Positions 1 through 64,000 of a stretch of 64,000 bases of DNA are shown here, in pieces (positions within the stretch are counted from its first letter, which is position 1; each line of letters begins with the position of its first letter). Made by a program: the position numbers and the translations under genes. Source of the DNA: a virus; IMG/VR virus record IMGVR_UViG_3300042890_000947, positions 22,230 through 86,229 of that record; one strand, given 5' to 3'. Under the pieces are notes generated by a model that saw nothing but the letters and a program-made list of their open reading frames with translations, was not told the DNA's origin and did not search any database.

Positions 1-1
1 A

Positions 2-679
2 GAGTTTTTATTTCCAACTTATGAGCCGACATCAAAAAATCAAACGAAACATAAGATTGAAAGAATATATCCAGAATATGATGCGAAGTATGGCGAATGG
101 GGATGGATTTCACTCGACAAGGCCGGATGTTTAATCGACTATGTAGATGAAATTTGTAGAGATGTTGACAATCCTATCTGCGTTGAAATTGGAGTTTATG
201 CGGGTAAGAGTATTTTGCCTGTTGCTTTGGAATTAAAGAGAAATTACAAAGGTCAAATCTATGCCATTGATCCTTGGACAAATGAAGAAGCGACCAAAGG
301 ATATGAGGGTCCGCACTATGAATATTGGAGTCAAATCAATCTACAAGAAAAATTTCAATTGTTTAAGACGGTAATTAAGGAATTTGAATTAGACGAATAT
401 GTTGTAACACTCAAAGAAACAAGTGATAATGCTCCTGAACTAAAGAATATTAACTTGCTACATATCGATGGTCAGCATACCGATCAAGCTCTACGCGATG
501 CGAAAAAGTATGCTGTGAATGTTGAACTGAATGGATACTGTATTGTCGATGATGTTGATTGGGGTCAAGTTGAAAATGTACCTAAGTTCTTAGAAAAGAT
601 AGGATTCGTGCCTATTCATTCGGTAGGCTCTACGGCAATCTTTAAGAAACTTTGTTACAGAACAGATGTGGAAATTTAA
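2..679 (+). CDS. Class I SAM-dependent methyltransferase (Methyltransf_24-like), 5' truncated by window
   Basis: Frame open from position 2; VEIGVYAGKS motif I, AIDPW, LLHIDGQH, IVDD motifs. Confidence 0.8.
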   Translation, partial: EFLFPTYEPTSKNQTKHKIERIYPEYDAKYGEWGWISLDKAGCLIDYVDEICRDVDNPICVEIGVYAGKSILPVALELKRNYKGQIYAIDPWTNEEATKGYEGPHYEYWSQINLQEKFQLFKTVIKEFELDEYVVTLKETSDNAPELKNINLLHIDGQHTDQALRDAKKYAVNVELNGYCIVDDVDWGQVENVPKFLEKIGFVPIHSVGSTAIFKKLCYRTDVEI

Positions 680-681
680 TT

Positions 682-2154
682 ATGAAGACAGTACTATTTT
701 ATCATATCTATTTGGACGATCTGGGTCATTGGTCATCAATTGTTAATGAACAGTTTTCCTGTGCTGTAGATTCGGGTCTATTTGATGCTACAGATGAAAT
801 GTATATCACATGTGTCAGCAACAGTTATTGGAAAACAAAGTGGTTTAGTGTTCTAGCTAATTCTTATTTTAAGAAAGCGGTAATCGAGGAAGTACCAGAT
901 CCTTTTGTTTCAGATCAAGATATGTTGAACCACTATCCTGATTTTACAAAAAATCAAGGCAATCATGGCGGAAATAAAAATACTGAATCCTATACCCATA
1001 GTAAAATCTATAATATGGCTCAAAAAGAAGACATGAAGATTTTGTATTTTCATGCGCGTGGTATAACTTTCAGTTTGAGAGGACTGTATGAGGCAAGAGA
1101 TAACAACAATGTTAAGTGGGCATATGATAATCAATATCAAAAGTCAACATATCTTTCTAGACAATTTTTAAATTGGGGAGCAATTGAAAATTGGAAAACA
1201 TTACATAAAGCTCTTGATACATATGATGTAGCCAGTTTCAATTACCAAACATATCTTATACCACATTTTGCTGGTAATACTTGGTGGGCAAAATCAAGCT
1301 ATCTGAGAACTCTCGGTGATCCTTCAAATCTAAATTGGTGGAACAGTTTTCTAGATAATTTAGGAGATGTTAGATCGATAATAGGATCTAACAGATATAG
1401 AGATGAATTCTGGATCAATTCAAATCCAGAGGCCAAGTTGTATAACTTTGTTGATATAAAAGAGAACGAGAATCCCCTTAAGAACATAGTTCATAGACCA
1501 GTGTATGAGAATAAGGCTCATCATCCTCTTCCAGAACCTGAAAAGCCTAAGCCCACTGAACAAGAATTAATGTTCAATGTGAACAAAGGCATGAACAAGA
1601 GAGCCTTTATAGTAGACAACTTCTATTCAGATCCTCTTGCTATTCGGGCTTTCGCGCAGCAGCAAGAATATGTCGAAGGTGGTTTTGGTCGTGGGTTTAT
1701 AGGAAAAAGAACAGTTAAGCAGTTTCTTTTTCCTGAAGTCAAGAGATCATTCGAATCTATTTTAAATATGAAAATTACCAAGTGGGAAGACTATGGTATG
1801 AATGGTAGATTCCAACTCAATACCGCAGGAGAACCAGTAGTATATCACTGTGACTTCCAAAAATATGCTGCTATGATCTTTCTAACACCAGATGCTCCGC
1901 CATCGTGTGGAACATCTACTTTCATGCATAAAAAGAGTAGAGTTCATCATAACTCTAGTCCACGCATCAATGAAGTTTTCTATGGTAGCAACCACCTTGA
2001 TGGAACTCCATTTGAAAGAGTTGATAAGTTCGGAAACATATTCAATAGATTGGTCATCTTTGACGGCGGATGCATCCATGCTGCCAGCGAATATTTTGGC
2101 ATAACTATGGATGATGCTAGACTGTGGCATATGTTCTTCTTTGACGCAGAATAA
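682..2154 (+). CDS. Fusion of glycosyltransferase-like domain and C-terminal 2OG-Fe(II) oxygenase-like domain
   Basis: N-term LYFHARG / HFAGNTWWAKSSY / RYRDEFWI (paralog of 39451-40263); Pro linker; C-term IVDNFY..HCD..FNRLVIFDGGCIHAA..RLWHMFFFD. Confidence 0.7.
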   Translation: MKTVLFYHIYLDDLGHWSSIVNEQFSCAVDSGLFDATDEMYITCVSNSYWKTKWFSVLANSYFKKAVIEEVPDPFVSDQDMLNHYPDFTKNQGNHGGNKNTESYTHSKIYNMAQKEDMKILYFHARGITFSLRGLYEARDNNNVKWAYDNQYQKSTYLSRQFLNWGAIENWKTLHKALDTYDVASFNYQTYLIPHFAGNTWWAKSSYLRTLGDPSNLNWWNSFLDNLGDVRSIIGSNRYRDEFWINSNPEAKLYNFVDIKENENPLKNIVHRPVYENKAHHPLPEPEKPKPTEQELMFNVNKGMNKRAFIVDNFYSDPLAIRAFAQQQEYVEGGFGRGFIGKRTVKQFLFPEVKRSFESILNMKITKWEDYGMNGRFQLNTAGEPVVYHCDFQKYAAMIFLTPDAPPSCGTSTFMHKKSRVHHNSSPRINEVFYGSNHLDGTPFERVDKFGNIFNRLVIFDGGCIHAASEYFGITMDDARLWHMFFFDAE

Positions 2155-2167
2155 TTTTTTTAAACAC

Positions 2168-2198
2168 TTGACTTGAGACATAGGATGTGATATAAATA
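2168..2198 (+). promoter_or_regulatory. Dual sigma70 / T4-late promoter for hsp20
   Basis: TTGACT-N17-TATAAA in which the -10 is also the late box TATAAATA. Confidence 0.7.
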
Positions 2199-2203
2199 TG
2201 TAT

Positions 2204-2259
2204 GTCTTCGCCTGAATGGGAAGACTTAAACAACTAACTTGCTAAACAGGAGTTAACAC
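2204..2259 (+). promoter_or_regulatory. ROSE-like RNA thermometer in hsp20 5' UTR
   Basis: Hairpin GTCTTC-G-CC/GG-GAAGAC then TAACTTGCT-AAAC-AGGAGTTA, pairing UUGCU with the SD. Confidence 0.7.
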
Positions 2260-2793
2260 ATGACTATCAATAAAATCCCCTTTTTCGATCCTATGTCTTT
2301 TTCTCTTCCGAAGCAGTTCAATACCACAATTGGATTTGAACCAATCTTGAAGAGACTTTCGGAAATGTCAGAAACCCTTCCTAAGATTCCTACTTATCCG
2401 CCTTACAATATCAGACAGACTGGTGAAAACACCTACGTTATTGAAATCGCTGTTGCTGGTTTTGGCAAGCAGGATCTGGAACTTGAGCTAGAAGATGGTA
2501 AGCTTACCGTCAAGGGCAATATTCATACAAATGACACCGACGACAATTATATCTTCAAGGGAATTGCAGAACGTGCTTTCACTCGCCAGTTCGCTCTGGC
2601 CGATACAATTGAAATTAAGAATGCTGATTTGATTAACGGTATGCTAAAGATTTGGCTTGAACGCTTCATTCCTGAAGATAAGAAGCCAAAGAAAATCAAC
2701 ATCGGCGAAAAGACTGAATCCAAGAAAGAACTTCTCAACGAGGATGGCAATACTGCCACCAAAGAGTATCTACAAGATAGATCGGAGAAGTAA
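2260..2793 (+). CDS. hsp20: Small heat shock protein Hsp20 (IbpA-like)
   Basis: YPPYNI, IEIAVAGF, KGIAERAFTRQF, NGMLKI motifs. Confidence 0.95.
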   Translation: MTINKIPFFDPMSFSLPKQFNTTIGFEPILKRLSEMSETLPKIPTYPPYNIRQTGENTYVIEIAVAGFGKQDLELELEDGKLTVKGNIHTNDTDDNYIFKGIAERAFTRQFALADTIEIKNADLINGMLKIWLERFIPEDKKPKKINIGEKTESKKELLNEDGNTATKEYLQDRSEK

Positions 2794-2942
2794 TGATAAG
2801 AACACTGAAGAAACTATTCACTCGCAAGAGTGAGCATGATCGTATGTATGATTATCTTTGTCAAGCTACCGATCAAGCTCACTTAGAATGGCTTCAGCGT
2901 GAATGGGACCGCAAGTCCTATAACGATAGGAGACATTGGTAA
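2793..2942 (+). CDS. Small protein, DUF3563-like (49 aa)
   Basis: MIRTLKKLFTRKSEHDRMYDYLCQATDQAHLEWLQREWDRKSYNDRRHW; TAATG coupling to hsp20. Confidence 0.55.
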   Translation: MIRTLKKLFTRKSEHDRMYDYLCQATDQAHLEWLQREWDRKSYNDRRHW

Positions 2943-2997
2943 TGGCTCCTTATACTAATGAAGAAGCTGATTGGCTATCTGGCCAATGACACTACAT

Positions 2998-3028
2998 ACT
3001 GAGGAGCAATAACGCTCCTCAGTTTTTA
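2998..3028 (+). terminator. Rho-independent terminator
   Basis: ACTGAGGAGC-AATAAC-GCTCCTCAGT followed by T-run. Confidence 0.8.
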
Positions 3029-3042
3029 TTATGGAGAAATGT

Positions 3043-4014
3043 ATGAATAAGACTATGCTTACTCTTGCTGCTGTTCTGTTTGCTTTTGGTACCAGTTCAG
3101 TTTATGCTACCAGTGATGTTATCCGTATTGTAGGATCATCTACAGTTTATCCCTTCACAACCACTGTCGCAGAACAGTTCGCTAAGAAGAATGGTGTTTC
3201 AGCACCAATCGTTGAAGCAACTGGCACTGGTGGTGGTATCAAGATGTTCTGTGCTGGTAACGGTCCGGATACTCCTGATGCTGTGAATGCTTCTCGTAAG
3301 ATGAAGGATGAAGAGAAGAAGATTTGTGCTGAGAATGGTGTAGAAAACATCACCGAAATGGCAATCGGTATTGATGCCATTGTAGTCGCAATGTCTAAGG
3401 ATCATCCTGGCATCAACCTATCAACAAACGATATCTATCGCGCTCTTGCGAAGTATGTGGTTGTTGATGGTAAGTTTGTCGAAAATCCAGTAAAGACTTG
3501 GAATGAGGTTCGTTCTGATCTTCCTTCTGACAAGATTGAAGTTCTTGGCCCGCCGCCAACTTCAGGTACGCGCGACTCATTTGTAGAGTTGGTATTTGAG
3601 AAGGAATGCAAGGCTGACATTAAGAATAACAACTTGATCGTTTCAGAAGAAGATACAAAGGCATTCTGTCAATCAGTTCGTGAAGATGGCGCATACATCG
3701 AAGCGGGTGAGAATGATAATCTAATCGTTCAGAAGCTTCAATCGAATCCTGCTGCTCTCGGTATCTTTGGTTATTCATTCCTTGAAGAGAACCTAAACAC
3801 TATTCAGGGCGCAACAATCAATGATGTTGCACCAGAATATGATGCTATCGCTGCTGGTAATTATCCAATCGCTCGTAAGCTCTATGTTTATTTCAAGGGA
3901 TCACACTTTGAATCAAATCCAGACTTGAAGAAGTTTATGGATGAATATCAGAGCGACGAAGCTATTGGCGAAGAAGGATATTTGGCTGAGAAGGGTCTTA
4001 TCCCGCTTAAGTAA
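3043..4014 (+). CDS. pstS: Phosphate ABC transporter substrate-binding protein PstS
   Basis: Signal peptide; IVGSSTVYPF, TGTGGGIKMFC, GPPPTSGTRDSF, GENDNLIVQKL. Confidence 0.95.
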   Translation: MNKTMLTLAAVLFAFGTSSVYATSDVIRIVGSSTVYPFTTTVAEQFAKKNGVSAPIVEATGTGGGIKMFCAGNGPDTPDAVNASRKMKDEEKKICAENGVENITEMAIGIDAIVVAMSKDHPGINLSTNDIYRALAKYVVVDGKFVENPVKTWNEVRSDLPSDKIEVLGPPPTSGTRDSFVELVFEKECKADIKNNNLIVSEEDTKAFCQSVREDGAYIEAGENDNLIVQKLQSNPAALGIFGYSFLEENLNTIQGATINDVAPEYDAIAAGNYPIARKLYVYFKGSHFESNPDLKKFMDEYQSDEAIGEEGYLAEKGLIPLK

Positions 4015-4017
4015 TAC

Positions 4018-4046
4018 TTGACAATCTGGAGAGGATGATATATACT
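4018..4046 (+). promoter_or_regulatory. sigma70 promoter for glycan operon
   Basis: TTGACA-N17-TATACT. Confidence 0.75.
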
Positions 4047-4076
4047 ATCATCTTCTCCTTTCTTTATAGGTATATT

Positions 4077-4826
4077 ATGAAACTCATTATTGAAAAGTCT
4101 GTGGTCGTTGTTACCCCTACAGTAGGTTCAGCAAAACTTGCTGATGCTGTTGAGAGCGTTGCGAATCAGACATATAAAAATCTCACACATCTTTTGGTTC
4201 TAGATGGAACTGAACATCTAGAACGTTTTAATAAAAATCTTGTGCACCAAGATAAGGATCATTGGAATCTTCAATTTATGTTTCTACCTTGGAACACTGG
4301 AGGGACTGGTGGCAAATTCTACGGGCATCGCATCTATGCTGGTGTTCCTCATTTTCTCAATGCTGATTATGTCTTTTTTCTTGATGAAGATAATTGGTAT
4401 GAACCCGATCATGTGAGAACTCTTGTAGAGGTGCTTGATCGTGGTAACGATTTCGCATACTCATTCCGCAAAATATACTCCCCCGATAAGACATATATCG
4501 CAGACGATAACTGTGAAGCACTAGGCAAATGGCCAATCTATTTCTCTCACAATGATCCGCAGTATCTTGTTGATACATCTTCGTTTGCCTTCAATACAAA
4601 ATTCCTACAGAAGACTTGTCATTTATGGCATTCTGGTTGGGGCGGTGATCGCAGATATCTTTACAGTGTATTAGCTCAGAATCCTAAGTGGGATACAAGT
4701 TATAAACACACTCTCTGTTATAGAACAGACGCAAATCCAAATTCTCCTGATGCTGATTTCTTCATCAAGGGCAACGAACAACAGCTTGAACATTATAATG
4801 GAGCATTACCATGGATTACAAATTAG
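4077..4826 (+). CDS. Glycosyltransferase family 2
   Basis: VVVVTPT..SVANQTY..LLVLDG; FLDEDNW DxD-like motif. Confidence 0.85.
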   Translation: MKLIIEKSVVVVTPTVGSAKLADAVESVANQTYKNLTHLLVLDGTEHLERFNKNLVHQDKDHWNLQFMFLPWNTGGTGGKFYGHRIYAGVPHFLNADYVFFLDEDNWYEPDHVRTLVEVLDRGNDFAYSFRKIYSPDKTYIADDNCEALGKWPIYFSHNDPQYLVDTSSFAFNTKFLQKTCHLWHSGWGGDRRYLYSVLAQNPKWDTSYKHTLCYRTDANPNSPDADFFIKGNEQQLEHYNGALPWITN

Positions 4827-5392
4827 TACTACCCGGCCAAGAAGTGATAGAATCAAACAGTCTTTCTCATTTAACATTAGAATACTTAAAAACGTATGCT
4901 TCAGGTGATATTTTTGTTGAAACTGGCACATATCTCGGTGATACTGTAAGACTTGCTCTTGAGCATGGTTTTAAGAAGATACATTCGATTGAGTTGAACA
5001 AGAAGCTTTATGATGATGCTGTAGAAATGTTTAAGGATGAACCAGCCGTGAAGATTTGGCTTGGCGATTCTGCCGAGATTCTTCCTGTTATCATTAATGA
5101 GATTGGAGATAACCGTGCTACTTTCTGGTTAGACGCTCACGCATCTGGACCTCTTGTTGGTGGCAAGAGCGGAGGTTCTCCTGTGGTAGATGAGTTAGCT
5201 ATCATTAATGCTAGTGTTTGTAAAGAACACACTATCTTTATTGATGATAAGAGATTATTTGGTTCGGCCGAATGGTCTTATGTGAGTTTATCAAGTGCTA
5301 TGGAAAATCTTTTAAAGATAAATCCAAAATATAGAATTGAATTTCTTGATGGACACATTCCTAATGATGTGATTTGCGCGAGAGTAGAATAA
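4811..5392 (+). CDS. Class I SAM-dependent methyltransferase
   Basis: FVETGTYLGD, HSIEL, GDS, FWLDAH, IFIDD. Confidence 0.8.
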   Translation: MDYKLVLPGQEVIESNSLSHLTLEYLKTYASGDIFVETGTYLGDTVRLALEHGFKKIHSIELNKKLYDDAVEMFKDEPAVKIWLGDSAEILPVIINEIGDNRATFWLDAHASGPLVGGKSGGSPVVDELAIINASVCKEHTIFIDDKRLFGSAEWSYVSLSSAMENLLKINPKYRIEFLDGHIPNDVICARVE

Positions 5393-6297
5393 TGGGTAAA
5401 GACTTAATTATTGGTGGCGCTTCTGGCTACACCTGGGATCAATTGAAGTACTGGGTCAATTCAATTCAGCTTTCTGGTTTTGCTGGTGATGTTGTTCTAG
5501 TCGCAACAAACATCACTAAAGAGACAATTGATAAGCTCACAAGCAAGGGTGTTATTCTTGAATTGTATGGCAATAAGGATGCTGAAGGCAACTTTACAGC
5601 ACACACAAATGGTGCGCCTCATGTAGAACGCTTCTTCTATATCTGGAACTACATCAGACAAAATCTAGATTTATATGATTTCGTGATCACGACGGACACG
5701 CGCGATGTTGTGTTTCAGCAGAATCCCTCTGCTTGGCTTGATGAGATGATTTTCTCTGGTCGTGAAACTATTGTTGTAGCTTCTGAGGGAATGAAATATG
5801 AAGACGAGCCTTGGAGCAATAACAATTTATTAGAATCTTTCGGACCATATTTCCATAGCATATATAAGTCGAATCCAATTTTCAACGTTGGTACTATTGC
5901 GGGCGAAGCTGCGTACATTGCTGACTTACTATTTTTGATCTTCCAGTTGTCTATCAACAGACCTATTCCGATTGTTGATCAAGCTGTATTCAATATCATT
6001 CTTCAACAGAAGCCGTATAAGGATATTGTTAAGTTCTCATACAACTCTGATGGGTGGGCAATTCAGCTTGGCACAACAATTGAGGCGGTAAAGTCTGGCG
6101 CTGGTGATATTGGCATGAGCGTAGCACAGAATCCATCAAACATGATTCTATATCAAGCTAAGTATTTTGATGAGCAACCGCGACTAACTGCTGATGGTTA
6201 TGTTGAGAACGAAAAAGGCAATAGATTTGTAATTGTTCACCAATATGATCGCACTAATTCTTGGAAAAATAAGATTATGGAGAAGTATAATGACTAA
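5392..6297 (+). CDS. Putative GT-A fold glycosyltransferase
   Basis: ERF, TTDTRDVVFQ, NVGTIAG, DQAVFN, IVHQYDR motifs. Confidence 0.65.
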   Translation: MGKDLIIGGASGYTWDQLKYWVNSIQLSGFAGDVVLVATNITKETIDKLTSKGVILELYGNKDAEGNFTAHTNGAPHVERFFYIWNYIRQNLDLYDFVITTDTRDVVFQQNPSAWLDEMIFSGRETIVVASEGMKYEDEPWSNNNLLESFGPYFHSIYKSNPIFNVGTIAGEAAYIADLLFLIFQLSINRPIPIVDQAVFNIILQQKPYKDIVKFSYNSDGWAIQLGTTIEAVKSGAGDIGMSVAQNPSNMILYQAKYFDEQPRLTADGYVENEKGNRFVIVHQYDRTNSWKNKIMEKYND

Positions 6298-7315
6298 GAC
6301 TGTATTGATTACTGGCGGCGCTGGCTTTATCGCACACCATGTTGTGGGACATTTATTGGATAATACAGACTGGAATATTATCACATTAGATAGACTTGAT
6401 TATTCTGGCAATTTGAATAGATTATATGAAGTCACTCATGATCGTCCTTCCGATCAAACAAAGAGAGTTCGTACTGTTTTTCATGATTTGAAGGCTGAAC
6501 TTAATCCTCTCGTACAGAATTTTGTTGGTAAGCCAGATATCATTCTTCATTTGGCAGCAGCTTCACATGTGGATCGTTCTATTTCACATCCTATAGAATG
6601 TATTACAGATAATGTCATGGGCACAGCTAACTTGCTTGAGTACGCGCGTAGACTTGATAATCTTGAAATGTTCCTTTATTTTAGTACTGATGAAATCTTT
6701 GGTGTAGCACCTCCCGGTGTTGCGTACAAGGAACGTGATCGTTACAACTCGACCAATCCTTACTCAGCATCTAAGGCAGGCGCAGAAGAACTGTGTGTTG
6801 CGTATGAGAACACATACAAGATGCCAATGATGGTCACTCACACAATGAACGTGTTTGGCGAACGTCAGACTCCAGAGAAGTTTATTCCTCTGTCTATTAA
6901 GAAGGTACTACACGATGAAGTAGTGACTATTCATGCTGATCCCACAAAGACAAGAGCAGGATCTCGTTTCTATGTTCATGCTAAGGATGTGGCTGACGCA
7001 CTGTTATTCTTATTACAGAATAATCCACAGATTGAACCAGATTTTGGTATGGCAAAGTGTCGCAAATTTAATATTGTTGGTAAAGAAGAAGTGGACAATC
7101 TTTCTCTTGCTAAGATGATTGCTGCCGCTCAGAATAAGGAACTAAAATATGAGATGGTTGATTTTCATACTTCTAGACCAGGTCACGATCTTAGGTATGC
7201 TCTCTCTGGTGATCTTATGCGGTCACTTGGTTGGGAACCTAGACTTGCTTTAAGTGAGCGCATCAAGGAAGTATCTGATTGGTATATGAATAATACCAAA
7301 TGGTTAGGAATGTAA
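6290..7315 (+). CDS. rfbB: dTDP-glucose 4,6-dehydratase
   Basis: GGAGFIA, HLAAASHVDRSI, STDE, YSASK, RPGHDLRYA. Confidence 0.9.
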   Translation: MTKTVLITGGAGFIAHHVVGHLLDNTDWNIITLDRLDYSGNLNRLYEVTHDRPSDQTKRVRTVFHDLKAELNPLVQNFVGKPDIILHLAAASHVDRSISHPIECITDNVMGTANLLEYARRLDNLEMFLYFSTDEIFGVAPPGVAYKERDRYNSTNPYSASKAGAEELCVAYENTYKMPMMVTHTMNVFGERQTPEKFIPLSIKKVLHDEVVTIHADPTKTRAGSRFYVHAKDVADALLFLLQNNPQIEPDFGMAKCRKFNIVGKEEVDNLSLAKMIAAAQNKELKYEMVDFHTSRPGHDLRYALSGDLMRSLGWEPRLALSERIKEVSDWYMNNTKWLGM

Positions 7316-7316
7316 T

Positions 7317-8510
7317 ATGGAAAACTGCGTAGAAATTAAAGAATGTATTGCGTGTGGAGGCAATCATTTAAAGTCTCTACTTGATCTTGGAATACAGCCT
7401 CTAGCTAATTCGTTTGTTAAGACAGACAATGAACCAGAGGCTGTGTATCCTCTCGCTACCAATTATTGCGAAGAATGCTTTCATGTACAATTGACACATA
7501 AAGTTAATCCTGATCTTTTGTTCAAGAACTATCTCTATGTGTCTGGTACTACAAAGACTCAGTTAGAATACTTTGATTGGTTTGCTCAGTTTGTTATGGA
7601 AAACCATAAAGCGGATCGTGTTTTAGATATCGGCTGCAATGACGGCTCACAACTTGACGCATTCAAGAAGTATGGCGCATTGACTTTCGGTGTTGATCCT
7701 GCAGAAAATCTATATCAGATCAGTTCCAAGAATCATCATGTACATTGTGGCTATTTTGATAGCACTTATCCTAGAATTGGATGTGGTGCTGTTATCTGCC
7801 AAAATGCTTTTGCTCACAACTATGACCAGCTTACATTCTTAAAGAATATGGCTAACGTTGTGTCAGATGAAGGGTACATCTATATTACTACATCACAGGC
7901 CGACATGGTCTTGAACTGTGAGTTTGATACTATCTATCACGAACATCTTTCTTTCTATAACGTTCGTTCTATGAATGAACTGTGTAAAAGGGCTGGACTA
8001 AATCTAGTAGAAGTATTAAAGCATCCGATTCATGGCACTAGCTTTATCTTTGTTATATCAAAGTCAAAAGCTAGACCTTCATATATCAATCTTCTTATTA
8101 AGAATGAAGAAACATATCATCTTTATGATGAGAACACCTATGAAGCTTACGTTGAGGAATGTAAGAATATTATAGAAGCGTTTGGTATTGAAGTTAGAAA
8201 CCACAAGGCAGCGGGTAAGACTGTTATTGGCTATGGTGCTCCAGCTAAGGGCAACACTCTACTAAACGCAGCAAACATCATACTTGATTTCATCATTGAT
8301 GATAATCCTATGAAGCAAGGATTGTTTACTCCTGGTATGCGCGTTCCTATCTTCTCTTCGGAAAAGATGAATGAATATGCCAATGAAGATGTTGTATTCG
8401 TGCCTCTTGCTTGGAACTTCTTTGAAGAGATTCAAGCTAAGATTAAAAAGCTTCGTCCTGACAAGAAGGATTCTTTTGTAAGATATTTTCCATACGTGTT
8501 TACGGAATAA
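7317..8510 (+). CDS. NDP-sugar C-methyltransferase (Zn-binding N-term)
   Basis: CIACG, LDLGIQPLAN, DIGCNDG, FDTIYHEH, GYGAPAKGNTLLN, LAWNF. Confidence 0.85.
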   Translation: MENCVEIKECIACGGNHLKSLLDLGIQPLANSFVKTDNEPEAVYPLATNYCEECFHVQLTHKVNPDLLFKNYLYVSGTTKTQLEYFDWFAQFVMENHKADRVLDIGCNDGSQLDAFKKYGALTFGVDPAENLYQISSKNHHVHCGYFDSTYPRIGCGAVICQNAFAHNYDQLTFLKNMANVVSDEGYIYITTSQADMVLNCEFDTIYHEHLSFYNVRSMNELCKRAGLNLVEVLKHPIHGTSFIFVISKSKARPSYINLLIKNEETYHLYDENTYEAYVEECKNIIEAFGIEVRNHKAAGKTVIGYGAPAKGNTLLNAANIILDFIIDDNPMKQGLFTPGMRVPIFSSEKMNEYANEDVVFVPLAWNFFEEIQAKIKKLRPDKKDSFVRYFPYVFTE

Positions 8511-8522
8511 GTGAGGTATAAT

Positions 8523-9401
8523 ATGAAGAAAAAACTTAAATTAGGTTTTACCGATGCGTATGATAATGCTAAGAAAACTCTAACCGATATTCTCGGTAGA
8601 TACTACGAAATTATTCGAGATGATACCAATCCAGATTATCTTATCTTTTGTGATCCTACATTTGGTACCAACAACTACACATATAAAAACTGCAAGAAGA
8701 TTTTATTTACAGGCGAAAATTATCGTCCAACATATTTCACATATGATTATGCTATCACATTTGATCATGAGAGTAGTCCAAAGCACTATCGTTTACCGCT
8801 ATATGTTGCTGAAATGTTGTCGGCAACATATGATACAGACTACAAGGACTTCTATCATGTACTGAATAGAAAAGTTGATATTGAATATGAATGGGACAGA
8901 AAAACAGAATTTTGTTCTTTCGTTCAAAGTAATCCCAACTGTGAAACTCGCAATATTTTCTTTGATCTTCTCTCAGAATATAAGAAAGTGAATTCGGCAG
9001 GGCCGCACAAGAACAACATAGGATATACTATTCCTAAAAAGCTTCAAGCAAAAATTGATTTTGTTTCTAAACACAAGTTTAACATTGCTTTTGAGAACGG
9101 TAGTTATCCTGGGTATGTAACCGAAAAGATATTGAATACTTTCTATTCGAATACAATACCTATATACTGGGGGAGTCTAACTGTTGTGCGTGATTTTAAT
9201 CCAAAAGCATTTATCAATAGTCATGAGTATGTAAATTTGGGTGAGGTCGTTGATCGTGTTAGAGAACTGGACAATAACAAGAACCTGTATCTTGATATGC
9301 TTTCACAATCTGCTGTCAAAGATAACAGACCAAATGAATGGATGAACTTTGATGAATTTTATAAGTGGTTCGATACTTTTGTTTATGAGGATAAATTGTA
9401 A
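8523..9401 (+). CDS. GT10 alpha-1,3-fucosyltransferase-like
   Basis: FTGENYRP, KFNIAFENGSYPGYVTEKI, IPIYWG, FNPKAFI. Confidence 0.85.
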   Translation: MKKKLKLGFTDAYDNAKKTLTDILGRYYEIIRDDTNPDYLIFCDPTFGTNNYTYKNCKKILFTGENYRPTYFTYDYAITFDHESSPKHYRLPLYVAEMLSATYDTDYKDFYHVLNRKVDIEYEWDRKTEFCSFVQSNPNCETRNIFFDLLSEYKKVNSAGPHKNNIGYTIPKKLQAKIDFVSKHKFNIAFENGSYPGYVTEKILNTFYSNTIPIYWGSLTVVRDFNPKAFINSHEYVNLGEVVDRVRELDNNKNLYLDMLSQSAVKDNRPNEWMNFDEFYKWFDTFVYEDKL

Positions 9402-10348
9402 TGAGTAACGCTCGTATTATGTTTGTGGTACATCGATATGCTCCATTTCCTGGTGGCTCTGAGTATTATGTGAGAGATATGGCAGAAGAATGTGTGAGAC
9501 GTGGCTATGATGTTACCGTACTTGCTCATGAGCATCAGGGCGACTTAAACGGCGTTAAAGTTACAAACGATTATAACATTCTTAATCAGCGATGGAATCT
9601 CATAGTTGTTCATGGCGGCGATGTTATCTCTCAGAATATTGTTCATGCGAATGCCTATGCTTTAAGAAAAACACCTGTTGTCTATATGATTATCAAACCG
9701 AGCGAAAGCGAAATTTGTTACAATGGATTAAAGCATCATCGATTCATAGCATATTCAACTTCTGTCGATATCAATCATATCAAGAAATTTGGATATCTTA
9801 ATAAAGCTCGGCGCATTCGTCATGGAATGAATGTTGGGCAAACCATAAAACCAAAATTGAAATATCCTAAGACAACTTTCGTTTCTGCTGGTGGTTTTTG
9901 GCCAAATAAGGCAATGGTGCCTCTTGCTCAAGAATTCATACATGCGAACATACCAAATACAGAACTCCATCTATACGGATATCATCCTGGAGAAATGCCA
10001 CCGAATACAAGTAATGTTAAGGTATTTCTTGGCAAACCAAAAGATGAAGTTGCTCAAGCTATCGCAAGTGCGGATGCTTATATTATGAATAGCTATGATG
10101 AAGGATTCGGTCTTGTTCTTTTGGAAGCAATGATGAATAAGACACCTTGGTATGCTCGTAACATTGCTGGAGCTAAAGATATGTCATCATATGGTAAAAT
10201 CTATGATAACGAATCAGAACTTATGTTGATGCTGATGAGATTTAAAAGAGTTGACAAAGAGATTGAAGATAGCTATAATTACGTCATGGCAAATCACACA
10301 ATCGAACAAACGGTAAATGATATCGAAGATATTCTATGGGAAATTTAG
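9401..10348 (+). CDS. Glycosyltransferase family 4 (GT-B)
   Basis: PFPGGSE; EGFGLVLLEAM (EX7E). Confidence 0.85.
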   Translation: MSNARIMFVVHRYAPFPGGSEYYVRDMAEECVRRGYDVTVLAHEHQGDLNGVKVTNDYNILNQRWNLIVVHGGDVISQNIVHANAYALRKTPVVYMIIKPSESEICYNGLKHHRFIAYSTSVDINHIKKFGYLNKARRIRHGMNVGQTIKPKLKYPKTTFVSAGGFWPNKAMVPLAQEFIHANIPNTELHLYGYHPGEMPPNTSNVKVFLGKPKDEVAQAIASADAYIMNSYDEGFGLVLLEAMMNKTPWYARNIAGAKDMSSYGKIYDNESELMLMLMRFKRVDKEIEDSYNYVMANHTIEQTVNDIEDILWEI

Positions 10349-11115
10349 AAGTTTCATTTGGCATCTGCCTTTCTCCAGAGTATGATGTTAATCAATTACA
10401 AAATCTCGTAGACAGTATTGGAAAACAATCTGATGCTGTCTACGAAGTTAATCTTATTGGAAAATTTAGAAACGATGTGAATCTTCCTAAAAATTCAAAC
10501 ATTATTGATTTTGATGAAACACAGAAAAAGGGTTGGATCACAAAGAAGAAGAATATACTCGTCAATAATTCAAAGTATGATATTGTCTGTCTCATACACG
10601 ATTACTATATATTACATCTCAATTGGCATGAAGGCATGAGACGTTATAATGATGAGAATCCTAATTGGAATATTCTTATGAATAGGGTGCATCGATATGA
10701 GGGTGATCGTCATAGTGACTGGCTTGTAAATCAAAAATATATGGATAAGCTTTTAGAAAAATATCCTAGTCTACATAATGAATTATACTCTGTTGCTCCC
10801 GATAACTGGAATGGCGCGAGATGGGTTTGCGGTCTGCCTTACTCCGAACAAGGTCTCACGCATCTACAATATATAAGTGGTGGATACATTCTAGCAAAGA
10901 AGAAGGTACTCACAGATGTTGTGCTAGATGAATCGTTTGTTTGGGGTCAAGCAGAAGATTTGGCATGGAGTGAAAGTGTTATTGATGCTGGTTACAAATT
11001 TCAATTTAATCCTTATTCAGACGTTTCTATACAGAAGCCTAATAAGTGGAAAGTTGGACAGATGACCGACGAATGTGTTAAAAGGCTTAAGGAGATATTT
11101 GATAATGGCCACTGA
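10336..11115 (+). CDS. Putative GT2-like glycosyltransferase
   Basis: GWITKKKN, LIHDY, LDESFVWGQAEDLAWS. Confidence 0.6.
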   Translation: MGNLEVSFGICLSPEYDVNQLQNLVDSIGKQSDAVYEVNLIGKFRNDVNLPKNSNIIDFDETQKKGWITKKKNILVNNSKYDIVCLIHDYYILHLNWHEGMRRYNDENPNWNILMNRVHRYEGDRHSDWLVNQKYMDKLLEKYPSLHNELYSVAPDNWNGARWVCGLPYSEQGLTHLQYISGGYILAKKKVLTDVVLDESFVWGQAEDLAWSESVIDAGYKFQFNPYSDVSIQKPNKWKVGQMTDECVKRLKEIFDNGH

Positions 11116-12487
11116 ATATAATAAACTAATGATATTTGATCTTGATGGTGTTTTGATCGAAAGCCGAGAACTTCATTATGAAACTCTCAATGATGCTCTG
11201 AATGCGATTGATCCAAAATATATCATTACCCGTGAAGAACATCTTTCAACTTATGATGGATTATCAACAACAACTAAGTTGAAAATTCTTGCTGCTAACA
11301 AGGGTCTACCTTCTTCCTATTTCGATCAGATTTGGCAAGATAAGCAGAAGCACACTTTTGAACGATTGAAGTCTATTTCAAAGTCATCTAAACTTATTGA
11401 AATTTGCGAATGGCTTAAAAGCAAAAACTATCGAATAGCTGTAGCATCAAACAGTATCCGAGAAACAATTAAGATTAGTCTCATGTCTCTTGGTATAATG
11501 GAATACGTTGAATACATCATGAGCAATGAAGATGTTCGACGTACAAAGCCTTATCCTGAGATGTATTGGAATTGTATGAATGCTCTTAATGCGATTCCTC
11601 GAACTACGATTATCGCAGAAGATAGTCATATTGGTAGACAGGGCGCAATAGATAGTGGTGCTGTTTTGCTTCCTATAGAAAACAGTTATGATCTAACATT
11701 AGAAAGAATACAGGATATTGTAATGAAGTTAGAAAGTGGTAGTAAGAAGTCTATTCCATGGCGTGATCAAAAACTCAATGTTCTTATTCCAATGGCAGGA
11801 GCAGGATCACGCTTCGCGGCTGCTGGATATACTTTCCCTAAGCCTCTTATCGAGGTACGTGATAAGACTATGATCCAGACAGTGGTTGATAACCTAAACA
11901 TGGAAGCAAATTATATCTTTATCGTACAGAAGGATCACTACGAGAAGTATAATCTTAAGTCTCTTCTATCTGCCATCAAGCCCGGTTGTAAAATTGTACA
12001 AGTTGAAGGCATGACAGAAGGTGCGGCTTGTACTACTCTTCTTGCGAGAGAATTGATCGACAATGATCATCCTCTTATTATGGCAAACTCCGATCAATTT
12101 GTTGAATGGAATACTAACGAAGTCATGTACGCTTTCAATGCGGATTCGATTGATGGTGGTATCCTAACATTTAAGGCAAATCATCCAAAGTGGAGCTACG
12201 CAAAACTGGATGATAATGGTTTTGTTAGTGAAGTGGCAGAGAAGAATGTGATCAGTGAAAATGCTACTGTTGGTATATATTTCTGGAAGAAGGGATCCGA
12301 TTACGTAAAATATGCCGACCAAATGATTGCGGCAAATGATAGAACAAACAACGAGTTCTATGTGTGTCCAGTATTCAACTACGCAATCAAAGACAATAAG
12401 AAAATTCGTATCAAGCAGATTGAGCGTATGTGGGGCATCGGCACTCCTGAAGACCTCAAGTATTTCTTGGAAAATCATAAAGAATGA
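11105..12487 (+). CDS. HAD phosphatase fused to sugar-phosphate nucleotidyltransferase
   Basis: FDLDGVL, KPYP, EDS; then IPMAGAGSRF..PKPLI, GAACT, NEFYVCP, GIGTPEDL. Confidence 0.85.
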   Translation: MATEYNKLMIFDLDGVLIESRELHYETLNDALNAIDPKYIITREEHLSTYDGLSTTTKLKILAANKGLPSSYFDQIWQDKQKHTFERLKSISKSSKLIEICEWLKSKNYRIAVASNSIRETIKISLMSLGIMEYVEYIMSNEDVRRTKPYPEMYWNCMNALNAIPRTTIIAEDSHIGRQGAIDSGAVLLPIENSYDLTLERIQDIVMKLESGSKKSIPWRDQKLNVLIPMAGAGSRFAAAGYTFPKPLIEVRDKTMIQTVVDNLNMEANYIFIVQKDHYEKYNLKSLLSAIKPGCKIVQVEGMTEGAACTTLLARELIDNDHPLIMANSDQFVEWNTNEVMYAFNADSIDGGILTFKANHPKWSYAKLDDNGFVSEVAEKNVISENATVGIYFWKKGSDYVKYADQMIAANDRTNNEFYVCPVFNYAIKDNKKIRIKQIERMWGIGTPEDLKYFLENHKE

Positions 12488-13200
12488 CAAACATCGCTGT
12501 AGTTCTAACTGGACATATGAGATGTTGGAAACAAGTGTTTCCAAACTTTCAAGAGAGGATTATACAGCCTTATCAGCCCGATATTTTCATTCATACATGG
12601 AATGAAGAGGGTTGGTGGATTCCTGGCGATAAGACCAATGTAAAAGGATTTCATGAAAATACTCCTGATGTAAATCATCAAGAGGTTTTTGATACATATC
12701 TTCCTAAGAGTATGGTCACAGAAGACTGGGAAGATTACAACGAGCATTTTGAAAAGTTAGGGGACACCTTTCCTAACTTTGCCCATCGCCGAAAGAATAT
12801 TCTAAGCATGTTTTATAAGATACAGCGAGGCATGTCTTTAGTTGAAGAGTATTCTGCGCGAACTGGAAAAACATACGATTTCGTAATTCGCATAAGGCCG
12901 GATATGATCTTACATCAACCGTTGCCGAGTTTTGATCCTAAAAAATTCTATACAGCAGTACATAGAAATCATTTGGGTCAAGGCACAGGAGATATGTTTC
13001 AAGCAGGGAACATGTTGAATATGGTCTTGTTTTCAAAACTATCATGTTATATTAATCACATATATAAGCAGACAGATACTCTTTGTCCACATCTTCTTTC
13101 AGAAGCATGGATTAAGATGCTTAATCTTAATTGGCAAGAAATACCTCTCAATAAAACAATACAACATACTCCACTAGGTGAATATAAGGAAATAGCATGA
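12484..13200 (+). CDS. Hypothetical glycan-biosynthesis protein
   Basis: IAVVLTGHMR, DIFIHTW, YDFVIRIRPD; glycan island context. Confidence 0.55.
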   Translation: MTNIAVVLTGHMRCWKQVFPNFQERIIQPYQPDIFIHTWNEEGWWIPGDKTNVKGFHENTPDVNHQEVFDTYLPKSMVTEDWEDYNEHFEKLGDTFPNFAHRRKNILSMFYKIQRGMSLVEEYSARTGKTYDFVIRIRPDMILHQPLPSFDPKKFYTAVHRNHLGQGTGDMFQAGNMLNMVLFSKLSCYINHIYKQTDTLCPHLLSEAWIKMLNLNWQEIPLNKTIQHTPLGEYKEIA

Positions 13201-13880
13201 GCAATTACTTTGAACAAATTTTAGCATTAAATGACGGCCCTGTTTCTTATGAGTCCGTAAGTGGTGGAAATCTTAAGATGAAGAATCACCAGTATCCATA
13301 TTCAATTAAGCAAAGCGAATTTGACTTCTTAACTGATCTAGTGACGAAGTATAATCTCCAACGCGGATATGAATGTGCCACAGCATTTGGTATCAGCAGT
13401 CTTGCTATCGGCCTAGGATTTAAAAATACTGGTGGCAGATGTGTTACAATGGATGCCTATGTCGAAGAGGTATTAGATAATCCAGGCGCATACGAAAATA
13501 TTGACCCTCTTGTGTATGAAAAGTCTGATGGATATAAGTCTGTTAACTATCTTATCGATAAGTTTGGATTGAGAGATATTTTGTATCCAGAAATTGGATG
13601 GAGTCCATATGATACAGAAAAATCTATTCGTAAGTGGATTAAAGAACCTCTTGATTTTGTATTCATTGACGCGGGCCACTTTGAGCATCAAATGATTAAA
13701 GACATTAGTTCGTTTGTTCCTTTACTTGGAGAAAAATATGTAATCGCATTTCATGATGTGTATCCATGGAGTTTCACAGACAAAGTACATGAACACCTTT
13801 ACAATCTAATAGGTAAGAGAGTTGAAATTATGTTGCCTCAGCCACACGGTGAAAATCTAGGAGTCGTGATTAACGTATGA
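13197..13880 (+). CDS. Class I SAM-dependent methyltransferase
   Basis: ECATAFGISS, LDFVFIDAGH, IAFHD. Confidence 0.75.
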   Translation: MSNYFEQILALNDGPVSYESVSGGNLKMKNHQYPYSIKQSEFDFLTDLVTKYNLQRGYECATAFGISSLAIGLGFKNTGGRCVTMDAYVEEVLDNPGAYENIDPLVYEKSDGYKSVNYLIDKFGLRDILYPEIGWSPYDTEKSIRKWIKEPLDFVFIDAGHFEHQMIKDISSFVPLLGEKYVIAFHDVYPWSFTDKVHEHLYNLIGKRVEIMLPQPHGENLGVVINV

Positions 13881-14377
13881 GAATTGTATCGCACAGAGGC
13901 AATCTTACTGGCCCAGATAAAGAAAAAGAAAATACCGAATCGTATCTAATCGAAGCCCTCGAAAGGGGCTTCGATATTGAATTTGATATTTGGTATATGG
14001 GCAGCAAGTTTTGGTTAGGACATGATAATCCTGTCAAATCATTTTCAATCGATACTCTTTTACACTGGTCTACTGTTTACATGAATCAGAATTTTTATGT
14101 TCATTGTAAAAATATGTGGGCATTAGAAGAGATGGTAAAGATTAGTAAGAGAAATATAATTCCATTCTTTCATGATATTGATCAGTGTATTCTTCTAAAA
14201 GATAATACTATCTGGGTTCATCCAAATGCTGTTAATTCCGCATCAGTAAGAGAAAATTGTATTGCTGTATTTCCTGCTTGCAAAACAATCAAATATGATA
14301 TAAACTATGATGTAGATTTTGAAAGATTTCATGGAATCTGTACAGACTATCCACTCACTTTAAGGAATAATTTGTAA
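13877..14377 (+). CDS. Glycerophosphodiester phosphodiesterase-like protein
   Basis: SHRGN, ENT, EFDIW, LGHD, HCKN, GICTDYP. Confidence 0.7.
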   Translation: MRIVSHRGNLTGPDKEKENTESYLIEALERGFDIEFDIWYMGSKFWLGHDNPVKSFSIDTLLHWSTVYMNQNFYVHCKNMWALEEMVKISKRNIIPFFHDIDQCILLKDNTIWVHPNAVNSASVRENCIAVFPACKTIKYDINYDVDFERFHGICTDYPLTLRNNL

Positions 14378-15597
14378 TGAAGGTAGCTGTTATTGGTGCA
14401 GCAGGACATGTTGGATTTCCTTTCTCACTTGTTCTAGCGGATGCTGGACATGATGTTATAGGCATTGATTGTAATCCAGCAGCATGTGTACAACTATTAG
14501 GCGGTTTTGTTCCTCATAAAGAAGAGGGAGCAAAAGAATTATTAATGAGTTTACTTAATACCAATCGCTTGACATACACAACAGATACCGAGCGATTAGA
14601 AGAATGTGATGCTGTCGCAATCATGATCGGCACTCCGGTTGATGGCGAAAGTAATCCTCGAGTTGATGATATCTTAGACTTTGTAAGATATTCTCTTGCT
14701 CCAAGCATTCGTGATAATACTCTTGTGGTTCTTCGTAGTACAGTTGCTCCTGGTACTACAGAACTTATTGAGAAAATCTTGAAAGAGGAATCATCTGTTT
14801 CTACACATGTCGTATTTGCTCCAGAACGTGTAGCGCAGGGCGTTGGCATATTGGAAAGTAAAAAGTTCCCACAACTTATTGGTGCTAGTACAGAAGACGC
14901 ATATAATCGCGCGTGTGAGCTATTTAATTTCGTGCCAGAATGTATGTGGCTAACGCAACGCGAAGCTGAGTTTGGTAAGCTCATTACTAATATGTATCGT
15001 TATGTGACATTTGCTCTTGCTAATGAATTTTACATGATCGGTACAGATCAGGGCTTAGATGTTCATAAGGTAATCGATGCTGCGAATAAAGGATACTCGC
15101 GCATGGCATTACCTAAGCCTGGACCAAACGTGGGCGGCCCATGTTTATTCAAAGATGGCAAGTTTTTACTTGAAGATGTACACTATCCAGAATTGATTCA
15201 GTCTTCATTTTTGATCAATGAAGGTATGCCACAATATATGTTTAAGATGATGATGAAGGAAAATCCTAATATCAGTAAGATTGGTATTCTTGGTGCGACA
15301 TTCAAGGCTGATTGTGATGATGCTAGAAATAGTTTAAGTTTTAAATTCGCAAAGATTTGTAAAAGAAATGGTATTGAATATGCTTTTTTTGATCCATATC
15401 TCCGTCATCCAGATAATTGGTGGCCATTAGATCACCTATTAGAAGAATTTGATGCGTTCATTGTCATGACACCTCACACAGTATTTCAGAAATTCTTTGA
15501 TAAACATATCGCTAAGAATCGCGGCACTGTGATTGCTGATGCTTGGAAATTCTTAAATCAAAGTAAAGAGACAACAGACGGAGTTTATACATTATGA
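14377..15597 (+). CDS. Nucleotide-sugar dehydrogenase (UDP-glucose/GDP-mannose family)
   Basis: Rossmann GAAGHVG, RSTVAPGTT, PERV, VGGPCLFKD, LGATFKAD. Confidence 0.9.
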   Translation: MKVAVIGAAGHVGFPFSLVLADAGHDVIGIDCNPAACVQLLGGFVPHKEEGAKELLMSLLNTNRLTYTTDTERLEECDAVAIMIGTPVDGESNPRVDDILDFVRYSLAPSIRDNTLVVLRSTVAPGTTELIEKILKEESSVSTHVVFAPERVAQGVGILESKKFPQLIGASTEDAYNRACELFNFVPECMWLTQREAEFGKLITNMYRYVTFALANEFYMIGTDQGLDVHKVIDAANKGYSRMALPKPGPNVGGPCLFKDGKFLLEDVHYPELIQSSFLINEGMPQYMFKMMMKENPNISKIGILGATFKADCDDARNSLSFKFAKICKRNGIEYAFFDPYLRHPDNWWPLDHLLEEFDAFIVMTPHTVFQKFFDKHIAKNRGTVIADAWKFLNQSKETTDGVYTL

Positions 15598-16580
15598 AAA
15601 TTTTAGTTACTGGATCCGAAGGCAGTTTGATGCAGGCTGTTATTCCCTATTTGATTGCTAACGGTCATGAAGTTGTTGGTGCTGATAGTCTATTTCGTTA
15701 TAATGAAAGAATGAATTTAGCAAAGGGTTATGACTTTGAGAAGATCGACCTTACAAATCCATTCGATGTTGACACTCTTATTGGTAGAATAAGACCCGAC
15801 TATATCATTCAAGCTGCTGCTCGAATCTTTGGCGTTGGTGGATTCAACAAGTACTGTGCGGACATTCTATACAATGATCCTATGCTACATGGTAATATTC
15901 TCCAATCTGCTGTTAATTGGAACGTAAAGCGCGTTGTCTATATATCATCAAGTATGGTGTATGAGAACTGTCCACAAAGTGTCGATGTTCCTGTATACGA
16001 AGATATGGTAGACAAGTATCCTGCTCCTTATACCGAATATGGAATGTCCAAGTATGTTGGTGAACGTATGTCTATCGCATACAAAAAGCAATATGATTTG
16101 GATTATACAATCTGGCGTCCATTCAATATCATTACGCCTTATGAAAAGTCTGAAGGTGATATTGGCACTTCGCATGTGTTTGCGGATTACATCAAGCATA
16201 TTGTAATTGAAAAAAAGAATCCTCTACCAATCATCGGTGATGGATCGCAGATAAGATGCTTCACTTGGATTGATGATGTAGCCCGAATGATTGGCACGGA
16301 ATCTTTTAATGTTAGATCACTTAATGAAACGTTCAATATAGGTAATCCTGAACCTTTAACCATGAAGCAGTTAGCATATACCATTCATGATGAAGCAGTA
16401 GAGCGCGGTCTTATTCCGCCGAGTGATCTTTCTTTCGAAACTGTTGCGGATTATTATGCTGACGTTAAAGTTCGTATTCCAGATATAAGCAAGGCGGAAA
16501 AAATGCTAAATTTCAAGTCAACAAAGAAACTTCAAGAGAGCATCAAGTACTGTCTGGATAATTTGAAAAACAATGAATAA
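15594..16580 (+). CDS. NAD-dependent epimerase/dehydratase
   Basis: LVTGSEG, SSSMVY, YGMSK, GDGSQIRCFTWIDD. Confidence 0.9.
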   Translation: MKILVTGSEGSLMQAVIPYLIANGHEVVGADSLFRYNERMNLAKGYDFEKIDLTNPFDVDTLIGRIRPDYIIQAAARIFGVGGFNKYCADILYNDPMLHGNILQSAVNWNVKRVVYISSSMVYENCPQSVDVPVYEDMVDKYPAPYTEYGMSKYVGERMSIAYKKQYDLDYTIWRPFNIITPYEKSEGDIGTSHVFADYIKHIVIEKKNPLPIIGDGSQIRCFTWIDDVARMIGTESFNVRSLNETFNIGNPEPLTMKQLAYTIHDEAVERGLIPPSDLSFETVADYYADVKVRIPDISKAEKMLNFKSTKKLQESIKYCLDNLKNNE

Positions 16581-16782
16581 TTCCATTTGTAGAAAGGTAT
16601 GTGAATATGAAGACGATCAAAGAATATGCCGAGGGTGCGGCCGCACGGCTGAGGAGATCACCGAGTGGTTCTATGCCACCAAAGAACGGAAAGTTGAAAT
16701 CGCAAAAGCCGCAAGGAAACGTTCCAAAGCCACCAAGAAAGCCAACGAGCAGAGGCAGATGATTTCACTTGACTTAGTTTAA
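16573..16782 (+). CDS. DUF1289-like small Cys-rich protein
   Basis: SICRKVC..ICRGCGRTAEEITEW. Confidence 0.7.
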   Translation: MNNSICRKVCEYEDDQRICRGCGRTAEEITEWFYATKERKVEIAKAARKRSKATKKANEQRQMISLDLV

Positions 16783-16797
16783 TTCCTATGGTATAGT
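16769..16797 (+). promoter_or_regulatory. sigma70 promoter (extended -10)
   Basis: TTGACT-N17-TATAGT with TG. Confidence 0.7.
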
Positions 16798-16829
16798 ATA
16801 CAAACTGACAAACACACAGAGGAAATGAG

Positions 16830-17057
16830 ATGGCTAGAGTTATTACCGAAGTTGAAGTTGAAGTTGACCTTGACGAGTTTGATGATCAGGAATTGATTGA
16901 GGAAGTTGAAGCTCGAGGTTTCTATGTTAGCGATGCTGATCATAACGATATCATAGCAATTGAGTACCACTGGAATCGTGGTGATAAGAAGGAAGCACTT
17001 ATTCTTCTTGAAAGAAAATTTCGTGAGTTGCGTGGCATTTCACAGTTAGCAGACTAA
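16830..17057 (+). CDS. Hypothetical acidic protein
   Basis: GAGG RBS, ORF behind promoter. Confidence 0.6.
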   Translation: MARVITEVEVEVDLDEFDDQELIEEVEARGFYVSDADHNDIIAIEYHWNRGDKKEALILLERKFRELRGISQLAD

Positions 17058-17068
17058 ATACAAATATC

Positions 17069-17142
17069 GCGGGGTTGGTATATGGGTTGTGCCCTAGCCT
17101 TCCAAGCTAGAGAAACGAGTTCGAATCTCGTACTCCGCTCCA
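17069..17142 (+). tRNA. tRNA-Gly(TCC)
   Basis: Cloverleaf, CTAGC-CTTCCAA-GCTAG, TTCGAAT, U73 CCA. Confidence 0.9.
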
Positions 17143-17161
17143 TTCATTATGAGGTGACATT

Positions 17162-17404
17162 ATGTCCATTTGGTATATCATTCTTTTTACAGTTCTGGCT
17201 GACGGTAAGGCTACCGTTGATACCAGATATCCTAACACTCCCGAATACAACAACGAGAAGACTTGTAATGATGTAGGCAACTATCTCATGGAACAAGAAC
17301 AGGCCAAGATCGGCACTGATGCTGGTTCTGTCTATTACATTTGTAAGGAAATTACTGGCGAAGAAATCAACAAGGCAATTGGCAAGACTGGAAGCGGCAC
17401 CTAA
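17162..17404 (+). CDS. Hypothetical exported protein
   Basis: GAGG RBS, hydrophobic N-term, two Cys. Confidence 0.55.
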   Translation: MSIWYIILFTVLADGKATVDTRYPNTPEYNNEKTCNDVGNYLMEQEQAKIGTDAGSVYYICKEITGEEINKAIGKTGSGT

Positions 17405-17571
17405 TGAATAACTTTACTCTAGATGAGTTCATTGAGAATGAAGATGGCAGTGCGACTATTGCCGTGACTATGGATTACGATACTCTTTTAGTGTTCGCGC
17501 GAAAGGGTATTTTAGCCACTCTGATTGAATCTGCTAATAAGATTATTGAAGAACAGGAAACTAAAGAGTGA
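17404..17571 (+). CDS. Hypothetical protein (55 aa)
   Basis: MNNFTLDEFIENEDGSATI...; coupled stop/start at both ends. Confidence 0.5.
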   Translation: MNNFTLDEFIENEDGSATIAVTMDYDTLLVFARKGILATLIESANKIIEEQETKE

Positions 17572-18164
17572 AGGTTTATATCGGCCCATATTGTAACTGG
17601 ATTGGTCCATACCAGATCGCAGAAAAGATCCTGTTCTGGATGGACAAAGAGAAAGACGAGCGTGTTCATAATTTTGGCTCTTGGCTCGCTGATACATGGG
17701 TTGGCAATTTTTGTGATTGGATACACAGTAAGAAGGAACGCAATGTCAAGGTTCGTATTGATAAGTATGATACTTGGAATATGGATCATACTCTCGCTCT
17801 TATCGTTCTTCCTATGTTAAAGCAACTCAAAGCTACCAAGCACGGTTCTCCTTATACTGACGATGAAGATGTGCCTGAGCATCTTCGGTCTAACGCAGAT
17901 CGTATTAAGATGGGTGATCCTGATATTCGTGAGACTGAAATCTGGGATCCTGATGACACTATTCATGTTCGTTGGAATTGGGTTATGGATGAAATGATCT
18001 ATGCTTTTGAAATGGAACTTGATGAAGATTGGGATTTGCGAATCTATGAAAAGCATGGCAAAGATTGGCCACCCGAAGCATTAGCAGAACGCAAAGTAAT
18101 CAATGATCGTATCGCAAACGGCTTTCGTCTCTTTGGCAAATATTATCAAGGACTATGGGACTGA
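17568..18164 (+). CDS. Hypothetical phage protein
   Basis: DTWNMDHTLA..LKATKHGSP..GFRLFGKYYQGLWD. Confidence 0.65.
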   Translation: MKVYIGPYCNWIGPYQIAEKILFWMDKEKDERVHNFGSWLADTWVGNFCDWIHSKKERNVKVRIDKYDTWNMDHTLALIVLPMLKQLKATKHGSPYTDDEDVPEHLRSNADRIKMGDPDIRETEIWDPDDTIHVRWNWVMDEMIYAFEMELDEDWDLRIYEKHGKDWPPEALAERKVINDRIANGFRLFGKYYQGLWD

Positions 18165-18418
18165 TGAAGTGTAATACCTGTGAACAAGAGTTCTATTCTT
18201 CAACAAAACAAAACATGGAACATAGTCATGGGTGTGCCGCAACTCTCTATTTGATGAATGGAGACTTTTATATTATCGCTCAGTATGGCTCTTTCTATGA
18301 TATGCAAAAATTTGCCTTGAAGAAAGATAAATATAAGACAGGTAATGTTTGTGATGATTGTATTGGTAAACTTATAGAGAATGGTCGCGCGTGGGTAATA
18401 GAAGACGGAGTATGGTAA
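18164..18418 (+). CDS. Hypothetical Cys-containing protein
   Basis: CNTC / CDDC; coupled start. Confidence 0.5.
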   Translation: MKCNTCEQEFYSSTKQNMEHSHGCAATLYLMNGDFYIIAQYGSFYDMQKFALKKDKYKTGNVCDDCIGKLIENGRAWVIEDGVW

Positions 18419-18439
18419 CCCTTTAGAAGGAATAGAACT

Positions 18440-18640
18440 ATGACTTATCAAACTATTTCCGAAGAAATTATTAAACAAGCAGCAGAACTATCCGGCCCCG
18501 ACAGCAACTTCCATATAGCAATAAAATACGCAGAAGACTATAGACAAGCAGGGTTAAACCCTGTATACTATACTGATGACAGCGAACGAATGATATTCGT
18601 TACCACCGAAGAAAAAATGAACGGCACAATATTTAATTAA
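18440..18640 (+). CDS. Hypothetical protein
   Basis: ORF with RBS in operon. Confidence 0.5.
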   Translation: MTYQTISEEIIKQAAELSGPDSNFHIAIKYAEDYRQAGLNPVYYTDDSERMIFVTTEEKMNGTIFN

Positions 18641-18656
18641 TTTGGAGAAGTATATA

Positions 18657-18839
18657 ATGAATATTCTTGAAACTCAGTTCGTACAACGCGCTTATGATGG
18701 TAAGTGGGAGAAGCTTGCTAAGGTTATGGACTATGATAACAAGTGTGTCTATAAGACCGAGAGTGGTAATCGGATGACATATGTCCCTGAAAAGTGGATG
18801 ACAGTTGGAGTGTTTGATTACATGATGGAGTTGGAATAA
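18657..18839 (+). CDS. Hypothetical protein
   Basis: GGAG RBS; coupled to next gene. Confidence 0.5.
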   Translation: MNILETQFVQRAYDGKWEKLAKVMDYDNKCVYKTESGNRMTYVPEKWMTVGVFDYMMELE

Positions 18840-19159
18840 TGGCCGCTAATGTAAAGATTCTAAGACTTGTTACAGGTGAAGAGTTACTTGGTGAAGTTAC
18901 GGAATCATCACCTATTCCAACAAGTGTGATAATCAAGAATCCTGTTCGTATCGTTGTAATGCCTAACAAGGTTGATCCTAAGACTCCAAATGTAGGCTTT
19001 GCTCCATGGGCAGAATTTAGTGATGACAAGACATTTACTATTGACAAGTCTCATATTCTTGCTATAATCAATCCTATCAAAGAGTTTATCAATCAATATA
19101 ATTCCATGTTTGGTGGACTTGTTGTACCTTCCAGTAATCTTATCATGCCAGGAGCTTAA
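18839..19159 (+). CDS. Conserved T4-like Sm-fold protein upstream of gp43
   Basis: VKILRLVTGEELLG..KNP..GFAPW..YNSMFG. Confidence 0.7.
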   Translation: MAANVKILRLVTGEELLGEVTESSPIPTSVIIKNPVRIVVMPNKVDPKTPNVGFAPWAEFSDDKTFTIDKSHILAIINPIKEFINQYNSMFGGLVVPSSNLIMPGA

Positions 19160-21715
19160 ATGAAATCTTTCTATACTAATGTTCAGGTCTACGGTTCTCG
19201 TATCCTGTATCGCGGTGTAGAAGACGGAAGAAAAGTCAAGCGAAAGATTGATTATTTCCCAACCCTGTATGTTCCAGCAAAAGAGCATACAGGGTTTTCT
19301 TCCGTTTCTGGTGAAGCTATGGCTGAAATGAAGCCAGGCAACATCCGCGAAACAAGGGACTTTGTTGAAACATACAAAGATGTACAGAACTTCAAAATTT
19401 ATGGCAATCAAAAGTATGAGTATGCTTTTATCGCAGATCATTTCAGTGATGATGTGGACTGGGATCTAAGTCATATCAATGTTACCAATATCGATATCGA
19501 GGTTGGATCCGAGAATGGATTTCCTGAGCCTGGTCAGGCCAGTGAGCCTATCACTGCTATCACATTCAAGAACAATCAAGGCAAGTTTATTGTATTGGGT
19601 TGTGGCAAGTTTGATAACAAGCGCGATGATGTTTGGTATATTCAGTGCCGTGATGAAATCGATCTAATCAAGCGATTCATTGATGAGTGGGCTGACAACT
19701 ATCCAGATATCATTACTGGTTGGAATGTTGAGCGTTTCGATATTCCCTATCTTGTCAATCGTATTCGTAATGTCCTTGGTGAAGACGCAACGAAGCGTCT
19801 GTCTCCTTGGATGATTGTGAATGAGCGTAAGATTCGTGGATATAATGGTGCAGAAGAACAAGCCTATGATCTAATGGGTATTGCTGTTCTGGACTATCTC
19901 GCAATGTATAAGAAGTTTGCTCCAGGTGGTCAGTCTCAGGAATCATATAAGCTTGATGCTATCGCTAATGTAGAAGTTGGTGAGCGTAAGCTTTCGTATG
20001 AAGAGTACGGTAATCTTCATACTCTCTACAAGGACAACTATCAGTTATTCATTGAGTATAACATTAAAGACGTTGAACTGGTAGAAAAGATTGACGATAA
20101 GATCAAACTGATTGAACTTGTTCTAACTCTTGCGTATGATTCCAAGACAAACTACATGGACGCATTCTCTCAGGTGCGTATGTGGGATGCTATCGTTTAT
20201 AATCATCTCCGTAAGAAGAATATTGTTGTTGATCCTATCATCAAGCACCATAAGGATGAAGCATATGTTGGCGCATTCGTCAAGGATCCAATCCTTGGCA
20301 TTCACAAGTGGGTTGCTTCATTCGACTTGAACAGTCTGTATCCGCATTTGATTATGCAGTACAATATCAGCCCAGACACTATTATTGAACCGGAAAAATA
20401 TAATGATGCTCAAAGAAATATTTTGCGTAATCGCGTGGATGTTGACAGCCTATTATCTCGCAATGTTGAGCTTGGCAGCTTGGCAACATCTAATTGCACC
20501 TTAACTCCCAATGGGCAGTTCTTTACAAAAGAACGCCATGGGTTCTTGCCCGAAATTATGGAGACAATGTACAATGACCGCTCTGCGTACAAGAAGAAGG
20601 CTATTACGGCTAAGAAAGAACTTGAGAAAGAGACCGACTCATCAAAACGCTATGAGATTGAAAAACGCATTGCACGATATAACAATCTCCAACTTGCGAA
20701 GAAGGTTTCGCTCAATTCTGCTTACGGCGCTCTTGGCAACCAATATTTCAGGTACTTTGACGTTCGACAGGCCTCGGGTATTACCACGGCCGGTCAACTT
20801 TCTATTCGATGGATAGAAAACAAGATAAACGAGTATCTGAACAAGTTACTCAAGACAAAGGATCACGATTATGTCATTGCGTCAGATACGGACTCGATTT
20901 ACCTATCGCTTGATAAATTGGTCAGCGAGACTATTGTTAAGCAGAAGCCGAATGCTACTACAAGAGAAATCATCACCTTCATGGACAAGGCGTGTGAAGA
21001 TCGGATTCAACCGTTTATTGACAAGGCTTATTCTGAGCTTGCTGAGTATGTAAACGCCTACGAACAGAAGATGCAGATGAAACGCGAAGCTTTGGCCGAC
21101 AAGGGTATCTGGACAGCCAAGAAGCGTTACATTCTGAATGTGTATAACAACGAAGGTGTTGAGTATACGCATCCTAAGATAAAGATCATGGGTCTTGAAA
21201 TGATCAAGTCTTCGACTCCAGCCTATTGTCGTAAGATTCTTTGGGAAGCAATTGATATTGTTCTCAACAAGACTGAGGATGATATGATCAGTATGGTCGA
21301 AACATGGCGTCAAGAGTTCCGTCATCAAAATATTGCTGACATTTCATTCCCTCGCGGCGTGAATGGTCTTGCAAAGTTTTCTGATGTGAACATGGTGTAT
21401 GGTAAAGGTTGTCCAATTCATGTGAGAGGTTCATTGCTGTATAACGCATTTGTCGTTGTCAACAATCTTGATAAGAAGTTGCCTCTTATCAAAGAAGGCG
21501 AGAAGATCAAGTTTCTTTTCCTGAAAGAACCGAATCATCTTCATTCGAATGTAATTGCTTTCCCGCAATCGCTGCCAGATGAATTTGAATTGAAATCGTA
21601 TATCGACCATGATACACAATTCGAGAAGTCTTTTGTGGAACCATTGAAGATCATCCTTGATAGTATTGGTTGGAAGACAGAACAAGTTAGTTCACTAGAG
21701 GATTTCTTTTCATGA
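19160..21715 (+). CDS. 43: Family B DNA polymerase
   Basis: DIEV exo I, SFDLNSLYPH, KVSLNSAYG, SDTDS, C-term clamp-binding SLEDFFS. Confidence 0.97.
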   Translation: MKSFYTNVQVYGSRILYRGVEDGRKVKRKIDYFPTLYVPAKEHTGFSSVSGEAMAEMKPGNIRETRDFVETYKDVQNFKIYGNQKYEYAFIADHFSDDVDWDLSHINVTNIDIEVGSENGFPEPGQASEPITAITFKNNQGKFIVLGCGKFDNKRDDVWYIQCRDEIDLIKRFIDEWADNYPDIITGWNVERFDIPYLVNRIRNVLGEDATKRLSPWMIVNERKIRGYNGAEEQAYDLMGIAVLDYLAMYKKFAPGGQSQESYKLDAIANVEVGERKLSYEEYGNLHTLYKDNYQLFIEYNIKDVELVEKIDDKIKLIELVLTLAYDSKTNYMDAFSQVRMWDAIVYNHLRKKNIVVDPIIKHHKDEAYVGAFVKDPILGIHKWVASFDLNSLYPHLIMQYNISPDTIIEPEKYNDAQRNILRNRVDVDSLLSRNVELGSLATSNCTLTPNGQFFTKERHGFLPEIMETMYNDRSAYKKKAITAKKELEKETDSSKRYEIEKRIARYNNLQLAKKVSLNSAYGALGNQYFRYFDVRQASGITTAGQLSIRWIENKINEYLNKLLKTKDHDYVIASDTDSIYLSLDKLVSETIVKQKPNATTREIITFMDKACEDRIQPFIDKAYSELAEYVNAYEQKMQMKREALADKGIWTAKKRYILNVYNNEGVEYTHPKIKIMGLEMIKSSTPAYCRKILWEAIDIVLNKTEDDMISMVETWRQEFRHQNIADISFPRGVNGLAKFSDVNMVYGKGCPIHVRGSLLYNAFVVVNNLDKKLPLIKEGEKIKFLFLKEPNHLHSNVIAFPQSLPDEFELKSYIDHDTQFEKSFVEPLKIILDSIGWKTEQVSSLEDFFS

Positions 21716-22170
21716 AGTTAGATTTTTGTGCGGTATGTGGTACAACAAACGATTTACATCAACATCATATTGAGCCTGTTGTTTACAGTAGAATAAACAG
21801 AAAAGCAAAAAATAAGAATTATGATTCTAACAAAAAATTAAAGGATTGTACTTCAATAGAAGTCTTTGCGTGGCTTTTTGACAAAGGGATTATTACGGAA
21901 GATGAAACAATTACTGTATGTTCATATCATCATAATTTGATGCATGGTCTCATAAGATTTCAAAAATATGAACATAGTAATATGATCAAAGAAGGACAAA
22001 AGACTGCCAAAGAGAAGGGCATTAAAATAGGCAGACCGACGAAATTAACAGAAGAATTAAAATCTAAAATTAGTATCATGAGAAATTCCGGAATAGGTAT
22101 AAAGAAGATCGCAAAAGATTGTTGTGTTGGCGTAGGAACTGTGTATGAGGTATTAAGAACTTCTAAATAA
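21712..22170 (+). CDS. HNH-like nuclease fused to resolvase-type HTH
   Basis: CAVCG..HQHH..TVCSYHHNLMH; C-term KEG..AKEKGIKIGRP + HTH. Confidence 0.65.
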   Translation: MKLDFCAVCGTTNDLHQHHIEPVVYSRINRKAKNKNYDSNKKLKDCTSIEVFAWLFDKGIITEDETITVCSYHHNLMHGLIRFQKYEHSNMIKEGQKTAKEKGIKIGRPTKLTEELKSKISIMRNSGIGIKKIAKDCCVGVGTVYEVLRTSK

Positions 22171-22173
22171 GAG

Positions 22174-22959
22174 ATGAAACAACATTTCTTAAACTATCTG
22201 GTCTTTCTAACAGGACTAATCATATCAGGCGTTGCTGCTTACTACTCAATCATAGGTCTTACTGCTATCTTTGCAGGAGCATTTTGGCCTGTGGTCATTA
22301 TGGGCACTTCACTTGAGTTTGGCAAACTCGTCGCAGTATCATGGCTATACAATAACTGGAAACAAACGCCGTTTCTAATCAAGTCATATCTCACAATATC
22401 AATAGTGGTTCTCATGCTGATAACAAGCATGGGAATCTTTGGCTTTTTATCAAGAGCGCACATAGAACAGACACTAACAATGAACACTGGTGTTAGTGAT
22501 CAAATTGAAATTGTTGATAACGATATAAAGTTTCAAGAGGAACGTATCGCAGATTTGGATAAACAGATAAAAGTCATCGATGATTCCATTTCAAAGATGA
22601 TTGAAAAGGGGCAAACTAAATCTTCCTTACAGGCTGCAAAGCAACAAAAGGAAACTAGACAAACTCTTGTGGATGAAAAAAGAGCAGAGATTGATAAGAT
22701 CGGCAAATTAAAGACAGATAAAATCAAATTACAATCCAATCAAAAAAAGATTGAAGCGGAAGTCGGCCCACTAAAATATGTGGCCGAACTTATCTATGGG
22801 TCAGATGATCAACAATTACTTGACAAAGCCGTTAGATTTGTTATAATAGTTCTCATATTTGTATTTGATCCTTTAGCGGTATTGCTCCTATTAGCATTCA
22901 ATATATCGATGAGCAGATCAAGACGAATGGAATACTTAACAATGGATGAGTTGGAATAA
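22174..22959 (+). CDS. Conserved membrane/coiled-coil phage protein
   Basis: TM helices, SMGIFGFLSRAH, EAEVGPLKYVAE, FVFDPLAV. Confidence 0.7.
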   Translation: MKQHFLNYLVFLTGLIISGVAAYYSIIGLTAIFAGAFWPVVIMGTSLEFGKLVAVSWLYNNWKQTPFLIKSYLTISIVVLMLITSMGIFGFLSRAHIEQTLTMNTGVSDQIEIVDNDIKFQEERIADLDKQIKVIDDSISKMIEKGQTKSSLQAAKQQKETRQTLVDEKRAEIDKIGKLKTDKIKLQSNQKKIEAEVGPLKYVAELIYGSDDQQLLDKAVRFVIIVLIFVFDPLAVLLLLAFNISMSRSRRMEYLTMDELE

Positions 22960-23327
22960 TGGATAGTTATGATGATTTGAATGATAGGAATCAACCGATG
23001 TTACATGAATCGATGAAGCGCCCATGGGGTGAATGGCATGTACTTGATGTAGATCAGGGATATAAGGTAAAGCGCCTACACATTCTACCTGATCAGGCTA
23101 TTTCACTACAGTATCACAATCATCGTTCGGAACATTGGACGATTGTGCAGGGTGAAGGCAAGGTCATCGTTGATGGTAATATCTTTACTGTTAGTAAGGG
23201 CGAATCATTTCATGTGCCTCGCATGTCTTTACACAAGATTACGAATACTCACCTACATGAAACTTTGATTGCTATTGAGGTTCAGATGGGGGAGATATGT
23301 AGCGAAGAAGATATCGTTCGCTGCTAA
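22959..23327 (+). CDS. Mannose-6-phosphate isomerase type II-like cupin
   Basis: RPWG, ISLQYHNHRSEHW, IEVQMG, EEDIVR. Confidence 0.85.
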   Translation: MDSYDDLNDRNQPMLHESMKRPWGEWHVLDVDQGYKVKRLHILPDQAISLQYHNHRSEHWTIVQGEGKVIVDGNIFTVSKGESFHVPRMSLHKITNTHLHETLIAIEVQMGEICSEEDIVRC

Positions 23328-23378
23328 ATACGGCGTCACGGAGATTCGTGACTTAACACATAATATTGGAGAATCAAT

Positions 23379-24431
23379 ATGAGTAATATGTTTAACTCCC
23401 TATTAAAGGAGATTGATAATGAGTATGCGGGTATCGCAGAAGACGGCGTTGAAGCTGGTGATGTTACTGGGTTCATTGGTACCGGCAGCTATAGCCTCAA
23501 TGCTTTGCTTTCTGGTAGTATATACGGCGGCCTCCCTGCTAACAAGGTTACCGCACTTGCAGGTGAACCTTCAACCGGAAAGACCTTTTATGCGATTAAC
23601 ATCGTTCGACAGTTCCTCAGGGACAACGAAACAGGGTTCGTCTTCTACTTCGAATCCGAATCCGCTATATCTAAGCAAATGCTGGCAGATAGAGAGATTG
23701 ACACAAAGCGAGTTGCTGTTGTGCCGGTCGCAACTATCCAAGAGTTCCGCACTCAAGCCGTAAAAATCCTCGACAAGTATATTGAAAGCAAGAATGAAAA
23801 GGATCGTCCTCAGATGCTTTTTGTTCTCGACTCACTTGGCAATCTTTCTACTACGAAAGAGATGGAGGATATTGCTGATGGTAAAGACACACGCGATATG
23901 ACACGCGCACAACTTGTTCGTGGTGCTTTCCGTGTTCTCACTCTAAAGCTTGGCAAGGCCAAAGTTCCTCTCATCGTGACAAATCACGTTTATGATGTTG
24001 TTGGTGCTTATGTCCCAACTAAGAAGATGGGTGGTGGTTCTGGTCTTGAATATGCTGCGTCTACTATTCTCTTCCTGTCTAAGAAGAAGGATAAGGACAA
24101 GTCCGATAACTCCATTACTGGTGCTATCATCACCGCAAATCTCAAGAAGGCGCGTTTGACAATCGAGAATAAGAAGGTCGAAACTCTTCTTGACTATGCA
24201 ACTGGTCTTGATCCATACTATGGTCTTCTGGACTTGGCAGAGAAGTTTGGTATCTTCAAGAAGGTAACAACTCGTTACGAACTTCCTAATGGAACTAAAG
24301 TCTTTGAATCAGCCATCGAAAAGAATCCTGAGAAGTATTTCACTAAGGATATTCTCGACCAGATTGATGAAAAGTGTAAGGATGAATTCCTCTACGGCAA
24401 GTCTAATGTTGCAGCAGTGGAGGAAGAATAA
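23379..24431 (+). CDS. uvsX: RecA-like recombinase UvsX
   Basis: [26 protein letters not shown]. Confidence 0.95.
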
Positions 24432-24622
24432 TGAGTTTCCTTGAAAAAGCTAATGACAAATACGGCGCCATCTTCATAGTTTGTGCCGCAGTAACTCTAA
24501 TACTACTTCTATTAGTCTGTGTTGGCATTGCAATTCTGACGAATGGTTTATTCCTTTTGTTGTTTCCATTAGGATTCATCTACATGCTGTATAAGACCTA
24601 TCGTGAGGGAGATAATCAATGA
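24431..24622 (+). CDS. Small membrane protein
   Basis: Two hydrophobic segments. Confidence 0.55.
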   Translation: MSFLEKANDKYGAIFIVCAAVTLILLLLVCVGIAILTNGLFLLLFPLGFIYMLYKTYREGDNQ

Positions 24623-24942
24623 TCATCGGTAAAGACTATCTCCTAAGAGATGATTTGTACGAAGAAGATAAGACGATGCCCATTCAGTTATTGACTGGGC
24701 CGTATAAAGATGTTATACTTCGCTATACAACCGTGTCCATCAAAGAGATGGAGAATGATCAAGCCAAGATGTTGTTTGATTATGATCTACTTGAGATGGG
24801 CGATCACACCGAAACATCGCTTCGGAAAGATGTGAAGTTCACACAACATGTTGGACTTGTATTGAATACGATGATTCTGGAAACTTTGGAGGAAAAGTAT
24901 GCAACTGGAGAAAACGATCCTACGGAATTTGTTGAGGAATGA
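24619..24942 (+). CDS. Probable gp40-like head vertex assembly chaperone
   Basis: Position between uvsX and gp41 as in T4; size ~107 aa. Confidence 0.5.
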   Translation: MIIGKDYLLRDDLYEEDKTMPIQLLTGPYKDVILRYTTVSIKEMENDQAKMLFDYDLLEMGDHTETSLRKDVKFTQHVGLVLNTMILETLEEKYATGENDPTEFVEE

Positions 24943-26290
24943 TGACTATACCCGCAAGGTATTGCCATTCATTAAGAACGAATATTTCTCGTCGGAAGAA
25001 GATCGGGTTCTCTACAAGGAGATAAAGGACTTTGTTATCAAGTATAACAAGGCTCCTACCTATGATGCTTTACAGATTGAAGTTGATTCCCTTCCATCTT
25101 TGAAAGAAGATCAGGTCAAGAGTATCAATACCACAATCAATGACTTTCGTTCTAACACAGACGATACAAACATTGATTGGCTTGTTGATAGCACTGAAAA
25201 GTTCTGCCAAGAAAAGGCTCTGTATCATGCTATCATGTCCTCAATCGAAATCATGAACAACAAGAATGGCTCCCTTACAACGGGGGCCATTCCCTCTATT
25301 CTTTCGGATGCTTTGGCTGTATCGTTTGATCCAAATGTTGGTCACGATTATCTTGAAGATTTCGATAAGCGATATGATTATTACCATCGTGTGCTTGAGA
25401 AGATTCCATTTGACCTTGAATTCTTCAACAAGATCACCAAAGATGGTCTACCAAAGAAGACTTTGAATATCGCACTGGCTGGTACTGGTGTCGGTAAGTC
25501 TTTGTTCATGTGTCATGTTGCTGCTTCGTGTTTGAACCAAGGCAAGAATGTATTGTATATCACTCTTGAGTTGGCCGAAGAAGAGGTAGCAAAGCGTATT
25601 GATGCCAATCTTATGAACATTACCTTTGAAGACCTAATGGCTCTATCGAAGGATATGTATGAGAAGAAAGCCAATATGATCAAGTCTAAGACAAATGGCA
25701 AGTTGATCGTTAAGGAATATCCAACAGCTGGCGCATCCTCGATGCATTTCAAGGCATTGTTGAATGAGTTGAATTTGAAGAAGTCATTCAAGCCAGATAT
25801 TATCTTTATCGATTATCTCAACATTTGTATGTCCTCGCGCGTGAAGCCTGGTTCCAATATCAATTCATATACCTACATTAAGTCTATCGCAGAAGAGTTG
25901 CGTGGTCTTGCTGTAGAGTTTGAAGTGCCAGTTGTTTCAGCCACACAGACAACCAGAAGCGGCTTCACATCTTCCGATGTTGGTCTTGAAGATACTTCCG
26001 AATCATTTGGTTTGCCAGCAACGGCTGACTTCATGTTTGCCTTGATATCTACCGAAGAACTACAAGCACTCGGTCAGATTATGGTAAAGCAGTTGAAGAA
26101 CCGATACAATGATCCTACAATGAACAAGAGATTTATGTTGGGTATTGACAGATCAAAGATGAAGTTGTATGATGTAGAGAACACCGCACAGATGGATATC
26201 ATCGATAGCGGGCAGACTTCTAATACACCTAAGATTCCACAGAAACAGTTTGGCAACAATAAAGATAAGTTCAAAGGATTCAAAGTATGA
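24899..26290 (+). CDS. 41: Replicative DnaB-like helicase gp41
   Basis: LAGTGVGKS, KEYPT, IDYLN, AEELRGLA, SESFGLP, KQLKNRY. Confidence 0.96.
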   Translation: MQLEKTILRNLLRNDDYTRKVLPFIKNEYFSSEEDRVLYKEIKDFVIKYNKAPTYDALQIEVDSLPSLKEDQVKSINTTINDFRSNTDDTNIDWLVDSTEKFCQEKALYHAIMSSIEIMNNKNGSLTTGAIPSILSDALAVSFDPNVGHDYLEDFDKRYDYYHRVLEKIPFDLEFFNKITKDGLPKKTLNIALAGTGVGKSLFMCHVAASCLNQGKNVLYITLELAEEEVAKRIDANLMNITFEDLMALSKDMYEKKANMIKSKTNGKLIVKEYPTAGASSMHFKALLNELNLKKSFKPDIIFIDYLNICMSSRVKPGSNINSYTYIKSIAEELRGLAVEFEVPVVSATQTTRSGFTSSDVGLEDTSESFGLPATADFMFALISTEELQALGQIMVKQLKNRYNDPTMNKRFMLGIDRSKMKLYDVENTAQMDIIDSGQTSNTPKIPQKQFGNNKDKFKGFKV

Positions 26291-26292
26291 AA

Positions 26293-26532
26293 ATGACCAA
26301 GTATGATGTAGTACCGTTCAAGGAAAATGATGATTACATGTGGGGAGTTTTTGAACTTGCTACCGAACAAGTGATTGAAACTTTTTTCTTTGAGGAAGAT
26401 GCCATGAGAATGGCAAAGCATTTAGACCGCGGTGCTGGATTCTCTGGCTGGACTCCAGGCTTTCTTCTAACAAAGGTTGTAGTCAAGGAAGATATCAACC
26501 AGAAGTTTAGTGAGCTGGTTTTGAGCAAGTAG
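26293..26532 (+). CDS. Hypothetical protein
   Basis: GAGFSGWTP motif; follows gp41. Confidence 0.6.
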   Translation: MTKYDVVPFKENDDYMWGVFELATEQVIETFFFEEDAMRMAKHLDRGAGFSGWTPGFLLTKVVVKEDINQKFSELVLSK

Positions 26533-26566
26533 CAGCACCCCAGAACCGCTCAGATTTGACAGATTT

Positions 26567-26644
26567 GGAAGCGGCTGGAGACGGGTCTGGAGAGCGGTTG
26601 GTACGATTACGCCAAGCCTCAAACCACCCGTTCCAGCCGCTTCC
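26567..26644. repeat. GC-rich long inverted repeat / hairpin
   Basis: GGAAGCGGCTGGA-G-ACGGGT pairs with ACCCGT-TCCAGCCGCTTCC (19 bp, one bulge). Confidence 0.85.
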
Positions 26645-26670
26645 TATTGCGTCTGGATTCGACCCAATGA

Positions 26671-26710
26671 TATCAATGACTTAGCCGGACGAGAAATCAA
26701 TGACTTAGCC
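26671..26710 (+). promoter_or_regulatory. Two direct repeats matching the IHF consensus
   Basis: TATCAATGACTTAGCC and AATCAATGACTTAGCC fit WATCAANNNNTTR, 24 bp apart. Confidence 0.6.
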
Positions 26711-26783
26711 CATGCGGCCAGAGCATAGCAGGTATGCGGAATGAACCCTTGAAAATCGGGGTTGCCATCCCCATCTATAGTAT
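26711..26783 (+). promoter_or_regulatory. 73-bp composite early promoter, copy 1
   Basis: ATGC-N7-GCAT-N7-ATGC, then TTGAAA-N7-TTGC-N7-ATCTATAGTAT; 4 ungapped copies in window. Confidence 0.8.
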
Positions 26784-27227
26784 ATGATGACGGAGACTAC
26801 CATGACCCTCGCTGAACACCTCGCTGCCCTCAATGCTGAGAAGCTGGCTTGGATCGCCGAAGATCCCGATAATCGCTGGACTGGTCTTTATGTCGAGGAA
26901 CTCGATTTCTGGGCTGAGATGGGCGTCACGACCGTGGCTCAGTTCAAGCGATACGAAAACGAAAGTTTCTTCTGGGAGATGTACAAGGACGTTACGGGTT
27001 GTCGCCCGCGCCACATCAACCTAAAGGACATGTCCGACGAGGAACTGGAACATGAGATTAACCTTCTCAGCCGCATGATGGAAGACGAAATCAAGCGCGA
27101 GGAAGAATGGCGCGCTCAGGAGATGATCTACATTCAGGAAGACGCTGAGGAAGAAAACATCAAGCGCGATGAAGCTCCGCTTCCGATTGACTATGTGGCT
27201 CACAACTATCAGGATGGATGGCTCTAA
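26784..27227 (+). CDS. Hypothetical early protein
   Basis: YKDVTGCRPRH motif; first gene after promoter. Confidence 0.65.
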   Translation: MMTETTMTLAEHLAALNAEKLAWIAEDPDNRWTGLYVEELDFWAEMGVTTVAQFKRYENESFFWEMYKDVTGCRPRHINLKDMSDEELEHEINLLSRMMEDEIKREEEWRAQEMIYIQEDAEEENIKRDEAPLPIDYVAHNYQDGWL

Positions 27228-27322
27228 TGGCCCTTGAAATTTTTGTTCGCGTTTCGCTCTTTATTGCGCTAATCGCATATCTTGTCTGGTTCTGGTCAAC
27301 GGTTTATTCGTGGGTGCTCTAA
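27227..27322 (+). CDS. Small single-TM protein (31 aa)
   Basis: MALEIFVRVSLFIALIAYLVWFWSTVYSWVL; TAATG coupling. Confidence 0.45.
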   Translation: MALEIFVRVSLFIALIAYLVWFWSTVYSWVL

Positions 27323-27462
27323 TGCTTAGATTTCTACTCGGTATGGTTCTGGGCGCTTCGGCCACGACTGGTCTTGGCTTACAGATTGTGATGGGTACCA
27401 TCGGCTTCGGCTTCATGGCTTGGGGCTTCTATTCAATGCTTATGCATGGAGAATTGGAATGA
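27322..27462 (+). CDS. Small membrane protein (46 aa)
   Basis: MLRFLLGMVLGASATTGLGLQIVMGTIGFGFMAWGFYSMLMHGELE; coupled. Confidence 0.45.
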   Translation: MLRFLLGMVLGASATTGLGLQIVMGTIGFGFMAWGFYSMLMHGELE

Positions 27463-27647
27463 CCGTTTCTGAAAAGATTAAAGCGCGAATTGCGTTTCTG
27501 AAAACTCGGATTTCTAATCTCTCGGAAGATTATGAAGATTATTCCGATGGTAAGATTGCAGCGTTTGAGGAAGATATCAACTTTCTCATAGAAATGCTGG
27601 ATGAAATTGAGTGTAAGGCTCTGAAGGAAGAGGGTTACAATGTTTAG
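27459..27647 (+). CDS. Hypothetical protein
   Basis: ATGA overlap, GGAG RBS. Confidence 0.5.
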   Translation: MTVSEKIKARIAFLKTRISNLSEDYEDYSDGKIAAFEEDINFLIEMLDEIECKALKEEGYNV

Positions 27648-27897
27648 CACCGATAAAAATGCCTATATGAACGGCTTTCATATGACTTTCGCAAACGGTT
27701 GGACTGTCTCGGTTCAATTCGGCAAGGGTAACTATATCTCGGATCGTGGTCATCACGGCCAGAGTGTAGATGCCGAGATTGCCGCTTGGGACAAGGATGG
27801 CGCTTGGTATCGTTTTGCCGATCAGGGCGATAATGTCAAGGGTTGGGTTAAGGCCGACGAGGTCGCGGACTTCATGGCGATGATAAAGGCAAAGTAA
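27640..27897 (+). CDS. Hypothetical phage protein
   Basis: FANGWTVSVQFGKGNY..AEIA..VKGW. Confidence 0.6.
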   Translation: MFSTDKNAYMNGFHMTFANGWTVSVQFGKGNYISDRGHHGQSVDAEIAAWDKDGAWYRFADQGDNVKGWVKADEVADFMAMIKAK

Positions 27898-28086
27898 ATG
27901 AAAGTTTATGCTGCGGTTGGTCTAACGGCTCGAATTGATTGGGCTTCTAGATCCGATATCAAAATTCTCGGCTACTACAAAACGAGAGAAGGCGCCGAGA
28001 GAAAAATTACAAAGATGAAAGAAAGTAATTCGTGGTACATGGACTGGGAAGAGTTCGGTATTGATGCAATTACAATTGAGGACTAA
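27898..28086 (+). CDS. Hypothetical protein
   Basis: ORF in early operon. Confidence 0.5.
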   Translation: MKVYAAVGLTARIDWASRSDIKILGYYKTREGAERKITKMKESNSWYMDWEEFGIDAITIED

Positions 28087-28091
28087 AACTA

Positions 28092-28601
28092 ATGGACATT
28101 AAGATCATCGGCAAGGCCAAGCACATGTGTAAGGCCGAAATCAAGTTCGCTACCGCCTTCTTTGCCAACTATGTGATGGGTGAGCGTCTAGCCAAAAACC
28201 TTGACTTTGAAATCCGTTTCGAGGATCAGGGTAAGATGGCCGAAGGGCATTGTAATCCTATTGATGCTGAACGGCGTCCTCGTTCGTTTGAGATTGGTAT
28301 CAATCCAAGACTCCAGCGTTATAAGATGCTCCAGTGTCTCGCGCATGAGATGGTTCATGTGAAGCAGTATGCCCGTGGTGAGTTGTCTTCCGAATTGATC
28401 ACCGCGAAGTGGCAGGGTAAGGTCTACAAGATTACCAATTCGTTTGAGGACTATCTCAACTATCCTTGGGAAGTGGAAGCTTATGGGCGTGACCGTTCGC
28501 TCTACCTGTTCTATCAGGTGATGTTGAAGTCGGAAAAGGTCAAGTTCAAGAACGGAAAACTTTACATCGGCGGTAAGCTGATGCGTTTCAACAAGACTTG
28601 A
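28092..28601 (+). CDS. Zincin-like metallopeptidase
   Basis: LAHEMVHVKQY (HExxH) and PWEVEAY. Confidence 0.75.
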   Translation: MDIKIIGKAKHMCKAEIKFATAFFANYVMGERLAKNLDFEIRFEDQGKMAEGHCNPIDAERRPRSFEIGINPRLQRYKMLQCLAHEMVHVKQYARGELSSELITAKWQGKVYKITNSFEDYLNYPWEVEAYGRDRSLYLFYQVMLKSEKVKFKNGKLYIGGKLMRFNKT

Positions 28602-28632
28602 CAAACCGATTGGATAGTGCTAATATATAAAC

Positions 28633-28860
28633 ATGATGACAAAGCAACGGAATATTCAAGTCGGTGATCTGGTTCATGTTCGTACGGAATACAAGTACGG
28701 CGCACGACACAGTGTCTCTATCAAGTCTGGAAGGGTTATTAAAAGTGAGCGACATGATCATAAAGATACTTTTCGTTTATACACTGGCAATCCTCAGTAC
28801 CCCGTTTCTGTTATCGCATTTGAACGGGTCACTGGTATTAAGCTTCGCGAGGTCGCGTAA
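28633..28860 (+). CDS. Hypothetical protein
   Basis: Preceded by TTGACA-N18-TAATAT. Confidence 0.5.
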   Translation: MMTKQRNIQVGDLVHVRTEYKYGARHSVSIKSGRVIKSERHDHKDTFRLYTGNPQYPVSVIAFERVTGIKLREVA

Positions 28861-29048
28861 TGGTTAGGTCTTATGATGTAGATTTTTATGTTCTTGACAA
28901 TCGTGCTGGATTCATGCTATACTGTTTTGAAGAAGATGATTGTGTCCATGAGCAGTTCTACCGCAATTCGGATGATGCTCACTATGTTGGCCATAAGTTT
29001 CTTGATGGATGTTATGTCAAGGGTTATATTCTTGAGGATGTAGCATAA
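28860..29048 (+). CDS. Hypothetical protein
   Basis: Coupled start, GAGG RBS. Confidence 0.5.
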   Translation: MVRSYDVDFYVLDNRAGFMLYCFEEDDCVHEQFYRNSDDAHYVGHKFLDGCYVKGYILEDVA

Positions 29049-29058
29049 ATAAAAAACT

Positions 29059-29135
29059 GGTTCCGTAGTTCAACTGGATAGAGCAGTCGCCTTCTAAGCG
29101 ACGAGTTGGGGGTTCGAATCCCTCCGGAACCGCCA
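29059..29135 (+). tRNA. tRNA-Arg(TCT)
   Basis: GTCGC-CTTCTAA-GCGAC; TTCGAAT; CCA. Confidence 0.95.
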
Positions 29136-29136
29136 T

Positions 29137-29219
29137 GTCCCCTTGGTGTAATCGGTAGCCACGGCAGACTTAAAATCTGCTTCTTCGGAGTGCCAGTTCG
29201 AGTCTGGCAGGGGACACCA
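29137..29219 (+). tRNA. tRNA-Leu(TAA)
   Basis: GCAGA-CTTAAAA-TCTGC; V-arm; CCA. Confidence 0.95.
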
Positions 29220-29224
29220 ATCAA

Positions 29225-29300
29225 GCGCCTATAGCTCAATGGTTAGAGCTGACGGCTCATAACCGTCTGGTTCCGGGTTCGAATCCTGGTGGGCGCACCA
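29225..29300 (+). tRNA. tRNA-CAT, Ile2 (lysidine)-like
   Basis: GACGG-CTCATAA-CCGTC; body resembles bacterial Ile2. Confidence 0.8.
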
Positions 29301-29316
29301 AATAATGAGGAAAGTA

Positions 29317-29532
29317 ATGAGAGTCCAAATGTCTGTTTTTCGTTCCGATGATATGGATCTCAAAGCTATTGTATATTACAATCCTCATAATGATCAGTAT
29401 GAAATCGATTATTGTAAAAATGGATTCTTAGTAACGACCGAATCATATCAAGATCGAGGTCTTATTCATCATGAAGATGCGGCCGAGAACTATGTATATG
29501 GAATCAAAAAGATTGAAGGTAAAATGTCCTAA
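29317..29532 (+). CDS. Hypothetical protein
   Basis: GAGG RBS; EDAAENYVYG motif. Confidence 0.55.
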   Translation: MRVQMSVFRSDDMDLKAIVYYNPHNDQYEIDYCKNGFLVTTESYQDRGLIHHEDAAENYVYGIKKIEGKMS

Positions 29533-29625
29533 ATGTAAGAAGACTTTCAAAGGAGATGATTATATCGATGCTCTTTTGAATTGTCCGTACTATACATGTG
29601 GACTGAAACAATCTACAGTGAATAA

Positions 29626-29717
29626 TGGCGTGGGTGTTGGTACACAAGAGGGCCTTATAAACCCTTTAGCAGTAGATGACTGTTCTCGACTAGGATCGAA
29701 ACCTAGCACGCCAACCA
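29626..29717 (+). tRNA. Non-canonical tRNA with TAT (Ile) anticodon, 4-nt D-loop, long V-arm
   Basis: TGGCGTG/CACGCCA-A-CCA; GTGT-TGGT-ACAC; loop CTTATAA; AGCAGT/ACTGTT; CTAGG-ATCGAAA-CCTAG. Confidence 0.7.
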
Positions 29718-29733
29718 AATTAGGAAGATGAAG

Positions 29734-29934
29734 ATGATTACGAAGATGGAAATGAATATCGGTGAGATTTTGGATCTTGCTGCTTGGCTTGAAAAGCACG
29801 GCCTAAAGCGAACACACCGAGTTGTAATCGAACAGGAATGTGGCAACGGTATTGGTACCGCGACACAGGCCAGAGTTAAGACTACTGAATCGGAAGGCAT
29901 CTTTATCGATATCACCGATTATGATGTATGGTGA
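29734..29934 (+). CDS. Hypothetical protein
   Basis: NGIG..DITDYDVW. Confidence 0.55.
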   Translation: MITKMEMNIGEILDLAAWLEKHGLKRTHRVVIEQECGNGIGTATQARVKTTESEGIFIDITDYDVW

Positions 29935-29938
29935 TGAT

Positions 29939-30118
29939 ATGAACGAATGGCTTGATAAAGGACTTTTCTGTATTGGTTGGGTCAGCTTTATGTGGATTGC
30001 TGATTTGCTTTTGAGTAATACTGGCGTTACGAGTTATGGCGCTCTAATGATTGGTGCTCTATCTATTACAGCGGTAGGACTTATTAAACAATATCGGGCG
30101 AGTGTGGTGAAACGGTAG
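29939..30118 (+). CDS. Small membrane protein running into tRNA-Leu
   Basis: Two hydrophobic segments. Confidence 0.4.
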   Translation: MNEWLDKGLFCIGWVSFMWIADLLLSNTGVTSYGALMIGALSITAVGLIKQYRASVVKR

Positions 30119-30179
30119 ACACAGTGGTCTCAAAATCCACCGCGTAAGCATGGGGGTTCAAGTCCCTCCACTCGCACCA
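30098..30179 (+). tRNA. tRNA-Leu(CAA)
   Basis: Loop CTCAAAA; V-arm; CCA. Confidence 0.9.
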
Positions 30180-30198
30180 AAAATAAATTTTATAATAC

Positions 30199-30229
30199 TT
30201 GACAATCCAGATTGGATGTGATATAAATA
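30199..30229 (+). promoter_or_regulatory. Dual sigma70 / late promoter
   Basis: TTGACA-N17-TATAAATA; shares GGATGTGATATAAATA with the hsp20 promoter. Confidence 0.75.
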
Positions 30230-30266
30230 AGAATACAAGTTAATAAGAGAATCGTTCCAACAAAAA

Positions 30267-30350
30267 ATGAAACACCATTATTGCCCCATTGCGAATAATC
30301 AACCAAAAGGTCGTCCATCATGGGCAGGCAACGGGGGTTCTATGATTTGA
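30267..30350 (+). CDS. Putative attenuator leader peptide (27 aa)
   Basis: MKHHYCPIANNQPKGRPSWAGNGGSMI; its 3' end GGGGTTCT is complementary to the terminator 5' arm. Confidence 0.6.
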   Translation: MKHHYCPIANNQPKGRPSWAGNGGSMI

Positions 30351-30376
30351 GTCTTGTTACAGACTTAGATTCTTAA

Positions 30377-30408
30377 AGAACCCCGATGAGGAAACTCTCG
30401 GGGTTTTT
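30377..30408 (+). terminator. Rho-independent terminator (attenuator)
   Basis: AGAACCCCGA-T-GAG-GAAA-CTC-TCGGGG followed by TTTTT. Confidence 0.85.
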
Positions 30409-30411
30409 AGT

Positions 30412-30484
30412 TATGCGAAATAAACATAGCTGCCATGCAAAACAAAACATTGAAAAACAGACTTGCAGGCATTATCTATAGTAT
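30412..30484 (+). promoter_or_regulatory. 73-bp composite early promoter, copy 2
   Basis: Ungapped match to copies at 26711, 59768, 59894. Confidence 0.75.
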
Positions 30485-30510
30485 GTGAGAGATTGAGAGA
30501 AGGAGGGGCG

Positions 30511-30705
30511 ATGCTTCACTTCGTAGGGTTTAAAGGCGACGAATACCTTCGGGCTTGTCGCGTGTTTGGTTTACCAGATTTCATCCATCCGGGATGGGAT
30601 CTTCGTGCTCGACGGGAGATAACTCCCGATGATACCGTTGTCTTTGCTACTGGCTCTTTTAATCAGGAGCCGCGTAGTCGATCCTTTAGTGATCTCAAAG
30701 AATAA
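30511..30705 (+). CDS. Hypothetical protein
   Basis: AGGAGG RBS; LHFVGF..VFGLPDFIH..WD. Confidence 0.65.
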   Translation: MLHFVGFKGDEYLRACRVFGLPDFIHPGWDLRARREITPDDTVVFATGSFNQEPRSRSFSDLKE

Positions 30706-30756
30706 CGGCTTGCTGATTTACATTGTTAAGTTCCTAGAGATAACGAAAGTTATCTC

Positions 30757-30850
30757 TTCCGAGACACACCAGACAGGACGACAGGTTGGTTCGAAACGTC
30801 TGCGTCCGATACTAGCTTATCGAACTAAACTAGCTGGTGTGTCGCGGAAG
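30757..30850 (+). ncRNA. Candidate kissing-loop three-way-junction RNA A
   Basis: CTTCCG-A-GACACACCAG/CTGGTGTGTC-G-CGGAAG closing stem; loops GTTCGA and TCGAAC complementary. Confidence 0.6.
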
Positions 30851-30863
30851 TGATAAGTTTTAT

Positions 30864-30940
30864 TCCCTTGGAGCCGGGTTGGTACCGGCACCTGACTGTT
30901 AATCAGGCCGTTATAGGTTCGAATCCTATTAAGGGAGCCA
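30864..30940 (+). tRNA. tRNA-Asn(GTT)
   Basis: CCTGA-CTGTTAA-TCAGG; G73 CCA. Confidence 0.92.
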
Positions 30941-30944
30941 ATAT

Positions 30945-31019
30945 GCGGGTATAGCTCAGAGGTAGAGCGTCACGTTGCCAACGTGAATGTCGTGGGTTCG
31001 ATCCCCATTTCCCGCTCCA
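30945..31019 (+). tRNA. tRNA-Gly(GCC)
   Basis: TCACG-TTGCCAA-CGTGA; U73. Confidence 0.92.
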
Positions 31020-31023
31020 ATAC

Positions 31024-31098
31024 GCGCCAGTAGCTCAGTGGTAGAGCAGCGGTCTCTTAAACCGACGGTCAAGAGTTCAATTCTCTTCTGGCACACCA
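31024..31098 (+). tRNA. tRNA-Lys(CTT)
   Basis: Loop CTCTTAA; CCA. Confidence 0.9.
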
Positions 31099-31104
31099 AT
31101 CCAT

Positions 31105-31178
31105 GGTCTTGTAGTGAATGGATATCACACCTCTCTGTCTAAGAGGAGTAACGAGTTTGAGCCTCGTCAAGATCGCCA
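31105..31178 (+). tRNA. tRNA-Asp(GTC)
   Basis: CCTCT-CTGTCTA-AGAGG; G73. Confidence 0.88.
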
Positions 31179-31371
31179 ATAACAGCCCACCTCTTGACAA
31201 TGTGGGTGCCTGACATACGGGCTTGGGGAGAGATATAAAGTATTAAGATATGAAACTCCTCCACCATTTAGTACGCCGAGCATCCTTCGGGATACGCTGG
31301 GTAGGGTTGACGGCACCCTCGCAGTACGAAAGCCGTTATTCTATTAGCGACACAGTGTAACGCTACAGTTT

Positions 31372-31396
31372 TATAAATACTCTCAAAAGGAGTATT
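31372..31396 (+). promoter_or_regulatory. Late promoter overlapping an SD-sequestering hairpin
   Basis: TATAAATA; AATACTCT-CAAAA-GGAGTATT hides GGAG. Confidence 0.75.
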
Positions 31397-31398
31397 CT

Positions 31399-31719
31399 AT
31401 GAAAATCTGTAAACACTGTGGAGAAGAACACAACATGCGCGGCCTATCGTGTAGAGTTTGTAAGGACAATCTGTATAACTATAACATGAACAGAAATGAT
31501 GTTCTTACTCTACATGAGAGTCAAAATGGCAAATGTGCTTTGTGTGATAAAGAAGTTAAGATGTTTAATGGTGGTAGTTACAAAAGCGGTAACGTTGACC
31601 ATTGCCATAAAAATGGAACAGTAAGAGGCATACTTTGCCATCAATGTAACACTTTCGTTGGTTACATGGAAAATAAAGTTCCGTTCTATAAGTTAAAAAG
31701 TTATCTGGGTGTAGCGTAA
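31399..31719 (+). CDS. Endonuclease VII-like HNH (homing-type) nuclease
   Basis: QNGKCALC..VDHCHKNGTVRGILCHQCN. Confidence 0.85.
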   Translation: MKICKHCGEEHNMRGLSCRVCKDNLYNYNMNRNDVLTLHESQNGKCALCDKEVKMFNGGSYKSGNVDHCHKNGTVRGILCHQCNTFVGYMENKVPFYKLKSYLGVA

Positions 31720-31782
31720 TCTGGTTATCGCGTCTGCTTTGGGAGCAGAAGACTGAGGGTTCAAATCCTTCCACCCAGACCA
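31705..31782 (+). tRNA. tRNA-Pro(TGG) copy 1
   Basis: TCTGC-TTTGGGA-GCAGA. Confidence 0.92.
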
Positions 31783-31856
31783 ATTTAGTAAGCCCCTAAA
31801 GGGAACGCCGGGTCACTCCCGAGCCGAAGCGAAGGAAACTTCGCCGAGTTTTAAAA

Positions 31857-31935
31857 CAGTGTGTAGGGGAGTCTGGCCGTCCCCACTACCCTTGGAAGGT
31901 AGGGATCGGTGGTTCAAATCCACCTACACTGACCA
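31857..31935 (+). tRNA. tRNA-Pro(TGG) copy 2 (A37)
   Basis: CTACC-CTTGGAA-GGTAG; C1-G72, A73. Confidence 0.85.
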
Positions 31936-31938
31936 ATC

Positions 31939-32027
31939 GCTGGATTACTATAGAGATGGTAGGTGCACTCTGTCTCTTGTGCGTACCAGTAGAGGACAGG
32001 CTGACACCTCTATAAAAACGCGCCAGC
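31939..32027 (+). ncRNA. Candidate kissing-loop RNA B
   Basis: GCTGG/CCAGC and TATAGAG/CTCTATA closing stems; loops CTGTCT and GGACAG complementary. Confidence 0.5.
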
Positions 32028-32033
32028 AATTCT

Positions 32034-32108
32034 ATCAGTGTGGTGTAGCGGTAACATGCCGGTCTCCAAAACCGTGCGTCTAGGGTTCAAATCCTTACAC
32101 TGATGCCA
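32034..32108 (+). tRNA. tRNA-Trp(CCA)
   Basis: Loop CTCCAAA; G73. Confidence 0.9.
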
Positions 32109-32113
32109 ATAAT

Positions 32114-32188
32114 GGGGTGCTGATGATAACGGGAGCATGCCGCCCTTGCAAGGCGGACGACAGGGTTCGATTCCCTGGCATTCCACCA
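32114..32188 (+). tRNA. tRNA-Ala(TGC)
   Basis: CCGCC-CTTGCAA-GGCGG; G3:U70. Confidence 0.9.
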
Positions 32189-32306
32189 GTTTGACTTGAT
32201 TACTTACGCTTGAGACACCATCCGCTTGAGGTTGGAATAATGTTATCAAGATAAGTCGCCAAATATCAAGCACATTCGTACCGACCGCGTGAGGTACAGC
32301 AGTTTT

Positions 32307-32392
32307 GGGTGAGCGGCAACGACGGCGAGTTGCGGCGGACTGTAAATCCCCTGTCTAGTACTTAGTTGGTTCGAATCCAACCTCACCCACCA
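32307..32392 (+). tRNA. tRNA-Tyr(GTA)
   Basis: Loop CTGTAAA; V-arm; A73. Confidence 0.88.
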
Positions 32393-32398
32393 AATTAT

Positions 32399-32610
32399 CC
32401 AGTATTCTAGACATGCTGGAGAGACCTCGCAAGACTATCAGAGGGGAATGCTTGCTAATATCGGATTGCTTACCTCAATAAGCGCAATGGGCTGAACCGA
32501 TAGGGTGTAAAGAATAAGAACTTGCCGAAAGGCATACGAAGCAGGCCTAGTGGTCGGTAGAAATGGCAGGGCATGAGCCCGTGCGCTCTGGGTGTAGAAA
32601 TACCCGACCA
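32399..32610 (+). ncRNA. Candidate ~210-nt multi-stem ncRNA ending in CCA
   Basis: Non-coding gap between tRNAs with many stems (CCAGTA/TGCTGG, TATCGG/CCGATA, TGCC-GAAA-GGCA, GGTC/GACC-A). Confidence 0.5.
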
Positions 32611-32620
32611 ATTAATTTAC

Positions 32621-32695
32621 TGGCGCATAGCTCAGAGGTAGAGCACTGTCCTGATAAGACAGGGGTGGAAGGATCGTTACCTTCTGTGCCAACCA
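32621..32695 (+). tRNA. tRNA-Ile(GAT)
   Basis: CTGTC-CTGATAA-GACAG. Confidence 0.9.
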
Positions 32696-32696
32696 A

Positions 32697-33086
32697 TTAC
32701 TGCTGACTTGGAGCAATGTCGTATGGAATACGCTTCTTCTTTTTCTTCGGTGGCGGTGTAGGCTTAGGCACAGGCATTACAACAGGCTTCTGCTTTGCTG
32801 CCTTAAGTTCCTTGTTGAGTTGATTGATAACAAGTCTTTGATCCTCAACCTTTGTATTAAGATAATCAACATCTTCCGTTAGAGTTGTGATCTGACCTTC
32901 AAGATCAGTCTTCTCTTTGATAACAACTTCAAGGTTATGTTGTGCTATTGATGCTTGTTCCTGATATTGCTTAGCCGAGGCATAATAGTTTCTGGCTTCA
33001 AATAAAAGATAGAACGTTGTGAAAACTGAAATGGCACAAAGCAAAAGTAATAACAGTGTTGGCATAGTTCTAAGTCCTTTTTTCAT
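32697..33086 (-). CDS. Membrane-anchored coiled-coil protein (antisense within tRNA array)
   Basis: N-term TM, heptad region, Pro/Lys tail; fills the gap between two tRNAs. Confidence 0.6.
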   Translation of the reverse strand: MKKGLRTMPTLLLLLLCAISVFTTFYLLFEARNYYASAKQYQEQASIAQHNLEVVIKEKTDLEGQITTLTEDVDYLNTKVEDQRLVINQLNKELKAAKQKPVVMPVPKPTPPPKKKKKRIPYDIAPSQQ

Positions 33087-33129
33087 AGTGCTAATCCTGT
33101 AGTAGACATTTAAAGTATATAGTTAATAT

Positions 33130-33203
33130 TGGGAGATCGTCTAAAGGTAGGACGCAGGATTTTGATTCCTGCTATCTAGGTTCGAATCCTAGTCTCCCAG
33201 CCA
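33130..33203 (+). tRNA. tRNA-Gln(TTG)
   Basis: Loop TTTTGAT; U1-A72. Confidence 0.92.
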
Positions 33204-33206
33204 ATT

Positions 33207-33281
33207 GAACCCTTAACTCAGTGGTAGAGTAGCGGGCTTTTAATCCGTCTGTCCTGGGTTCGAATCCCAGAGGGTTCTCCA
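33207..33281 (+). tRNA. tRNA-Lys(TTT)
   Basis: Loop CTTTTAA; U73. Confidence 0.88.
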
Positions 33282-33286
33282 AATAT

Positions 33287-33361
33287 GGTTCCATCGACTA
33301 TCGGTTAGGTCAGGTCCCTTTCAAGGATCAGAGGCGGGTTCGACTCCCGCTGGAACTACCA
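33287..33361 (+). tRNA. tRNA-Glu(TTC)
   Basis: Loop CTTTCAA. Confidence 0.9.
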
Positions 33362-33372
33362 ATCAAGGAGTT

Positions 33373-33507
33373 ATGATGTTCAAACTCACTTCATTATCTG
33401 CTATCGGAGCTAAGTCGTTGGCCAAGCAGTATGTGAGATTCGGTTACAAACTGGTCTCACAAATTTATGACAAGAAGAAAGAGATATACATTAGTACATT
33501 TAAGTAA
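33373..33507 (+). CDS. Hypothetical protein (44 aa)
   Basis: AGGAG RBS; MMFKLTSLSAIGAKSLAKQYVRFGYKLVSQ... Confidence 0.5.
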   Translation: MMFKLTSLSAIGAKSLAKQYVRFGYKLVSQIYDKKKEIYISTFK

Positions 33508-33510
33508 TAA

Positions 33511-33586
33511 GGCGGATAGGACAAAGAAGGTAAGTCGTCGGTCTCATAAGCCGAAGGAGTTGGGGCAGATCCAACATCCGCAACCA
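33511..33586 (+). tRNA. tRNA-CAT, initiator-like with atypical T-loop
   Basis: 1:72 mismatch; TCGGT-CTCATAA-GCCGA; T-loop GGCAGAT. Confidence 0.7.
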
Positions 33587-33587
33587 A

Positions 33588-33662
33588 CCCGTTTTAGTTC
33601 AATGGTTAGAACGCATGTCTGTGGAACATGATACGGTGGTTCGATTCCACCACTCGGGACCA
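33588..33662 (+). tRNA. tRNA-His(GTG), no G-1, A73
   Basis: CATGT-CTGTGGA-ACATG; two acceptor-stem mismatches. Confidence 0.8.
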
Positions 33663-33715
33663 CTTTGTTCATTCATTTGTACATATAGACGCTTCGCGTA
33701 CAAACGAATAGACAT

Positions 33716-33789
33716 TGCCGGGTCGTCTAACGGTAGGACGCATGACTCTGACTCATGCTATCGTGGTTCGAATCCATGCCTGGCAGCCA
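33716..33789 (+). tRNA. tRNA-Gln(CTG)
   Basis: CATGA-CTCTGAC-TCATG. Confidence 0.9.
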
Positions 33790-33805
33790 GAATAAATAAG
33801 TTAAT

Positions 33806-33881
33806 GGAGCCGTAGCAAAACGATTAATGCGCGGGACTGCAAATCCTTGAGGTATCAGTTTGAATCTGATCGGCTCCTCCA
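33806..33881 (+). tRNA. tRNA-Cys(GCA)
   Basis: Loop CTGCAAA; U73. Confidence 0.85.
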
Positions 33882-33886
33882 ATAAT

Positions 33887-33978
33887 GCATTCGTATCCCC
33901 CTCCGCTACGAACGGAGAGAAAGGTAACTGGAAATGGTATAACAACTAATGCAGGTTCGAATCCTGTCGAATGCTCCA
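33887..33978 (+). tRNA. Non-canonical tRNA-Arg(ACG) lacking a D-arm at the normal position
   Basis: GCATTCG/CGAATGC-T-CCA; CTCCG-CTACGAA-CGGAG; long variable region; GCAGG-TTCGAAT-CCTGT. Confidence 0.7.
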
Positions 33979-33994
33979 TTAAAGGAAAAAATTA

Positions 33995-34342
33995 ATGAAG
34001 CTTATTAAAACTTTAATTGCTACATCATTTTTATTTGTGGCAATGCCTTCTGCTCATGCTACCGTTGCTTCCTGGTATGATTGTGTGAAACCGGGTGAAT
34101 GTAGTAAGAGCAAGATTACTGCTAACGGGGAAAGATTTAACCCCAATGCGTTGACAGCGGCGCATAAGACTCTTCCTTTCGGTACAAAAGTTCGTATTAC
34201 CTATAAGGGAAGGTCAGTTGTCGTGAGAATAAATGATCGCGGCCCATTTATTAAGGGTCGTCATATTGATCTTTCCAGGGCTGCTGCTCGGAAGATTGGA
34301 TGTCATGGAGTTTGTAAAGTACAAATAGCTGTGATAAAATAA
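33995..34342 (+). CDS. RlpA-like double-psi beta-barrel lytic transglycosylase
   Basis: Signal peptide; [31 protein letters not shown]. Confidence 0.9.
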
Positions 34343-34441
34343 TATGTGTTAGAGGTTTGTGAGTGGACTGTAATTGACTGGAAACTCTCGTTAATCATAA
34401 AAGTGGAGGGCGTAACCACTATAAGAAATCGCATCGAATTT

Positions 34442-34529
34442 GGATAGATGGCCGAGCGGCTGAAGGCGCCAGTCTTGAAAACTGGAGAACAGAAATGTTT
34501 CGTGGGTTCGAATCCTACTCTATCCGCCA
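34442..34529 (+). tRNA. tRNA-Ser(TGA)
   Basis: CCAGT-CTTGAAA-ACTGG; V-arm; G73. Confidence 0.95.
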
Positions 34530-34532
34530 CTT

Positions 34533-34638
34533 TCGGGACGCAGCCAGAGTAACTGAGACAACTGGCTTAATGAGTAACTGCTGGCAAAGCCGCTAAATGA
34601 CTTTCTCAGGTCGTGCAGAGGCTCACGTACCCGATCCA
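34533..34638 (+). ncRNA. Candidate kissing-loop RNA C with acceptor-like stem and UCCA end
   Basis: TCGGG-ACG/CGT-A-CCCGA-TCCA; loops CTGAGA and TCTCAG complementary. Confidence 0.6.
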
Positions 34639-34655
34639 ATTAAAAGGAAAACAAT

Positions 34656-34802
34656 ATGAGTAAAGACTGTGGTTGCGGAAGAAGTCCAACTGGAAAATGT
34701 ATTGGTTGGCATGGGTTGACAAACGAAGATTATTCTGCTAAACTTAAAGAATACGAAAAGAAGCAGTTAATGGAATCTGCCCCACAACTACTAAAGGAAT
34801 AA
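34656..34802 (+). CDS. CDGSH-like iron-sulfur miniprotein (48 aa)
   Basis: CGCGRSPTGKCIGWH; AAGGA RBS. Confidence 0.6.
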   Translation: MSKDCGCGRSPTGKCIGWHGLTNEDYSAKLKEYEKKQLMESAPQLLKE

Positions 34803-34804
34803 AT

Positions 34805-34880
34805 GTGTTCTTGGTGAAGCTGGTGCTCACGTTCGCCTGAAGAGCGAAAGAACTCTGTTCGATCCAGAGAGAACACACCA
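34805..34880 (+). tRNA. tRNA-Phe(GAA)
   Basis: TTCGC-CTGAAGA-GCGAA. Confidence 0.88.
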
Positions 34881-34958
34881 AATCGCATATATTATAAATA
34901 AGTATATACACTATGTTGTATGTTACTAATACGTAATCGTGAAAAGAGGAATACAAAA

Positions 34959-35585
34959 ATGAAGTTTATTGTTTTAATCGGCGCAGTAGCACTGGCCGCA
35001 ACTACTTTCACTCCACTCGCTCATGCCAGTGCCGCTCTTGGCGGCCTTGACAAGCAATGTTATAATGCTCTTCGCAAGGAATGGTCTGGTTGTAATAAGG
35101 GATCAGGCGCAGATAATAAGAATCTTCCAGACTTTAAGTTTAATCCGAAGTCTCACGGCAAGCCAGGAAAGCCAGGCGGTAACGGTGGCAATGGTAATGG
35201 CAACGGCGGTACCGATAACGGCGGTGATGGCAACAACGGCGGTGGCGATAATGGCAACGGAGGCGACAACGGTAACGGAGGCGACAATGGAGGCGATAAC
35301 GGTAACGGTGGTGATAACGGTAATGGCGGTGACAATGGCAACGGTGGCAATAATGGCGGCGATGGTGGTTGCCAAGGAGCTGGCGGCGGTAACTGCGGCA
35401 TAGGAAACGGTGGCGGTGGTGGTAATGGAACCGGCAACGAAGGTAATGGCAACGGCCCTGGAGATAATAGCAATCAGCCCGACAATAACAACGGCGGTGG
35501 TAATAACTCAAACTCTCCTCAACTCAACAGCAATGACATAAAGGGTTTTGATCCTTCCACCGGTCTATACGGCCCTGGTACCTAA
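34959..35585 (+). CDS. Exported Gly/Asn/Asp-rich repeat protein
   Basis: Signal peptide; (GGDNGN)n; late TATAAATA at 34893. Confidence 0.7.
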   Translation: MKFIVLIGAVALAATTFTPLAHASAALGGLDKQCYNALRKEWSGCNKGSGADNKNLPDFKFNPKSHGKPGKPGGNGGNGNGNGGTDNGGDGNNGGGDNGNGGDNGNGGDNGGDNGNGGDNGNGGDNGNGGNNGGDGGCQGAGGGNCGIGNGGGGGNGTGNEGNGNGPGDNSNQPDNNNGGGNNSNSPQLNSNDIKGFDPSTGLYGPGT

Positions 35586-35594
35586 TCACACAAA

Positions 35595-35670
35595 GCGTCT
35601 TGGGAGGTGTTGGCAATCTCATCGGTCTCATAAGCCGAACAACCCAGTTCGAAACTTGGAAGACGCACCA
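35595..35670 (+). tRNA. tRNA-Met(CAT), elongator-like
   Basis: Paired G1-C72; loop CTCATAA. Confidence 0.8.
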
Positions 35671-35716
35671 AACTAAATACTTCACGGTCAATCAAGGCCA
35701 ATAATGAGGTATTAAC

Positions 35717-35890
35717 ATGCTAAACACACTCGTTGTATTAGTTCTAGTCGCTGCCGTTCTCTGGGTTCTCTGGGAAATGTGGCAGAATGGTTGGGATCTT
35801 AAGAAGGGTGGCGCTGCTATCGTAGCCGCTGCTGCTGCTTGGTGGGTCTGGGTTCACGATTCAGTATCTTCACTAATTTCTGGAATGTAA
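35717..35890 (+). CDS. Small Trp-rich two-TM protein (57 aa)
   Basis: GAGG RBS; MLNTLVVLVLVAAVLWVLWEMW..AAAAAWWVWVH. Confidence 0.6.
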   Translation: MLNTLVVLVLVAAVLWVLWEMWQNGWDLKKGGAAIVAAAAAWWVWVHDSVSSLISGM

Positions 35891-35906
35891 ATAAAGAACC
35901 GTCGTT

Positions 35907-36001
35907 GGCCCGTGACGGTATATAAATCCTCGGGGTGTAAGTTCCTGCCTTGACCCTTCCATAAGGAATCACTGATCGCAGTAACCGCTAACGGGCCTCC
36001 A
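35907..36001 (+). ncRNA. Candidate acceptor-stem RNA D ending in UCCA
   Basis: GGCCCGT/ACGGGCC-TCCA; internal pseudoknot TTCCT/AGGAA; no T or anticodon arm. Confidence 0.5.
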
Positions 36002-36009
36002 ATTTAAAT

Positions 36010-36208
36010 GCCGATTCCGACGGGAATCGGTCGAGTGCAAGGAAATGGCTGGACGCAAAGACCGGCTAACTTGGCTAGATGGTGTGGTGCCCGCGCGTGA
36101 TCTACGAGAGTAGAAGACGTGTCGTTTCCGACCAAGAAAATCTAGGCTGTCGCGTTGAACAGGTATCTGGGCCGTGACTTGTGGGTGTACCCGAATCCCA
36201 CCTCACCT
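36010..36208 (+). ncRNA. Candidate ~200-nt multi-stem ncRNA
   Basis: GCCGATTCC-GACG-GGAATCGGT, TGGCTGG/CCGGCTA, CTAGAT/ATCTAG, CTAC-GAGA-GTAG, GTGGG/CCCAC. Confidence 0.5.
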
Positions 36209-36228
36209 TATTAACTATAGGAGCATTA

Positions 36229-36726
36229 ATGCCTGGACCATTATGGGAAGCGACTAGAGACTTACACCATGCTTGTGAAGCGCATCCTGTTGGTGCTGCT
36301 ATGGCAAGTGGTAGTCCACCTATGAAATGGTATGCTGACTGGCTTTCCGCTCTTTACACTATACACTGGGAAGTTGATCAACATATTCCGAAAGTCATCC
36401 ATAGAACGGAAAGAGTTCAAAATGACTTGACAGCCACAAACTGTCCTGCTAATATAATACGTGCTGCTAACAAATATACCAATTCCTTGATAACGGAAAA
36501 AGATATTGCAGGCGCTGCTTATGTTCTTACTGGAGCGCACCTGATGGGCGGCGAGATTATGCGTAGGCGTCTTGTTGGTTATCCTACTACACATCTGGAA
36601 TGGGATGATCGTAAAGCTGCACTTGTGGAACTAAACAAGTTTAGAGAGCGTGAAGAGATTGCAGAGGAATCTAAAAACTGTTTTCATGCTCTTCTAAAGA
36701 TTATGGACGAAATTAAGGCCGATTAG
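36229..36726 (+). CDS. Heme oxygenase-like protein
   Basis: LWEATRDLHHACE (proximal His), YVLTGAHLMGGEIM. Confidence 0.75.
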   Translation: MPGPLWEATRDLHHACEAHPVGAAMASGSPPMKWYADWLSALYTIHWEVDQHIPKVIHRTERVQNDLTATNCPANIIRAANKYTNSLITEKDIAGAAYVLTGAHLMGGEIMRRRLVGYPTTHLEWDDRKAALVELNKFREREEIAEESKNCFHALLKIMDEIKAD

Positions 36727-36792
36727 CTCAGTGGTAGTAGCGTCTCGTTTACACCGAGAATGTCGGGAGTTCGAATCTCTCATCGGCTACCA
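36717..36792 (+). tRNA. tRNA-Val(TAC)
   Basis: TCTCG-TTTACAC-CGAGA. Confidence 0.92.
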
Positions 36793-36797
36793 ATAAC

Positions 36798-36879
36798 GCG
36801 GATATGGTGAAATGGCAGACACGCTAGTCTTAGGAACTAGTGCTTCGGCGTGGGGGTTCAAGTCCCTCTATCCGCACCA
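36798..36879 (+). tRNA. tRNA-Leu(TAG)
   Basis: CTAGT-CTTAGGA-ACTAG. Confidence 0.95.
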
Positions 36880-36884
36880 ACTAC

Positions 36885-36958
36885 GCCTCTATAGTATAAA
36901 GGTAGTACACGGCTTTGGTAAAGCCGAGACACAGGATCGATACCTGTTAGAGGCACCA
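36885..36958 (+). tRNA. tRNA-Thr(GGT)
   Basis: CGGCT-TTGGTAA-AGCCG. Confidence 0.9.
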
Positions 36959-36973
36959 TATAAATAGTTACAT

Positions 36974-37060
36974 GCTGGCTTGGCTGAACGGCTGAAGGCA
37001 ACGGTTTTGTAATCCGTCGGAGTAATCCCATTGCAGGTTCGAATCCTGTGGCCAGCACCA
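36974..37060 (+). tRNA. tRNA-Thr(TGT) with long variable arm
   Basis: Loop TTTGTAA; V region CGGAGTAATCCCATT; Ser/Leu-type D-arm. Confidence 0.8.
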
Positions 37061-37079
37061 TTTTTTTAGGAACTTAATA

Positions 37080-37574
37080 ATGATTAGAAAGCATCTCGAC
37101 CTAGACGCCGTTCGTGCGTTTATTCAATCACAATCTCCAGAAACAAAGGTATATCTTGGTGGCGACTCCGAACGCTTTCAAATCGATGGCGTGTGGTATG
37201 CTGACTACATCAATGTGGTAGTTGTTCATAAGAACGGCAAGAACGGTTGTAAGGTATTTGGTGGTATCGTGCGTGAGCGCGACTATGACCAGAACAAGGA
37301 CAAGCCACGGATGCGTTTGATGAATGAAGTAATGAAGACTGCTTCGCTATATCTGGAACTATACGATGTGCTTGAGGATCGTGAAACAGAAATCCACTTG
37401 GACATTAATCCAGACATGAAGCATGGTTCTTCATGCGTTATCAACGAAGCTGTTGGCTACATTCGTGGTATGTGTAACATCATACCTCTGGTTAAGCCAA
37501 ATGCTTGGGCCGCATCTTACTGTGCGGATCGATATAAGGACGCTATTCAACACGCACATAAGGCGGTAGCATAA
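37080..37574 (+). CDS. RNase H-like YkuK family protein
   Basis: YLGGDS, RLMNEV, EIHLDIN, VKPNAWAASYCADR. Confidence 0.8.
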   Translation: MIRKHLDLDAVRAFIQSQSPETKVYLGGDSERFQIDGVWYADYINVVVVHKNGKNGCKVFGGIVRERDYDQNKDKPRMRLMNEVMKTASLYLELYDVLEDRETEIHLDINPDMKHGSSCVINEAVGYIRGMCNIIPLVKPNAWAASYCADRYKDAIQHAHKAVA

Positions 37575-37771
37575 TGTTTATCAAGTTAACGAATATGGTT
37601 CCTGAACGAAAAGGTGATCCTCTATACCTCAATGTAAATCATATCAAGGTGGTATATGAGGATCACGTTGAAGGAGGCAGTCTTTTGACTCAAGTCCATG
37701 CAGAGAATGTTACATGGTCTGTCGAAGAAAGTCTTGGTGAAGTAATGAAGTTGATTGGAGAAGCAGTTTAA
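37574..37771 (+). CDS. FlbD-like small protein
   Basis: MFIKLT..LYLNVNHI..VEESLGEVMKLI. Confidence 0.5.
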   Translation: MFIKLTNMVPERKGDPLYLNVNHIKVVYEDHVEGGSLLTQVHAENVTWSVEESLGEVMKLIGEAV

Positions 37772-37772
37772 A

Positions 37773-38198
37773 ATGGCAAGATTTTTCGTTATGATTTGTG
37801 TTGTTATCTTCGCAATCTTTACGTTGGTTGTCGGAGCTAAAGCGGAAGTATTCATTACGATTGATAAGTCGGATCAAACAATGTATGTTGAAACTTTGAC
37901 CGATACATATGAATGGCCAATTTCTACGGGTCGAGAAGGATACAATACACCGTCTGGAGAATATCGTCCGTATCTACTTAAGAAACTTCACTATAGCAAG
38001 AAGTATGATAATGCGCCGATGCCTTGGTCAATCTTCTTTCACGAAGGATACGCAATTCATGCGACTGGCGAAGTAGAGCGTCTTGGATCTCCAGCATCTC
38101 ACGGTTGTGTTAGACTTGAACTGAGAAATGCTCGTTGGTTATATCGCCTAATAGATGAAAGTGGCAAAGAGAATACATATATACGTGTAATAGAATAA
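37773..38198 (+). CDS. L,D-transpeptidase (YkuD family)
   Basis: Signal/TM; ISTG..TPSG, APMP, AIHAT, ASHGCVRL. Confidence 0.9.
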   Translation: MARFFVMICVVIFAIFTLVVGAKAEVFITIDKSDQTMYVETLTDTYEWPISTGREGYNTPSGEYRPYLLKKLHYSKKYDNAPMPWSIFFHEGYAIHATGEVERLGSPASHGCVRLELRNARWLYRLIDESGKENTYIRVIE

Positions 38199-38199
38199 T

Positions 38200-38289
38200 G
38201 GAAGGTTGGCCGAGTGGTCTAAGGCACCTCACTGCTAACGAGACGTACCTTAATCGGTACCGAGGGTTCGAATCCCTCACCTTCCGCCA
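38200..38289 (+). tRNA. tRNA-Ser(GCT)
   Basis: Loop CTGCTAA; V-arm; G73. Confidence 0.92.
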
Positions 38290-38321
38290 TATAAATAGTG
38301 ATATAATTTAGAGGAAATAAA

Positions 38322-38765
38322 ATGGAAGAATTAGTAGAAAAGATGAAGGCGGTATTAGCAAGTACCTTTGCTGCTGGACTTAAAGCTCAGTCGTATCACT
38401 GGAATGTAATTGGTTCCGATTTCCCACAACTACATGATTTCTTCGCAACTATCTATGAGGACTATCAGGGTGCAGTAGATCCACTAGCGGAACACATTCG
38501 TCAGTTGGACGCTTTTGCACCTCAGACATTGACAAGGATGAAAGAATTGTCTATAATAATGGAGGATGAGAAAATTCCTACTGCGGAAAAGATGATTGCC
38601 AATCTTCAGACCTGTAACGAGAATCTTTCTAACTTAGTTATTGAAGCGTATGAAATGGCAGAAGCACAGAAGATGTATGGTCTTTCCAACTATCTTCAGG
38701 ATCGTATTACTGCTCAAATGAAACTTAACTGGATGATCAAGGCAACAATGGGCAAGAAGTCCTAA
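38322..38765 (+). CDS. dps: Dps ferritin-like DNA protection protein
   Basis: HWNVIGSDFPQLHDFF..DPLAEHIRQL; late TATAAATA at 38290. Confidence 0.9.
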   Translation: MEELVEKMKAVLASTFAAGLKAQSYHWNVIGSDFPQLHDFFATIYEDYQGAVDPLAEHIRQLDAFAPQTLTRMKELSIIMEDEKIPTAEKMIANLQTCNENLSNLVIEAYEMAEAQKMYGLSNYLQDRITAQMKLNWMIKATMGKKS

Positions 38766-38779
38766 AAAGGATATTTATT

Positions 38780-39448
38780 ATGAACGAACTTATGCAGATA
38801 CACCAAAATGTAGATCATCCATCAGACAAGTGGAGCAACTACTTTGACATTTACGAAAAGCACCTTAAAGATTATCGAGGTAAAAACGTTACACTAGTTG
38901 AAGTTGGTGTACAAAAAGGTGGATCATTGGATATGTGGCACACATACTTTGGGCCACATAGTAAAATTATTGGTATTGATGTGGATCCCGAGTGTGCCAA
39001 GTTAATATATCCAAATAAAAATATTAGTGTGACTATAGGCAATCAAGAAAGTCCTGCTTTTTGGGATGAGTTTTTGAGCAACAATACTGATATTGACATA
39101 TTCATTGATGACGGCGGTCATACGATGGGTCAGCAGATTGTGACTTTTGAAAAAGTTTTTCCTAAGCTGAAAACAGGAAGCATCTTTATATGCGAAGACA
39201 CTCACACATCTTATTGGCCTGAATTGGGCGGTGGTCTTAGAAGAGAATCATCATTCTTAGAATATGCTAAAGACTTTGTTGACGTTCTTCACAACAATTG
39301 GAAAAGAGAAACAACCGAATCTTTAGAAAAGAAAAGCGCCATGGCGTTTGATGGCTTATCTGGTCTATATTTCTACGATAGTGTGGTTGTTTTTGAAAAG
39401 TTTGGCAAACAACCTATGAATAGAATACTGATACCTGGCAAACAATAA
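38780..39448 (+). CDS. Class I SAM methyltransferase (sugar O-methyltransferase-like)
   Basis: EVGVQKGGSL, GIDVD, IDDGGH, EDTHTSYW. Confidence 0.8.
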   Translation: MNELMQIHQNVDHPSDKWSNYFDIYEKHLKDYRGKNVTLVEVGVQKGGSLDMWHTYFGPHSKIIGIDVDPECAKLIYPNKNISVTIGNQESPAFWDEFLSNNTDIDIFIDDGGHTMGQQIVTFEKVFPKLKTGSIFICEDTHTSYWPELGGGLRRESSFLEYAKDFVDVLHNNWKRETTESLEKKSAMAFDGLSGLYFYDSVVVFEKFGKQPMNRILIPGKQ

Positions 39449-39450
39449 TT

Positions 39451-40263
39451 GTGAAAAACAAATTATATTATCATATATTTTTGTCTGATGATTATGGTAC
39501 GTGGTCTTCCATTTTTATGGAACAAGTTAAACTAATGGAAGACCACAATCTAATTGACGCTCTAGATGAAATCAATATAGGTTGCGTATACACATCAGAT
39601 CACGCTAAGGAAACTTTTGAGCTTTTAGCGACCTCCATATTTAAAAATCCAAATATAACTTACTATCCTAATACTATAGGATCTAGTGAAGATGTATATT
39701 TCGATTCGAAACTAAATTCTTACTATCATTCGGCTGTTACTGAAAACGTAACTATGAAAAAGATATTTGATGATAGTCAGAAAGAAGACTTTAACATTTT
39801 ATATCTTCATAGTAAAGGTGTAACGTCAGTCGCAAGACATTTAAAAACACACAACATATTTGCTTATCTGTTATATTTCAATTGGAGACAATATTTACAA
39901 TGGGCAGTTATTGAAAATTGGAAAAAATGTGTCAGGGCTTTAGATAAAGGCTATGACATAGCATCCGCAAATTTTATGACTGATCCAGCTCCACATGTAA
40001 GCGGCGATATTTGGTGGTCAAAAGCATCATATATAAGAAATTTAGATGACCCTACTGAACTTGATTGGTATTTTAATATGAGAGAAAGGTCTCATAATCA
40101 GGATTTTAAATATAACGGATCTTTGAGACATAGAGATGAAATGTGGATTTGCTGTCGAAACAATTTCAAGTTTTATCATATACATCTTCTAGATGAGAAA
40201 GATAATCCCGCTTATAATATTCTGCCTAGAAAAAACTACACAACAACAGGAGAAAAGTCATGA
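39451..40263 (+). CDS. Glycosyltransferase-like protein, paralog of N-term of 682-2154
   Basis: YYHIFL, LYLHSKGV, WAVIENWK, HVSGDIWWSKASY, RHRDEMWI. Confidence 0.65.
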   Translation: MKNKLYYHIFLSDDYGTWSSIFMEQVKLMEDHNLIDALDEINIGCVYTSDHAKETFELLATSIFKNPNITYYPNTIGSSEDVYFDSKLNSYYHSAVTENVTMKKIFDDSQKEDFNILYLHSKGVTSVARHLKTHNIFAYLLYFNWRQYLQWAVIENWKKCVRALDKGYDIASANFMTDPAPHVSGDIWWSKASYIRNLDDPTELDWYFNMRERSHNQDFKYNGSLRHRDEMWICCRNNFKFYHIHLLDEKDNPAYNILPRKNYTTTGEKS

Positions 40264-40571
40264 GAAAGTTTATAGTCGCGGGAGTAGTTCTTTTGACTAT
40301 GCTTGCAGGATCCGTACCAGCCTATGCGGATAATTCCGAAGAAGTGATTATTGGAATTTTAGGCGGTGCTCTTGGCGGTTTAATTATCGGTGAGGCTATC
40401 GGTAATGGTAATCGTGTTTACGCTGCGCCACAATACTACCTACCGCCTCCTATTGTGTATGAAGAATATGTAGAACCAGCGCCAGTGCGTTGTGTATACA
40501 AAAAGAAGCGAGTATATAATCCGGAAGCGGATGAGTATGCTGTTGTAAAAAAGCGCGTATGTTATAGATAA
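40260..40571 (+). CDS. Exported protein with glycine-zipper-like segment
   Basis: Signal peptide; GILGGALGGLIIG; Pro/Tyr stretch. Confidence 0.6.
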   Translation: MRKFIVAGVVLLTMLAGSVPAYADNSEEVIIGILGGALGGLIIGEAIGNGNRVYAAPQYYLPPPIVYEEYVEPAPVRCVYKKKRVYNPEADEYAVVKKRVCYR

Positions 40572-40576
40572 GAGAC

Positions 40577-40598
40577 GGGCACCTTCGGGTGCCCTTTT
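40577..40598 (+). terminator. Rho-independent terminator
   Basis: GGGCACC-TTCG-GGTGCCC-TTTT. Confidence 0.9.
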
Positions 40599-40603
40599 GT
40601 ATT

Positions 40604-40792
40604 ATGAACCCATTCGAACAAAGAAGAGTAATCAAAGAAAAACGATTAGAAATCTGTAACTCCTGCGAACGCTATGATAAGGATCAGAAGCGTTGCAGGG
40701 AGTGCGGATGCTTTATGGAATACAAGGCTTTCATGCCATACACTTCTTGTCCTTTAGATAAGTGGAAAATATTGAATCTGGAAAAGACATAA
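40604..40792 (+). CDS. Small Cys-rich protein
   Basis: RLEICNSC..CRECGCFM..K..CPLDKW. Confidence 0.65.
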   Translation: MNPFEQRRVIKEKRLEICNSCERYDKDQKRCRECGCFMEYKAFMPYTSCPLDKWKILNLEKT

Positions 40793-40822
40793 ATAAGTAG
40801 AACCCTAATTTTGGATTGAAAT

Positions 40823-42130
40823 ATGTCTAGTACTGGCGCAAATAAATGGCAAAAATACTTTTCTAAAGGCGATGTGGCCACAGCTATCATTAAAGGTCCC
40901 GCAAAAATATATGATAGCACGAACAGCATAATTGATACTTTAGCTGACGGTACGTCTATAACTGTCCTAAAGATGAAAACTTTTTCTTCGAAATATGCCA
41001 TATCTTACACTAAAAGATCAAAAGCGGTTGAGGGTTTTGTTTCAGATAAAAACGTAGGCAAACCTATCGCTAAGAAAGGCGCTACAGAAAATTTAGGTGT
41101 TAGAGCGGAAACTCTTACCAAATTAGGAGTAAGAAAGCAGATTAGTTTTGGTGGTAAAAAAGTTGAATGTATGACATTCAATAGTCATGTAACGCTTATG
41201 CGCTCACTCATTAGTGGACTAAAAACTAATCCAAAAGTATCAGAAAGTATCGTTGAGGTTTTTGAAGATTTTGCAAAAACCAATTACACTACATTAAAGT
41301 GGCAAAAACAGATACCAGATTCTGATATCAATGAACTTGGCAAATACGCAGGCGAAATCATAATCGGGCTCTTAGGACTTAAAGGAAACAAAACTCCATT
41401 TAATACCAACTTCTATAAAGGAAAAGTTTTTAGTTTTTGTATTCCTACTGATCCTTCTTTTTCAGGCGTTGATAGTTTTTTTATTCTTGGAGATAAAACA
41501 ATTGTCCCTATCAGTTCAAAATATGGTGTTGGTGCTAAAGCATCTTTCTTTTCAAATCTACTGAACAAAGCAATAGACGCGGGTGTGCCTCCTAGAACAG
41601 TGATAGGTGAAGTTGTAGATTCTGCCAAAAGAGCAGGAGTATCATCATCATCATTAACATCAAAGCAAGGTTCAAAAGAAGTTTTGTATGAATATGGAGT
41701 TAGAAAAGTTTTGAACATGTCTAGAAATGCTGTTAAAGATCCGTATGCTGTATATACAAATGTAAAAACAAATGGTAAAAATACAAAGAAGTTATCACCT
41801 GAGGCAAAACTAGTTTTAGATAAGATTAAAGAAATGGCAGATAAAAAAATTGCTGATAAACTGCCTTTCTCTATGACTTCATTTTTTTCTAGATCGATGG
41901 CAGATAGATTAAATTCAGATGGTAAGTCTGTAGAAGCAATGATTGAAATTTTAGCTGGTAAAAATTTTTGGCAAGCTAACCTAGATATTATGGAATGGAA
42001 AAAAGGCAATATCAAATATAGAATGGTTTCTTCAGGCAAAGCATCAGTTCAAATTATTGGCTCTAAGTCTGCTATTGATGATATTGATGCGAAACAGGGT
42101 ATGGTCAATTATGAAGTAAGAATGCCTTAA
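40823..42130 (+). CDS. Late basic protein with possible PD-(D/E)xK-like nuclease fold
   Basis: CATAAATA upstream; KYAGEI..PTDPSFSGVDS..ISSKYG. Confidence 0.5.
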   Translation: MSSTGANKWQKYFSKGDVATAIIKGPAKIYDSTNSIIDTLADGTSITVLKMKTFSSKYAISYTKRSKAVEGFVSDKNVGKPIAKKGATENLGVRAETLTKLGVRKQISFGGKKVECMTFNSHVTLMRSLISGLKTNPKVSESIVEVFEDFAKTNYTTLKWQKQIPDSDINELGKYAGEIIIGLLGLKGNKTPFNTNFYKGKVFSFCIPTDPSFSGVDSFFILGDKTIVPISSKYGVGAKASFFSNLLNKAIDAGVPPRTVIGEVVDSAKRAGVSSSSLTSKQGSKEVLYEYGVRKVLNMSRNAVKDPYAVYTNVKTNGKNTKKLSPEAKLVLDKIKEMADKKIADKLPFSMTSFFSRSMADRLNSDGKSVEAMIEILAGKNFWQANLDIMEWKKGNIKYRMVSSGKASVQIIGSKSAIDDIDAKQGMVNYEVRMP

Positions 42131-42139
42131 GGATTAAAC

Positions 42140-43375
42140 ATGTTACAGTATCAAAACTATTTAACAGAATCAAAAGAAGGTAAAAACCTTCATCTAGAAC
42201 ACTTGGAGGACGAAGTACTCAATGGAGGAGTTACTGGAACAAGAGGTGCAATATCCTTTCTACAGTCTCTTCGTGATATGCTTGCTGGTCACGCTACTGG
42301 TAAGTCAGTGAACTTAACAACAAAGTGGGATGGTGCACCTGCCATCTTTGCTGGTATCAATCCAGAGAACGGCAAGTTCTTTGTTGGTACGAAAGGAATT
42401 TTTGCTCAAAACGCAAAGCTCAATTATACAAATGCTGACATTGATGCTAGTTATCCTGGTAAAGGACTAAATGACAAACTAAAAGTCGCTCTACGTTATT
42501 TGCCAGAACTTGGCATAAAAGGTGTGATGCAGGGTGATATGATGTTTACGTCTGCCGATCTTAAAACGGAAAAGATTGATGGAAGTTCTTATGTTACATT
42601 CCAGCCTAATACTATTGTTTACGCTGTTCCTGATAATACTGCTTTGGCTAAGTCTATAAAATCTGCGAAGATGGGTATTGTTTGGCACACAACATATAAT
42701 GGTGATACAATGGCCGATATGAAAGCATCTTTTGGTGCTGATATTGGTAGCATGAAGGTATCAAAGAATGTTTGGTATCGTGATGCTTCATTTGTTGATG
42801 CCTCTGGCACTGCTACATTTACCAAGCAAGAGACGGATGCTTTGAACGCCATTCTATCACAAGCTGGTTCATTGTTTAGAACAATATCTCCTCGGACGTT
42901 AAATACGATTGCTACAAATGACACATATAAGGTTACGATTAAAGCGTGGAACAATCTGAAGGTTCGTGAAGGAAAAGAAATTACAAACACCGCTACTCAT
43001 GTTGCTGGTCTTATTTCCAGTGTAGAGGAAAAATTAAACAAGTCTATATTAGAAGCTAAGAAAGCAGATACAAAACAGAAGCGACAAATGGAAAAGAAGC
43101 TCGTCATGGACTTCTATAAGTCAAATAAAAATGAGCTAAAGAAGATTTTTGACTTGCAAAACATCCTGGTTCGTGCTAAAAATATGATAGTCAAGAAACT
43201 ACAAGAAGTTCAGGACACAGTCGGAACATATCTCAGAACAGATTCCACTGGATTAAGAGTAACATCTCCTGAAGGATTTGTTGCCATTGACAAGATCGGT
43301 AAAGCAGTCAAACTGATAGATAGACTGGAATTTTCACAGGCAAACTTTAATGCCACAAAGAATTGGTCAAAATGA
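42140..43375 (+). CDS. Conserved T4-like protein with ligase/nucleotidyltransferase motifs (DUF6267-like)
   Basis: NLHLEHLED, TTKWDGAPA (KxDG), QGDMMF, PEGFVA, VKLIDR. Confidence 0.7.
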   Translation: MLQYQNYLTESKEGKNLHLEHLEDEVLNGGVTGTRGAISFLQSLRDMLAGHATGKSVNLTTKWDGAPAIFAGINPENGKFFVGTKGIFAQNAKLNYTNADIDASYPGKGLNDKLKVALRYLPELGIKGVMQGDMMFTSADLKTEKIDGSSYVTFQPNTIVYAVPDNTALAKSIKSAKMGIVWHTTYNGDTMADMKASFGADIGSMKVSKNVWYRDASFVDASGTATFTKQETDALNAILSQAGSLFRTISPRTLNTIATNDTYKVTIKAWNNLKVREGKEITNTATHVAGLISSVEEKLNKSILEAKKADTKQKRQMEKKLVMDFYKSNKNELKKIFDLQNILVRAKNMIVKKLQEVQDTVGTYLRTDSTGLRVTSPEGFVAIDKIGKAVKLIDRLEFSQANFNATKNWSK

Positions 43376-44058
43376 AACTGAATGATTATCTAAAAGAGCA
43401 TAAAAAAGAAGTTCGGACTTTAAACGTTTGGGACATCGATGATACTTTAGGTAAAACCTCTGCGAAAGTAAACATCAAAAAGAATGGCAAAGTTATTAAA
43501 TATCTTTCCCCTGGTGAGTTTAATTCATATAAGCTTGAAAAAGGTGAAGAGTTAGATTTTTCTCAGTTTCGTTCTGGTAAAATCTTTCGTGAAACATTTA
43601 AGCCCATCAGCAATGTTCTGGATAAGGCCAAAAGTATCGTATGGAATCAGTCAGAAAATTCTCATTCAATTATCATTACTGCCCGAGCAGATTTTGATGA
43701 TCACAAAGAGTTCTTAGAAGCATTTCGTGATCATGGATTCCCTATCGATCATGTATATGTTGAACGTTCTGGCAATCTATCAAAGTTAAAGCCAAGCTCA
43801 CCAGCACATATCAATAAGGGTGTTATTCTAAAGAAGTATCTGGCCAAAGGTAAGTGGGATCGTATTCGTATGTGGGATGACCATGAAAAGAATCTGGATA
43901 TGCTATTCAAAGTAGCTGCGATGTATCCTGATGTAGAAGCTGTTGGATATCTTGTAAAAGATGGTAAAGTGAGCAAGTATTTACCTAAGAAAGCACTGGC
44001 CGAAGGTATTATTTCAGTTGCCAAATCGACAAGAGTGCGTAAACTCTACGAAAGTTAA
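43372..44058 (+). CDS. HAD-superfamily phosphatase-like protein
   Basis: WDIDDTL, IITAR, conserved K, MWDDHEKNL. Confidence 0.7.
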   Translation: MKLNDYLKEHKKEVRTLNVWDIDDTLGKTSAKVNIKKNGKVIKYLSPGEFNSYKLEKGEELDFSQFRSGKIFRETFKPISNVLDKAKSIVWNQSENSHSIIITARADFDDHKEFLEAFRDHGFPIDHVYVERSGNLSKLKPSSPAHINKGVILKKYLAKGKWDRIRMWDDHEKNLDMLFKVAAMYPDVEAVGYLVKDGKVSKYLPKKALAEGIISVAKSTRVRKLYES

Positions 44059-44105
44059 AGTTTACTAAATAACTCTATAGATTAACATTCCTATAGAGGG
44101 AAGTA

Positions 44106-47100
44106 ATGAAAAAGAAAACTACAGGTGTTGCCTTCTATGGCAAGGTACGTATACCTACTATCGGTCACAAAGCAGCTATTGATCAAGCTAAAGATATAGC
44201 AACCAAGACAAGCGGTAAACTGTCAATAGGTCTTTCTGGTACAGCCGAACCACTTGATATCAAAACCAAGAAATCCCACGCAGAAAAAGTATTCGGTCAT
44301 CCTGTTGATACAGGCACCGAGCATACCAAGACTTTACCTGCTTTCTTATCACATCTCAATAAGCACCATGATCATTTACACCTTGTCGCGGGTTCAGATC
44401 GCGTTGAGGAATACAGGAATTTCCTACAAAAGTATAATGGCAATAAAGACAAGAAGGGCAATATTCCATTCCATTTTAAAAGCTGGCAAGTACATGCTGC
44501 TGGTGGTGAACGCACAGAAAGCGACAAAGATCCTCGCAAGATGAGTCGCGCAGAGCTAACAAGTTCTGTATCTGCTTCCAAACTTGAAAAGTTGGCCAAA
44601 GAAGGCAACTACGAACATTTTAAAGCATATCATCCAGGCATGCCTGAAAGTCATGTTCGTAAGGTATTCAATCAAATCCGCAAACATCACTCCTTAAATG
44701 AAGAAGTAACACGCAAAGAACTGGCACCAATGCTTGATTCTTTTTTGTCGTTTGCGTCTAAGAAACTTGGTATCAAATCTTTACCTGGTGTTAGATATAA
44801 GAGTGATGAAGACGATTACAACTCTTTCGCAGCATATAATCCCTCAAAGAATGAACTATCCATTTCAACAAAGAACAGACATCCAATGGATGTGTTTCGT
44901 TCTATCGCACATGAATTGGTACATCACAAACAAAATGAAGACGGTAAACTTGGCAAAGACATTGCCAAGGAAGGTTCTACTGGTTCGGATATAGAGAATG
45001 AGGCCAATGCCGAAGCAGGTAAGATCATGCGTTGGTTTGCGAAATCTAATCCAGATATGTTTGCTAAAGAACATATCATAGAAGATCATGCTCTAAATCA
45101 TGCTTCTGGTGGTGACATAAGAGGTATGGGATATGTAACAGGTGAAGTCTCTCCTACAGTAACATCACAATATCTTTTACAGAACATAAAAGATACCGAT
45201 AGCATGAAGAAGGTTAATAAGACTCACATTTTAGATACAGGTGAAGGTGATTGGAAAGATGATGAGACTGCTGATGAATATAAGAAAAAAAATCTTCAAG
45301 AAGGTATAAATGATCCAGGCAAATTAAAAGCTATCTTCTTAGCTGGCGGTCCTGGTTCAGGTAAAGATTTCGTAATGAATTCCGTTCTTCGCGGTGAAGG
45401 TCTAAGAGAAGTCAATTCGGATGTTGCTTTTGAATATCTAATGCAAAAGAATGGTCTTGATCTTGAAATGCCAGATGAAGAAAGAGTTGAGCGTGATATC
45501 GTGCGCGGTCGCGCGAAGAACATTACCAAAGAACAAGAAAGACTAGCTCTTTCAGGCCGTCTAGGGCTTATCATTAATGGCACCGCAGACGATTTAGAAA
45601 AGATTAAAACAGTTAAGAGAAATCTCGAGGCTGATGGTTACGAAACTATGATGGTATTCGTAAACACATCAAACGATGTATCGCGTGAGCGTAATGTTGA
45701 ACGCGGCAAACTAGGTAAGCGTAAAGTTCCAGATGGCACTGATAAGCAAGGTATGCCAGACAACTCTTCCGATATTCGTCAAGAGAAGTGGGATCTAGCA
45801 CAAAAGAATATTGGTGAGTTACAAAAGATTTTTGGTAATGAAAAGTTTGCGGTTGTAGATAATACTGCCGATGTTCGTAAAGTATCTCCTGAAGAAAAAG
45901 AAAAGATTCAAACAAACTTCAATCGTGTTCGTCGCATGGCACAACAGTTTGTTCGCGCCGATAATCAAAATCCAGCAGCAAAAGCATGGATTGAAAAAGA
46001 AGCGCAGAAGCGCGGCATCACATATCAAGAACCAAGAGCAAATAAAACTCTCACACAGGTTCGTCAAGAAATTCCAAACGTTGTCCATAAACCAGATAAT
46101 GAGTTGATGGCACAAGCAAGAAAGCTTGGACTATCATACTATGGATTTGGTAGATTTGGTCGCAAAGTAGGAAACGAAAACAAGGTATTATTCCACAGCA
46201 AAGGTGGTAAACTAGTAAGGGTTCAAAACATGAACGAAGAAAAGAAAAAAGGTATTGATGGTAAAGCCTGCTGGAAAGGTTATCGTTATGCTGGCACTAA
46301 GAACAATAAAGATAAATGTGTACCAGTAAGTGAAATGGATAAGACATTTGAAAAGTACATGGAAAAACCATCGAATAGAGAGATTGGTACGGATTCTTTA
46401 GCTCAAATTTATAAGTCTATGACTCCTGGTCAAAACTGTGTATCAGAAAATAAGAAAATTAAAGCTGTTAGAAAGAAGTTAGCTCAAGAAGACAATAACA
46501 TTCCACGCGGTGGATTACCAATTGGTAATGGTTTAGGACAAGAAGTTAATGTTTCTAAAGCGCCAGGTTTCTATATGGGCTTTGCTAACGTGGGTAACTC
46601 TGTATATGAAGCAACACAGTCTATTCAAGAATGGGCATTAAATCCAAAAACACAACAGAAGTTTGCCGATAAGTATGGCAATCTTGCTGAAGAAAAACTT
46701 ATTGAGGCTGCATTAAAGCTTGAAGCATGTGGTTGTGGCAATATGCCATCTGAATCAAAGAAATCTTTGAAAAAGATCAAAGAAATGGCATTTGCTGCCG
46801 CTTCATCTGGTAAAGATCCTACAGAAAAAGAAGGCGAAAAACCAGGCAGTGTTCCTGTTCAGGCTGAAGAAGTAATGTCTAAAGCACAAATTAAAAAGAG
46901 AAATGAAATTGCTGACGCTATAAAAAGAGAAAATCCTGAATATTCTGACAAAAAGAAGTTTAGTATTGCTACAGCACAGGCTATGAAAGAAAAACAGATA
47001 GAAGAAAATGTAGACAAAGCCAAAATGAAATGTAACGCGCCTCGTGCTGACAGTCATAATGGTAAATCACACGTAGTCAAAGCTTGTTTTGATGGTAAAG

Positions 47101-47246
47101 AAAAAGTTATTCGTTTTGGTCAAGCTGGTGTACAAGGTTCACCAGATGGAACAGATCGTAATAAAAGATTTAAAACTCGCCATGCAAAGAACATTGCTAA
47201 AGGTCCAAAGTCCGCAGCATATTGGGCCAACAAAGTAAAGTGGTAA
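44106..47246 (+). CDS. Multi-domain protein: cytidyltransferase-like + zincin + P-loop kinase + small modules
   Basis: PTIGH, VAGSDRV, SASK; HELVHHKQ..ENEAN; LAGGPGSGKD; CWKGY; RFGQ..FKTRH..SAAYWA. Confidence 0.75.
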   Translation: MKKKTTGVAFYGKVRIPTIGHKAAIDQAKDIATKTSGKLSIGLSGTAEPLDIKTKKSHAEKVFGHPVDTGTEHTKTLPAFLSHLNKHHDHLHLVAGSDRVEEYRNFLQKYNGNKDKKGNIPFHFKSWQVHAAGGERTESDKDPRKMSRAELTSSVSASKLEKLAKEGNYEHFKAYHPGMPESHVRKVFNQIRKHHSLNEEVTRKELAPMLDSFLSFASKKLGIKSLPGVRYKSDEDDYNSFAAYNPSKNELSISTKNRHPMDVFRSIAHELVHHKQNEDGKLGKDIAKEGSTGSDIENEANAEAGKIMRWFAKSNPDMFAKEHIIEDHALNHASGGDIRGMGYVTGEVSPTVTSQYLLQNIKDTDSMKKVNKTHILDTGEGDWKDDETADEYKKKNLQEGINDPGKLKAIFLAGGPGSGKDFVMNSVLRGEGLREVNSDVAFEYLMQKNGLDLEMPDEERVERDIVRGRAKNITKEQERLALSGRLGLIINGTADDLEKIKTVKRNLEADGYETMMVFVNTSNDVSRERNVERGKLGKRKVPDGTDKQGMPDNSSDIRQEKWDLAQKNIGELQKIFGNEKFAVVDNTADVRKVSPEEKEKIQTNFNRVRRMAQQFVRADNQNPAAKAWIEKEAQKRGITYQEPRANKTLTQVRQEIPNVVHKPDNELMAQARKLGLSYYGFGRFGRKVGNENKVLFHSKGGKLVRVQNMNEEKKKGIDGKACWKGYRYAGTKNNKDKCVPVSEMDKTFEKYMEKPSNREIGTDSLAQIYKSMTPGQNCVSENKKIKAVRKKLAQEDNNIPRGGLPIGNGLGQEVNVSKAPGFYMGFANVGNSVYEATQSIQEWALNPKTQQKFADKYGNLAEEKLIEAALKLEACGCGNMPSESKKSLKKIKEMAFAAASSGKDPTEKEGEKPGSVPVQAEEVMSKAQIKKRNEIADAIKRENPEYSDKKKFSIATAQAMKEKQIEENVDKAKMKCNAPRADSHNGKSHVVKACFDGKEKVIRFGQAGVQGSPDGTDRNKRFKTRHAKNIAKGPKSAAYWANKVKW

Positions 47247-47286
47247 TTTTCATAAATACAATTAAACCTAAAAGGAATTAAAAAAA

Positions 47287-48243
47287 ATGCTTAACAATAA
47301 AGATCCATTAATCGCAGCAGTTCAAAAAGTTATGCAAGATAGCTACGCTGAACGTAATGCTGTAAAAGTTGTAAACGAAAAGTTTGGTGTGGTAGACCGT
47401 AGAGTTCTTCCACATGAGCGTCAAGGTGAATGGGATGCTGCTTATAAGGCTGTATTAACAGAAGGTGTAAAAGCACTTGATGAAAAACTTTCTCCTGCTC
47501 AAAAGCATCACATGGATGTTGACGATGACAACGATATTGATTCTAAAGATTTGGAAATGAAGCGCATGGGAATGAAAGAAGCTAATATTGACACAGTTGG
47601 TAAAGGCGAAAATGAAGGCGGTTCTGCTGTAACAACAGTTAAGCCAAAAGCAACTTCCGTCAACAGTCAAGATCAAAGAAAATTAAAGGATCTAATTGTC
47701 AAGAAAGCTATGACCATTAAAGAAGCCAAAAAGGCAGCTACATTGGAATCAATTCAGGAAGAAATTTCAAACAATCTGGCCGAACAAGCTGCCAGCATCT
47801 ACGAAAGTGAAGGACAGGAAGGTCTGGATATTTTCCTAGAGTCGCTATCAGAAGAGCAGATGGAACTTCTTCAAATAAATGAACGCGCACCCGGTGGGTT
47901 TGTTCAAGCAATGCAAAAGACAGCACAAGCTAAAGAAACTACTGCCAAGCTGAATGCTCCTGGAGCAAAAGGTCCAAATGCGGCTGCTGGATATTCTCCT
48001 GCTCGACCACAAGTTGCTGCTAAAGCCACAGGAACAAGCAAAGCTATTCAGAATTTGAATACACATTCAGCTTCAAATCCGCAGCCTGCTAAGAAGGCTA
48101 CAGTTAAACCAAAGCCAAAGCCAGCTGCACCAGCTCCAAAAGCTGCCGCACCTAAAGCTGCTTCTGCTCCAGCTCCAAAAGTTACAGCAAAGCCAAAAAG
48201 ACCACTATCTAGAACTGAAAGAGATGACGGCGGCAGAAGATAA
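47287..48243 (+). CDS. Probable internal head/scaffold-type protein
   Basis: CATAAATA upstream; EF-hand-like DVDDDNDIDSKD; LxE sites; Ala/Pro/Lys tail. Confidence 0.55.
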   Translation: MLNNKDPLIAAVQKVMQDSYAERNAVKVVNEKFGVVDRRVLPHERQGEWDAAYKAVLTEGVKALDEKLSPAQKHHMDVDDDNDIDSKDLEMKRMGMKEANIDTVGKGENEGGSAVTTVKPKATSVNSQDQRKLKDLIVKKAMTIKEAKKAATLESIQEEISNNLAEQAASIYESEGQEGLDIFLESLSEEQMELLQINERAPGGFVQAMQKTAQAKETTAKLNAPGAKGPNAAAGYSPARPQVAAKATGTSKAIQNLNTHSASNPQPAKKATVKPKPKPAAPAPKAAAPKAASAPAPKVTAKPKRPLSRTERDDGGRR

Positions 48244-48247
48244 GATA

Positions 48248-49576
48248 ATGGCAAAAAGTCTTATAGAAACATATAAAACTTTAAAAGAGGCTGGCGGCGC
48301 GTCTGGAGGATTTGTTCAGGCAATGCAAAAGAAAGCCGCAGGATCAGGTGCAGCTCAGGCTGCACCTGTTAAACCAGCAGCCTCTGCGCCAACTCAAACT
48401 TCTGGTCCAAATAGACCACCTCCTGGCGGTTTTATATCTCCTCAAGCTGCGATGAAAGCTGGTCAAAATTTTAATGTAGGATCAACGGGCGGTGTAGTAT
48501 CTAGACCTGCTGCACCAGGTAAAACTCCAACGCTTGATAGAACTATACCAAAGAGTCCTGTCTATCCTAATAAAGGTATGGCAGGATCTCCTATTGATCA
48601 AACCCAAGGTGCTCGTCCAGAAGTAGGTCGCGATTATCGTCTCAATAAAATGAGACAGAATCCACCTGCTTTAGATACTAAAAGAGATTCTGCTTTAGAT
48701 CAACCTACAACTCAATCTCCAATGGCAAGAGCGACGAATCCAAACATTGGTGGTGCTGCCGGCGGTAATTACAAAGCCGCTCAGACACCTTCTGTTACAG
48801 CTACTGGAAATCCAAACGCTGCTGGCGGTACTGTACCTGTTAAACCAGGAACACCACCAAAGCCTACGCCTAAACCTGCAACAACAGCTTCACAAACACA
48901 GACAAAAAAACCAGGTGTTGTTCAAAAGCCAAATGTTATTGTTAAACCTGCTGGAAAATCTCAGAGTGCTGGAACACAGAATAACATGACTCCCGCACAA
49001 AGAGCGCAACAGAATAGACAGGTTGAAAGAGGCAATTCAAACAAAAAGCTTATCGGTCTTGGAGTTAAAACAGGAAAAGTTACAAGAAATGCCGCAAATT
49101 CTAAGCGACCAATTGGATCATCTCAACTAAAAGAAGGTGTAATGAATAACAAACAACTTGCCGAAATAGTAAAGCAGATCAGAGAGAAAAAACTTTTGGA
49201 AATAATTGGTAAACCAGGACCTTTTGATCCTGTTCATCCTGAAGGCAAACAGGATTCTGGTAGTCCTAATCAATATGCTCATCGTAAAAAATCTGTAGCG
49301 GAAGCTCACGGACCTTTAGTCAAAGGTGGTCAACAAGGTAAAGGATATCTTGGTGGCAAAGCACTAGTAAAGAGAAGTGAAGGTCAGAAAATGCGAGGCA
49401 ATCAAAATGTTTATGGACGTAACACTATCACTATGGGTGAACAAGATGAAGAAGATTTAGGACCAACTGAAACAGGTCAAACAGGCAAGAAAACCGAAAA
49501 AGTTACAGTAAATCCAAAAGATACTACTTTTTCCGCTAGAAATTCAACAAATATCAAAGAAATCAAGGAGAAGTAA
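48248..49576 (+). CDS. Low-complexity Pro/Ala/Gly/Lys-rich late protein
   Basis: Disordered composition; LKE sites; shares GGFVQAMQK with preceding gene. Confidence 0.55.
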   Translation: MAKSLIETYKTLKEAGGASGGFVQAMQKKAAGSGAAQAAPVKPAASAPTQTSGPNRPPPGGFISPQAAMKAGQNFNVGSTGGVVSRPAAPGKTPTLDRTIPKSPVYPNKGMAGSPIDQTQGARPEVGRDYRLNKMRQNPPALDTKRDSALDQPTTQSPMARATNPNIGGAAGGNYKAAQTPSVTATGNPNAAGGTVPVKPGTPPKPTPKPATTASQTQTKKPGVVQKPNVIVKPAGKSQSAGTQNNMTPAQRAQQNRQVERGNSNKKLIGLGVKTGKVTRNAANSKRPIGSSQLKEGVMNNKQLAEIVKQIREKKLLEIIGKPGPFDPVHPEGKQDSGSPNQYAHRKKSVAEAHGPLVKGGQQGKGYLGGKALVKRSEGQKMRGNQNVYGRNTITMGEQDEEDLGPTETGQTGKKTEKVTVNPKDTTFSARNSTNIKEIKEK

Positions 49577-49577
49577 A

Positions 49578-50114
49578 ATGCCACTATGGGGTAAATCAGA
49601 TAATGCTACAGGTAATAATAAGCCAAAGTATGCTAACGTAGCAAGTACAATGGGCGTATCTGTAACAGAAAAATCAAACACACAGGCTATTGCTGCTGGT
49701 AATATTCCGCCACACTCTGGTTGGGTAAAGCAGACACTAGGTACTGGTGGTGTAGCAACAATTACCATCTCAGGTGGTGGTACAGGCATCAACGCAGCAG
49801 GATTCTTAACAATCTCTGGTGGTGGTGGAGCAAATGCTAACGCATCATACACAACAGCAAATTCGCAGAATACACTACAGTCATACTCAACAAATCCTGC
49901 TTGGAATGTAGTAGCTTCTGTTGTTCTTAACAACCCAGGCACAGGATATACATCTACACCAACAGTAACATATGTTGGCGCAAATATATCTCGTCCAACA
50001 TTTACCGCTACAATGAGCGGTCGTACTGGTCGTAAGTTCTATGAGACTCTTGTTGCTACTGGAACAATTACTGACGACGATACTGCTGACAATACATACT
50101 TCCCTGGAACTTAA
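49578..50114 (+). CDS. Virion structural protein
   Basis: MPLWG start, HSGWV, GTGYTSTPTVT, R..YETLVA. Confidence 0.65.
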   Translation: MPLWGKSDNATGNNKPKYANVASTMGVSVTEKSNTQAIAAGNIPPHSGWVKQTLGTGGVATITISGGGTGINAAGFLTISGGGGANANASYTTANSQNTLQSYSTNPAWNVVASVVLNNPGTGYTSTPTVTYVGANISRPTFTATMSGRTGRKFYETLVATGTITDDDTADNTYFPGT

Positions 50115-50117
50115 TAG

Positions 50118-50777
50118 ATGAAGAAATTTAAAGAATTTCTCAGTGAAGAGATGATGCCCTTTGCTCAAACCGAGAAGGGCTTTGTAGGCGTAGATAATGG
50201 ACCTGTTAGAGATAACATTAACATTCATCTAGCGTCCGTAACTGCTAGACCACATGCGACTCCATACCACGCTTTGGAAATGGTTCGCAAGGTTTTAGCA
50301 CCATTCAGTATATTTCCACCTCAGACAAATTTCTTAGATGGGGATTCGGGTCATGAAGTTTTTCCAATCAGTCAGTTTGGAAACAAGATGGGTATGACAA
50401 ATGATGGAACAGTAGTTGTAAAGAACTATGATCCATATTACGTATACTTTGAGTATCAAATGAATGATAGAGGTTCATTTGATATCTTCTGTGAGATCGT
50501 GGAAGAGAGTGAACTCCAAGAAATTTTAGATGATATGGAATCTGAAATGGAAGATGGAGAAACATCAGACGGCGATGAGGCCGATGCCGAAGATTCATTT
50601 GATTCATACAAGGCTGGCAATGATCTAAAAGAAGACAAAGATCCTTGCTGGGATAACTATGAGATGATTGGTATGAAGAAGAAGGGCGGCCGTAAAGTTC
50701 CTAATTGTGTGCCAAAAAATGAAAGTATTGATGTGGCTAAACTAGTTAAAAAGGCAATGGCAAAAAAGAATAAATGA
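50118..50777 (+). CDS. Hypothetical late protein
   Basis: MKKFKEFLSEE leader; DPCWDNY..VPNCVPK module. Confidence 0.6.
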   Translation: MKKFKEFLSEEMMPFAQTEKGFVGVDNGPVRDNINIHLASVTARPHATPYHALEMVRKVLAPFSIFPPQTNFLDGDSGHEVFPISQFGNKMGMTNDGTVVVKNYDPYYVYFEYQMNDRGSFDIFCEIVEESELQEILDDMESEMEDGETSDGDEADAEDSFDSYKAGNDLKEDKDPCWDNYEMIGMKKKGGRKVPNCVPKNESIDVAKLVKKAMAKKNK

Positions 50778-51160
50778 TTGAAAACTTAAATGATGATAAC
50801 TTTATCATTTATGCAATGAAAGCCTACGATAGACCAAATTGTATAATGAGTGAATTTGAGGAAGACTTAAGTAGAATTAAGTATGTAAAGAGACTTATCA
50901 AAAGATACAAGACTACGGGTGAGCTAAAGGAAAGATTGATACTCAACCACATTATCGTTCTATCAAATGTGTTTGGAATTGAACCCTCTGCTAGAATGTT
51001 GTTCTTTAAGATTGATAAGGAAGACTACGATATACTGAAAACTTTTCTACTGTTTTTGAACTTTATGCCACGACATATCAATGGTATTAGTGGTAATCAT
51101 TATAATTCAGCAGATATTGGAGTAGATGTATTCGTCGGTAGCAGACTTAATAAACTATAG
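50774..51160 (+). CDS. Conserved T4-like hypothetical protein
   Basis: EFEEDLSRIKYVKRL..LKERLILNH..NVFG. Confidence 0.75.
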   Translation: MIENLNDDNFIIYAMKAYDRPNCIMSEFEEDLSRIKYVKRLIKRYKTTGELKERLILNHIIVLSNVFGIEPSARMLFFKIDKEDYDILKTFLLFLNFMPRHINGISGNHYNSADIGVDVFVGSRLNKL

Positions 51161-51188
51161 AGTTATTCATATGATGGCTGACATAGCC

Positions 51189-51217
51189 TTTATACCACGT
51201 TGTCAATAGAAAGTCAA
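51189..51217 (-). promoter_or_regulatory. Antisense sigma70 promoter
   Basis: Minus strand TTGACT-N17-TATAAA with TG extension. Confidence 0.6.
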
Positions 51218-51224
51218 GAGAAAA

Positions 51225-51557
51225 ATGAAGTTGAATGAAATGGATGTAAGCGCAATCGCAGGAACAGGTGATAGTAGATTGTCTCCAGATCAAAGAGAGC
51301 CCGGTCTAACTAAACCAACGCGACCGCCCGCTCGTCGTGGAAAGATGTTTGGGCGAGAAACATTTATCGTTTCTTCTTCCACTTTCAATTCAATAAAACA
51401 CCAAAAGAAAAAGGGTATGCATTGGAAAAGATATCTTGAAGAAGATGATGCTTATTATGACCTAAGAGAGTATGCCCGAAAGAAAAGAAAAGGTCCAATA
51501 ATTGTAGAGGACGAAAGAACAGGCGCCTGTATGTATGTGCGCTATGGAGATATATGA
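51225..51557 (+). CDS. Hypothetical protein
   Basis: IIVEDERTGACMYVRYG C-term. Confidence 0.6.
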   Translation: MKLNEMDVSAIAGTGDSRLSPDQREPGLTKPTRPPARRGKMFGRETFIVSSSTFNSIKHQKKKGMHWKRYLEEDDAYYDLREYARKKRKGPIIVEDERTGACMYVRYGDI

Positions 51558-51558
51558 A

Positions 51559-52080
51559 ATGACAAAATGGCCATTACAACGCGAATGTGATTCCTTCTAT
51601 GGTAATCCACGCGGCAAGAATGTAACACAACCATCAGCGAAGTGGGAATCGGAATATCTGGTATTTTTTAAACCACCATTCCGTATTACATATGCTGGCA
51701 AACATGTAGCACAATTCAAAGTGAACAAGAATTGTCTGGTTGGATTCCAAGAAGCATTCAACAACTTGCTCAAGGCCGCAGGCGGTAAGCAAAAGACTTT
51801 AGACCACTGGGGCGTATCTACCTTTGCTGGTTGTTATAACTATCGCTTGATGCGTGGCGGTAACAGTCTATCGATGCACTCATGGGGTTGTGCTATCGAC
51901 CTCGATCCGGCTAACAATTCACTCTCAGATAATACTCCACGTTTTGCTCAGTTTCCAGAAGTTCTGGATGCTTGGGCTAAAACAGGTGCAGTTTGGGGTG
52001 GTGATTGGAACGGCAACAAGAATACACTAGACGAGCGCCGCTGTGACGGTATGCACTGGCAGTTTGCTAGATTGAGATGA
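51559..52080 (+). CDS. Endolysin, M15 family peptidase
   Basis: YNYR, SMHSWGCAIDLD, WGGDW, DGMHWQ. Confidence 0.88.
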   Translation: MTKWPLQRECDSFYGNPRGKNVTQPSAKWESEYLVFFKPPFRITYAGKHVAQFKVNKNCLVGFQEAFNNLLKAAGGKQKTLDHWGVSTFAGCYNYRLMRGGNSLSMHSWGCAIDLDPANNSLSDNTPRFAQFPEVLDAWAKTGAVWGGDWNGNKNTLDERRCDGMHWQFARLR

Positions 52081-52376
52081 CAGAATCTCCTTGGCTGAAG
52101 ACATATTGGAGACCGGCAATTGCATGGCAGTATTTAATTGTATGCGTTTGCGACTTCATTATATTTCCTTCAGTCTATATGTATATTGTTAGAGAGCCGT
52201 GGGATCCTATTACACTAAAAGAAGGTGGATTCTATCATCTGGCCATGGCAGCAATTATAGGTGTTGCCGCATGGACAAGAGGTCAAGAAAAGATTGTACA
52301 GTTGATGGATGGCAGTGAAGAAGTGCAGAAGACAACTACAACCATGACGCCTACACAGACTAAACGAGGTAAATAA
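52077..52376 (+). CDS. Holin-like membrane protein
   Basis: WRPAIAW, TM helices, adjacent to endolysin. Confidence 0.65.
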   Translation: MTESPWLKTYWRPAIAWQYLIVCVCDFIIFPSVYMYIVREPWDPITLKEGGFYHLAMAAIIGVAAWTRGQEKIVQLMDGSEEVQKTTTTMTPTQTKRGK

Positions 52377-52954
52377 TGTTAGCAATTTTATCCTTACTAT
52401 CACCGTTTTTTGGTATTTTGGGAAGTCTTTTACCTTCCGTTGTGAAAATATTTGAGCGTAAGCAGGAGATTAAATATGAACTTGATATGGCAAAGATCAC
52501 GGCCGAAGCAGGCAAGTACACTGCCGAAGTACAGTATGACATTGAGGCTATCAAGGCTAATTCTGTCGAGAGACAATCTCTTTATGATCATGATAAGTCT
52601 CTTGATGGTGGAAAGTTTATTAACGCACTACGCGCTTCTATTCGCCCCATCATCACTTATTCATTCTTTCTTCTTTTCGTTACAGTAAAAGTCGCAGCCG
52701 CGTATGTGATGATTGTAAATGGTCAAGATATCCCAACTATGCTTGACGCTGTATGGGACGTTGATACAATGTCTCTATTCTCAACCATAATCGCATTTTG
52801 GTTTGGTAGTCGTGTTATGGAAAGACAAAGCAGAATCAACGCTGTTGTTTCTTCAGCCCAACCACAAATCATAGTCAAAACCAAAGTAGCATCACAATCA
52901 CAACCAACTCCATTAAAGCCAAAAAGACCGGCAGGAATGGGAAGAGATAAATAA
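52376..52954 (+). CDS. 3TM holin-like membrane protein
   Basis: LRASIRPIITY, IIAFWFGSR. Confidence 0.6.
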   Translation: MLAILSLLSPFFGILGSLLPSVVKIFERKQEIKYELDMAKITAEAGKYTAEVQYDIEAIKANSVERQSLYDHDKSLDGGKFINALRASIRPIITYSFFLLFVTVKVAAAYVMIVNGQDIPTMLDAVWDVDTMSLFSTIIAFWFGSRVMERQSRINAVVSSAQPQIIVKTKVASQSQPTPLKPKRPAGMGRDK

Positions 52955-52977
52955 AAATAATATAGGAGTGCTTTGAA

Positions 52978-53451
52978 GTGTCTGAACAAGAAATTAAAGT
53001 TGATATTGAATTACTGAAAAAAGATGTGGTTACAATGTCTGCTTTGTTAGAAAAGTTCGACACTACGATTGACAAGATGCAAGAGATTGCATCCAGCCTT
53101 TCTAGAATGGTATCTTTGCAAGAGCAGAGACTTGAGAACCAAGAAAAAACAACCGCGGAAATGCAGAGTGTTCTAGAGATGAGAAGAATAGAAACAAACA
53201 ACAACATCAAAGATATTTACAATCGTATTAATACCGTAAACAAAGATTTAACGGACAAGATTGAAAACACAGAAAAGACAATCTTGGCCGAATTACAAAA
53301 GTTAAGACAAGAGATTCAAAAAGAAGATACCGGAATCTCTCGTCGCCTTGGACAAATTGAGATATGGAAATATGGCGCAGCGGCCATCATTACATTCTTG
53401 ATGTTCCTAATAGCAAACAACGCAATCAATATCAGCAAACTATTCGAATAA
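52978..53451 (+). CDS. Coiled-coil protein with C-terminal TM
   Basis: Heptad pattern; IEIWKY + TM. Confidence 0.6.
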   Translation: MSEQEIKVDIELLKKDVVTMSALLEKFDTTIDKMQEIASSLSRMVSLQEQRLENQEKTTAEMQSVLEMRRIETNNNIKDIYNRINTVNKDLTDKIENTEKTILAELQKLRQEIQKEDTGISRRLGQIEIWKYGAAAIITFLMFLIANNAINISKLFE

Positions 53452-53462
53452 GGTAAATCAAA

Positions 53463-53744
53463 ATGGACATTAAAGAAAGTTTTCAAATAAAACTAAACGA
53501 ACTTCGTGAACCAAAAAAACCATCAAAAGAACGTGAAAAAGATGTGATTGATACCGCAAAGAAACATTCTTATAAAGATTATGATAAGGCACACGAAAAA
53601 AATGTTGAGGCTAGAAAAAAACACATTCGTAATAAAAAGCCAGAATCGAGAGATGAGGTAGACCACACGGAAGATGATCGTGTTAAAAAAGGTAAGCGTG
53701 CCAGAATACTTCAAAGAAAAAGTGAAAAGCTTAAAGAAAAGTAA
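53463..53744 (+). CDS. Highly charged hypothetical protein
   Basis: Lys/Glu/Arg-rich ORF with RBS. Confidence 0.5.
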   Translation: MDIKESFQIKLNELREPKKPSKEREKDVIDTAKKHSYKDYDKAHEKNVEARKKHIRNKKPESRDEVDHTEDDRVKKGKRARILQRKSEKLKEK

Positions 53745-53803
53745 TCGTTTGACTTTTTAAATCCACCTGATATAATGCCATCTATGTAACATTAGGTGGC
53801 ATT

Positions 53804-54814
53804 ATGTCTTTGTATATTGATCGGAAATACATATCTCTCGTTTCCACTAAACTGGAACGCTTTAAACAGAAGTCGGAATTTCTCTGGAACTTCCGTTGCC
53901 CTATCTGTGGAGATTCCCATAAGAATAAGTTGAAGACGCGCGGCTATTTCTACCGTCGTAAGTCTGATCTATATTTCCAGTGTCATAACTGTGGTACATC
54001 GCTCTCTATTGGAAATTTTCTTAAGACGATTGACCGCTCACTCTATCGTGAGTATCAACTTGAACGCTACAAGAATGAGAACAAAGGTAATGTAGCAACA
54101 CCAGATTTTTCCATAGCAAAGACAAAGCCTGTATTCAATATCGTACAGAAGATAAATCTTCCTACTATCGAATCTCTACCAGAAGATCATGCAGCGAAGA
54201 AGTATCTTGTGAATCGTAAAATACCGCGCGATAGAATGAATGATATATACTACGCATCCAACTTCAAAGCGTTTGTTCTGGAGATGTTGCCTGATTATGA
54301 AAAGACTTTGTTTGAAGAACAGCGTATCATATTCCCGTTCTATGATCAAGACAAAAAGATTCTTGGTTTCCAGGGTCGTGCTATTGGTAAGTCCAAAGTT
54401 AAGTATATCACAATCAAGATGGATGAAGACTTCAAAAAAATCTACGGGCTTGATCGCGTAGATTTAACGAAGCGCGTTTATGTTGTTGAAGGTCCAATTG
54501 ATAGTCTATTCTTACAGAATTCACTTGCAACTATGGACGCTTCGTTGTATAATATTACTCTTTTGCTCGGTAATTATGACTATGTGTTCATTCATGACAA
54601 TGAGCCAAGGAATCATGACATTGTTAAGCAGATGAATAAGACAATTCGTCACGGTGATTATATTTTTATTTGGCCTCAAAATATAGTAGCAAAAGATATA
54701 AACGACTGGATCCTGACGGGAACGACACCAAGTGAGATCCAGAGTATTATAGATAGACATACATTTAATGATTTGAGAGCAAAGCTGGAGTTTGAACAAT
54801 GGAAAAAGGTGTAG
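53804..54814 (+). CDS. 61: DNA primase gp61
   Basis: CPICGDS..CHNCG Zn finger, FQGR, VEGPIDSLF, DNEPRN, KDIND. Confidence 0.95.
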   Translation: MSLYIDRKYISLVSTKLERFKQKSEFLWNFRCPICGDSHKNKLKTRGYFYRRKSDLYFQCHNCGTSLSIGNFLKTIDRSLYREYQLERYKNENKGNVATPDFSIAKTKPVFNIVQKINLPTIESLPEDHAAKKYLVNRKIPRDRMNDIYYASNFKAFVLEMLPDYEKTLFEEQRIIFPFYDQDKKILGFQGRAIGKSKVKYITIKMDEDFKKIYGLDRVDLTKRVYVVEGPIDSLFLQNSLATMDASLYNITLLLGNYDYVFIHDNEPRNHDIVKQMNKTIRHGDYIFIWPQNIVAKDINDWILTGTTPSEIQSIIDRHTFNDLRAKLEFEQWKKV

Positions 54815-55065
54815 TTAGAAAGTTTCGTAAGAAGCCTGTAACAATCGAAGCGATGCAATTGACAGATGCAAAGTCCGTGCTAGATATCGAAGATTGGATA
54901 AACAGTGGTGATGTTGGCTTTAGCACCAACCCTCCTACTCTGTGGATAGATACATTAGAAGGCCGCATGGAAGCATCTGTTGGCGATTGGATTATCAAGG
55001 GTATTGAAGGTGAGTTCTATCCTTGCAAGAATAATATTTTTATCAAGACATATCAGGAAGTATAA
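54799..55065 (+). CDS. Conserved phage protein
   Basis: FRKKPVTIEA, TLEG, GDWIIKG, EFYPCK, F.KTY. Confidence 0.75.
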   Translation: MEKGVVRKFRKKPVTIEAMQLTDAKSVLDIEDWINSGDVGFSTNPPTLWIDTLEGRMEASVGDWIIKGIEGEFYPCKNNIFIKTYQEV

Positions 55066-55068
55066 ATT

Positions 55069-55767
55069 ATGAATAGTGTGACTTTGATCGGCGTAACACA
55101 GCCGACAATCTTTATGTGTAATATTAATGATCTGCCTGAGAAGGCTAAGGACCTTCCTAACATGACCGCAGAACAGTTGATTGCTTACTGCGCCCGCGTA
55201 TCTAATCCTGCTAATCAGGACAACCCAGATAGCGAACGTCTTCTCAAGTATCTTGTGAAGAACAAGCACTGGTCACCATTTGAAATGGTACATATTGTTA
55301 TGGAGATACAGACTACCCGTGATATCGGCCGTCAGATCCTTCGTCATCGTTCTTTCTCGTTTCAGGAATTTTCACAGCGATATGCGGAAGTTCAAGAGAT
55401 GAGTGAACCGCGCGAAGCACGATTGCAGGATACAAAGAATAGACAGAATAGTATTGAAACTGATAATAACGATCTTCAAAATAGTTGGAATCTTGTACAG
55501 AATGAAATGCTATTGGCTGCCAAGACATACTATGATTGGGCAATAAAAAATGGCATCGCAAAAGAATTGGCTCGCGCTGTTTTGCCTGAAGGTCTCACTA
55601 TGTCACGGATGTATATGTCAGGATCACTCCGTTCATGGATCCACTACTGTGAACTTCGTATGGCCAACGGAACGCAGAAGGAACATAGAGAATTAGCTAC
55701 CCAGTGTTGGAATATCATTACTGAACAATTCCCCTCACTTAAGAACGTATTAGAAAACAATCAATAA
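55069..55767 (+). CDS. thyX: FAD-dependent thymidylate synthase
   Basis: HWSPFE, QILRHRSFSFQEFSQRY, TQKEH. Confidence 0.95.
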   Translation: MNSVTLIGVTQPTIFMCNINDLPEKAKDLPNMTAEQLIAYCARVSNPANQDNPDSERLLKYLVKNKHWSPFEMVHIVMEIQTTRDIGRQILRHRSFSFQEFSQRYAEVQEMSEPREARLQDTKNRQNSIETDNNDLQNSWNLVQNEMLLAAKTYYDWAIKNGIAKELARAVLPEGLTMSRMYMSGSLRSWIHYCELRMANGTQKEHRELATQCWNIITEQFPSLKNVLENNQ

Positions 55768-55786
55768 AATTTAGGAGACTACACGC

Positions 55787-57712
55787 ATGTCAGGCAGTAA
55801 TATGCTACCAACACTATATCAGGAATTCATTTATAAGAGCCGCTATGCTAAGTGGTTGTGGGATGAAAATCGTAGAGAAAACTGGGATGAAACAGTTGCT
55901 CGTTATTTCAACTTCTTTGATGAACATATCAAGGAAAATACTGGCTATACTGTTACCAAGGAAGAACGTAAGCAGCTTGAAGATGCTGTATTGAATCTTG
56001 AAATCATGCCATCCATGCGCTGTCTAATGACTGCTGGTGAAGCACTCAAGCGTGAGAATGTTGCTGGTTACAATTGCTCTTATGTTGCTGTAGATAATCC
56101 TCGTTCATTCGATGAAATCCTTTACATTCTTATGAATGGTACTGGTGTTGGTTTCTCTGTTGAGTCCAAGTTTGTTGACCAACTGCCTATCGTATCGGAT
56201 TCATTTCACGACACTGAAACAAACATCGTAGTTGCTGACTCAAAGCTTGGTTGGGCAAAGTCTCTCAAGGAACTTATTCATCTTCTTTATGCTGGTCAGG
56301 TTCCTCGTTGGGATCTTTCTAAGGTTCGTCCTGCTGGCGCACCGCTCAAGACATTTGGCGGCCGTGCTTCTGGGCCAGGCCCGCTTGAAGACCTATTTAA
56401 CTTTACTGTCGCAACATTCAAGAAGGCTGCTGGTCGTCGTTTGACCACATTGGAGGCACATGATATCGTTTGTAAGATCGCTGAAATCGTGGTTGTTGGT
56501 GGTGTTCGTAGAAGTGCTCTCATTAGCCTTTCTGATTTGTCTGACGACCGTATGCGCGTTGCCAAGTCTGGTGACTGGTGGAAAGAGAATGTTCAACGCG
56601 CTCTCGCTAACAATTCATTTGTGGCTAAAGAGAAGCCTGATGTGGGCATCTTCATGCGCGAGTGGCTTTCCCTCTATGAGTCGCGCTCTGGCGAACGCGG
56701 CATTTTCTCTAGAGCAGCGTCGAAGAAGCAGGCTGAGAAGTTTGGAAGACGAGATCCGGATCACGATTTCGGCACCAACCCATGTAGTGAAATCATTCTA
56801 CGTTCCAGAGAATTCTGTAACCTCACAGAGGTTGTCGTTAGAGGAGATGACACCCCAGAAAGTCTCAAGCGTAAGGTCAAACTCGCAACTATACTTGGTA
56901 CATTCCAATCCTCACTTACCAACTTCAAATACCTGAGCAAGAAGTGGTCTGAGAATTGTGAAGAAGAGCGTTTGCTTGGTGTGTCTCTGACAGGTATCAT
57001 GGACAACGAACACACGAATGGCACCACTTTAGGTGTTGATCTTGGAATTATGTTGGAGGAACTACGCAATGAAGCGGTCAAGACTAATAAACTTTGGGCG
57101 GCAAAACTTGGTATTCCTGTATCTGCTGCTATTACTTGCGTCAAACCTTCTGGCACCGTATCTCAGTTGGTCGATTCGGCTAGTGGTATTCATGCTCGTC
57201 ACAGTCCCTATTATATTCGTACTGTTCGCGCAGACAAGAAAGACCCACTCGCATTGATGATGAAGGACATGGGCTTCCCTGTTGAGGATGATGTGACGAA
57301 GCCTCAGCATACATATGTCTTCTCATTCCCGCAGAAGTCTCCTGATCATGCTGTGTTCCGTAAGGATCTAACTGCTATTCAACAACTTGAAATGTGGTTG
57401 ACTTATCAGCGTCATTGGTGTGAACATAAGCCATCTGTTACTGTGTCTGTTAAGGAAGAAGAATGGCCAGAAGTTGGTGCTTGGGTTTATAATCACTTTG
57501 ACGAAATGTCTGGCGTATCATTCTTGCCATTCTCAGATACAACATATAAGCAAATGCCATATCAAGATTGTACTAAAGAAGAGTACGAAGCATTATTGAT
57601 TAAAATGCCTAAGAATGTTGATTGGACTAAACTTGCTCAATATGAGAAGCAAGATACAACAACGGGAAGTCAAGAATTGGCTTGTTCAGCCGCTGGAGGA
57701 TGCGAAATTTAA
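55787..57712 (+). CDS. nrdJ: Class II (B12-dependent) ribonucleotide reductase
   Basis: PSMR, YNCS, GGVRRSA, TNPCSE, CNLTE, KPSGT, C-term CxxxxC; no beta subunit nearby. Confidence 0.9.
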   Translation: MSGSNMLPTLYQEFIYKSRYAKWLWDENRRENWDETVARYFNFFDEHIKENTGYTVTKEERKQLEDAVLNLEIMPSMRCLMTAGEALKRENVAGYNCSYVAVDNPRSFDEILYILMNGTGVGFSVESKFVDQLPIVSDSFHDTETNIVVADSKLGWAKSLKELIHLLYAGQVPRWDLSKVRPAGAPLKTFGGRASGPGPLEDLFNFTVATFKKAAGRRLTTLEAHDIVCKIAEIVVVGGVRRSALISLSDLSDDRMRVAKSGDWWKENVQRALANNSFVAKEKPDVGIFMREWLSLYESRSGERGIFSRAASKKQAEKFGRRDPDHDFGTNPCSEIILRSREFCNLTEVVVRGDDTPESLKRKVKLATILGTFQSSLTNFKYLSKKWSENCEEERLLGVSLTGIMDNEHTNGTTLGVDLGIMLEELRNEAVKTNKLWAAKLGIPVSAAITCVKPSGTVSQLVDSASGIHARHSPYYIRTVRADKKDPLALMMKDMGFPVEDDVTKPQHTYVFSFPQKSPDHAVFRKDLTAIQQLEMWLTYQRHWCEHKPSVTVSVKEEEWPEVGAWVYNHFDEMSGVSFLPFSDTTYKQMPYQDCTKEEYEALLIKMPKNVDWTKLAQYEKQDTTTGSQELACSAAGGCEI

Positions 57713-58323
57713 GATTTCTTAAAGACGCCAGAAGACCAGCCATTTTCAATATAATATTCAATCTGGTCTTCTGGTATTCTTTTATTTGTGCCTTCTTTAT
57801 TGATCCAAAAAAGATTCTTAGTAAGATTTTTTTTACCTCTATTAGGCGAAGAGATTTTACCAAGTTTCCATCCCTTAGAAAGATAATTATCAACTTCATC
57901 TAAAGCAATTCTAGTATCTTTAATGCCATTAGTCATCCATTTACTATTTTGTATCCATTTTGGCATTTTCTTTATTGCTTCTTTACCTCCCTGTTGTTTA
58001 AGATGAATCTTAGAAGGATCGTGTATACCCACTTTTTTATCTCTGGTGGCAATACCACCAGCAACAGCAAGATCAGGATTATTACTAATAGTCTCATTGG
58101 CCCTTATTCGTCCAAGTTTCATCCTCATCTTACTGATTTCAGACATGGTTACTTGACCAGATAAAGCAAGCCATGCTATACGATCTTCTTCTTTTCCGTG
58201 TTGTTCGTATAATGATTTGTGTGCTTCGGCATGTTCTTCAATAGTAAGTTTGATTAGATTAGAGGAATCGTTTGTGCCGCCCATATGTCGGGGGATGATG
58301 TGGTGAGAATGATATATAGTCAT
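57709..58323 (-). CDS. HNH homing endonuclease
   Basis: HHIIPRHMGGTNDSSNLIKLTIEEHAEAH; repeated WMTNG/WINK..GW modules. Confidence 0.85.
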   Translation of the reverse strand: MTIYHSHHIIPRHMGGTNDSSNLIKLTIEEHAEAHKSLYEQHGKEEDRIAWLALSGQVTMSEISKMRMKLGRIRANETISNNPDLAVAGGIATRDKKVGIHDPSKIHLKQQGGKEAIKKMPKWIQNSKWMTNGIKDTRIALDEVDNYLSKGWKLGKISSPNRGKKNLTKNLFWINKEGTNKRIPEDQIEYYIENGWSSGVFKKS

Positions 58324-58409
58324 ATTGCTGATGCTCCTTTTAAGCGTTAGAGTAGATGGGTGGTTCCAACACCGCGATCTACATCTATTTAGTAAACAAG
58401 GATATTGAA

Positions 58410-58571
58410 ATGACAAAAGAAGTAGAAAAGATAAAATGTAACTTCTGTGAGTCAGAATACAAAGTGCTTTACGATTATGAGGCTACGCAGGGGCAACCAA
58501 GATTCTGTTCTTTCTGCGGTGAAGAGTGTTTTGATGACGATGAGGTGGACATTGAAGAGAATGATGACTAA
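58410..58571 (+). CDS. Small zinc-ribbon protein
   Basis: CNFC..FCSFCG, acidic tail. Confidence 0.65.
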   Translation: MTKEVEKIKCNFCESEYKVLYDYEATQGQPRFCSFCGEECFDDDEVDIEENDD

Positions 58572-58725
58572 ATTATTCAGGTTGATATTCCAGCCATATA
58601 TGGAAGATGACTACGGTTCATACTATCATAGTGGAGTAGGATATACTGGTGTGACTTATAGTACTGACCAGTATGCGAGAAAGAAGCATAAGGGTATTGG
58701 ATATACAGGAGTTTACGATGAATAA
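58561..58725 (+). CDS. Hypothetical protein
   Basis: Internal GYTGV repeat; overlaps flanking genes. Confidence 0.4.
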   Translation: MMTKLFRLIFQPYMEDDYGSYYHSGVGYTGVTYSTDQYARKKHKGIGYTGVYDE

Positions 58726-59041
58726 TGATTGGACAGAAGGTTTTAAAGAAGGTTTTAAAATTGGTTTAGAAGAGGGTAAGAGAAATCAAAATCTTAATCC
58801 TGTTCCATACACTCAACCTTATAAACCTTTAAGTTTGATGAAAGACAAGTGTCCAAAGTGTGGTATTACAATTAGTGGTGTTATGAATTATACTTGTAGC
58901 AGCATTAATTGCCCAACATTCTATCAAGTAACATCTAGTGTTGGTAAACCTTTGACTGGTGCCGTAGGTTCTACTGCCCTTGACACAGATGTTCCTGGTA
59001 CTAACGGTCCAAGTGGACCTATCGACTATTCCATGAGATAA
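58718..59041 (+). CDS. Hypothetical protein with Zn-ribbon
   Basis: EGFKEGFKIG, CPKCG..C..CP. Confidence 0.55.
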   Translation: MNNDWTEGFKEGFKIGLEEGKRNQNLNPVPYTQPYKPLSLMKDKCPKCGITISGVMNYTCSSINCPTFYQVTSSVGKPLTGAVGSTALDTDVPGTNGPSGPIDYSMR

Positions 59042-59069
59042 CATACATACTCTCGAAAGGGAGTTTTGT

Positions 59070-59474
59070 ATGTGGATTTATAACAACAAGGAGATTGGTG
59101 ATGACGAGATTGAAGGTCATGCTTCATTCGTGTATATCATCACCAATCTCGAAACAGGAAAGAAATATATTGGGAAAAAAATCTTTAAGTCGATCCAAAG
59201 AAAAAAAGTCAAAGGCAAAACGCGAAGAAAAAAAGTTGAAAAAGACAGCGGATGGAAATCGTATTTTGGATCTAACATCGTCCTGCTTGGAGATGTTGAG
59301 AAACTGGGACAAGATAGATTCCGAAGAGAAATCCTAAAACTCTGTAAGACACGCGGAACGGCCTCTTACTGGGAAGCCAAGTACCAGATGGAACATGAGG
59401 TATTGGAAAAGCCAGATGAATACTATAATGAATGGATTATGGTAAAAGTTCACCGCTCTCACATTAAGTCATAA
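59070..59474 (+). CDS. GIY-YIG family nuclease
   Basis: FVYIITN..KKYIGKK, WKSYFGS, FRREIL, YYN. Confidence 0.8.
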   Translation: MWIYNNKEIGDDEIEGHASFVYIITNLETGKKYIGKKIFKSIQRKKVKGKTRRKKVEKDSGWKSYFGSNIVLLGDVEKLGQDRFRREILKLCKTRGTASYWEAKYQMEHEVLEKPDEYYNEWIMVKVHRSHIKS

Positions 59475-59550
59475 TGTCGCATTGATTTCGCAGTTGCGAA
59501 ACACTATATATTAGTAGACAATCACACAAGACTTGAAAGGAGTCCCTACC

Positions 59551-59733
59551 ATGATCGCATGGGGAAGAGCAGTAATCGGTGCTATGAACGGCTTTAAGAA
59601 TACAGAAGAAACTGGCCTGACCAGAATGTTCCGAACAGAATACGCAAAAGAGTATCAAATGATGAGAAAGAATGGTTATGAAGTTAATGACAGCTTTGTG
59701 AGAATATTCTTAGACATGAGAAAGAAGTCTTAA
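59551..59733 (+). CDS. Hypothetical protein
   Basis: AAGGAG RBS. Confidence 0.55.
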   Translation: MIAWGRAVIGAMNGFKNTEETGLTRMFRTEYAKEYQMMRKNGYEVNDSFVRIFLDMRKKS

Positions 59734-59767
59734 ACTACTATTAGTTGTATCCACTACCAAAACCAGC

Positions 59768-59840
59768 TATGCGTCCAGCGTATGGCTGGTATTCGTTTTT
59801 AGACGTTGAAATTCCGGGTTGCCAACCCCATCTATAGTAT
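59768..59840 (+). promoter_or_regulatory. 73-bp composite early promoter, copy 3
   Basis: Ungapped match to the other copies. Confidence 0.8.
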
Positions 59841-59893
59841 ATGATGATAACCCACTCCCTCTATCGCAAGTTGTATCGCTTCTTTATTGGACC

Positions 59894-59966
59894 CATGCGT
59901 CCGATGCATAGCAGATATGCGTAAACTGCCCTTGAAAAACCGACTTGCCGATCTTATCTATAGTAT
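59894..59966 (+). promoter_or_regulatory. 73-bp composite early promoter, copy 4
   Basis: Ungapped match to the other copies. Confidence 0.8.
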
Positions 59967-60278
59967 ATGACAATGAATGAGGATACCATGAGCTTCGTAG
60001 TTTTCGAGACCGCCACCACCCGCTACGCTGGGAAAAAGGCCAAGTACAATGACCCGATTTTCCCGACCATGGCTGCTGCCAAGTCTCACATGACGCGATT
60101 GATCAAGTCTGGGAAGTATACGGCCGAACAGATTGCCGTTGCCGACCGCAGCTACTTCCATGATGAGATTGAAGCGATTGTGGAGCGTACCAACCTCATG
60201 AGCGGGAAGCCGTTCTTTGAGCGTATCAATGTCCCTTACTACTGCTCGCCGTCGAGCGAAACTTACTGGAGCATGTAA
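59967..60278 (+). CDS. Hypothetical early protein
   Basis: NLMSGKPF..CSPSSETYWSM. Confidence 0.65.
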   Translation: MTMNEDTMSFVVFETATTRYAGKKAKYNDPIFPTMAAAKSHMTRLIKSGKYTAEQIAVADRSYFHDEIEAIVERTNLMSGKPFFERINVPYYCSPSSETYWSM

Positions 60279-60280
60279 GA

Positions 60281-60403
60281 ATGACCAACTCTGAAATCCG
60301 TGATTTGTTTGATTCGAATCCCAACTTGACTGTCGCGCACATTGCGCGCCGCACAGGCAAGTCTACCGCACAGATTGTCAAGATCCTTATGGAGAAGAAC
60401 TAA
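60281..60403 (+). CDS. Small HTH-like protein (40 aa)
   Basis: MTNSEIRDLFDSNPNLTVAHIARRTGKSTAQIVKILMEKN. Confidence 0.5.
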   Translation: MTNSEIRDLFDSNPNLTVAHIARRTGKSTAQIVKILMEKN

Positions 60404-60404
60404 T

Positions 60405-60674
60405 ATGGAACGCCGCGAATATAACGGTTGGACTAACTACGAAACTTGGCTCGTCAACATGTGGTTCGGCGATATCTTTACCGATATGCAGGACGAGCGT
60501 GAAGACACCTCGGCCCAGTCTTTGGAAGACTTTGTGACTTCCATGCTTGAAGATCAGGGGCAGCTTCCCGAGACCGGTTTTGCGGCCGACATTATGAATG
60601 CCGCAATGCGCCAGGTTGATTGGGAAGACCTTGCTTCTCACTATGAACTGGAAGAGGAATCGGAAGATGCTTAA
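60405..60674 (+). CDS. Conserved phage protein
   Basis: YNGWTNYETWLVNMW..VDWEDLA. Confidence 0.65.
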   Translation: MERREYNGWTNYETWLVNMWFGDIFTDMQDEREDTSAQSLEDFVTSMLEDQGQLPETGFAADIMNAAMRQVDWEDLASHYELEEESEDA

Positions 60675-60876
60675 GACCGAATATAGCCAGCGACACGGTG
60701 GCCCGTATGATCGTGGTGGTGCGGACTCTTACTACCGCCGCAACTTTGATCCGCACTATTTCGTTGGTGCGACATACTCAACTCCTCGCCGTGATTGTGA
60801 GCCAGACTCTTATGAGTGGGAAGCCTATGCAGCAGGATATAGTGACAATGAAGCGTCCGGCAACTTCAAATATTAG
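60667..60876 (+). CDS. Conserved phage protein
   Basis: RHGGPYDRGGADSYY..AYAAGY. Confidence 0.65.
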   Translation: MLKTEYSQRHGGPYDRGGADSYYRRNFDPHYFVGATYSTPRRDCEPDSYEWEAYAAGYSDNEASGNFKY

Positions 60877-60974
60877 GAATCATGTGGCGAAGGCCTTGTG
60901 GACACCAAAGTTCCGTCCGCAAGTGACGAAGAACCCCAAAGCCTATACTCGGAAAGTAAAGCACAAGGTGAAGT

Positions 60975-61157
60975 ATGCGTAAGCCCTATATTACCTATAA
61001 TGAAATTCCTCAGTTGATGCGCGAATATCTCTTGACCGTGGCCGAGAAGCGCGATATCATGGAGATACCGATTGAAGATATCAATTCCTATCTGGAAGGT
61101 CTTCATACATATTACAGCACACAAAAGGAAGAGTATTCGGAAGGTTGGATTGAGTGA
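60975..61157 (+). CDS. Hypothetical protein
   Basis: ORF with RBS. Confidence 0.45.
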   Translation: MRKPYITYNEIPQLMREYLLTVAEKRDIMEIPIEDINSYLEGLHTYYSTQKEEYSEGWIE

Positions 61158-61193
61158 TGGTTTCATATTTTTGGGAGTTACAGCCAAACGCTG

Positions 61194-61222
61194 TTGACAT
61201 GGAATGGGTTACCATATATACT
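61194..61222 (+). promoter_or_regulatory. sigma70 promoter
   Basis: TTGACA-N17-TATACT. Confidence 0.7.
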
Positions 61223-61480
61223 CCCTACTATAGACACTTTTTGTTCTATGGAAGTAACGAAGGTGTTATGTTCGTTCCCGGCACTTATCAGGAGATGATG
61301 GAAGATTATGGTTAAGTTGAAAGAAAAGATTGTTCTCAAGACCCGCAATAGTTCTTTTGTGGTATCTACTCTTGAAAATCGTATTGAGCCTGCTGTTGGT
61401 AAGGTTCTTTCGGCTGATGACGTTTCAAATCTTTTGCTTGAAGCAAAGGTTCATGGTGCCCTCACTGTAAAGGTTTACTA

Positions 61481-61843
61481 ATGGCACTACTATATACTAA
61501 GACTTCTTCAGGCCGCAAGAAGCCGTCTAAGAAGACCTTGCGTCTCCGTGAAGAGCGTAAGGCATACTTCAAGGTCGTTCTAAACGGATCAGCCAAAGAG
61601 CGGCCGATCAACTTGCCTGAGCCATTGCCGCGCAAAGAGTTACCGCCTCTCTCAAATAGCGTCGGCAATGGCTTCAAGCGTTCGGTTGAGGACTACAAGT
61701 GGAAGCGCGACCGTGAGGAATCTGCTGCTACTGTTAAGGCTATTGAAGAGAAGAAGAAGCGTCTGGCGCCTATCGCAAACAAGACTGGCTATCAGTATAT
61801 TACTGATGGTGCTGATGTTGAAACTCTTGGAAGGAAAACGTGA
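61481..61843 (+). CDS. Hypothetical basic protein
   Basis: APIANKTGYQYI motif. Confidence 0.6.
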   Translation: MALLYTKTSSGRKKPSKKTLRLREERKAYFKVVLNGSAKERPINLPEPLPRKELPPLSNSVGNGFKRSVEDYKWKRDREESAATVKAIEEKKKRLAPIANKTGYQYITDGADVETLGRKT

Positions 61844-62202
61844 TGGAAGTTTATGATGGACGGTTTGGATCTTGGGCTGACGTTCAACGTGAGTTTGATA
61901 TAGACTTGCCTGAGCCTGATGATGTAATATATGCCGAGTACGATACTCCGTATTACGAAGGTTACGCCAATGTGATCTATCGCAACGGTGATCGCTATTA
62001 CTGGGCGTATGGTTCCCACTGCTCTTGCTACGGGCTTGAGAATCAGTGGAATCCTGAAGAGTATGATGCGCGTCAACTCGTTGAGGTACTTCGTCGTGGT
62101 AACCACTGGCGCTTAAATGAAAGCGGCCGTGAAGTACAAAACTATATAATGGATGCCGTGCTGGCTTATCCTGGCAACGGTCAGTTTGGAGGACATGCGT
62201 GA
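61843..62202 (+). CDS. Hypothetical phage protein
   Basis: YEG..GSHCSCYGLENQW. Confidence 0.65.
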   Translation: MEVYDGRFGSWADVQREFDIDLPEPDDVIYAEYDTPYYEGYANVIYRNGDRYYWAYGSHCSCYGLENQWNPEEYDARQLVEVLRRGNHWRLNESGREVQNYIMDAVLAYPGNGQFGGHA

Positions 62203-62344
62203 TGAAAAAGTATACTGTTAGTTATAACATCGGTAATCACTGGTATCAATCTGAGGTCTTTACAACCAGTTCAAGTTCTGCTATTCTATGGGCAGAGACA
62301 ATTGGCGGATCTAATCCGATGGTCGTGAAGGAAGAGGAAGTATA

Positions 62345-63010
62345 GTGAAATTCGGTATCTTTTCAGACCTACATCTAGAGTTTGCGCCGTGGGAACTTAC
62401 GGTCGATCCTGATGTATTTTATCTTAATGCTGGCGACACGCATCCTGATGTTCAACTTCGGGATGCTTTTCATTTTCAGTTTAAGAGTAAAGTCTTTTTT
62501 ATCAAGGGCAATCACGACTACTACGGCAACTCGTTTCGGGATGCTGATTTAGATTTTCCAGAATCATTTGATATTGAAGGCATCAAGATCGCTGGTGCTA
62601 CTCTTTGGACTGATATCACTCCTGTTCGCTGGTGGGATTTCAAAGAGTACATGATGGACAATCGTTATATCAAGGGCATGAACTATGATCGGTACATGAG
62701 TGCTTACAGGACGCACCACGACTTCCTGTTCAACTCTGGTGCTGATATCTGGGTCATCCATCACTTGCCGTCATATCAGTCGGTACATGAAGATTACCGA
62801 AACTCAAATGGTAATGACTTCTTTGCTACGGAACTTTCGCACAAGATTCTAGAAATGAAGAAGCCGCCGAAGTTGATCGTTCATGGTCATACTCATAGAC
62901 AGTGTGATTATATGATTGGCGATACTCGCGTGATCTGTCACCCGCGCGGATACCCGAATGAGAATGCGTGGTTCGAAGATTATAAGCCGCTGATTGTGGA
63001 GGTCGAATGA
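62345..63010 (+). CDS. Calcineurin-like metallophosphoesterase
   Basis: SDLHLE, AGD, GNHD, HHLP, HGHTH. Confidence 0.9.
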   Translation: MKFGIFSDLHLEFAPWELTVDPDVFYLNAGDTHPDVQLRDAFHFQFKSKVFFIKGNHDYYGNSFRDADLDFPESFDIEGIKIAGATLWTDITPVRWWDFKEYMMDNRYIKGMNYDRYMSAYRTHHDFLFNSGADIWVIHHLPSYQSVHEDYRNSNGNDFFATELSHKILEMKKPPKLIVHGHTHRQCDYMIGDTRVICHPRGYPNENAWFEDYKPLIVEVE

Positions 63011-63255
63011 AAATCGTAGTCTATTCAAAACCCAACTGCCCTTGGTGTGTGAAAGTCAAAGAACTGATGAATAATCTTCATCTATCATATGATGAAAAGG
63101 TTCTTGGTGTGGATTATACCCGCGATGAACTGAGAGAACTGGTTGGTGAGCATTTGCCTCTGACCGTTCCTCAAATCTTCATTAACGATAGACGAATTGG
63201 CGGATATGAAGACTTTGCTGATTGGTGTGATAATCATGGATTTGGAAATGAATGA
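63007..63255 (+). CDS. nrdC: Glutaredoxin
   Basis: CPWC, TVPQIF, IGGY. Confidence 0.88.
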   Translation: MKIVVYSKPNCPWCVKVKELMNNLHLSYDEKVLGVDYTRDELRELVGEHLPLTVPQIFINDRRIGGYEDFADWCDNHGFGNE

Positions 63256-63454
63256 ACCTGAATATGTAAATCAAGTAAACGAGAAGACATTAGAGGCTAC
63301 TGAAAAGTTCCTTGATCGCCGAGCTTCGATCTTTATAGAAGAAGCCATTGCTCATTACAATGGACGATACGGTGTAAAAAAGACTAGACAGTATCTCCAA
63401 TATATGCTAGACTATCTTGAAGAGTTTGAAACAGAGGAAAGAAAAGATGTATAA
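63248..63454 (+). CDS. Hypothetical protein
   Basis: Overlapping start/stop in operon. Confidence 0.5.
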   Translation: MNEPEYVNQVNEKTLEATEKFLDRRASIFIEEAIAHYNGRYGVKKTRQYLQYMLDYLEEFETEERKDV

Positions 63455-63722
63455 TGTGACTTTACAGAACCATGTTGCTTTGAACCACGAACAGGCCGGT
63501 AGTCTTGTTGCTCAGGTTCTAAAAGAAGACTTTGAGTTTATCTCTAAGGAAGTTGCCGAACTTATCCATAAGCGCGATAAGTTGGAACGCCATCAAATGG
63601 AAGACCTTTCCAACAATGTCGAAATGCGCGATGCTATGAAGTCGTTGCTTCGTTATTACCTCACTCATAATGATTACACCGAGTTTATGGAACTCCAGAG
63701 GGTGTATGGCAATGTTGAATAA
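63447..63722 (+). CDS. Hypothetical protein
   Basis: Overlapping start/stop in operon. Confidence 0.5.
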   Translation: MYNVTLQNHVALNHEQAGSLVAQVLKEDFEFISKEVAELIHKRDKLERHQMEDLSNNVEMRDAMKSLLRYYLTHNDYTEFMELQRVYGNVE

Positions 63723-63981
63723 GGCCGAACTCAAGGAACATCTTTCCAGACATGTTGCTGAAATCACTTTCAATAAGGTTGATGGTTCAGTCCGAAAGAT
63801 GAATTGTACGCTAATGACCGACTATCTTCCTCAAGTCATTTCTGAGGAACAGGCCGCTCATGTGCCGCGAGTCCAGACAGACGAGGTTTTGGCCGTCTGG
63901 GATCTTGATAAGCAGGGTTGGCGGTCATTCCGTCTCGACTCAATCATAAATGTTAACTATATAGGAGTGAATAGAGTATAA
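63712..63981 (+). CDS. SH3/WYL-like beta-barrel protein (DUF2693-like)
   Basis: ITFNKVDGSVRKMNCTL..VWDLDKQGWRSFRLDS. Confidence 0.75.
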   Translation: MLNKAELKEHLSRHVAEITFNKVDGSVRKMNCTLMTDYLPQVISEEQAAHVPRVQTDEVLAVWDLDKQGWRSFRLDSIINVNYIGVNRV

Positions 63982-64000
63982 TGCCACATCCACATAAGAA

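Follow-up and report, generated by a model that had tools for sequence, protein, structure and literature searches.

The window analysed here, a stretch of 64,000 nucleotides, is part of an 86-kb IMG/VR viral record that represents about half a genome according to CheckV. The DNA polymerase of the phage shares 51% identity with those of T4-like cyanomyoviruses, and the source is therefore regarded as a distant, uncultured T4-like phage. In the window, 29 tRNA genes were detected by ARAGORN, 28 of them within 29059-38289, and the array decodes nearly all amino acids. A small unit made up of a promoter (P1), a short leader open reading frame (ORF), several RNA pairing elements and an intrinsic terminator lies between tRNA-Leu(CAA) and tRNA-Asn(GTT) (Table 1). 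Downstream of it, 24 tRNAs were called by ARAGORN and one more was identified with Rfam, so that the large array described in an original prediction from the letters of the window is indeed present, but its number of 26 downstream tRNAs has to be corrected.

Table 1. Features of the leader unit and its flanks (positions in the window)
Feature	Position	Strand	Description
tRNA-Leu(CAA)	30098-30179		upstream flank of the leader unit
P1	30199-30229	+	-35 TTGACA (30199-30204), 17-nt spacer, TG-extended -10 TATAAA (TG 30219-30220, hexamer 30222-30227)
5' leader	30234-30266	+	A-rich; putative start site at about 30234
Leader ORF	30267-30350	+	27 codons plus TGA, MKHHYCPIANNQPKGRPSWAGNGGSMI
Region 1	30281-30292	+	GCCCCATTGC, codons 5-9; predicted to pair with region 2 when the full-length RNA folds
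Hairpin A	30313-30329	+	in the ORF; inner stem GTCCA/TGGGC, loop TCA, plus outer stem
Region 2	30334-30341	+	GGGGTTCT, codons 23-25; 5' strand of the predicted antiterminator
Hairpin 1	30344-30371	+	core AGTCT...AGACT (30351-30366); stop codon in the 5' foot
Region 3	30377-30384	+	AGAACCCC; would pair with region 2 in the antiterminator and with region 4 in the terminator
Intrinsic terminator	30379-30408	+	hairpin 30379-30405, -17 kcal/mol, then U-run (five U) to 30408
P2 promoter-like module	30412-30484	+	directly behind the terminator; about 75 bp
tRNA-Asn(GTT)	30864-30940		downstream flank of the leader unit

Some further elements were observed in this part of the window. The final 21 nt of the upstream ORF, which encodes a small hydrophobic protein and ends at 30118, are overlapped by tRNA-Leu(CAA) (30098-30118). 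Within the tRNA region, a match to the manA RNA (RF01745) was found at 36013-36209 on the plus strand, with 58.1 bits against a gathering score of 55.2. A tRNA-like element at 33511-33583 (plus strand) was scored with 35.5 bits by Rfam but not called by ARAGORN, and it overlaps the only other hairpin-plus-U-run candidate of the array. Many relatives carry a 92-nt tRNA-Ile(TAT)-like gene upstream of tRNA-Leu(CAA) (ARAGORN; L002, L008, L009, L017, L030, L040, L053, L063 and L173), for which ARAGORN gave no call in the window.

The unit was found in 17 distinct full-length versions and two incomplete ones in uncultured T4-like relatives, down to about 70% identity, and is located between the same two tRNA genes in every relative with both flanks present. 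These relatives were reached by four routes. The neighbouring 64-aa ORF led to 21 loci, nine of them with the unit; the hairpin 1 pattern to 27 stretches, of which 16 were homologous and 11 unrelated ones were set aside; the mid-ORF pattern to 21 stretches, 17 homologous and four unrelated and set aside; and BLAST of five viral records to three with the unit. On metagenome contigs, the mid-ORF pattern additionally yielded at least six homologues among the 116 matches listed, the other 110 being unrelated, and further homologues beyond the 17 probably exist. As two of the searches used conserved motifs as patterns, the apparent invariance of these motifs is inflated, and L053, L063 and L172, to which different routes led, show variation in these motifs. 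Megablast and blastn of 30090-30720 against a phage collection, from which near-identical records were possibly excluded, returned no DNA match. Two short assembled contigs, one from a wastewater run and one from a freshwater RNA-library run, span 30167/30169-30392 with L006-type differences, and close relatives are thus present in both kinds of sample. Both contigs end at 30392, and 30406-30479 is not covered by the assembled contigs of any public run; this gap says nothing on transcription, because a four-copy repeat and strain differences fall there.

The interval between the unit and tRNA-Asn holds the 64-aa ORF in the clade of the window phage and about 250 nt in the clade of L017 and L042, located at 2586-2840 in L042 and likewise present in L017, L030, L031, L063 and L172-L174. 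In these 250 nt, behind P2, neither a conserved ORF nor an Rfam match was found, and the interval probably represents a structured RNA that has not been described so far. In L040, the equivalent position received an odd 'tRNA-???' call from ARAGORN.

The predicted promoter P1 was read directly in the sequence; it was not listed by the promoter scan, which demands a T at position 6 of the hexamer. An A/T-rich stretch lies immediately upstream of its -35 element. By motif search, a TATAAATA box was found at the -10 element (30222-30229), which is the T4-type late promoter motif as given in the relevant passages of PMC2984593. The window holds six such boxes (2191, 30222, 31372, 34893, 36959 and 38290), all of plus-strand orientation and five located in the tRNA region, and their number is not above the shuffle expectation (six vs. 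a mean of 4.75). A sigma-70-like promoter together with the TAAATA box is present in all homologues whose upstream DNA was examined. In some relatives, the sigma-70 hexamers are located about 8-9 nt further upstream with the TAAATA box unmoved, which suggests that P1 consists of two overlapping promoters, one early-type and one T4-late-type. The 5' leader that follows carries indels of 8-20 nt among the homologues, which are not multiples of three. No Shine-Dalgarno sequence precedes the ATG of the leader ORF in the window phage and in L006; neighbouring genes of the window phage have strong ones, and AGGA or GAGG is found 3-7 nt upstream of the ATG in L002, L128, L007 and L063.

The 27-codon ORF with its 14 different amino acids was found at the predicted place. 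The diversity of these amino acids had been proposed as a signal, but about 14 types are just what is expected of a random 27-mer, by a hand estimate from typical amino-acid frequencies. The prediction that no run of one codon occurs was borne out, as the leader of the window phage contains only the doublets HH and NN and no run is present in any homologue. The frame is open in all 17 distinct homologues over 26-28 codons, its start codon is conserved and its stop codon is placed in every homologue at the 5' foot of hairpin 1, 3-6 nt behind region 2. Five to six separate indels within the ORF are all multiples of three (chance about 0.001-0.004), and a 1-nt insertion in L008, two codons ahead of the stop, merely moves the stop. 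No in-frame stop arose from at least 67 substitutions, compared with 3.3 expected (P=0.036) when 5% of possible changes give a stop and 67 is taken as the minimal number of substitutions. The other two frames and the minus strand contain stops among the homologues; a 43-aa minus-strand ORF (30190-30321) with the look of a membrane peptide was rejected as a candidate, as it is interrupted in most of them.

Substitutions are spread evenly over the codon, with 15, 14 and 15 of 27 columns being variable at positions 1, 2 and 3 and a pN/pS of about 0.5-1. By BLOSUM62, codons that differ score 0.26 on average in frame 0, compared with 0.84 and -0.16 in the other frames, and no constraint at the amino-acid level was detected in the ORF, its residues being no better conserved than those of the other two frames. 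The frame is under selection and the peptide sequence is not. As the frame is kept and the residues are free, the ORF looks like a translated leader rather than a gene for a functional peptide, and the conservation of the frame argues that its translation matters. From these comparisons, the leader is presumably translated.

A possible correspondence between the residues of the leader and the downstream tRNAs was considered and rejected. The leader of the window phage lacks Leu, Val, Thr and Phe, whose tRNAs are located in the distal array, but L006, which is 97% identical and has the same tRNA order, has Thr in its leader and other relatives have two to five such residues. This codon-matching test is without power, because the array covers nearly all amino acids. 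An enrichment of His, Tyr, Asn, Asp and Lys early in the leader is strong in the window phage and L008 and nearly absent in L042, and it is confounded by base composition.

The terminator hairpin and its U-run were confirmed where they had been predicted. By a hairpin-plus-U-run scan, this is the sole strong intrinsic terminator on the plus strand within 28000-40000. The sequences of its upper stem differ among the homologues and the terminator fold persists. Covariation counts for the terminator on alignment A4 were discarded as uninformative, and per-sequence folds were used instead, because the 3' arm is poorly aligned between clades. In hairpin A, 89.8% of cells are paired and one pair is compensatory (CG in six, UA in five and UG in four sequences); its loop takes a 3-nt insertion in L009 and a T-to-G change (Ser to Ala) in L172, and the L017 clade has lost two of the inner pairs. 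The partner of region 2 in the full fold is the upstream C-run of codons 5-7. In RNA that ends immediately behind region 2, codons 4-7 are the site to which the G-run pairs in 11 of the 17 homologues, the other six using different sites, and this pairing of regions 1 and 2 is the weakest element of the unit and not well conserved.

The predicted complementarity between the last codons of the leader (CGGGGGTTCT, 30332-30341) and the base of the terminator is present, amounting to 8 nt between GGGGTTCT and AGAACCCC, and the same two segments are complementary in all 17 distinct homologues. The RNAalifold consensus of 12 homologues is the antiterminator formed by regions 2 and 3 around hairpin 1, not the terminator. 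Among 16 sequences, 94% of the cells of the 2:3 stem are paired, compared with 19-60% when the partners are slid by one to three columns, and one pair is compensatory (AU in ten, GC in six). The same six GC sequences also lose one inner pair of the stem, and the compensatory change is a single evolutionary event. As calculated with ViennaRNA, RNA cut just before the 3' arm of the terminator folds best with regions 2 and 3 paired in all 17 homologues, and the full-length RNA folds best as the terminator in 16 of 17. Local energies range from -20 to -27 kcal/mol for the antiterminator state and from -28 to -32 kcal/mol for the terminator state, the latter being 3-10 kcal/mol more stable. With these two mutually exclusive predicted folds, the unit looks like a ribosome-operated switch.

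Controls were performed on single sequences. For ten of the 12 homologues, the observed pairing was attained by 2-8 of 200 dinucleotide-shuffled versions of the upstream part; for the remaining two, the numbers were 34 and 51 of 200. Among the other hairpin-plus-U-run candidates of the window, 5 of 16 have at least six of the first eight arm bases paired upstream in the nascent fold. Since complementarity in a single sequence is common, the argument rests on conservation and on the frame: conserved pairing and the kept frame are the signal above chance, and single-sequence complementarity is only mildly above it.

It is tentatively proposed that the unit is a ribosome-dependent transcription attenuator at the one strong terminator of the tRNA region, a reading whose probability is judged to fall somewhat short of even. 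RNA polymerase would start at the overlapping early-type and T4-late-type P1 and transcribe the 27-codon leader. A closely following ribosome that reaches the stop codon (30348-30350) would cover region 2 and open hairpin 1; region 3 would then be free to pair with region 4, the terminator would form and an RNA of about 175 nt would end near 30408. If the ribosome were more than about ten codons behind, or had never loaded, regions 2 and 3 would pair once region 3 had been made. This would withhold the base of the terminator and allow read-through into P2, the 64-aa ORF and the structured spacers, and from there into tRNA-Asn and the genes behind it. In this model, the exchange of the two folds would switch termination in the direction described, and the signal would be the general speed of decoding and not the supply of any single amino acid. 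Counted against attenuation are the missing Shine-Dalgarno sequence in the window phage and L006, the missing regulatory codon run, the position of P2 before the regulated genes, the weak 1:2 pairing, the more stable terminator state, the frequency of such upstream pairing in single sequences, the single compensatory event and near-invariant blocks in the middle of the ORF that the model does not require.

P2 bears on how such a switch could act on the array. The module occurs in four copies (26711-26783, 30412-30484, 59768-59840 and 59894-59966), which were recognised by alignment of the copies; an exact pattern for it gave no match. It is made up of an upstream palindrome-like part (ATGCG..CATAGC..TATGCG), followed by TTGAA and by a conserved ATCTATAGTAT, and from this composition it may represent a phage-specific promoter class with a bound regulator. 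P2 follows the terminator in all but one relative whose downstream DNA was examined, and L041 and the incomplete L039 have a different sigma-70-like site in its place. Further promoter-like sites and TATAAATA boxes are present inside the array. The idea that the unit gates the array could not be upheld, as a conserved promoter-like module lies between the terminator and the tRNAs and more sites follow; with P2 behind the terminator, the switch would supplement the transcription of the main tRNA block and not act as its gate. The trp-like topology that had been invoked is real, and a leader ORF, an antiterminator segment in its last codons, a stop codon and a terminator are conserved in this order; the arrangement in which the regulated genes have no promoter of their own is not shared.

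The presence of a promoter, a terminator and P2 immediately thereafter would fit a stand-alone mini-gene, in which P1, the ORF and the terminator form a monocistronic gene for a peptide of 26-28 residues with a short functional motif, insulated by its terminator. The terminator would then end early transcripts from P1 and from the upstream tRNA/ORF block, a differently controlled P2 would run the main array, and the complementarity of regions 2 and 3 would be a by-product of their G-run and C-run content, as might be plausible with 5 of 16 terminator arms being paired upstream in the natural controls. Constant blocks are indeed kept in the peptide, namely N-Q, then P-[SA]-W-A, then G. However, substitutions are no more conservative in frame 0 than in the other frames, with the pN/pS given above, and Gly-to-Arg changes are tolerated in region 2 while the paired bases stay. 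All 17 homologues retain the pairing itself, in which a compensatory change has occurred, and a mini-gene is for these reasons considered unlikely.

At the level of DNA, the middle of the ORF contains the near-invariant blocks AATCAA and CCA-[TG]CA-TGGGC, which are only partly explained by hairpin A and hint at another function. These blocks are superfluous to attenuation but would be explained if the terminated 175-nt RNA were itself the product, acting in trans by base pairing or protein binding and possibly with a dual function. Such a small RNA would be in line with a strong promoter, three conserved hairpins and a U-tailed terminator, which by their sequence features would give a discrete small RNA, and with a folding energy of -54.1 kcal/mol for the 177-nt transcript (z-score -4.45). 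It would also agree with a near-invariant, single-stranded TAG(A/T)TTCT between hairpin 1 and the terminator and with hairpin 1 itself, whose stem core is invariant and whose loop is variable. As a precedent, the rnTrpL/peTrpL pair of Sinorhizobium is described in parts of PMC6614838 and PMC7298713. On the other hand, the kept frame points to translation, and the invariance of the motifs is partly a matter of ascertainment, with L053, L063 and L172 varying. With E values of up to 1 admitted, the Rfam 15 covariance models matched nothing in 30199-30410, and in the homologous stretch of L042 they gave only a chance-level miRNA match (E 0.39). A trans-acting RNA is compatible with the attenuator and both may coexist, but it is viewed as improbable.

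That the frame is a fortuitous, never-translated ORF in a non-coding spacer with a real promoter and terminator is hardly credible: the lack of a Shine-Dalgarno sequence in the window phage and the even spread of substitutions over the three codon positions would fit, but not the in-frame indels, the absence of stops, the conserved start, the stop fixed relative to hairpin 1 and the stops in the other two frames and on the minus strand.

If the attenuator exists, one might go further and regard it as a codon-agnostic sensor of decoding capacity, in which lagging ribosomes would let transcription from P1 proceed into the phage's own tRNA array; this extension is doubtful. As a conjecture, the trigger could be, for example, the depletion of host tRNAs late in infection or their cleavage by defence nucleases that target tRNAs. 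The P-[SA]-W-A motif, placed eight residues before the stop, might tune the dwelling of the ribosome at the end of the leader. If true, such a sensor would place the supply of tRNAs under feedback control and might also serve as an inducible counter-defence.

The closest classical counterparts of the unit are the leader-peptide attenuators of amino-acid operons (trpL, hisL, leuL, thrL and pheL class). Like them, the phage unit has a short leader ORF ahead of an intrinsic terminator, one strand of which is also used by an antiterminator, and its stop codon is positioned such that a terminating ribosome would mask the antiterminator strand. Unlike them, it has no codon run for a single amino acid, is followed by tRNAs and small RNAs instead of biosynthetic enzymes, has a promoter between the terminator and the genes and a poorly conserved 1:2 'protector', and resides in a phage. 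Leader ORFs that respond to general stalling are described in parts of PMC6310831 and PMC12121999 for the antibiotic-responsive ARE-ABCF and hflXr attenuators and for the toiL uORF of topAI-yjhQ. As far as these parts go, they likewise lack a codon run in their short ORF, and whether downstream transcription continues depends on the state of its translation and not on one amino acid, but they control bacterial resistance or toxin genes, some of them through Rho.

A likewise long auxiliary array, the trn L-array of Anabaena with 26 tRNA genes, is induced by translational stress according to portions of PMC8421152 and PMC10272220. In the phage, a tie between expression of the array and the state of translation is likewise proposed, whereas the control in Anabaena, according to the same portions, is exerted by the repressor TrcR on direct repeats over the -10 box; the strings 'attenuat', 'leader' and 'terminator' each occur zero times in the main text of PMC8421152. 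Overlapping early and late promoters are thought to be used by T4-like phages without MotA/AsiA, such as RB49 and cyanomyoviruses (passages of PMC2984593), and P1 resembles them in joining sigma-70-type -35 and -10 elements with a TATAAATA late box. The likeness is confined to the promoter arrangement, as those passages contain no leader ORF or switch. In Sinorhizobium meliloti, the attenuator-derived small RNA rnTrpL is accompanied by the leader peptide peTrpL (sections of PMC6614838 and PMC7298713), and by analogy the terminated leader RNA of the phage and its peptide could themselves be products.

The literature searched yielded no report of phage or bacterial tRNA genes controlled by leader-peptide attenuation. 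A leader-ORF switch of known type that would act on tRNA genes is plausible here, and it is conserved at the sequence level rather than demonstrated. Phage tRNAs have been linked, in parts of the recent work, to escape from tRNA-cleaving defences, and to our knowledge the timing and dosing of large phage tRNA arrays are largely unexplained. Should the switch be inert, the locus would still be a well-conserved small transcription unit in an uncultured clade of T4-like phages. If real, a leader-ORF switch before the main tRNA block would provide a simple coupling of tRNA supply to the decoding state of the cell.

What the first reader, a model, noticed from the sequence alone, without database searches (positions are those of the whole stretch)
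33887..33978. tRNA-Arg(ACG) with the D-arm apparently relocated 3' of the anticodon arm
Seen: only TATCCCC separates acceptor and anticodon stems, while a ~33-nt variable region holds D-loop-like AAAGGTAACTGGA whose GGA can pair with the 5' TCC. Acceptor, anticodon and T arms are intact, and it is the only CGN decoder in an otherwise complete set. Inference: a rewired, non-cloverleaf but functional tRNA architecture.
Basis: partly seen in the sequence, partly recalled or inferred. Interest (0 to 1): 0.75.

Follow-up and report, generated by a model that had tools for sequence, protein, structure and literature searches.

The report
Phage arginine tRNA with re-threaded D-arm
This 92-base gene in a lake phage's tRNA cluster is very probably a working arginine tRNA that is not a cloverleaf: one strand of its D-stem and its D-loop lie after the anticodon arm, a layout shared by some 200 different phage tRNA genes that gene finders miss.

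Summary
Window 33887-33978 (+) has a 7-bp acceptor stem, a 7-nt linker, an intact ACG anticodon arm, a D-loop-like stretch, a small hairpin, a canonical T arm, a discriminator and an encoded CCA. ARAGORN and Rfam's tRNA model do not call it.

It is not a one-off. A covariance model built here verifies 201 distinct sequences (282 copies, 243 loci), almost all inside phage tRNA arrays. About ten cultured phages carry unannotated copies; their hosts span Proteobacteria and Actinobacteria, plus one crAss-like phage.

- **Structure.** Covariation supports every helix.
- **Identity.** The base after that GG is A in 152 of 153 arginine members and U in 31 of 32 isoleucine members, as in canonical tRNAs of the same loci.
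- **Anticodons.** Nearly all are Arg or Ile (including CAU); one is CUU.

Function (charging, decoding) is inferred, not shown. I found no paper describing this. This scan has found the same family before on other DNA (8 earlier notes), and my tests agree with them. Verdict: a real new structural variant of tRNA, of high interest.

The parts
33887..33893 (+). Acceptor stem, 5' strand (7 nt)
   Evidence: Pairs with 33968-33974. All 7 pairs show changes on both sides in 70 relatives, 99.8% of cells paired.
33894..33895 (+). U8-A9 equivalents
   Evidence: T and A are invariant in alignment A2.
33896..33900 (+). 5' linker U-CC-CC. It is the 'down' strand of the re-threaded D-stem: 33897-33898 pair with 33923-33924, and 33900 pairs with 33919.
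   Evidence: CC:GG is replaced in relatives by CG:CG, CGG:CCG, CAC:GUG, CAG:CUG, CUC:GAG, GC:GC. In an independent scan the linker holds CG in 66 of 66 members and the third pair is paired in 65 of 66. Pair 14:33 of A2: CG 41, GC 10, UG 2, other 17.
33901..33917 (+). Anticodon arm: 5-bp stem and 7-nt loop CUACGAA, anticodon ACG at 33908-33910
   Evidence: All 5 stem pairs show changes on both sides.
33918..33922 (+). A-rich joiner after the anticodon stem (AGAAA), with G33919 pairing to C33900
   Evidence: Length and sequence vary among relatives (about 3 to 12 nt in the parsed members, A-rich). Covariation of its 2nd and 3rd bases with the linker: AC/GU, AG/CU, GC/GU.
33923..33924 (+). GG, the 'up' strand of the re-threaded D-stem
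   Evidence: See the linker entry.
33925..33932 (+). Relocated D-loop U-A-A-C-U-G-G-A, read as (U), A14, A15, C16, U17, G18, G19, A20
   Evidence: UAA and GG are near-invariant. Indels fall only between AA and GG: 79 CU, 26 UU, 12 U and others. The last base is A in 152 of 153 Arg members and U in 31 of 32 Ile members.
33933..33950 (+). Connector with a small hairpin (33935-33938 with 33945-33948), ending in A-U (U48 equivalent at 33950)
   Evidence: RNAfold predicts the hairpin. Relatives have 4-5-bp hairpins with compensatory changes, or a hairpin-less connector of 3-10 nt. 'Position 15/48' combinations: A/U 190, G/C 3, A/C 2, G/G 1.
33951..33967 (+). T arm: 5-bp stem and loop UUCGAAU
   Evidence: 4 of 5 pairs change on both sides. 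GUUC.A of the loop is invariant in A2.
33968..33974 (+). Acceptor stem, 3' strand
33975..33978 (+). Discriminator U and encoded CCA
   Evidence: CCA is encoded in 106 of 112 Arg members of the first set and in 17 of 45 of the second set.

Best explanation
The gene encodes a working tRNA-Arg(ACG) with a re-threaded core.

**Order of parts**
- Canonical order: acceptor 5' strand, U8-A9, D-stem strand 10-13, D-loop, D-stem strand 22-25, anticodon arm, variable loop, T arm.
- Order here: acceptor 5' strand, U8-A9, a linker that acts as the 22-26 strand, the anticodon arm, an A-rich joiner, a 2-3-nt strand that acts as 10-13 and pairs back to the linker, the D-loop (A14 A15 Y16 U17 G18 G19 A20), a connector ending in U48, the T arm.

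**Proposed fold (inferred)**
- The linker helix stacks on the anticodon stem and restores the long arm of the L.
- The relocated G18-G19 dock on the unchanged T-loop to form the elbow.
- U8-A14 and A15-U48 close the core.

**Proposed action (inferred)**
- The RNA is cut out of the phage tRNA-array transcript like its neighbours.
- The host ArgRS charges it, reading C35, G36 and the A20 equivalent.
- TadA deaminates A34.
- It then reads CGU, CGC and CGA, about half of this phage's arginine codons.

**Shown:** the sequence layout, the helices (by covariation), conservation of the tertiary and identity bases, and the genomic context.
**Inferred:** the 3D fold, processing, charging, editing and decoding.
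For: **1. Large family with the same layout.** R1 verifies 201 distinct sequences, 282 copies, in 243 loci.

**2. Covariation.**
- On 70 members, 94.8% of cells are paired against 66.2% in shuffles. When the partner is slid, 34-42% are paired. 17 of 21 pairs change on both sides. Results on A4 are similar.
- The linker helix is backed by many compensatory types.
- A scan that fixed only its 3' strand confirms it: the linker holds CG in 66 of 66 members. The third pair is paired in 65 of 66 (G:C 49, C:G 11, U:A 3, A:U 1, U.G 1).

**3. Core bases kept.**
- U8, A9, UAA, GG and the T-loop GUUC.A are invariant or nearly so.
- Indels fall only in the part of the D-loop that also varies in canonical tRNAs.
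- The 15/48 pair covaries: A/U 190, G/C 3, A/C 2, G/G 1.

**4. Identity bases follow the anticodon.**
- The base after G18-G19 is A in 152 of 153 Arg members, U in 31 of 32 Ile members and U in 9 of 10 CAU members.
- The discriminator is A in 42 of 42 Ile plus CAU members.
- Among 1635 canonical tRNAs of the same loci the pattern is the same: Arg A in 65 of 79, Ile U in 45 of 65.

**5. Context.**
- The median distance to the nearest canonical tRNA is 10 nt, and 163 of 171 loci hold 3 or more canonical tRNAs.
- Here it lies 5 nt after tRNA-Cys.

**6. It fills a gap.**
- The record has no other CGN tRNA.
- CGU+CGC+CGA make up 478 of 924 Arg codons in 73 ORFs.
- A canonical Arg(ACG) lies in the same fetched locus for only 4 of 137 rewired ACG copies.

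**7. Weak expression hint.** Contigs from RNA libraries cover 33890-34035 (run X17). A relative's gene appears in 4 runs of 3 studies.
Against: - No direct evidence of a mature RNA with defined ends, of aminoacylation, of I34 or of ribosome use. The RNA-library contigs cannot show transcription, and the tool warns that DNA may be present.
- Single-sequence folding is not distinctive: z-score -1.23, and 24 of 200 shuffles fold at least as well.
- The linker helix is only 2-4 bp. In the window's own subtype it is invariant CC:GG, so its support comes from relatives.
- Pair 13:34 is unpaired in 55 of 70 members, so the junction with the anticodon stem is irregular.
- Some phages carry a canonical Arg(ACG) as well: Zooman, DLP6, and 4 of 137 at locus level. 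For Ile(GAU), 7 of 18 do. So the rewired copy is not always needed to fill a gap.
- Loci are partial, so the locus-level co-occurrence counts understate co-occurrence.
- My scan patterns fixed parts of the motif (CCCC and/or AAGGUAA; AAGGUAAYUGG plus the T arm; CGUAAYUGG plus the T arm). Invariance of those positions is therefore partly by construction.
Confidence: 0.75

Rival explanations
1. A tRNA-shaped decoy that is not used in translation. It might be a sponge or bait for a host tRNA-targeting nuclease (anticodon nuclease), or for TadA or ArgRS. It would keep the anticodon arm and overall shape without needing to decode.
For: The anticodon loop is the best-conserved part. Phage tRNAs that counter tRNA-cleaving defences are known (abstract of PMC11555353 seen in the listing). 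Some phages carry a canonical tRNA with the same anticodon next to the rewired one.
Against: A decoy does not need several features that are all conserved: a 7+5-bp acceptor/T branch, a discriminator that follows the anticodon class (A in 42 of 42 Ile plus CAU members), an encoded CCA, and an ArgRS/IleRS-type base at position 20 that follows the anticodon. In most loci it stands in the place of the canonical gene: a canonical ACG is present for only 4 of 137 copies. In this phage it would leave half of the Arg codons without a phage tRNA.
Confidence: 0.12
2. A precursor that is rearranged after transcription (cut and religated, or spliced) into an ordinary cloverleaf tRNA, as happens with permuted or intron-holding tRNA genes.
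For: Gene-level rearrangements of tRNAs that are repaired at the RNA level exist in a red alga and in archaea (recalled, not from a call). Some T4-like phages carry RNA ligase and repair enzymes (recalled).
Against: The acceptor 5' and 3' strands already lie at the two ends of the gene. Circularisation or removal of a single insert therefore cannot restore the canonical order. It would need two cuts and a transposition of the 10-21 segment. The helix between linker and relocated strand is kept by compensatory changes, which makes sense only if the RNA functions in the order encoded. No intron-like conserved element is present: the connector can be as short as 3-5 nt.
Confidence: 0.03
3. A decaying tRNA pseudogene or a recombination scar in a tRNA array.
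For: Phage tRNA arrays hold pseudo-tRNAs; for example 'tRNA-Pseudo' entries are annotated in DLP6. One relative (L060) looks chimeric, with a long insert.
Against: 201 distinct sequences keep all helices through compensatory changes, with about 95% of cells paired. They occur in phages of hosts from several phyla. Pseudogenes do not covary.
Confidence: 0.02
4. A structured RNA with another role that merely reuses tRNA modules. Examples: a processing signal for the array transcript, a primer, or a regulator that binds a phage protein.
For: tRNA-like modules serve such roles elsewhere (recalled).
Against: The anticodon repertoire is coherent: Arg and Ile boxes, 195 of 196 parsed. It is coupled to synthetase identity bases. 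The anticodon loop keeps U33 and a purine at 37. Nothing but decoding explains why the anticodon and position 20 change together.
Confidence: 0.05

Closest known systems
Canonical class I bacterial/phage tRNA-Arg(ACG) (cloverleaf, Rfam RF00005)
   Same: 7-bp acceptor stem; 5-bp anticodon stem with loop C-U-A-C-G-A-A; 5-bp T stem with a T-loop of the usual type; U8, A14, R15/Y48 and G18-G19 equivalents; A after G19, as in 65 of 79 canonical Arg tRNAs of the same loci; discriminator plus CCA; a place in a tRNA array.
   Different: No D hairpin between position 9 and the anticodon arm. One D-stem strand and the D-loop lie 3' of the anticodon arm, and the other strand is the 5' linker, so the secondary structure is not a cloverleaf. 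RF00005 does not match it, nor does ARAGORN.
D-armless mitochondrial tRNAs of animals (e.g. tRNA-Ser(AGY), nematode tRNA-Ser)
   Same: Only a short linker lies between the acceptor and anticodon stems. Standard tRNA finders tuned to cloverleaves miss them.
   Different: Those tRNAs have lost the D-loop and are short and flexible (passages of review PMC7609411 seen). Here the D-loop, G18-G19 and a canonical T-loop are all kept, the RNA is 76-96 nt long, and the setting is bacterial translation.
Circularly permuted tRNA genes of the red alga Cyanidioschyzon merolae (recalled, no call)
   Same: The order of tRNA segments in the gene departs from the canonical order.
   Different: There the 3' half precedes the 5' half and processing restores a normal cloverleaf. 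Here the ends are in their normal places and an internal segment is transposed, so the mature RNA itself must be non-cloverleaf.
allo-tRNAs and (8/4), (9/3) tRNAs of bacteria and phages (Mukai et al., PMC5389517; passages seen)
   Same: Natural non-canonical tRNAs found in metagenomes and phage tRNA clusters. UAU and Arg-box anticodons are frequent among them.
   Different: Those keep the cloverleaf order and differ in acceptor and T stem lengths and in a long variable arm. This family is 7/5 with a re-threaded D-arm.
Engineered E. coli tRNA with a non-canonical fold (PMC11551756; only the listing and the start of the abstract seen)
   Same: It addresses whether bacterial translation can use a tRNA that is not a canonical cloverleaf.
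   Different: It is an artificial system based on a D-arm-lacking tRNA. [quoted passage not shown]

Membership tests
Canonical cloverleaf tRNA (Rfam RF00005) | Score at or above the family's gathering threshold (29 bits) | tested here: not met
   No RF00005 match on the + strand at 33887-33978 even at E<=10, nor at E<=0.01. Of 16 relatives tested, 14 have no match and 2 reach 30-33 bits.
Canonical cloverleaf tRNA (Rfam RF00005) | D-arm hairpin between position 9 and the anticodon arm | tested here: not met
   Only 5 nt follow U8-A9 before the anticodon stem. The same holds in all parsed members, whose linkers are 5-6 nt.
Canonical cloverleaf tRNA (Rfam RF00005) | 7-bp acceptor stem, 5-bp anticodon stem with a 7-nt loop (U33, purine 37), 5-bp T stem with a T-loop | tested here: met
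   Covariation.
Canonical cloverleaf tRNA (Rfam RF00005) | Core tertiary bases U8, A14, R15-Y48, G18-G19 with the T-loop 55-56 | tested here: inconclusive
   Bases that fit each role are conserved, and 15/48 covaries: A/U 190, G/C 3. The contacts themselves need a structure.
Functional tRNA-Arg (substrate of ArgRS) | C35, G36/U36 and A20 as identity bases (identity set recalled from the literature) | tested here: met
   Anticodon ACG. A follows G18-G19 in 152 of 153 Arg-anticodon members and in 65 of 79 canonical Arg tRNAs.
Functional tRNA-Arg (substrate of ArgRS) | Aminoacylation, A34-to-I34 editing, decoding on the ribosome | not testable with these tools
   Needs bench work. RNA-library contigs show presence at most.
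   76.3 bits, E 4e-17, model positions 1-81. Canonical tRNAs of the window score at most 28.5 bits.
D-armless mitochondrial-type tRNA | Loss of the D-loop and of the D-loop/T-loop elbow, and a shortened molecule | tested here: not met
   A D-loop-like UAACUGGA and a canonical T-loop are present, and the length is 92 nt.
Permuted tRNA gene restored by processing | The 3' half lies upstream of the 5' half, and the acceptor strands are internal to the gene | tested here: not met
   The acceptor strands lie at the two ends of the gene.
allo-tRNA / (8/4), (9/3) tRNAs | Acceptor stem of 8-9 bp with a T stem of 4-3 bp | tested here: not met
   7 bp and 5 bp.

The most novel reading that the evidence does not exclude
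These are charged, ribosome-active tRNAs that reach an L-shape through a strand topology never described for a tRNA, and the re-threading is itself an adaptation. It would let a phage keep arginine and isoleucine decoding running while cloverleaf tRNAs are being destroyed, either by a host tRNA-targeting defence or by the phage's own attack on host tRNAs. It would be confined to Arg and Ile because only synthetases that read the anticodon plus a D-loop base tolerate the new core.
Probability: 0.2. Interest if true: 0.95.

Novelty: new variant of a known kind. Interest (0 to 1): 0.85.

Why it matters
The cloverleaf is taken to be universal outside animal mitochondria. A 2024 paper opens its abstract with the statement that all known bacterial tRNAs are canonical (listing).

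A natural, widespread phage tRNA class would matter in four ways, if it keeps every functional module but connects them in another order:
- **RNA folding.** It would show that the L-shape can be reached through a different strand topology.
- **A natural test.** It shows which parts of the tRNA core ArgRS, IleRS, RNase P, EF-Tu and the ribosome really need.
- **Annotation.** Phage tRNA sets are under-counted. ARAGORN overlaps 3 of 201 copies, and all cultured-phage copies I looked at are unannotated. That distorts codon-usage and host-dependence analyses.
- **Engineering.** It offers candidate orthogonal scaffolds for genetic-code work.

Tried and rejected
Rejected. The base before CC varies without any change in that A, and the compensatory changes involve the first GG.
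- **Single-sequence thermodynamics.** Not informative: z -1.23.
- **Rfam.** No family explains the gene. The only overlapping matches are weak chance hits: Plastid-ycf2 on the minus strand at 18 bits, freshwater-2 at 17.9 bits.
- **blastn of an Ile member against cultured phages.** It found only 1 record. blastn of 80-nt queries is insensitive, so the count of cultured carriers (about 13 records) is a lower bound.
- **Scan of 185,579 species' genomes.** 5 loci, all on MAG contigs. R1 confirmed 4 of them inside dense tRNA arrays, and 1 (L222) had no R1 match. I read these as phage or prophage DNA, not as cellular use, but did not test that.
- **'Always replaces the canonical gene'.** Rejected as a rule. 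Zooman and DLP6 carry both forms. At locus level both occur for 4 of 137 ACG, 7 of 18 GAU and 1 of 17 UCU copies.
- **'Arg and Ile only'.** Nearly so, but one member has anticodon CUU (L300). The ten CAU members could be Met or Ile2. I favour Ile2 because they share U at position 20, A73 and near-identical bodies with UAU members, but this is not shown.
- My first position-20 tally was wrong, because the regular expression caught an earlier UAAGG; one search corrected it. Two 'Arg' exceptions (L177, L132) were mis-parsed Ile members. 3 of 136 sequences, truncated at a contig end, were dropped from the counts. 5 of 201 were unparsed.
- **RNA runs.** Stretches of the window without cover in the four metatranscriptomes say nothing either way.
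- **Literature.** Seven searches and passages of three papers gave no description of this layout. The catalogue of 8,495 candidate structured RNAs from IMG/VR (PMC10690425, passages seen) mentions tRNA-like candidates, one of which sometimes overlaps tRNA-Arg calls.
- **Not attempted.** No 3D modelling tool for RNA was on hand. Complex prediction, structure prediction and the protein searches were not used.
Full report
**1. What is at the site**

Read directly, window 33887-33978 (+) holds, in order:
- a 7-nt strand (33887-33893) that pairs perfectly with 33968-33974
- U-A
- five bases, U-CCCC
- a 5-bp stem with the loop CUACGAA (anticodon ACG, 33908-33910)
- AGAAA
- GG
- UAACUGGA
- an 18-nt connector with a small hairpin, ending in A-U
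- a 5-bp T stem with loop UUCGAAU
- the acceptor 3' strand, U, and CCA

It starts 5 nt after tRNA-Cys, inside an array of 29 ARAGORN-called tRNAs. ARAGORN does not call it. Rfam's tRNA model does not match it even at E<=10. On its own the sequence does not fold better than shuffles (z -1.23), so the case rests on comparison.

**2. It is a member of a large family**

- blastn against cultured phages found the same layout, unannotated, in the tRNA arrays of Xanthomonas phages X1 and BUDD and Rhizobium phage RHph_I1_18.
- Four pattern scans of IMG/VR returned 71, 108, at least 118 and at least 119 contig stretches.
- I built a covariance model, R1, from 70 members. It separates the family from canonical tRNAs. 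The window gene scores 76.3 bits, against at most 28.5 bits for the window's other tRNAs.
- Over 300 fetched loci R1 gives 282 matches: 201 distinct sequences in 243 loci. Many contigs carry two to four members.
- Further cultured carriers, none annotated at the site:
  - Stenotrophomonas phages DLP6, CM1 and RAS14
  - Xanthomonas phages Xoo-sp13 and XacN1
  - Mesorhizobium phage Cp1R7A-A1
  - Microbacterium phages Zooman and Pumpernickel
  - crAss-like phage cr130_1
- A scan of one genome for each of 185,579 prokaryote species found only 5 loci, all on MAG contigs. R1 confirmed four of them, and these lie in dense phage-style tRNA arrays.

**3. Secondary structure**

*The three standard helices.* On the 70-member alignment:
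- the acceptor stem (7 of 7 pairs), anticodon stem (5 of 5) and T stem (4 of 5) all show changes on both sides
- 94.8% of cells are paired, against 66.2% in shuffles and 34-42% when the partner is slid

The model-fitted alignment A4 agrees, with the caveat that it leans toward the model's structure.

*The linker helix.* The new element is a short helix between the 5' linker and the bases just before an invariant UAA.
- In the window's subtype it is CC:GG and never varies.
- Other subtypes have CG:CG, CGG:CCG, CAC:GUG, CAG:CUG, CUC:GAG, GC:GC, CCU:AGG and ACC:GGU.
- In 23 members the strand before UAA does not end in GG. All 23 have at least 2 anchored pairs and 18 have at least 3. When the linker letters are shuffled, a mean of 7.3 members (maximum 15, 1000 trials) reach 3 pairs.
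- The cleanest test is the scan, which fixed only CG on the 3' strand, the D-loop motif and the T arm. It yielded 66 distinct members. The unconstrained linker holds CG in 66 of 66. The next pair, unconstrained on both sides, is paired in 65 of 66 (G:C 49, C:G 11, U:A 3, A:U 1, U.G 1).
- In the window's subtype, two more positions next to the anticodon stem covary in part: AC/GU, AG/CU, GC/GU. Pair 14:33 is CG 41, GC 10, UG 2, other 17. Pair 13:34 is unpaired in 55 of 70.

CC pairs with the first GG.

**4. The stretch after that helix is a D-loop**

- It reads U-A-A-(0-3 nt, mostly CU or UU)-G-G-N. Length changes fall only between AA and GG. In canonical tRNAs that is the variable part of the D-loop (established knowledge).
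- N follows the anticodon: A in 152 of 153 Arg members, U in 31 of 32 Ile members, U in 9 of 10 CAU members.
- I checked the same position in 1635 distinct canonical tRNAs called by ARAGORN in the same loci. It is A in 65 of 79 Arg tRNAs and rare elsewhere, and U in 45 of 65 Ile tRNAs. A20 as an ArgRS identity base is recalled from the literature. The match to canonical tRNAs comes from my own count.
- The base two after U ('position 15') and the last base before the T stem ('position 48') co-vary: A/U 190, G/C 3, A/C 2, G/G 1. This is as expected of the 15-48 tertiary pair.
- U8, A9 and the T-loop GUUC.A are invariant in the 70-member alignment.
- The discriminator is A in all 42 Ile and CAU members, and U, G or A in Arg members.

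**5. Model**

*Shown.* The segment that in a cloverleaf lies between positions 9 and 22 (D-stem strand 10-13 plus the D-loop) sits after the anticodon arm. The 5' linker supplies the other D-stem strand and runs straight into the anticodon stem.

*Inferred.*
- The linker helix stacks on the anticodon stem, rebuilding the long arm.
- The A-rich joiner takes the place of the variable loop along it.
- G18-G19 meet the T-loop at the elbow.
- U8-A14 and A15-U48 close the core.
- The connector (3-10 nt, or a hairpin as in the window) leads to the T stem.

All modules that processing enzymes, synthetases, EF-Tu and the ribosome touch would then be in their usual places in space, although not along the chain.

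**6. Evidence that it decodes**

- The record's tRNA set covers all 20 amino acids but has no other CGN reader.
- In 73 ORFs, CGU+CGC+CGA are 478 of 924 Arg codons and AGA is 334. These are the two groups served by the rewired ACG and the canonical UCU tRNAs.
- Family members lie a median of 10 nt from the nearest canonical tRNA.
- A canonical tRNA with the same anticodon lies in the same fetched locus for 4 of 137 ACG, 7 of 18 GAU and 1 of 17 UCU copies. Loci are partial, and DLP6 and Zooman carry both forms, so replacement is common but not a rule.
- Anticodons among the 196 parsed members are ACG 87, UCU 44, UAU 17, GAU 15, UCG 10, CAU 10, CCU 9, GCG 2, CCG 1 and CUU 1. That is Arg and Ile boxes almost exclusively.
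- Contigs of four metatranscriptome runs (three studies) hold either this gene (33890-34035 in X17) or a close relative's gene. RNA libraries can contain DNA, so this is only a hint.

**7. Rivals**

- *Decoy for a tRNA-directed nuclease or enzyme.* It would not need the acceptor/T branch, CCA, or discriminator and position-20 bases that track the anticodon.
- *Precursor rearranged to a cloverleaf.* This is excluded in practice. The gene's ends are already the acceptor strands, and the encoded order is itself kept by compensatory pairing.
- *Pseudogene.* Excluded by covariation across 201 sequences.
- *Non-decoding structured RNA.* It does not explain the coupling of anticodon and identity bases.

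I put the functional-tRNA reading at about 0.75.

**8. Comparison with what is known**

- It works like a class I tRNA-Arg, but it fails two defining features of the cloverleaf family: a D hairpin before the anticodon arm, and an RF00005 match.
- It differs from mitochondrial D-armless tRNAs, which have lost the D-loop (passages of PMC7609411).
- It differs from permuted tRNA genes, where the halves are swapped and processing restores the order (recalled).
- It differs from allo-tRNAs and 8/4 or 9/3 tRNAs (passages of PMC5389517).
- Seven full-text searches found no description.
- A 2023 catalogue of candidate structured RNAs in IMG/VR (PMC10690425, passages) may contain it unnamed. I could not see its figures or supplements.

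**9. Earlier notes of this scan**

A word search shows that first readers and follow-up agents met the same family at least eight times on other genomes. They reached the same reading and likewise found no paper. Those notes are not independent evidence. I reproduced their core claims here from the sequences:
- the relocated D-loop and D-stem strand
- more than a hundred phage homologs
- genes missed by tRNA finders

Points I tested that do not appear in the summaries I saw:
- the Ile and CAU members
- the position-20 and discriminator signatures, with the canonical control
- the 15/48 covariation
- the independent test of the linker helix

**10. Verdict**

This is a real, conserved, phage-borne tRNA with a re-threaded core: a new structural variant of a known kind. 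Function is inferred from strong comparative evidence. The bench tests listed under decisive next steps would settle it.

Noticed in passing
window 33511-33583 (+): A tRNA with anticodon CAU that Rfam's tRNA model finds at 35.5 bits but ARAGORN does not list. Its T-loop departs from the usual sequence.
   Followed up: partly
window 36013-36209 (+): A match to Rfam manA RNA (RF01745) at 58.1 bits, above its gathering score of 55.2, inside the tRNA array.
   Followed up: no
Model R1 does not match them at E<=1. I did not study them.
   Followed up: no
L300:11000-11080 (-): The one family member whose anticodon is neither Arg nor Ile: loop CUCUUAA, anticodon CUU (Lys box), with U at position 20 and discriminator A. 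It scores 77.9 bits with R1. The same contig carries three more rewired members.
   Followed up: partly
L060:2993-3122 (+): A family member with a long insert before the T arm that contains a second ACG-anticodon-like hairpin, and an acceptor 3' strand that does not match its 5' strand. It looks like a recombinant or fused pair.
   Followed up: no
L008:2708-2789 and L041:5042-5123 (+): Members whose T-loop reads GGCAACU instead of the usual UUCRANY, while the rest fits the family (80 bits).
   Followed up: no
L197 (Microbacterium phage Zooman) 650-722 and 794-872; L224 (Stenotrophomonas phage DLP6) 24741-24814, with the rewired copy at record 111158-111250: A canonical tRNA-Arg(ACG) and a rewired Arg(ACG) coexist in one phage. 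In Zooman they lie only about 70 nt apart.
   Followed up: partly
L244, L323, L331, L338 (hits of the pattern): The pattern also hit 3' ends that look like tmRNA genes on viral contigs: a tRNA-like T arm and acceptor strand preceded by a tag-like region. ARAGORN also called a tmRNA in Rhizobium phage locus L003 951-1274.
   Followed up: no
window 33997 onward (+): The ORF that starts 19 nt after the gene begins with a signal-peptide-like stretch. The same ORF start follows the rewired tRNA in several related IMG/VR contigs, so the neighbourhood is syntenic.
   Followed up: no
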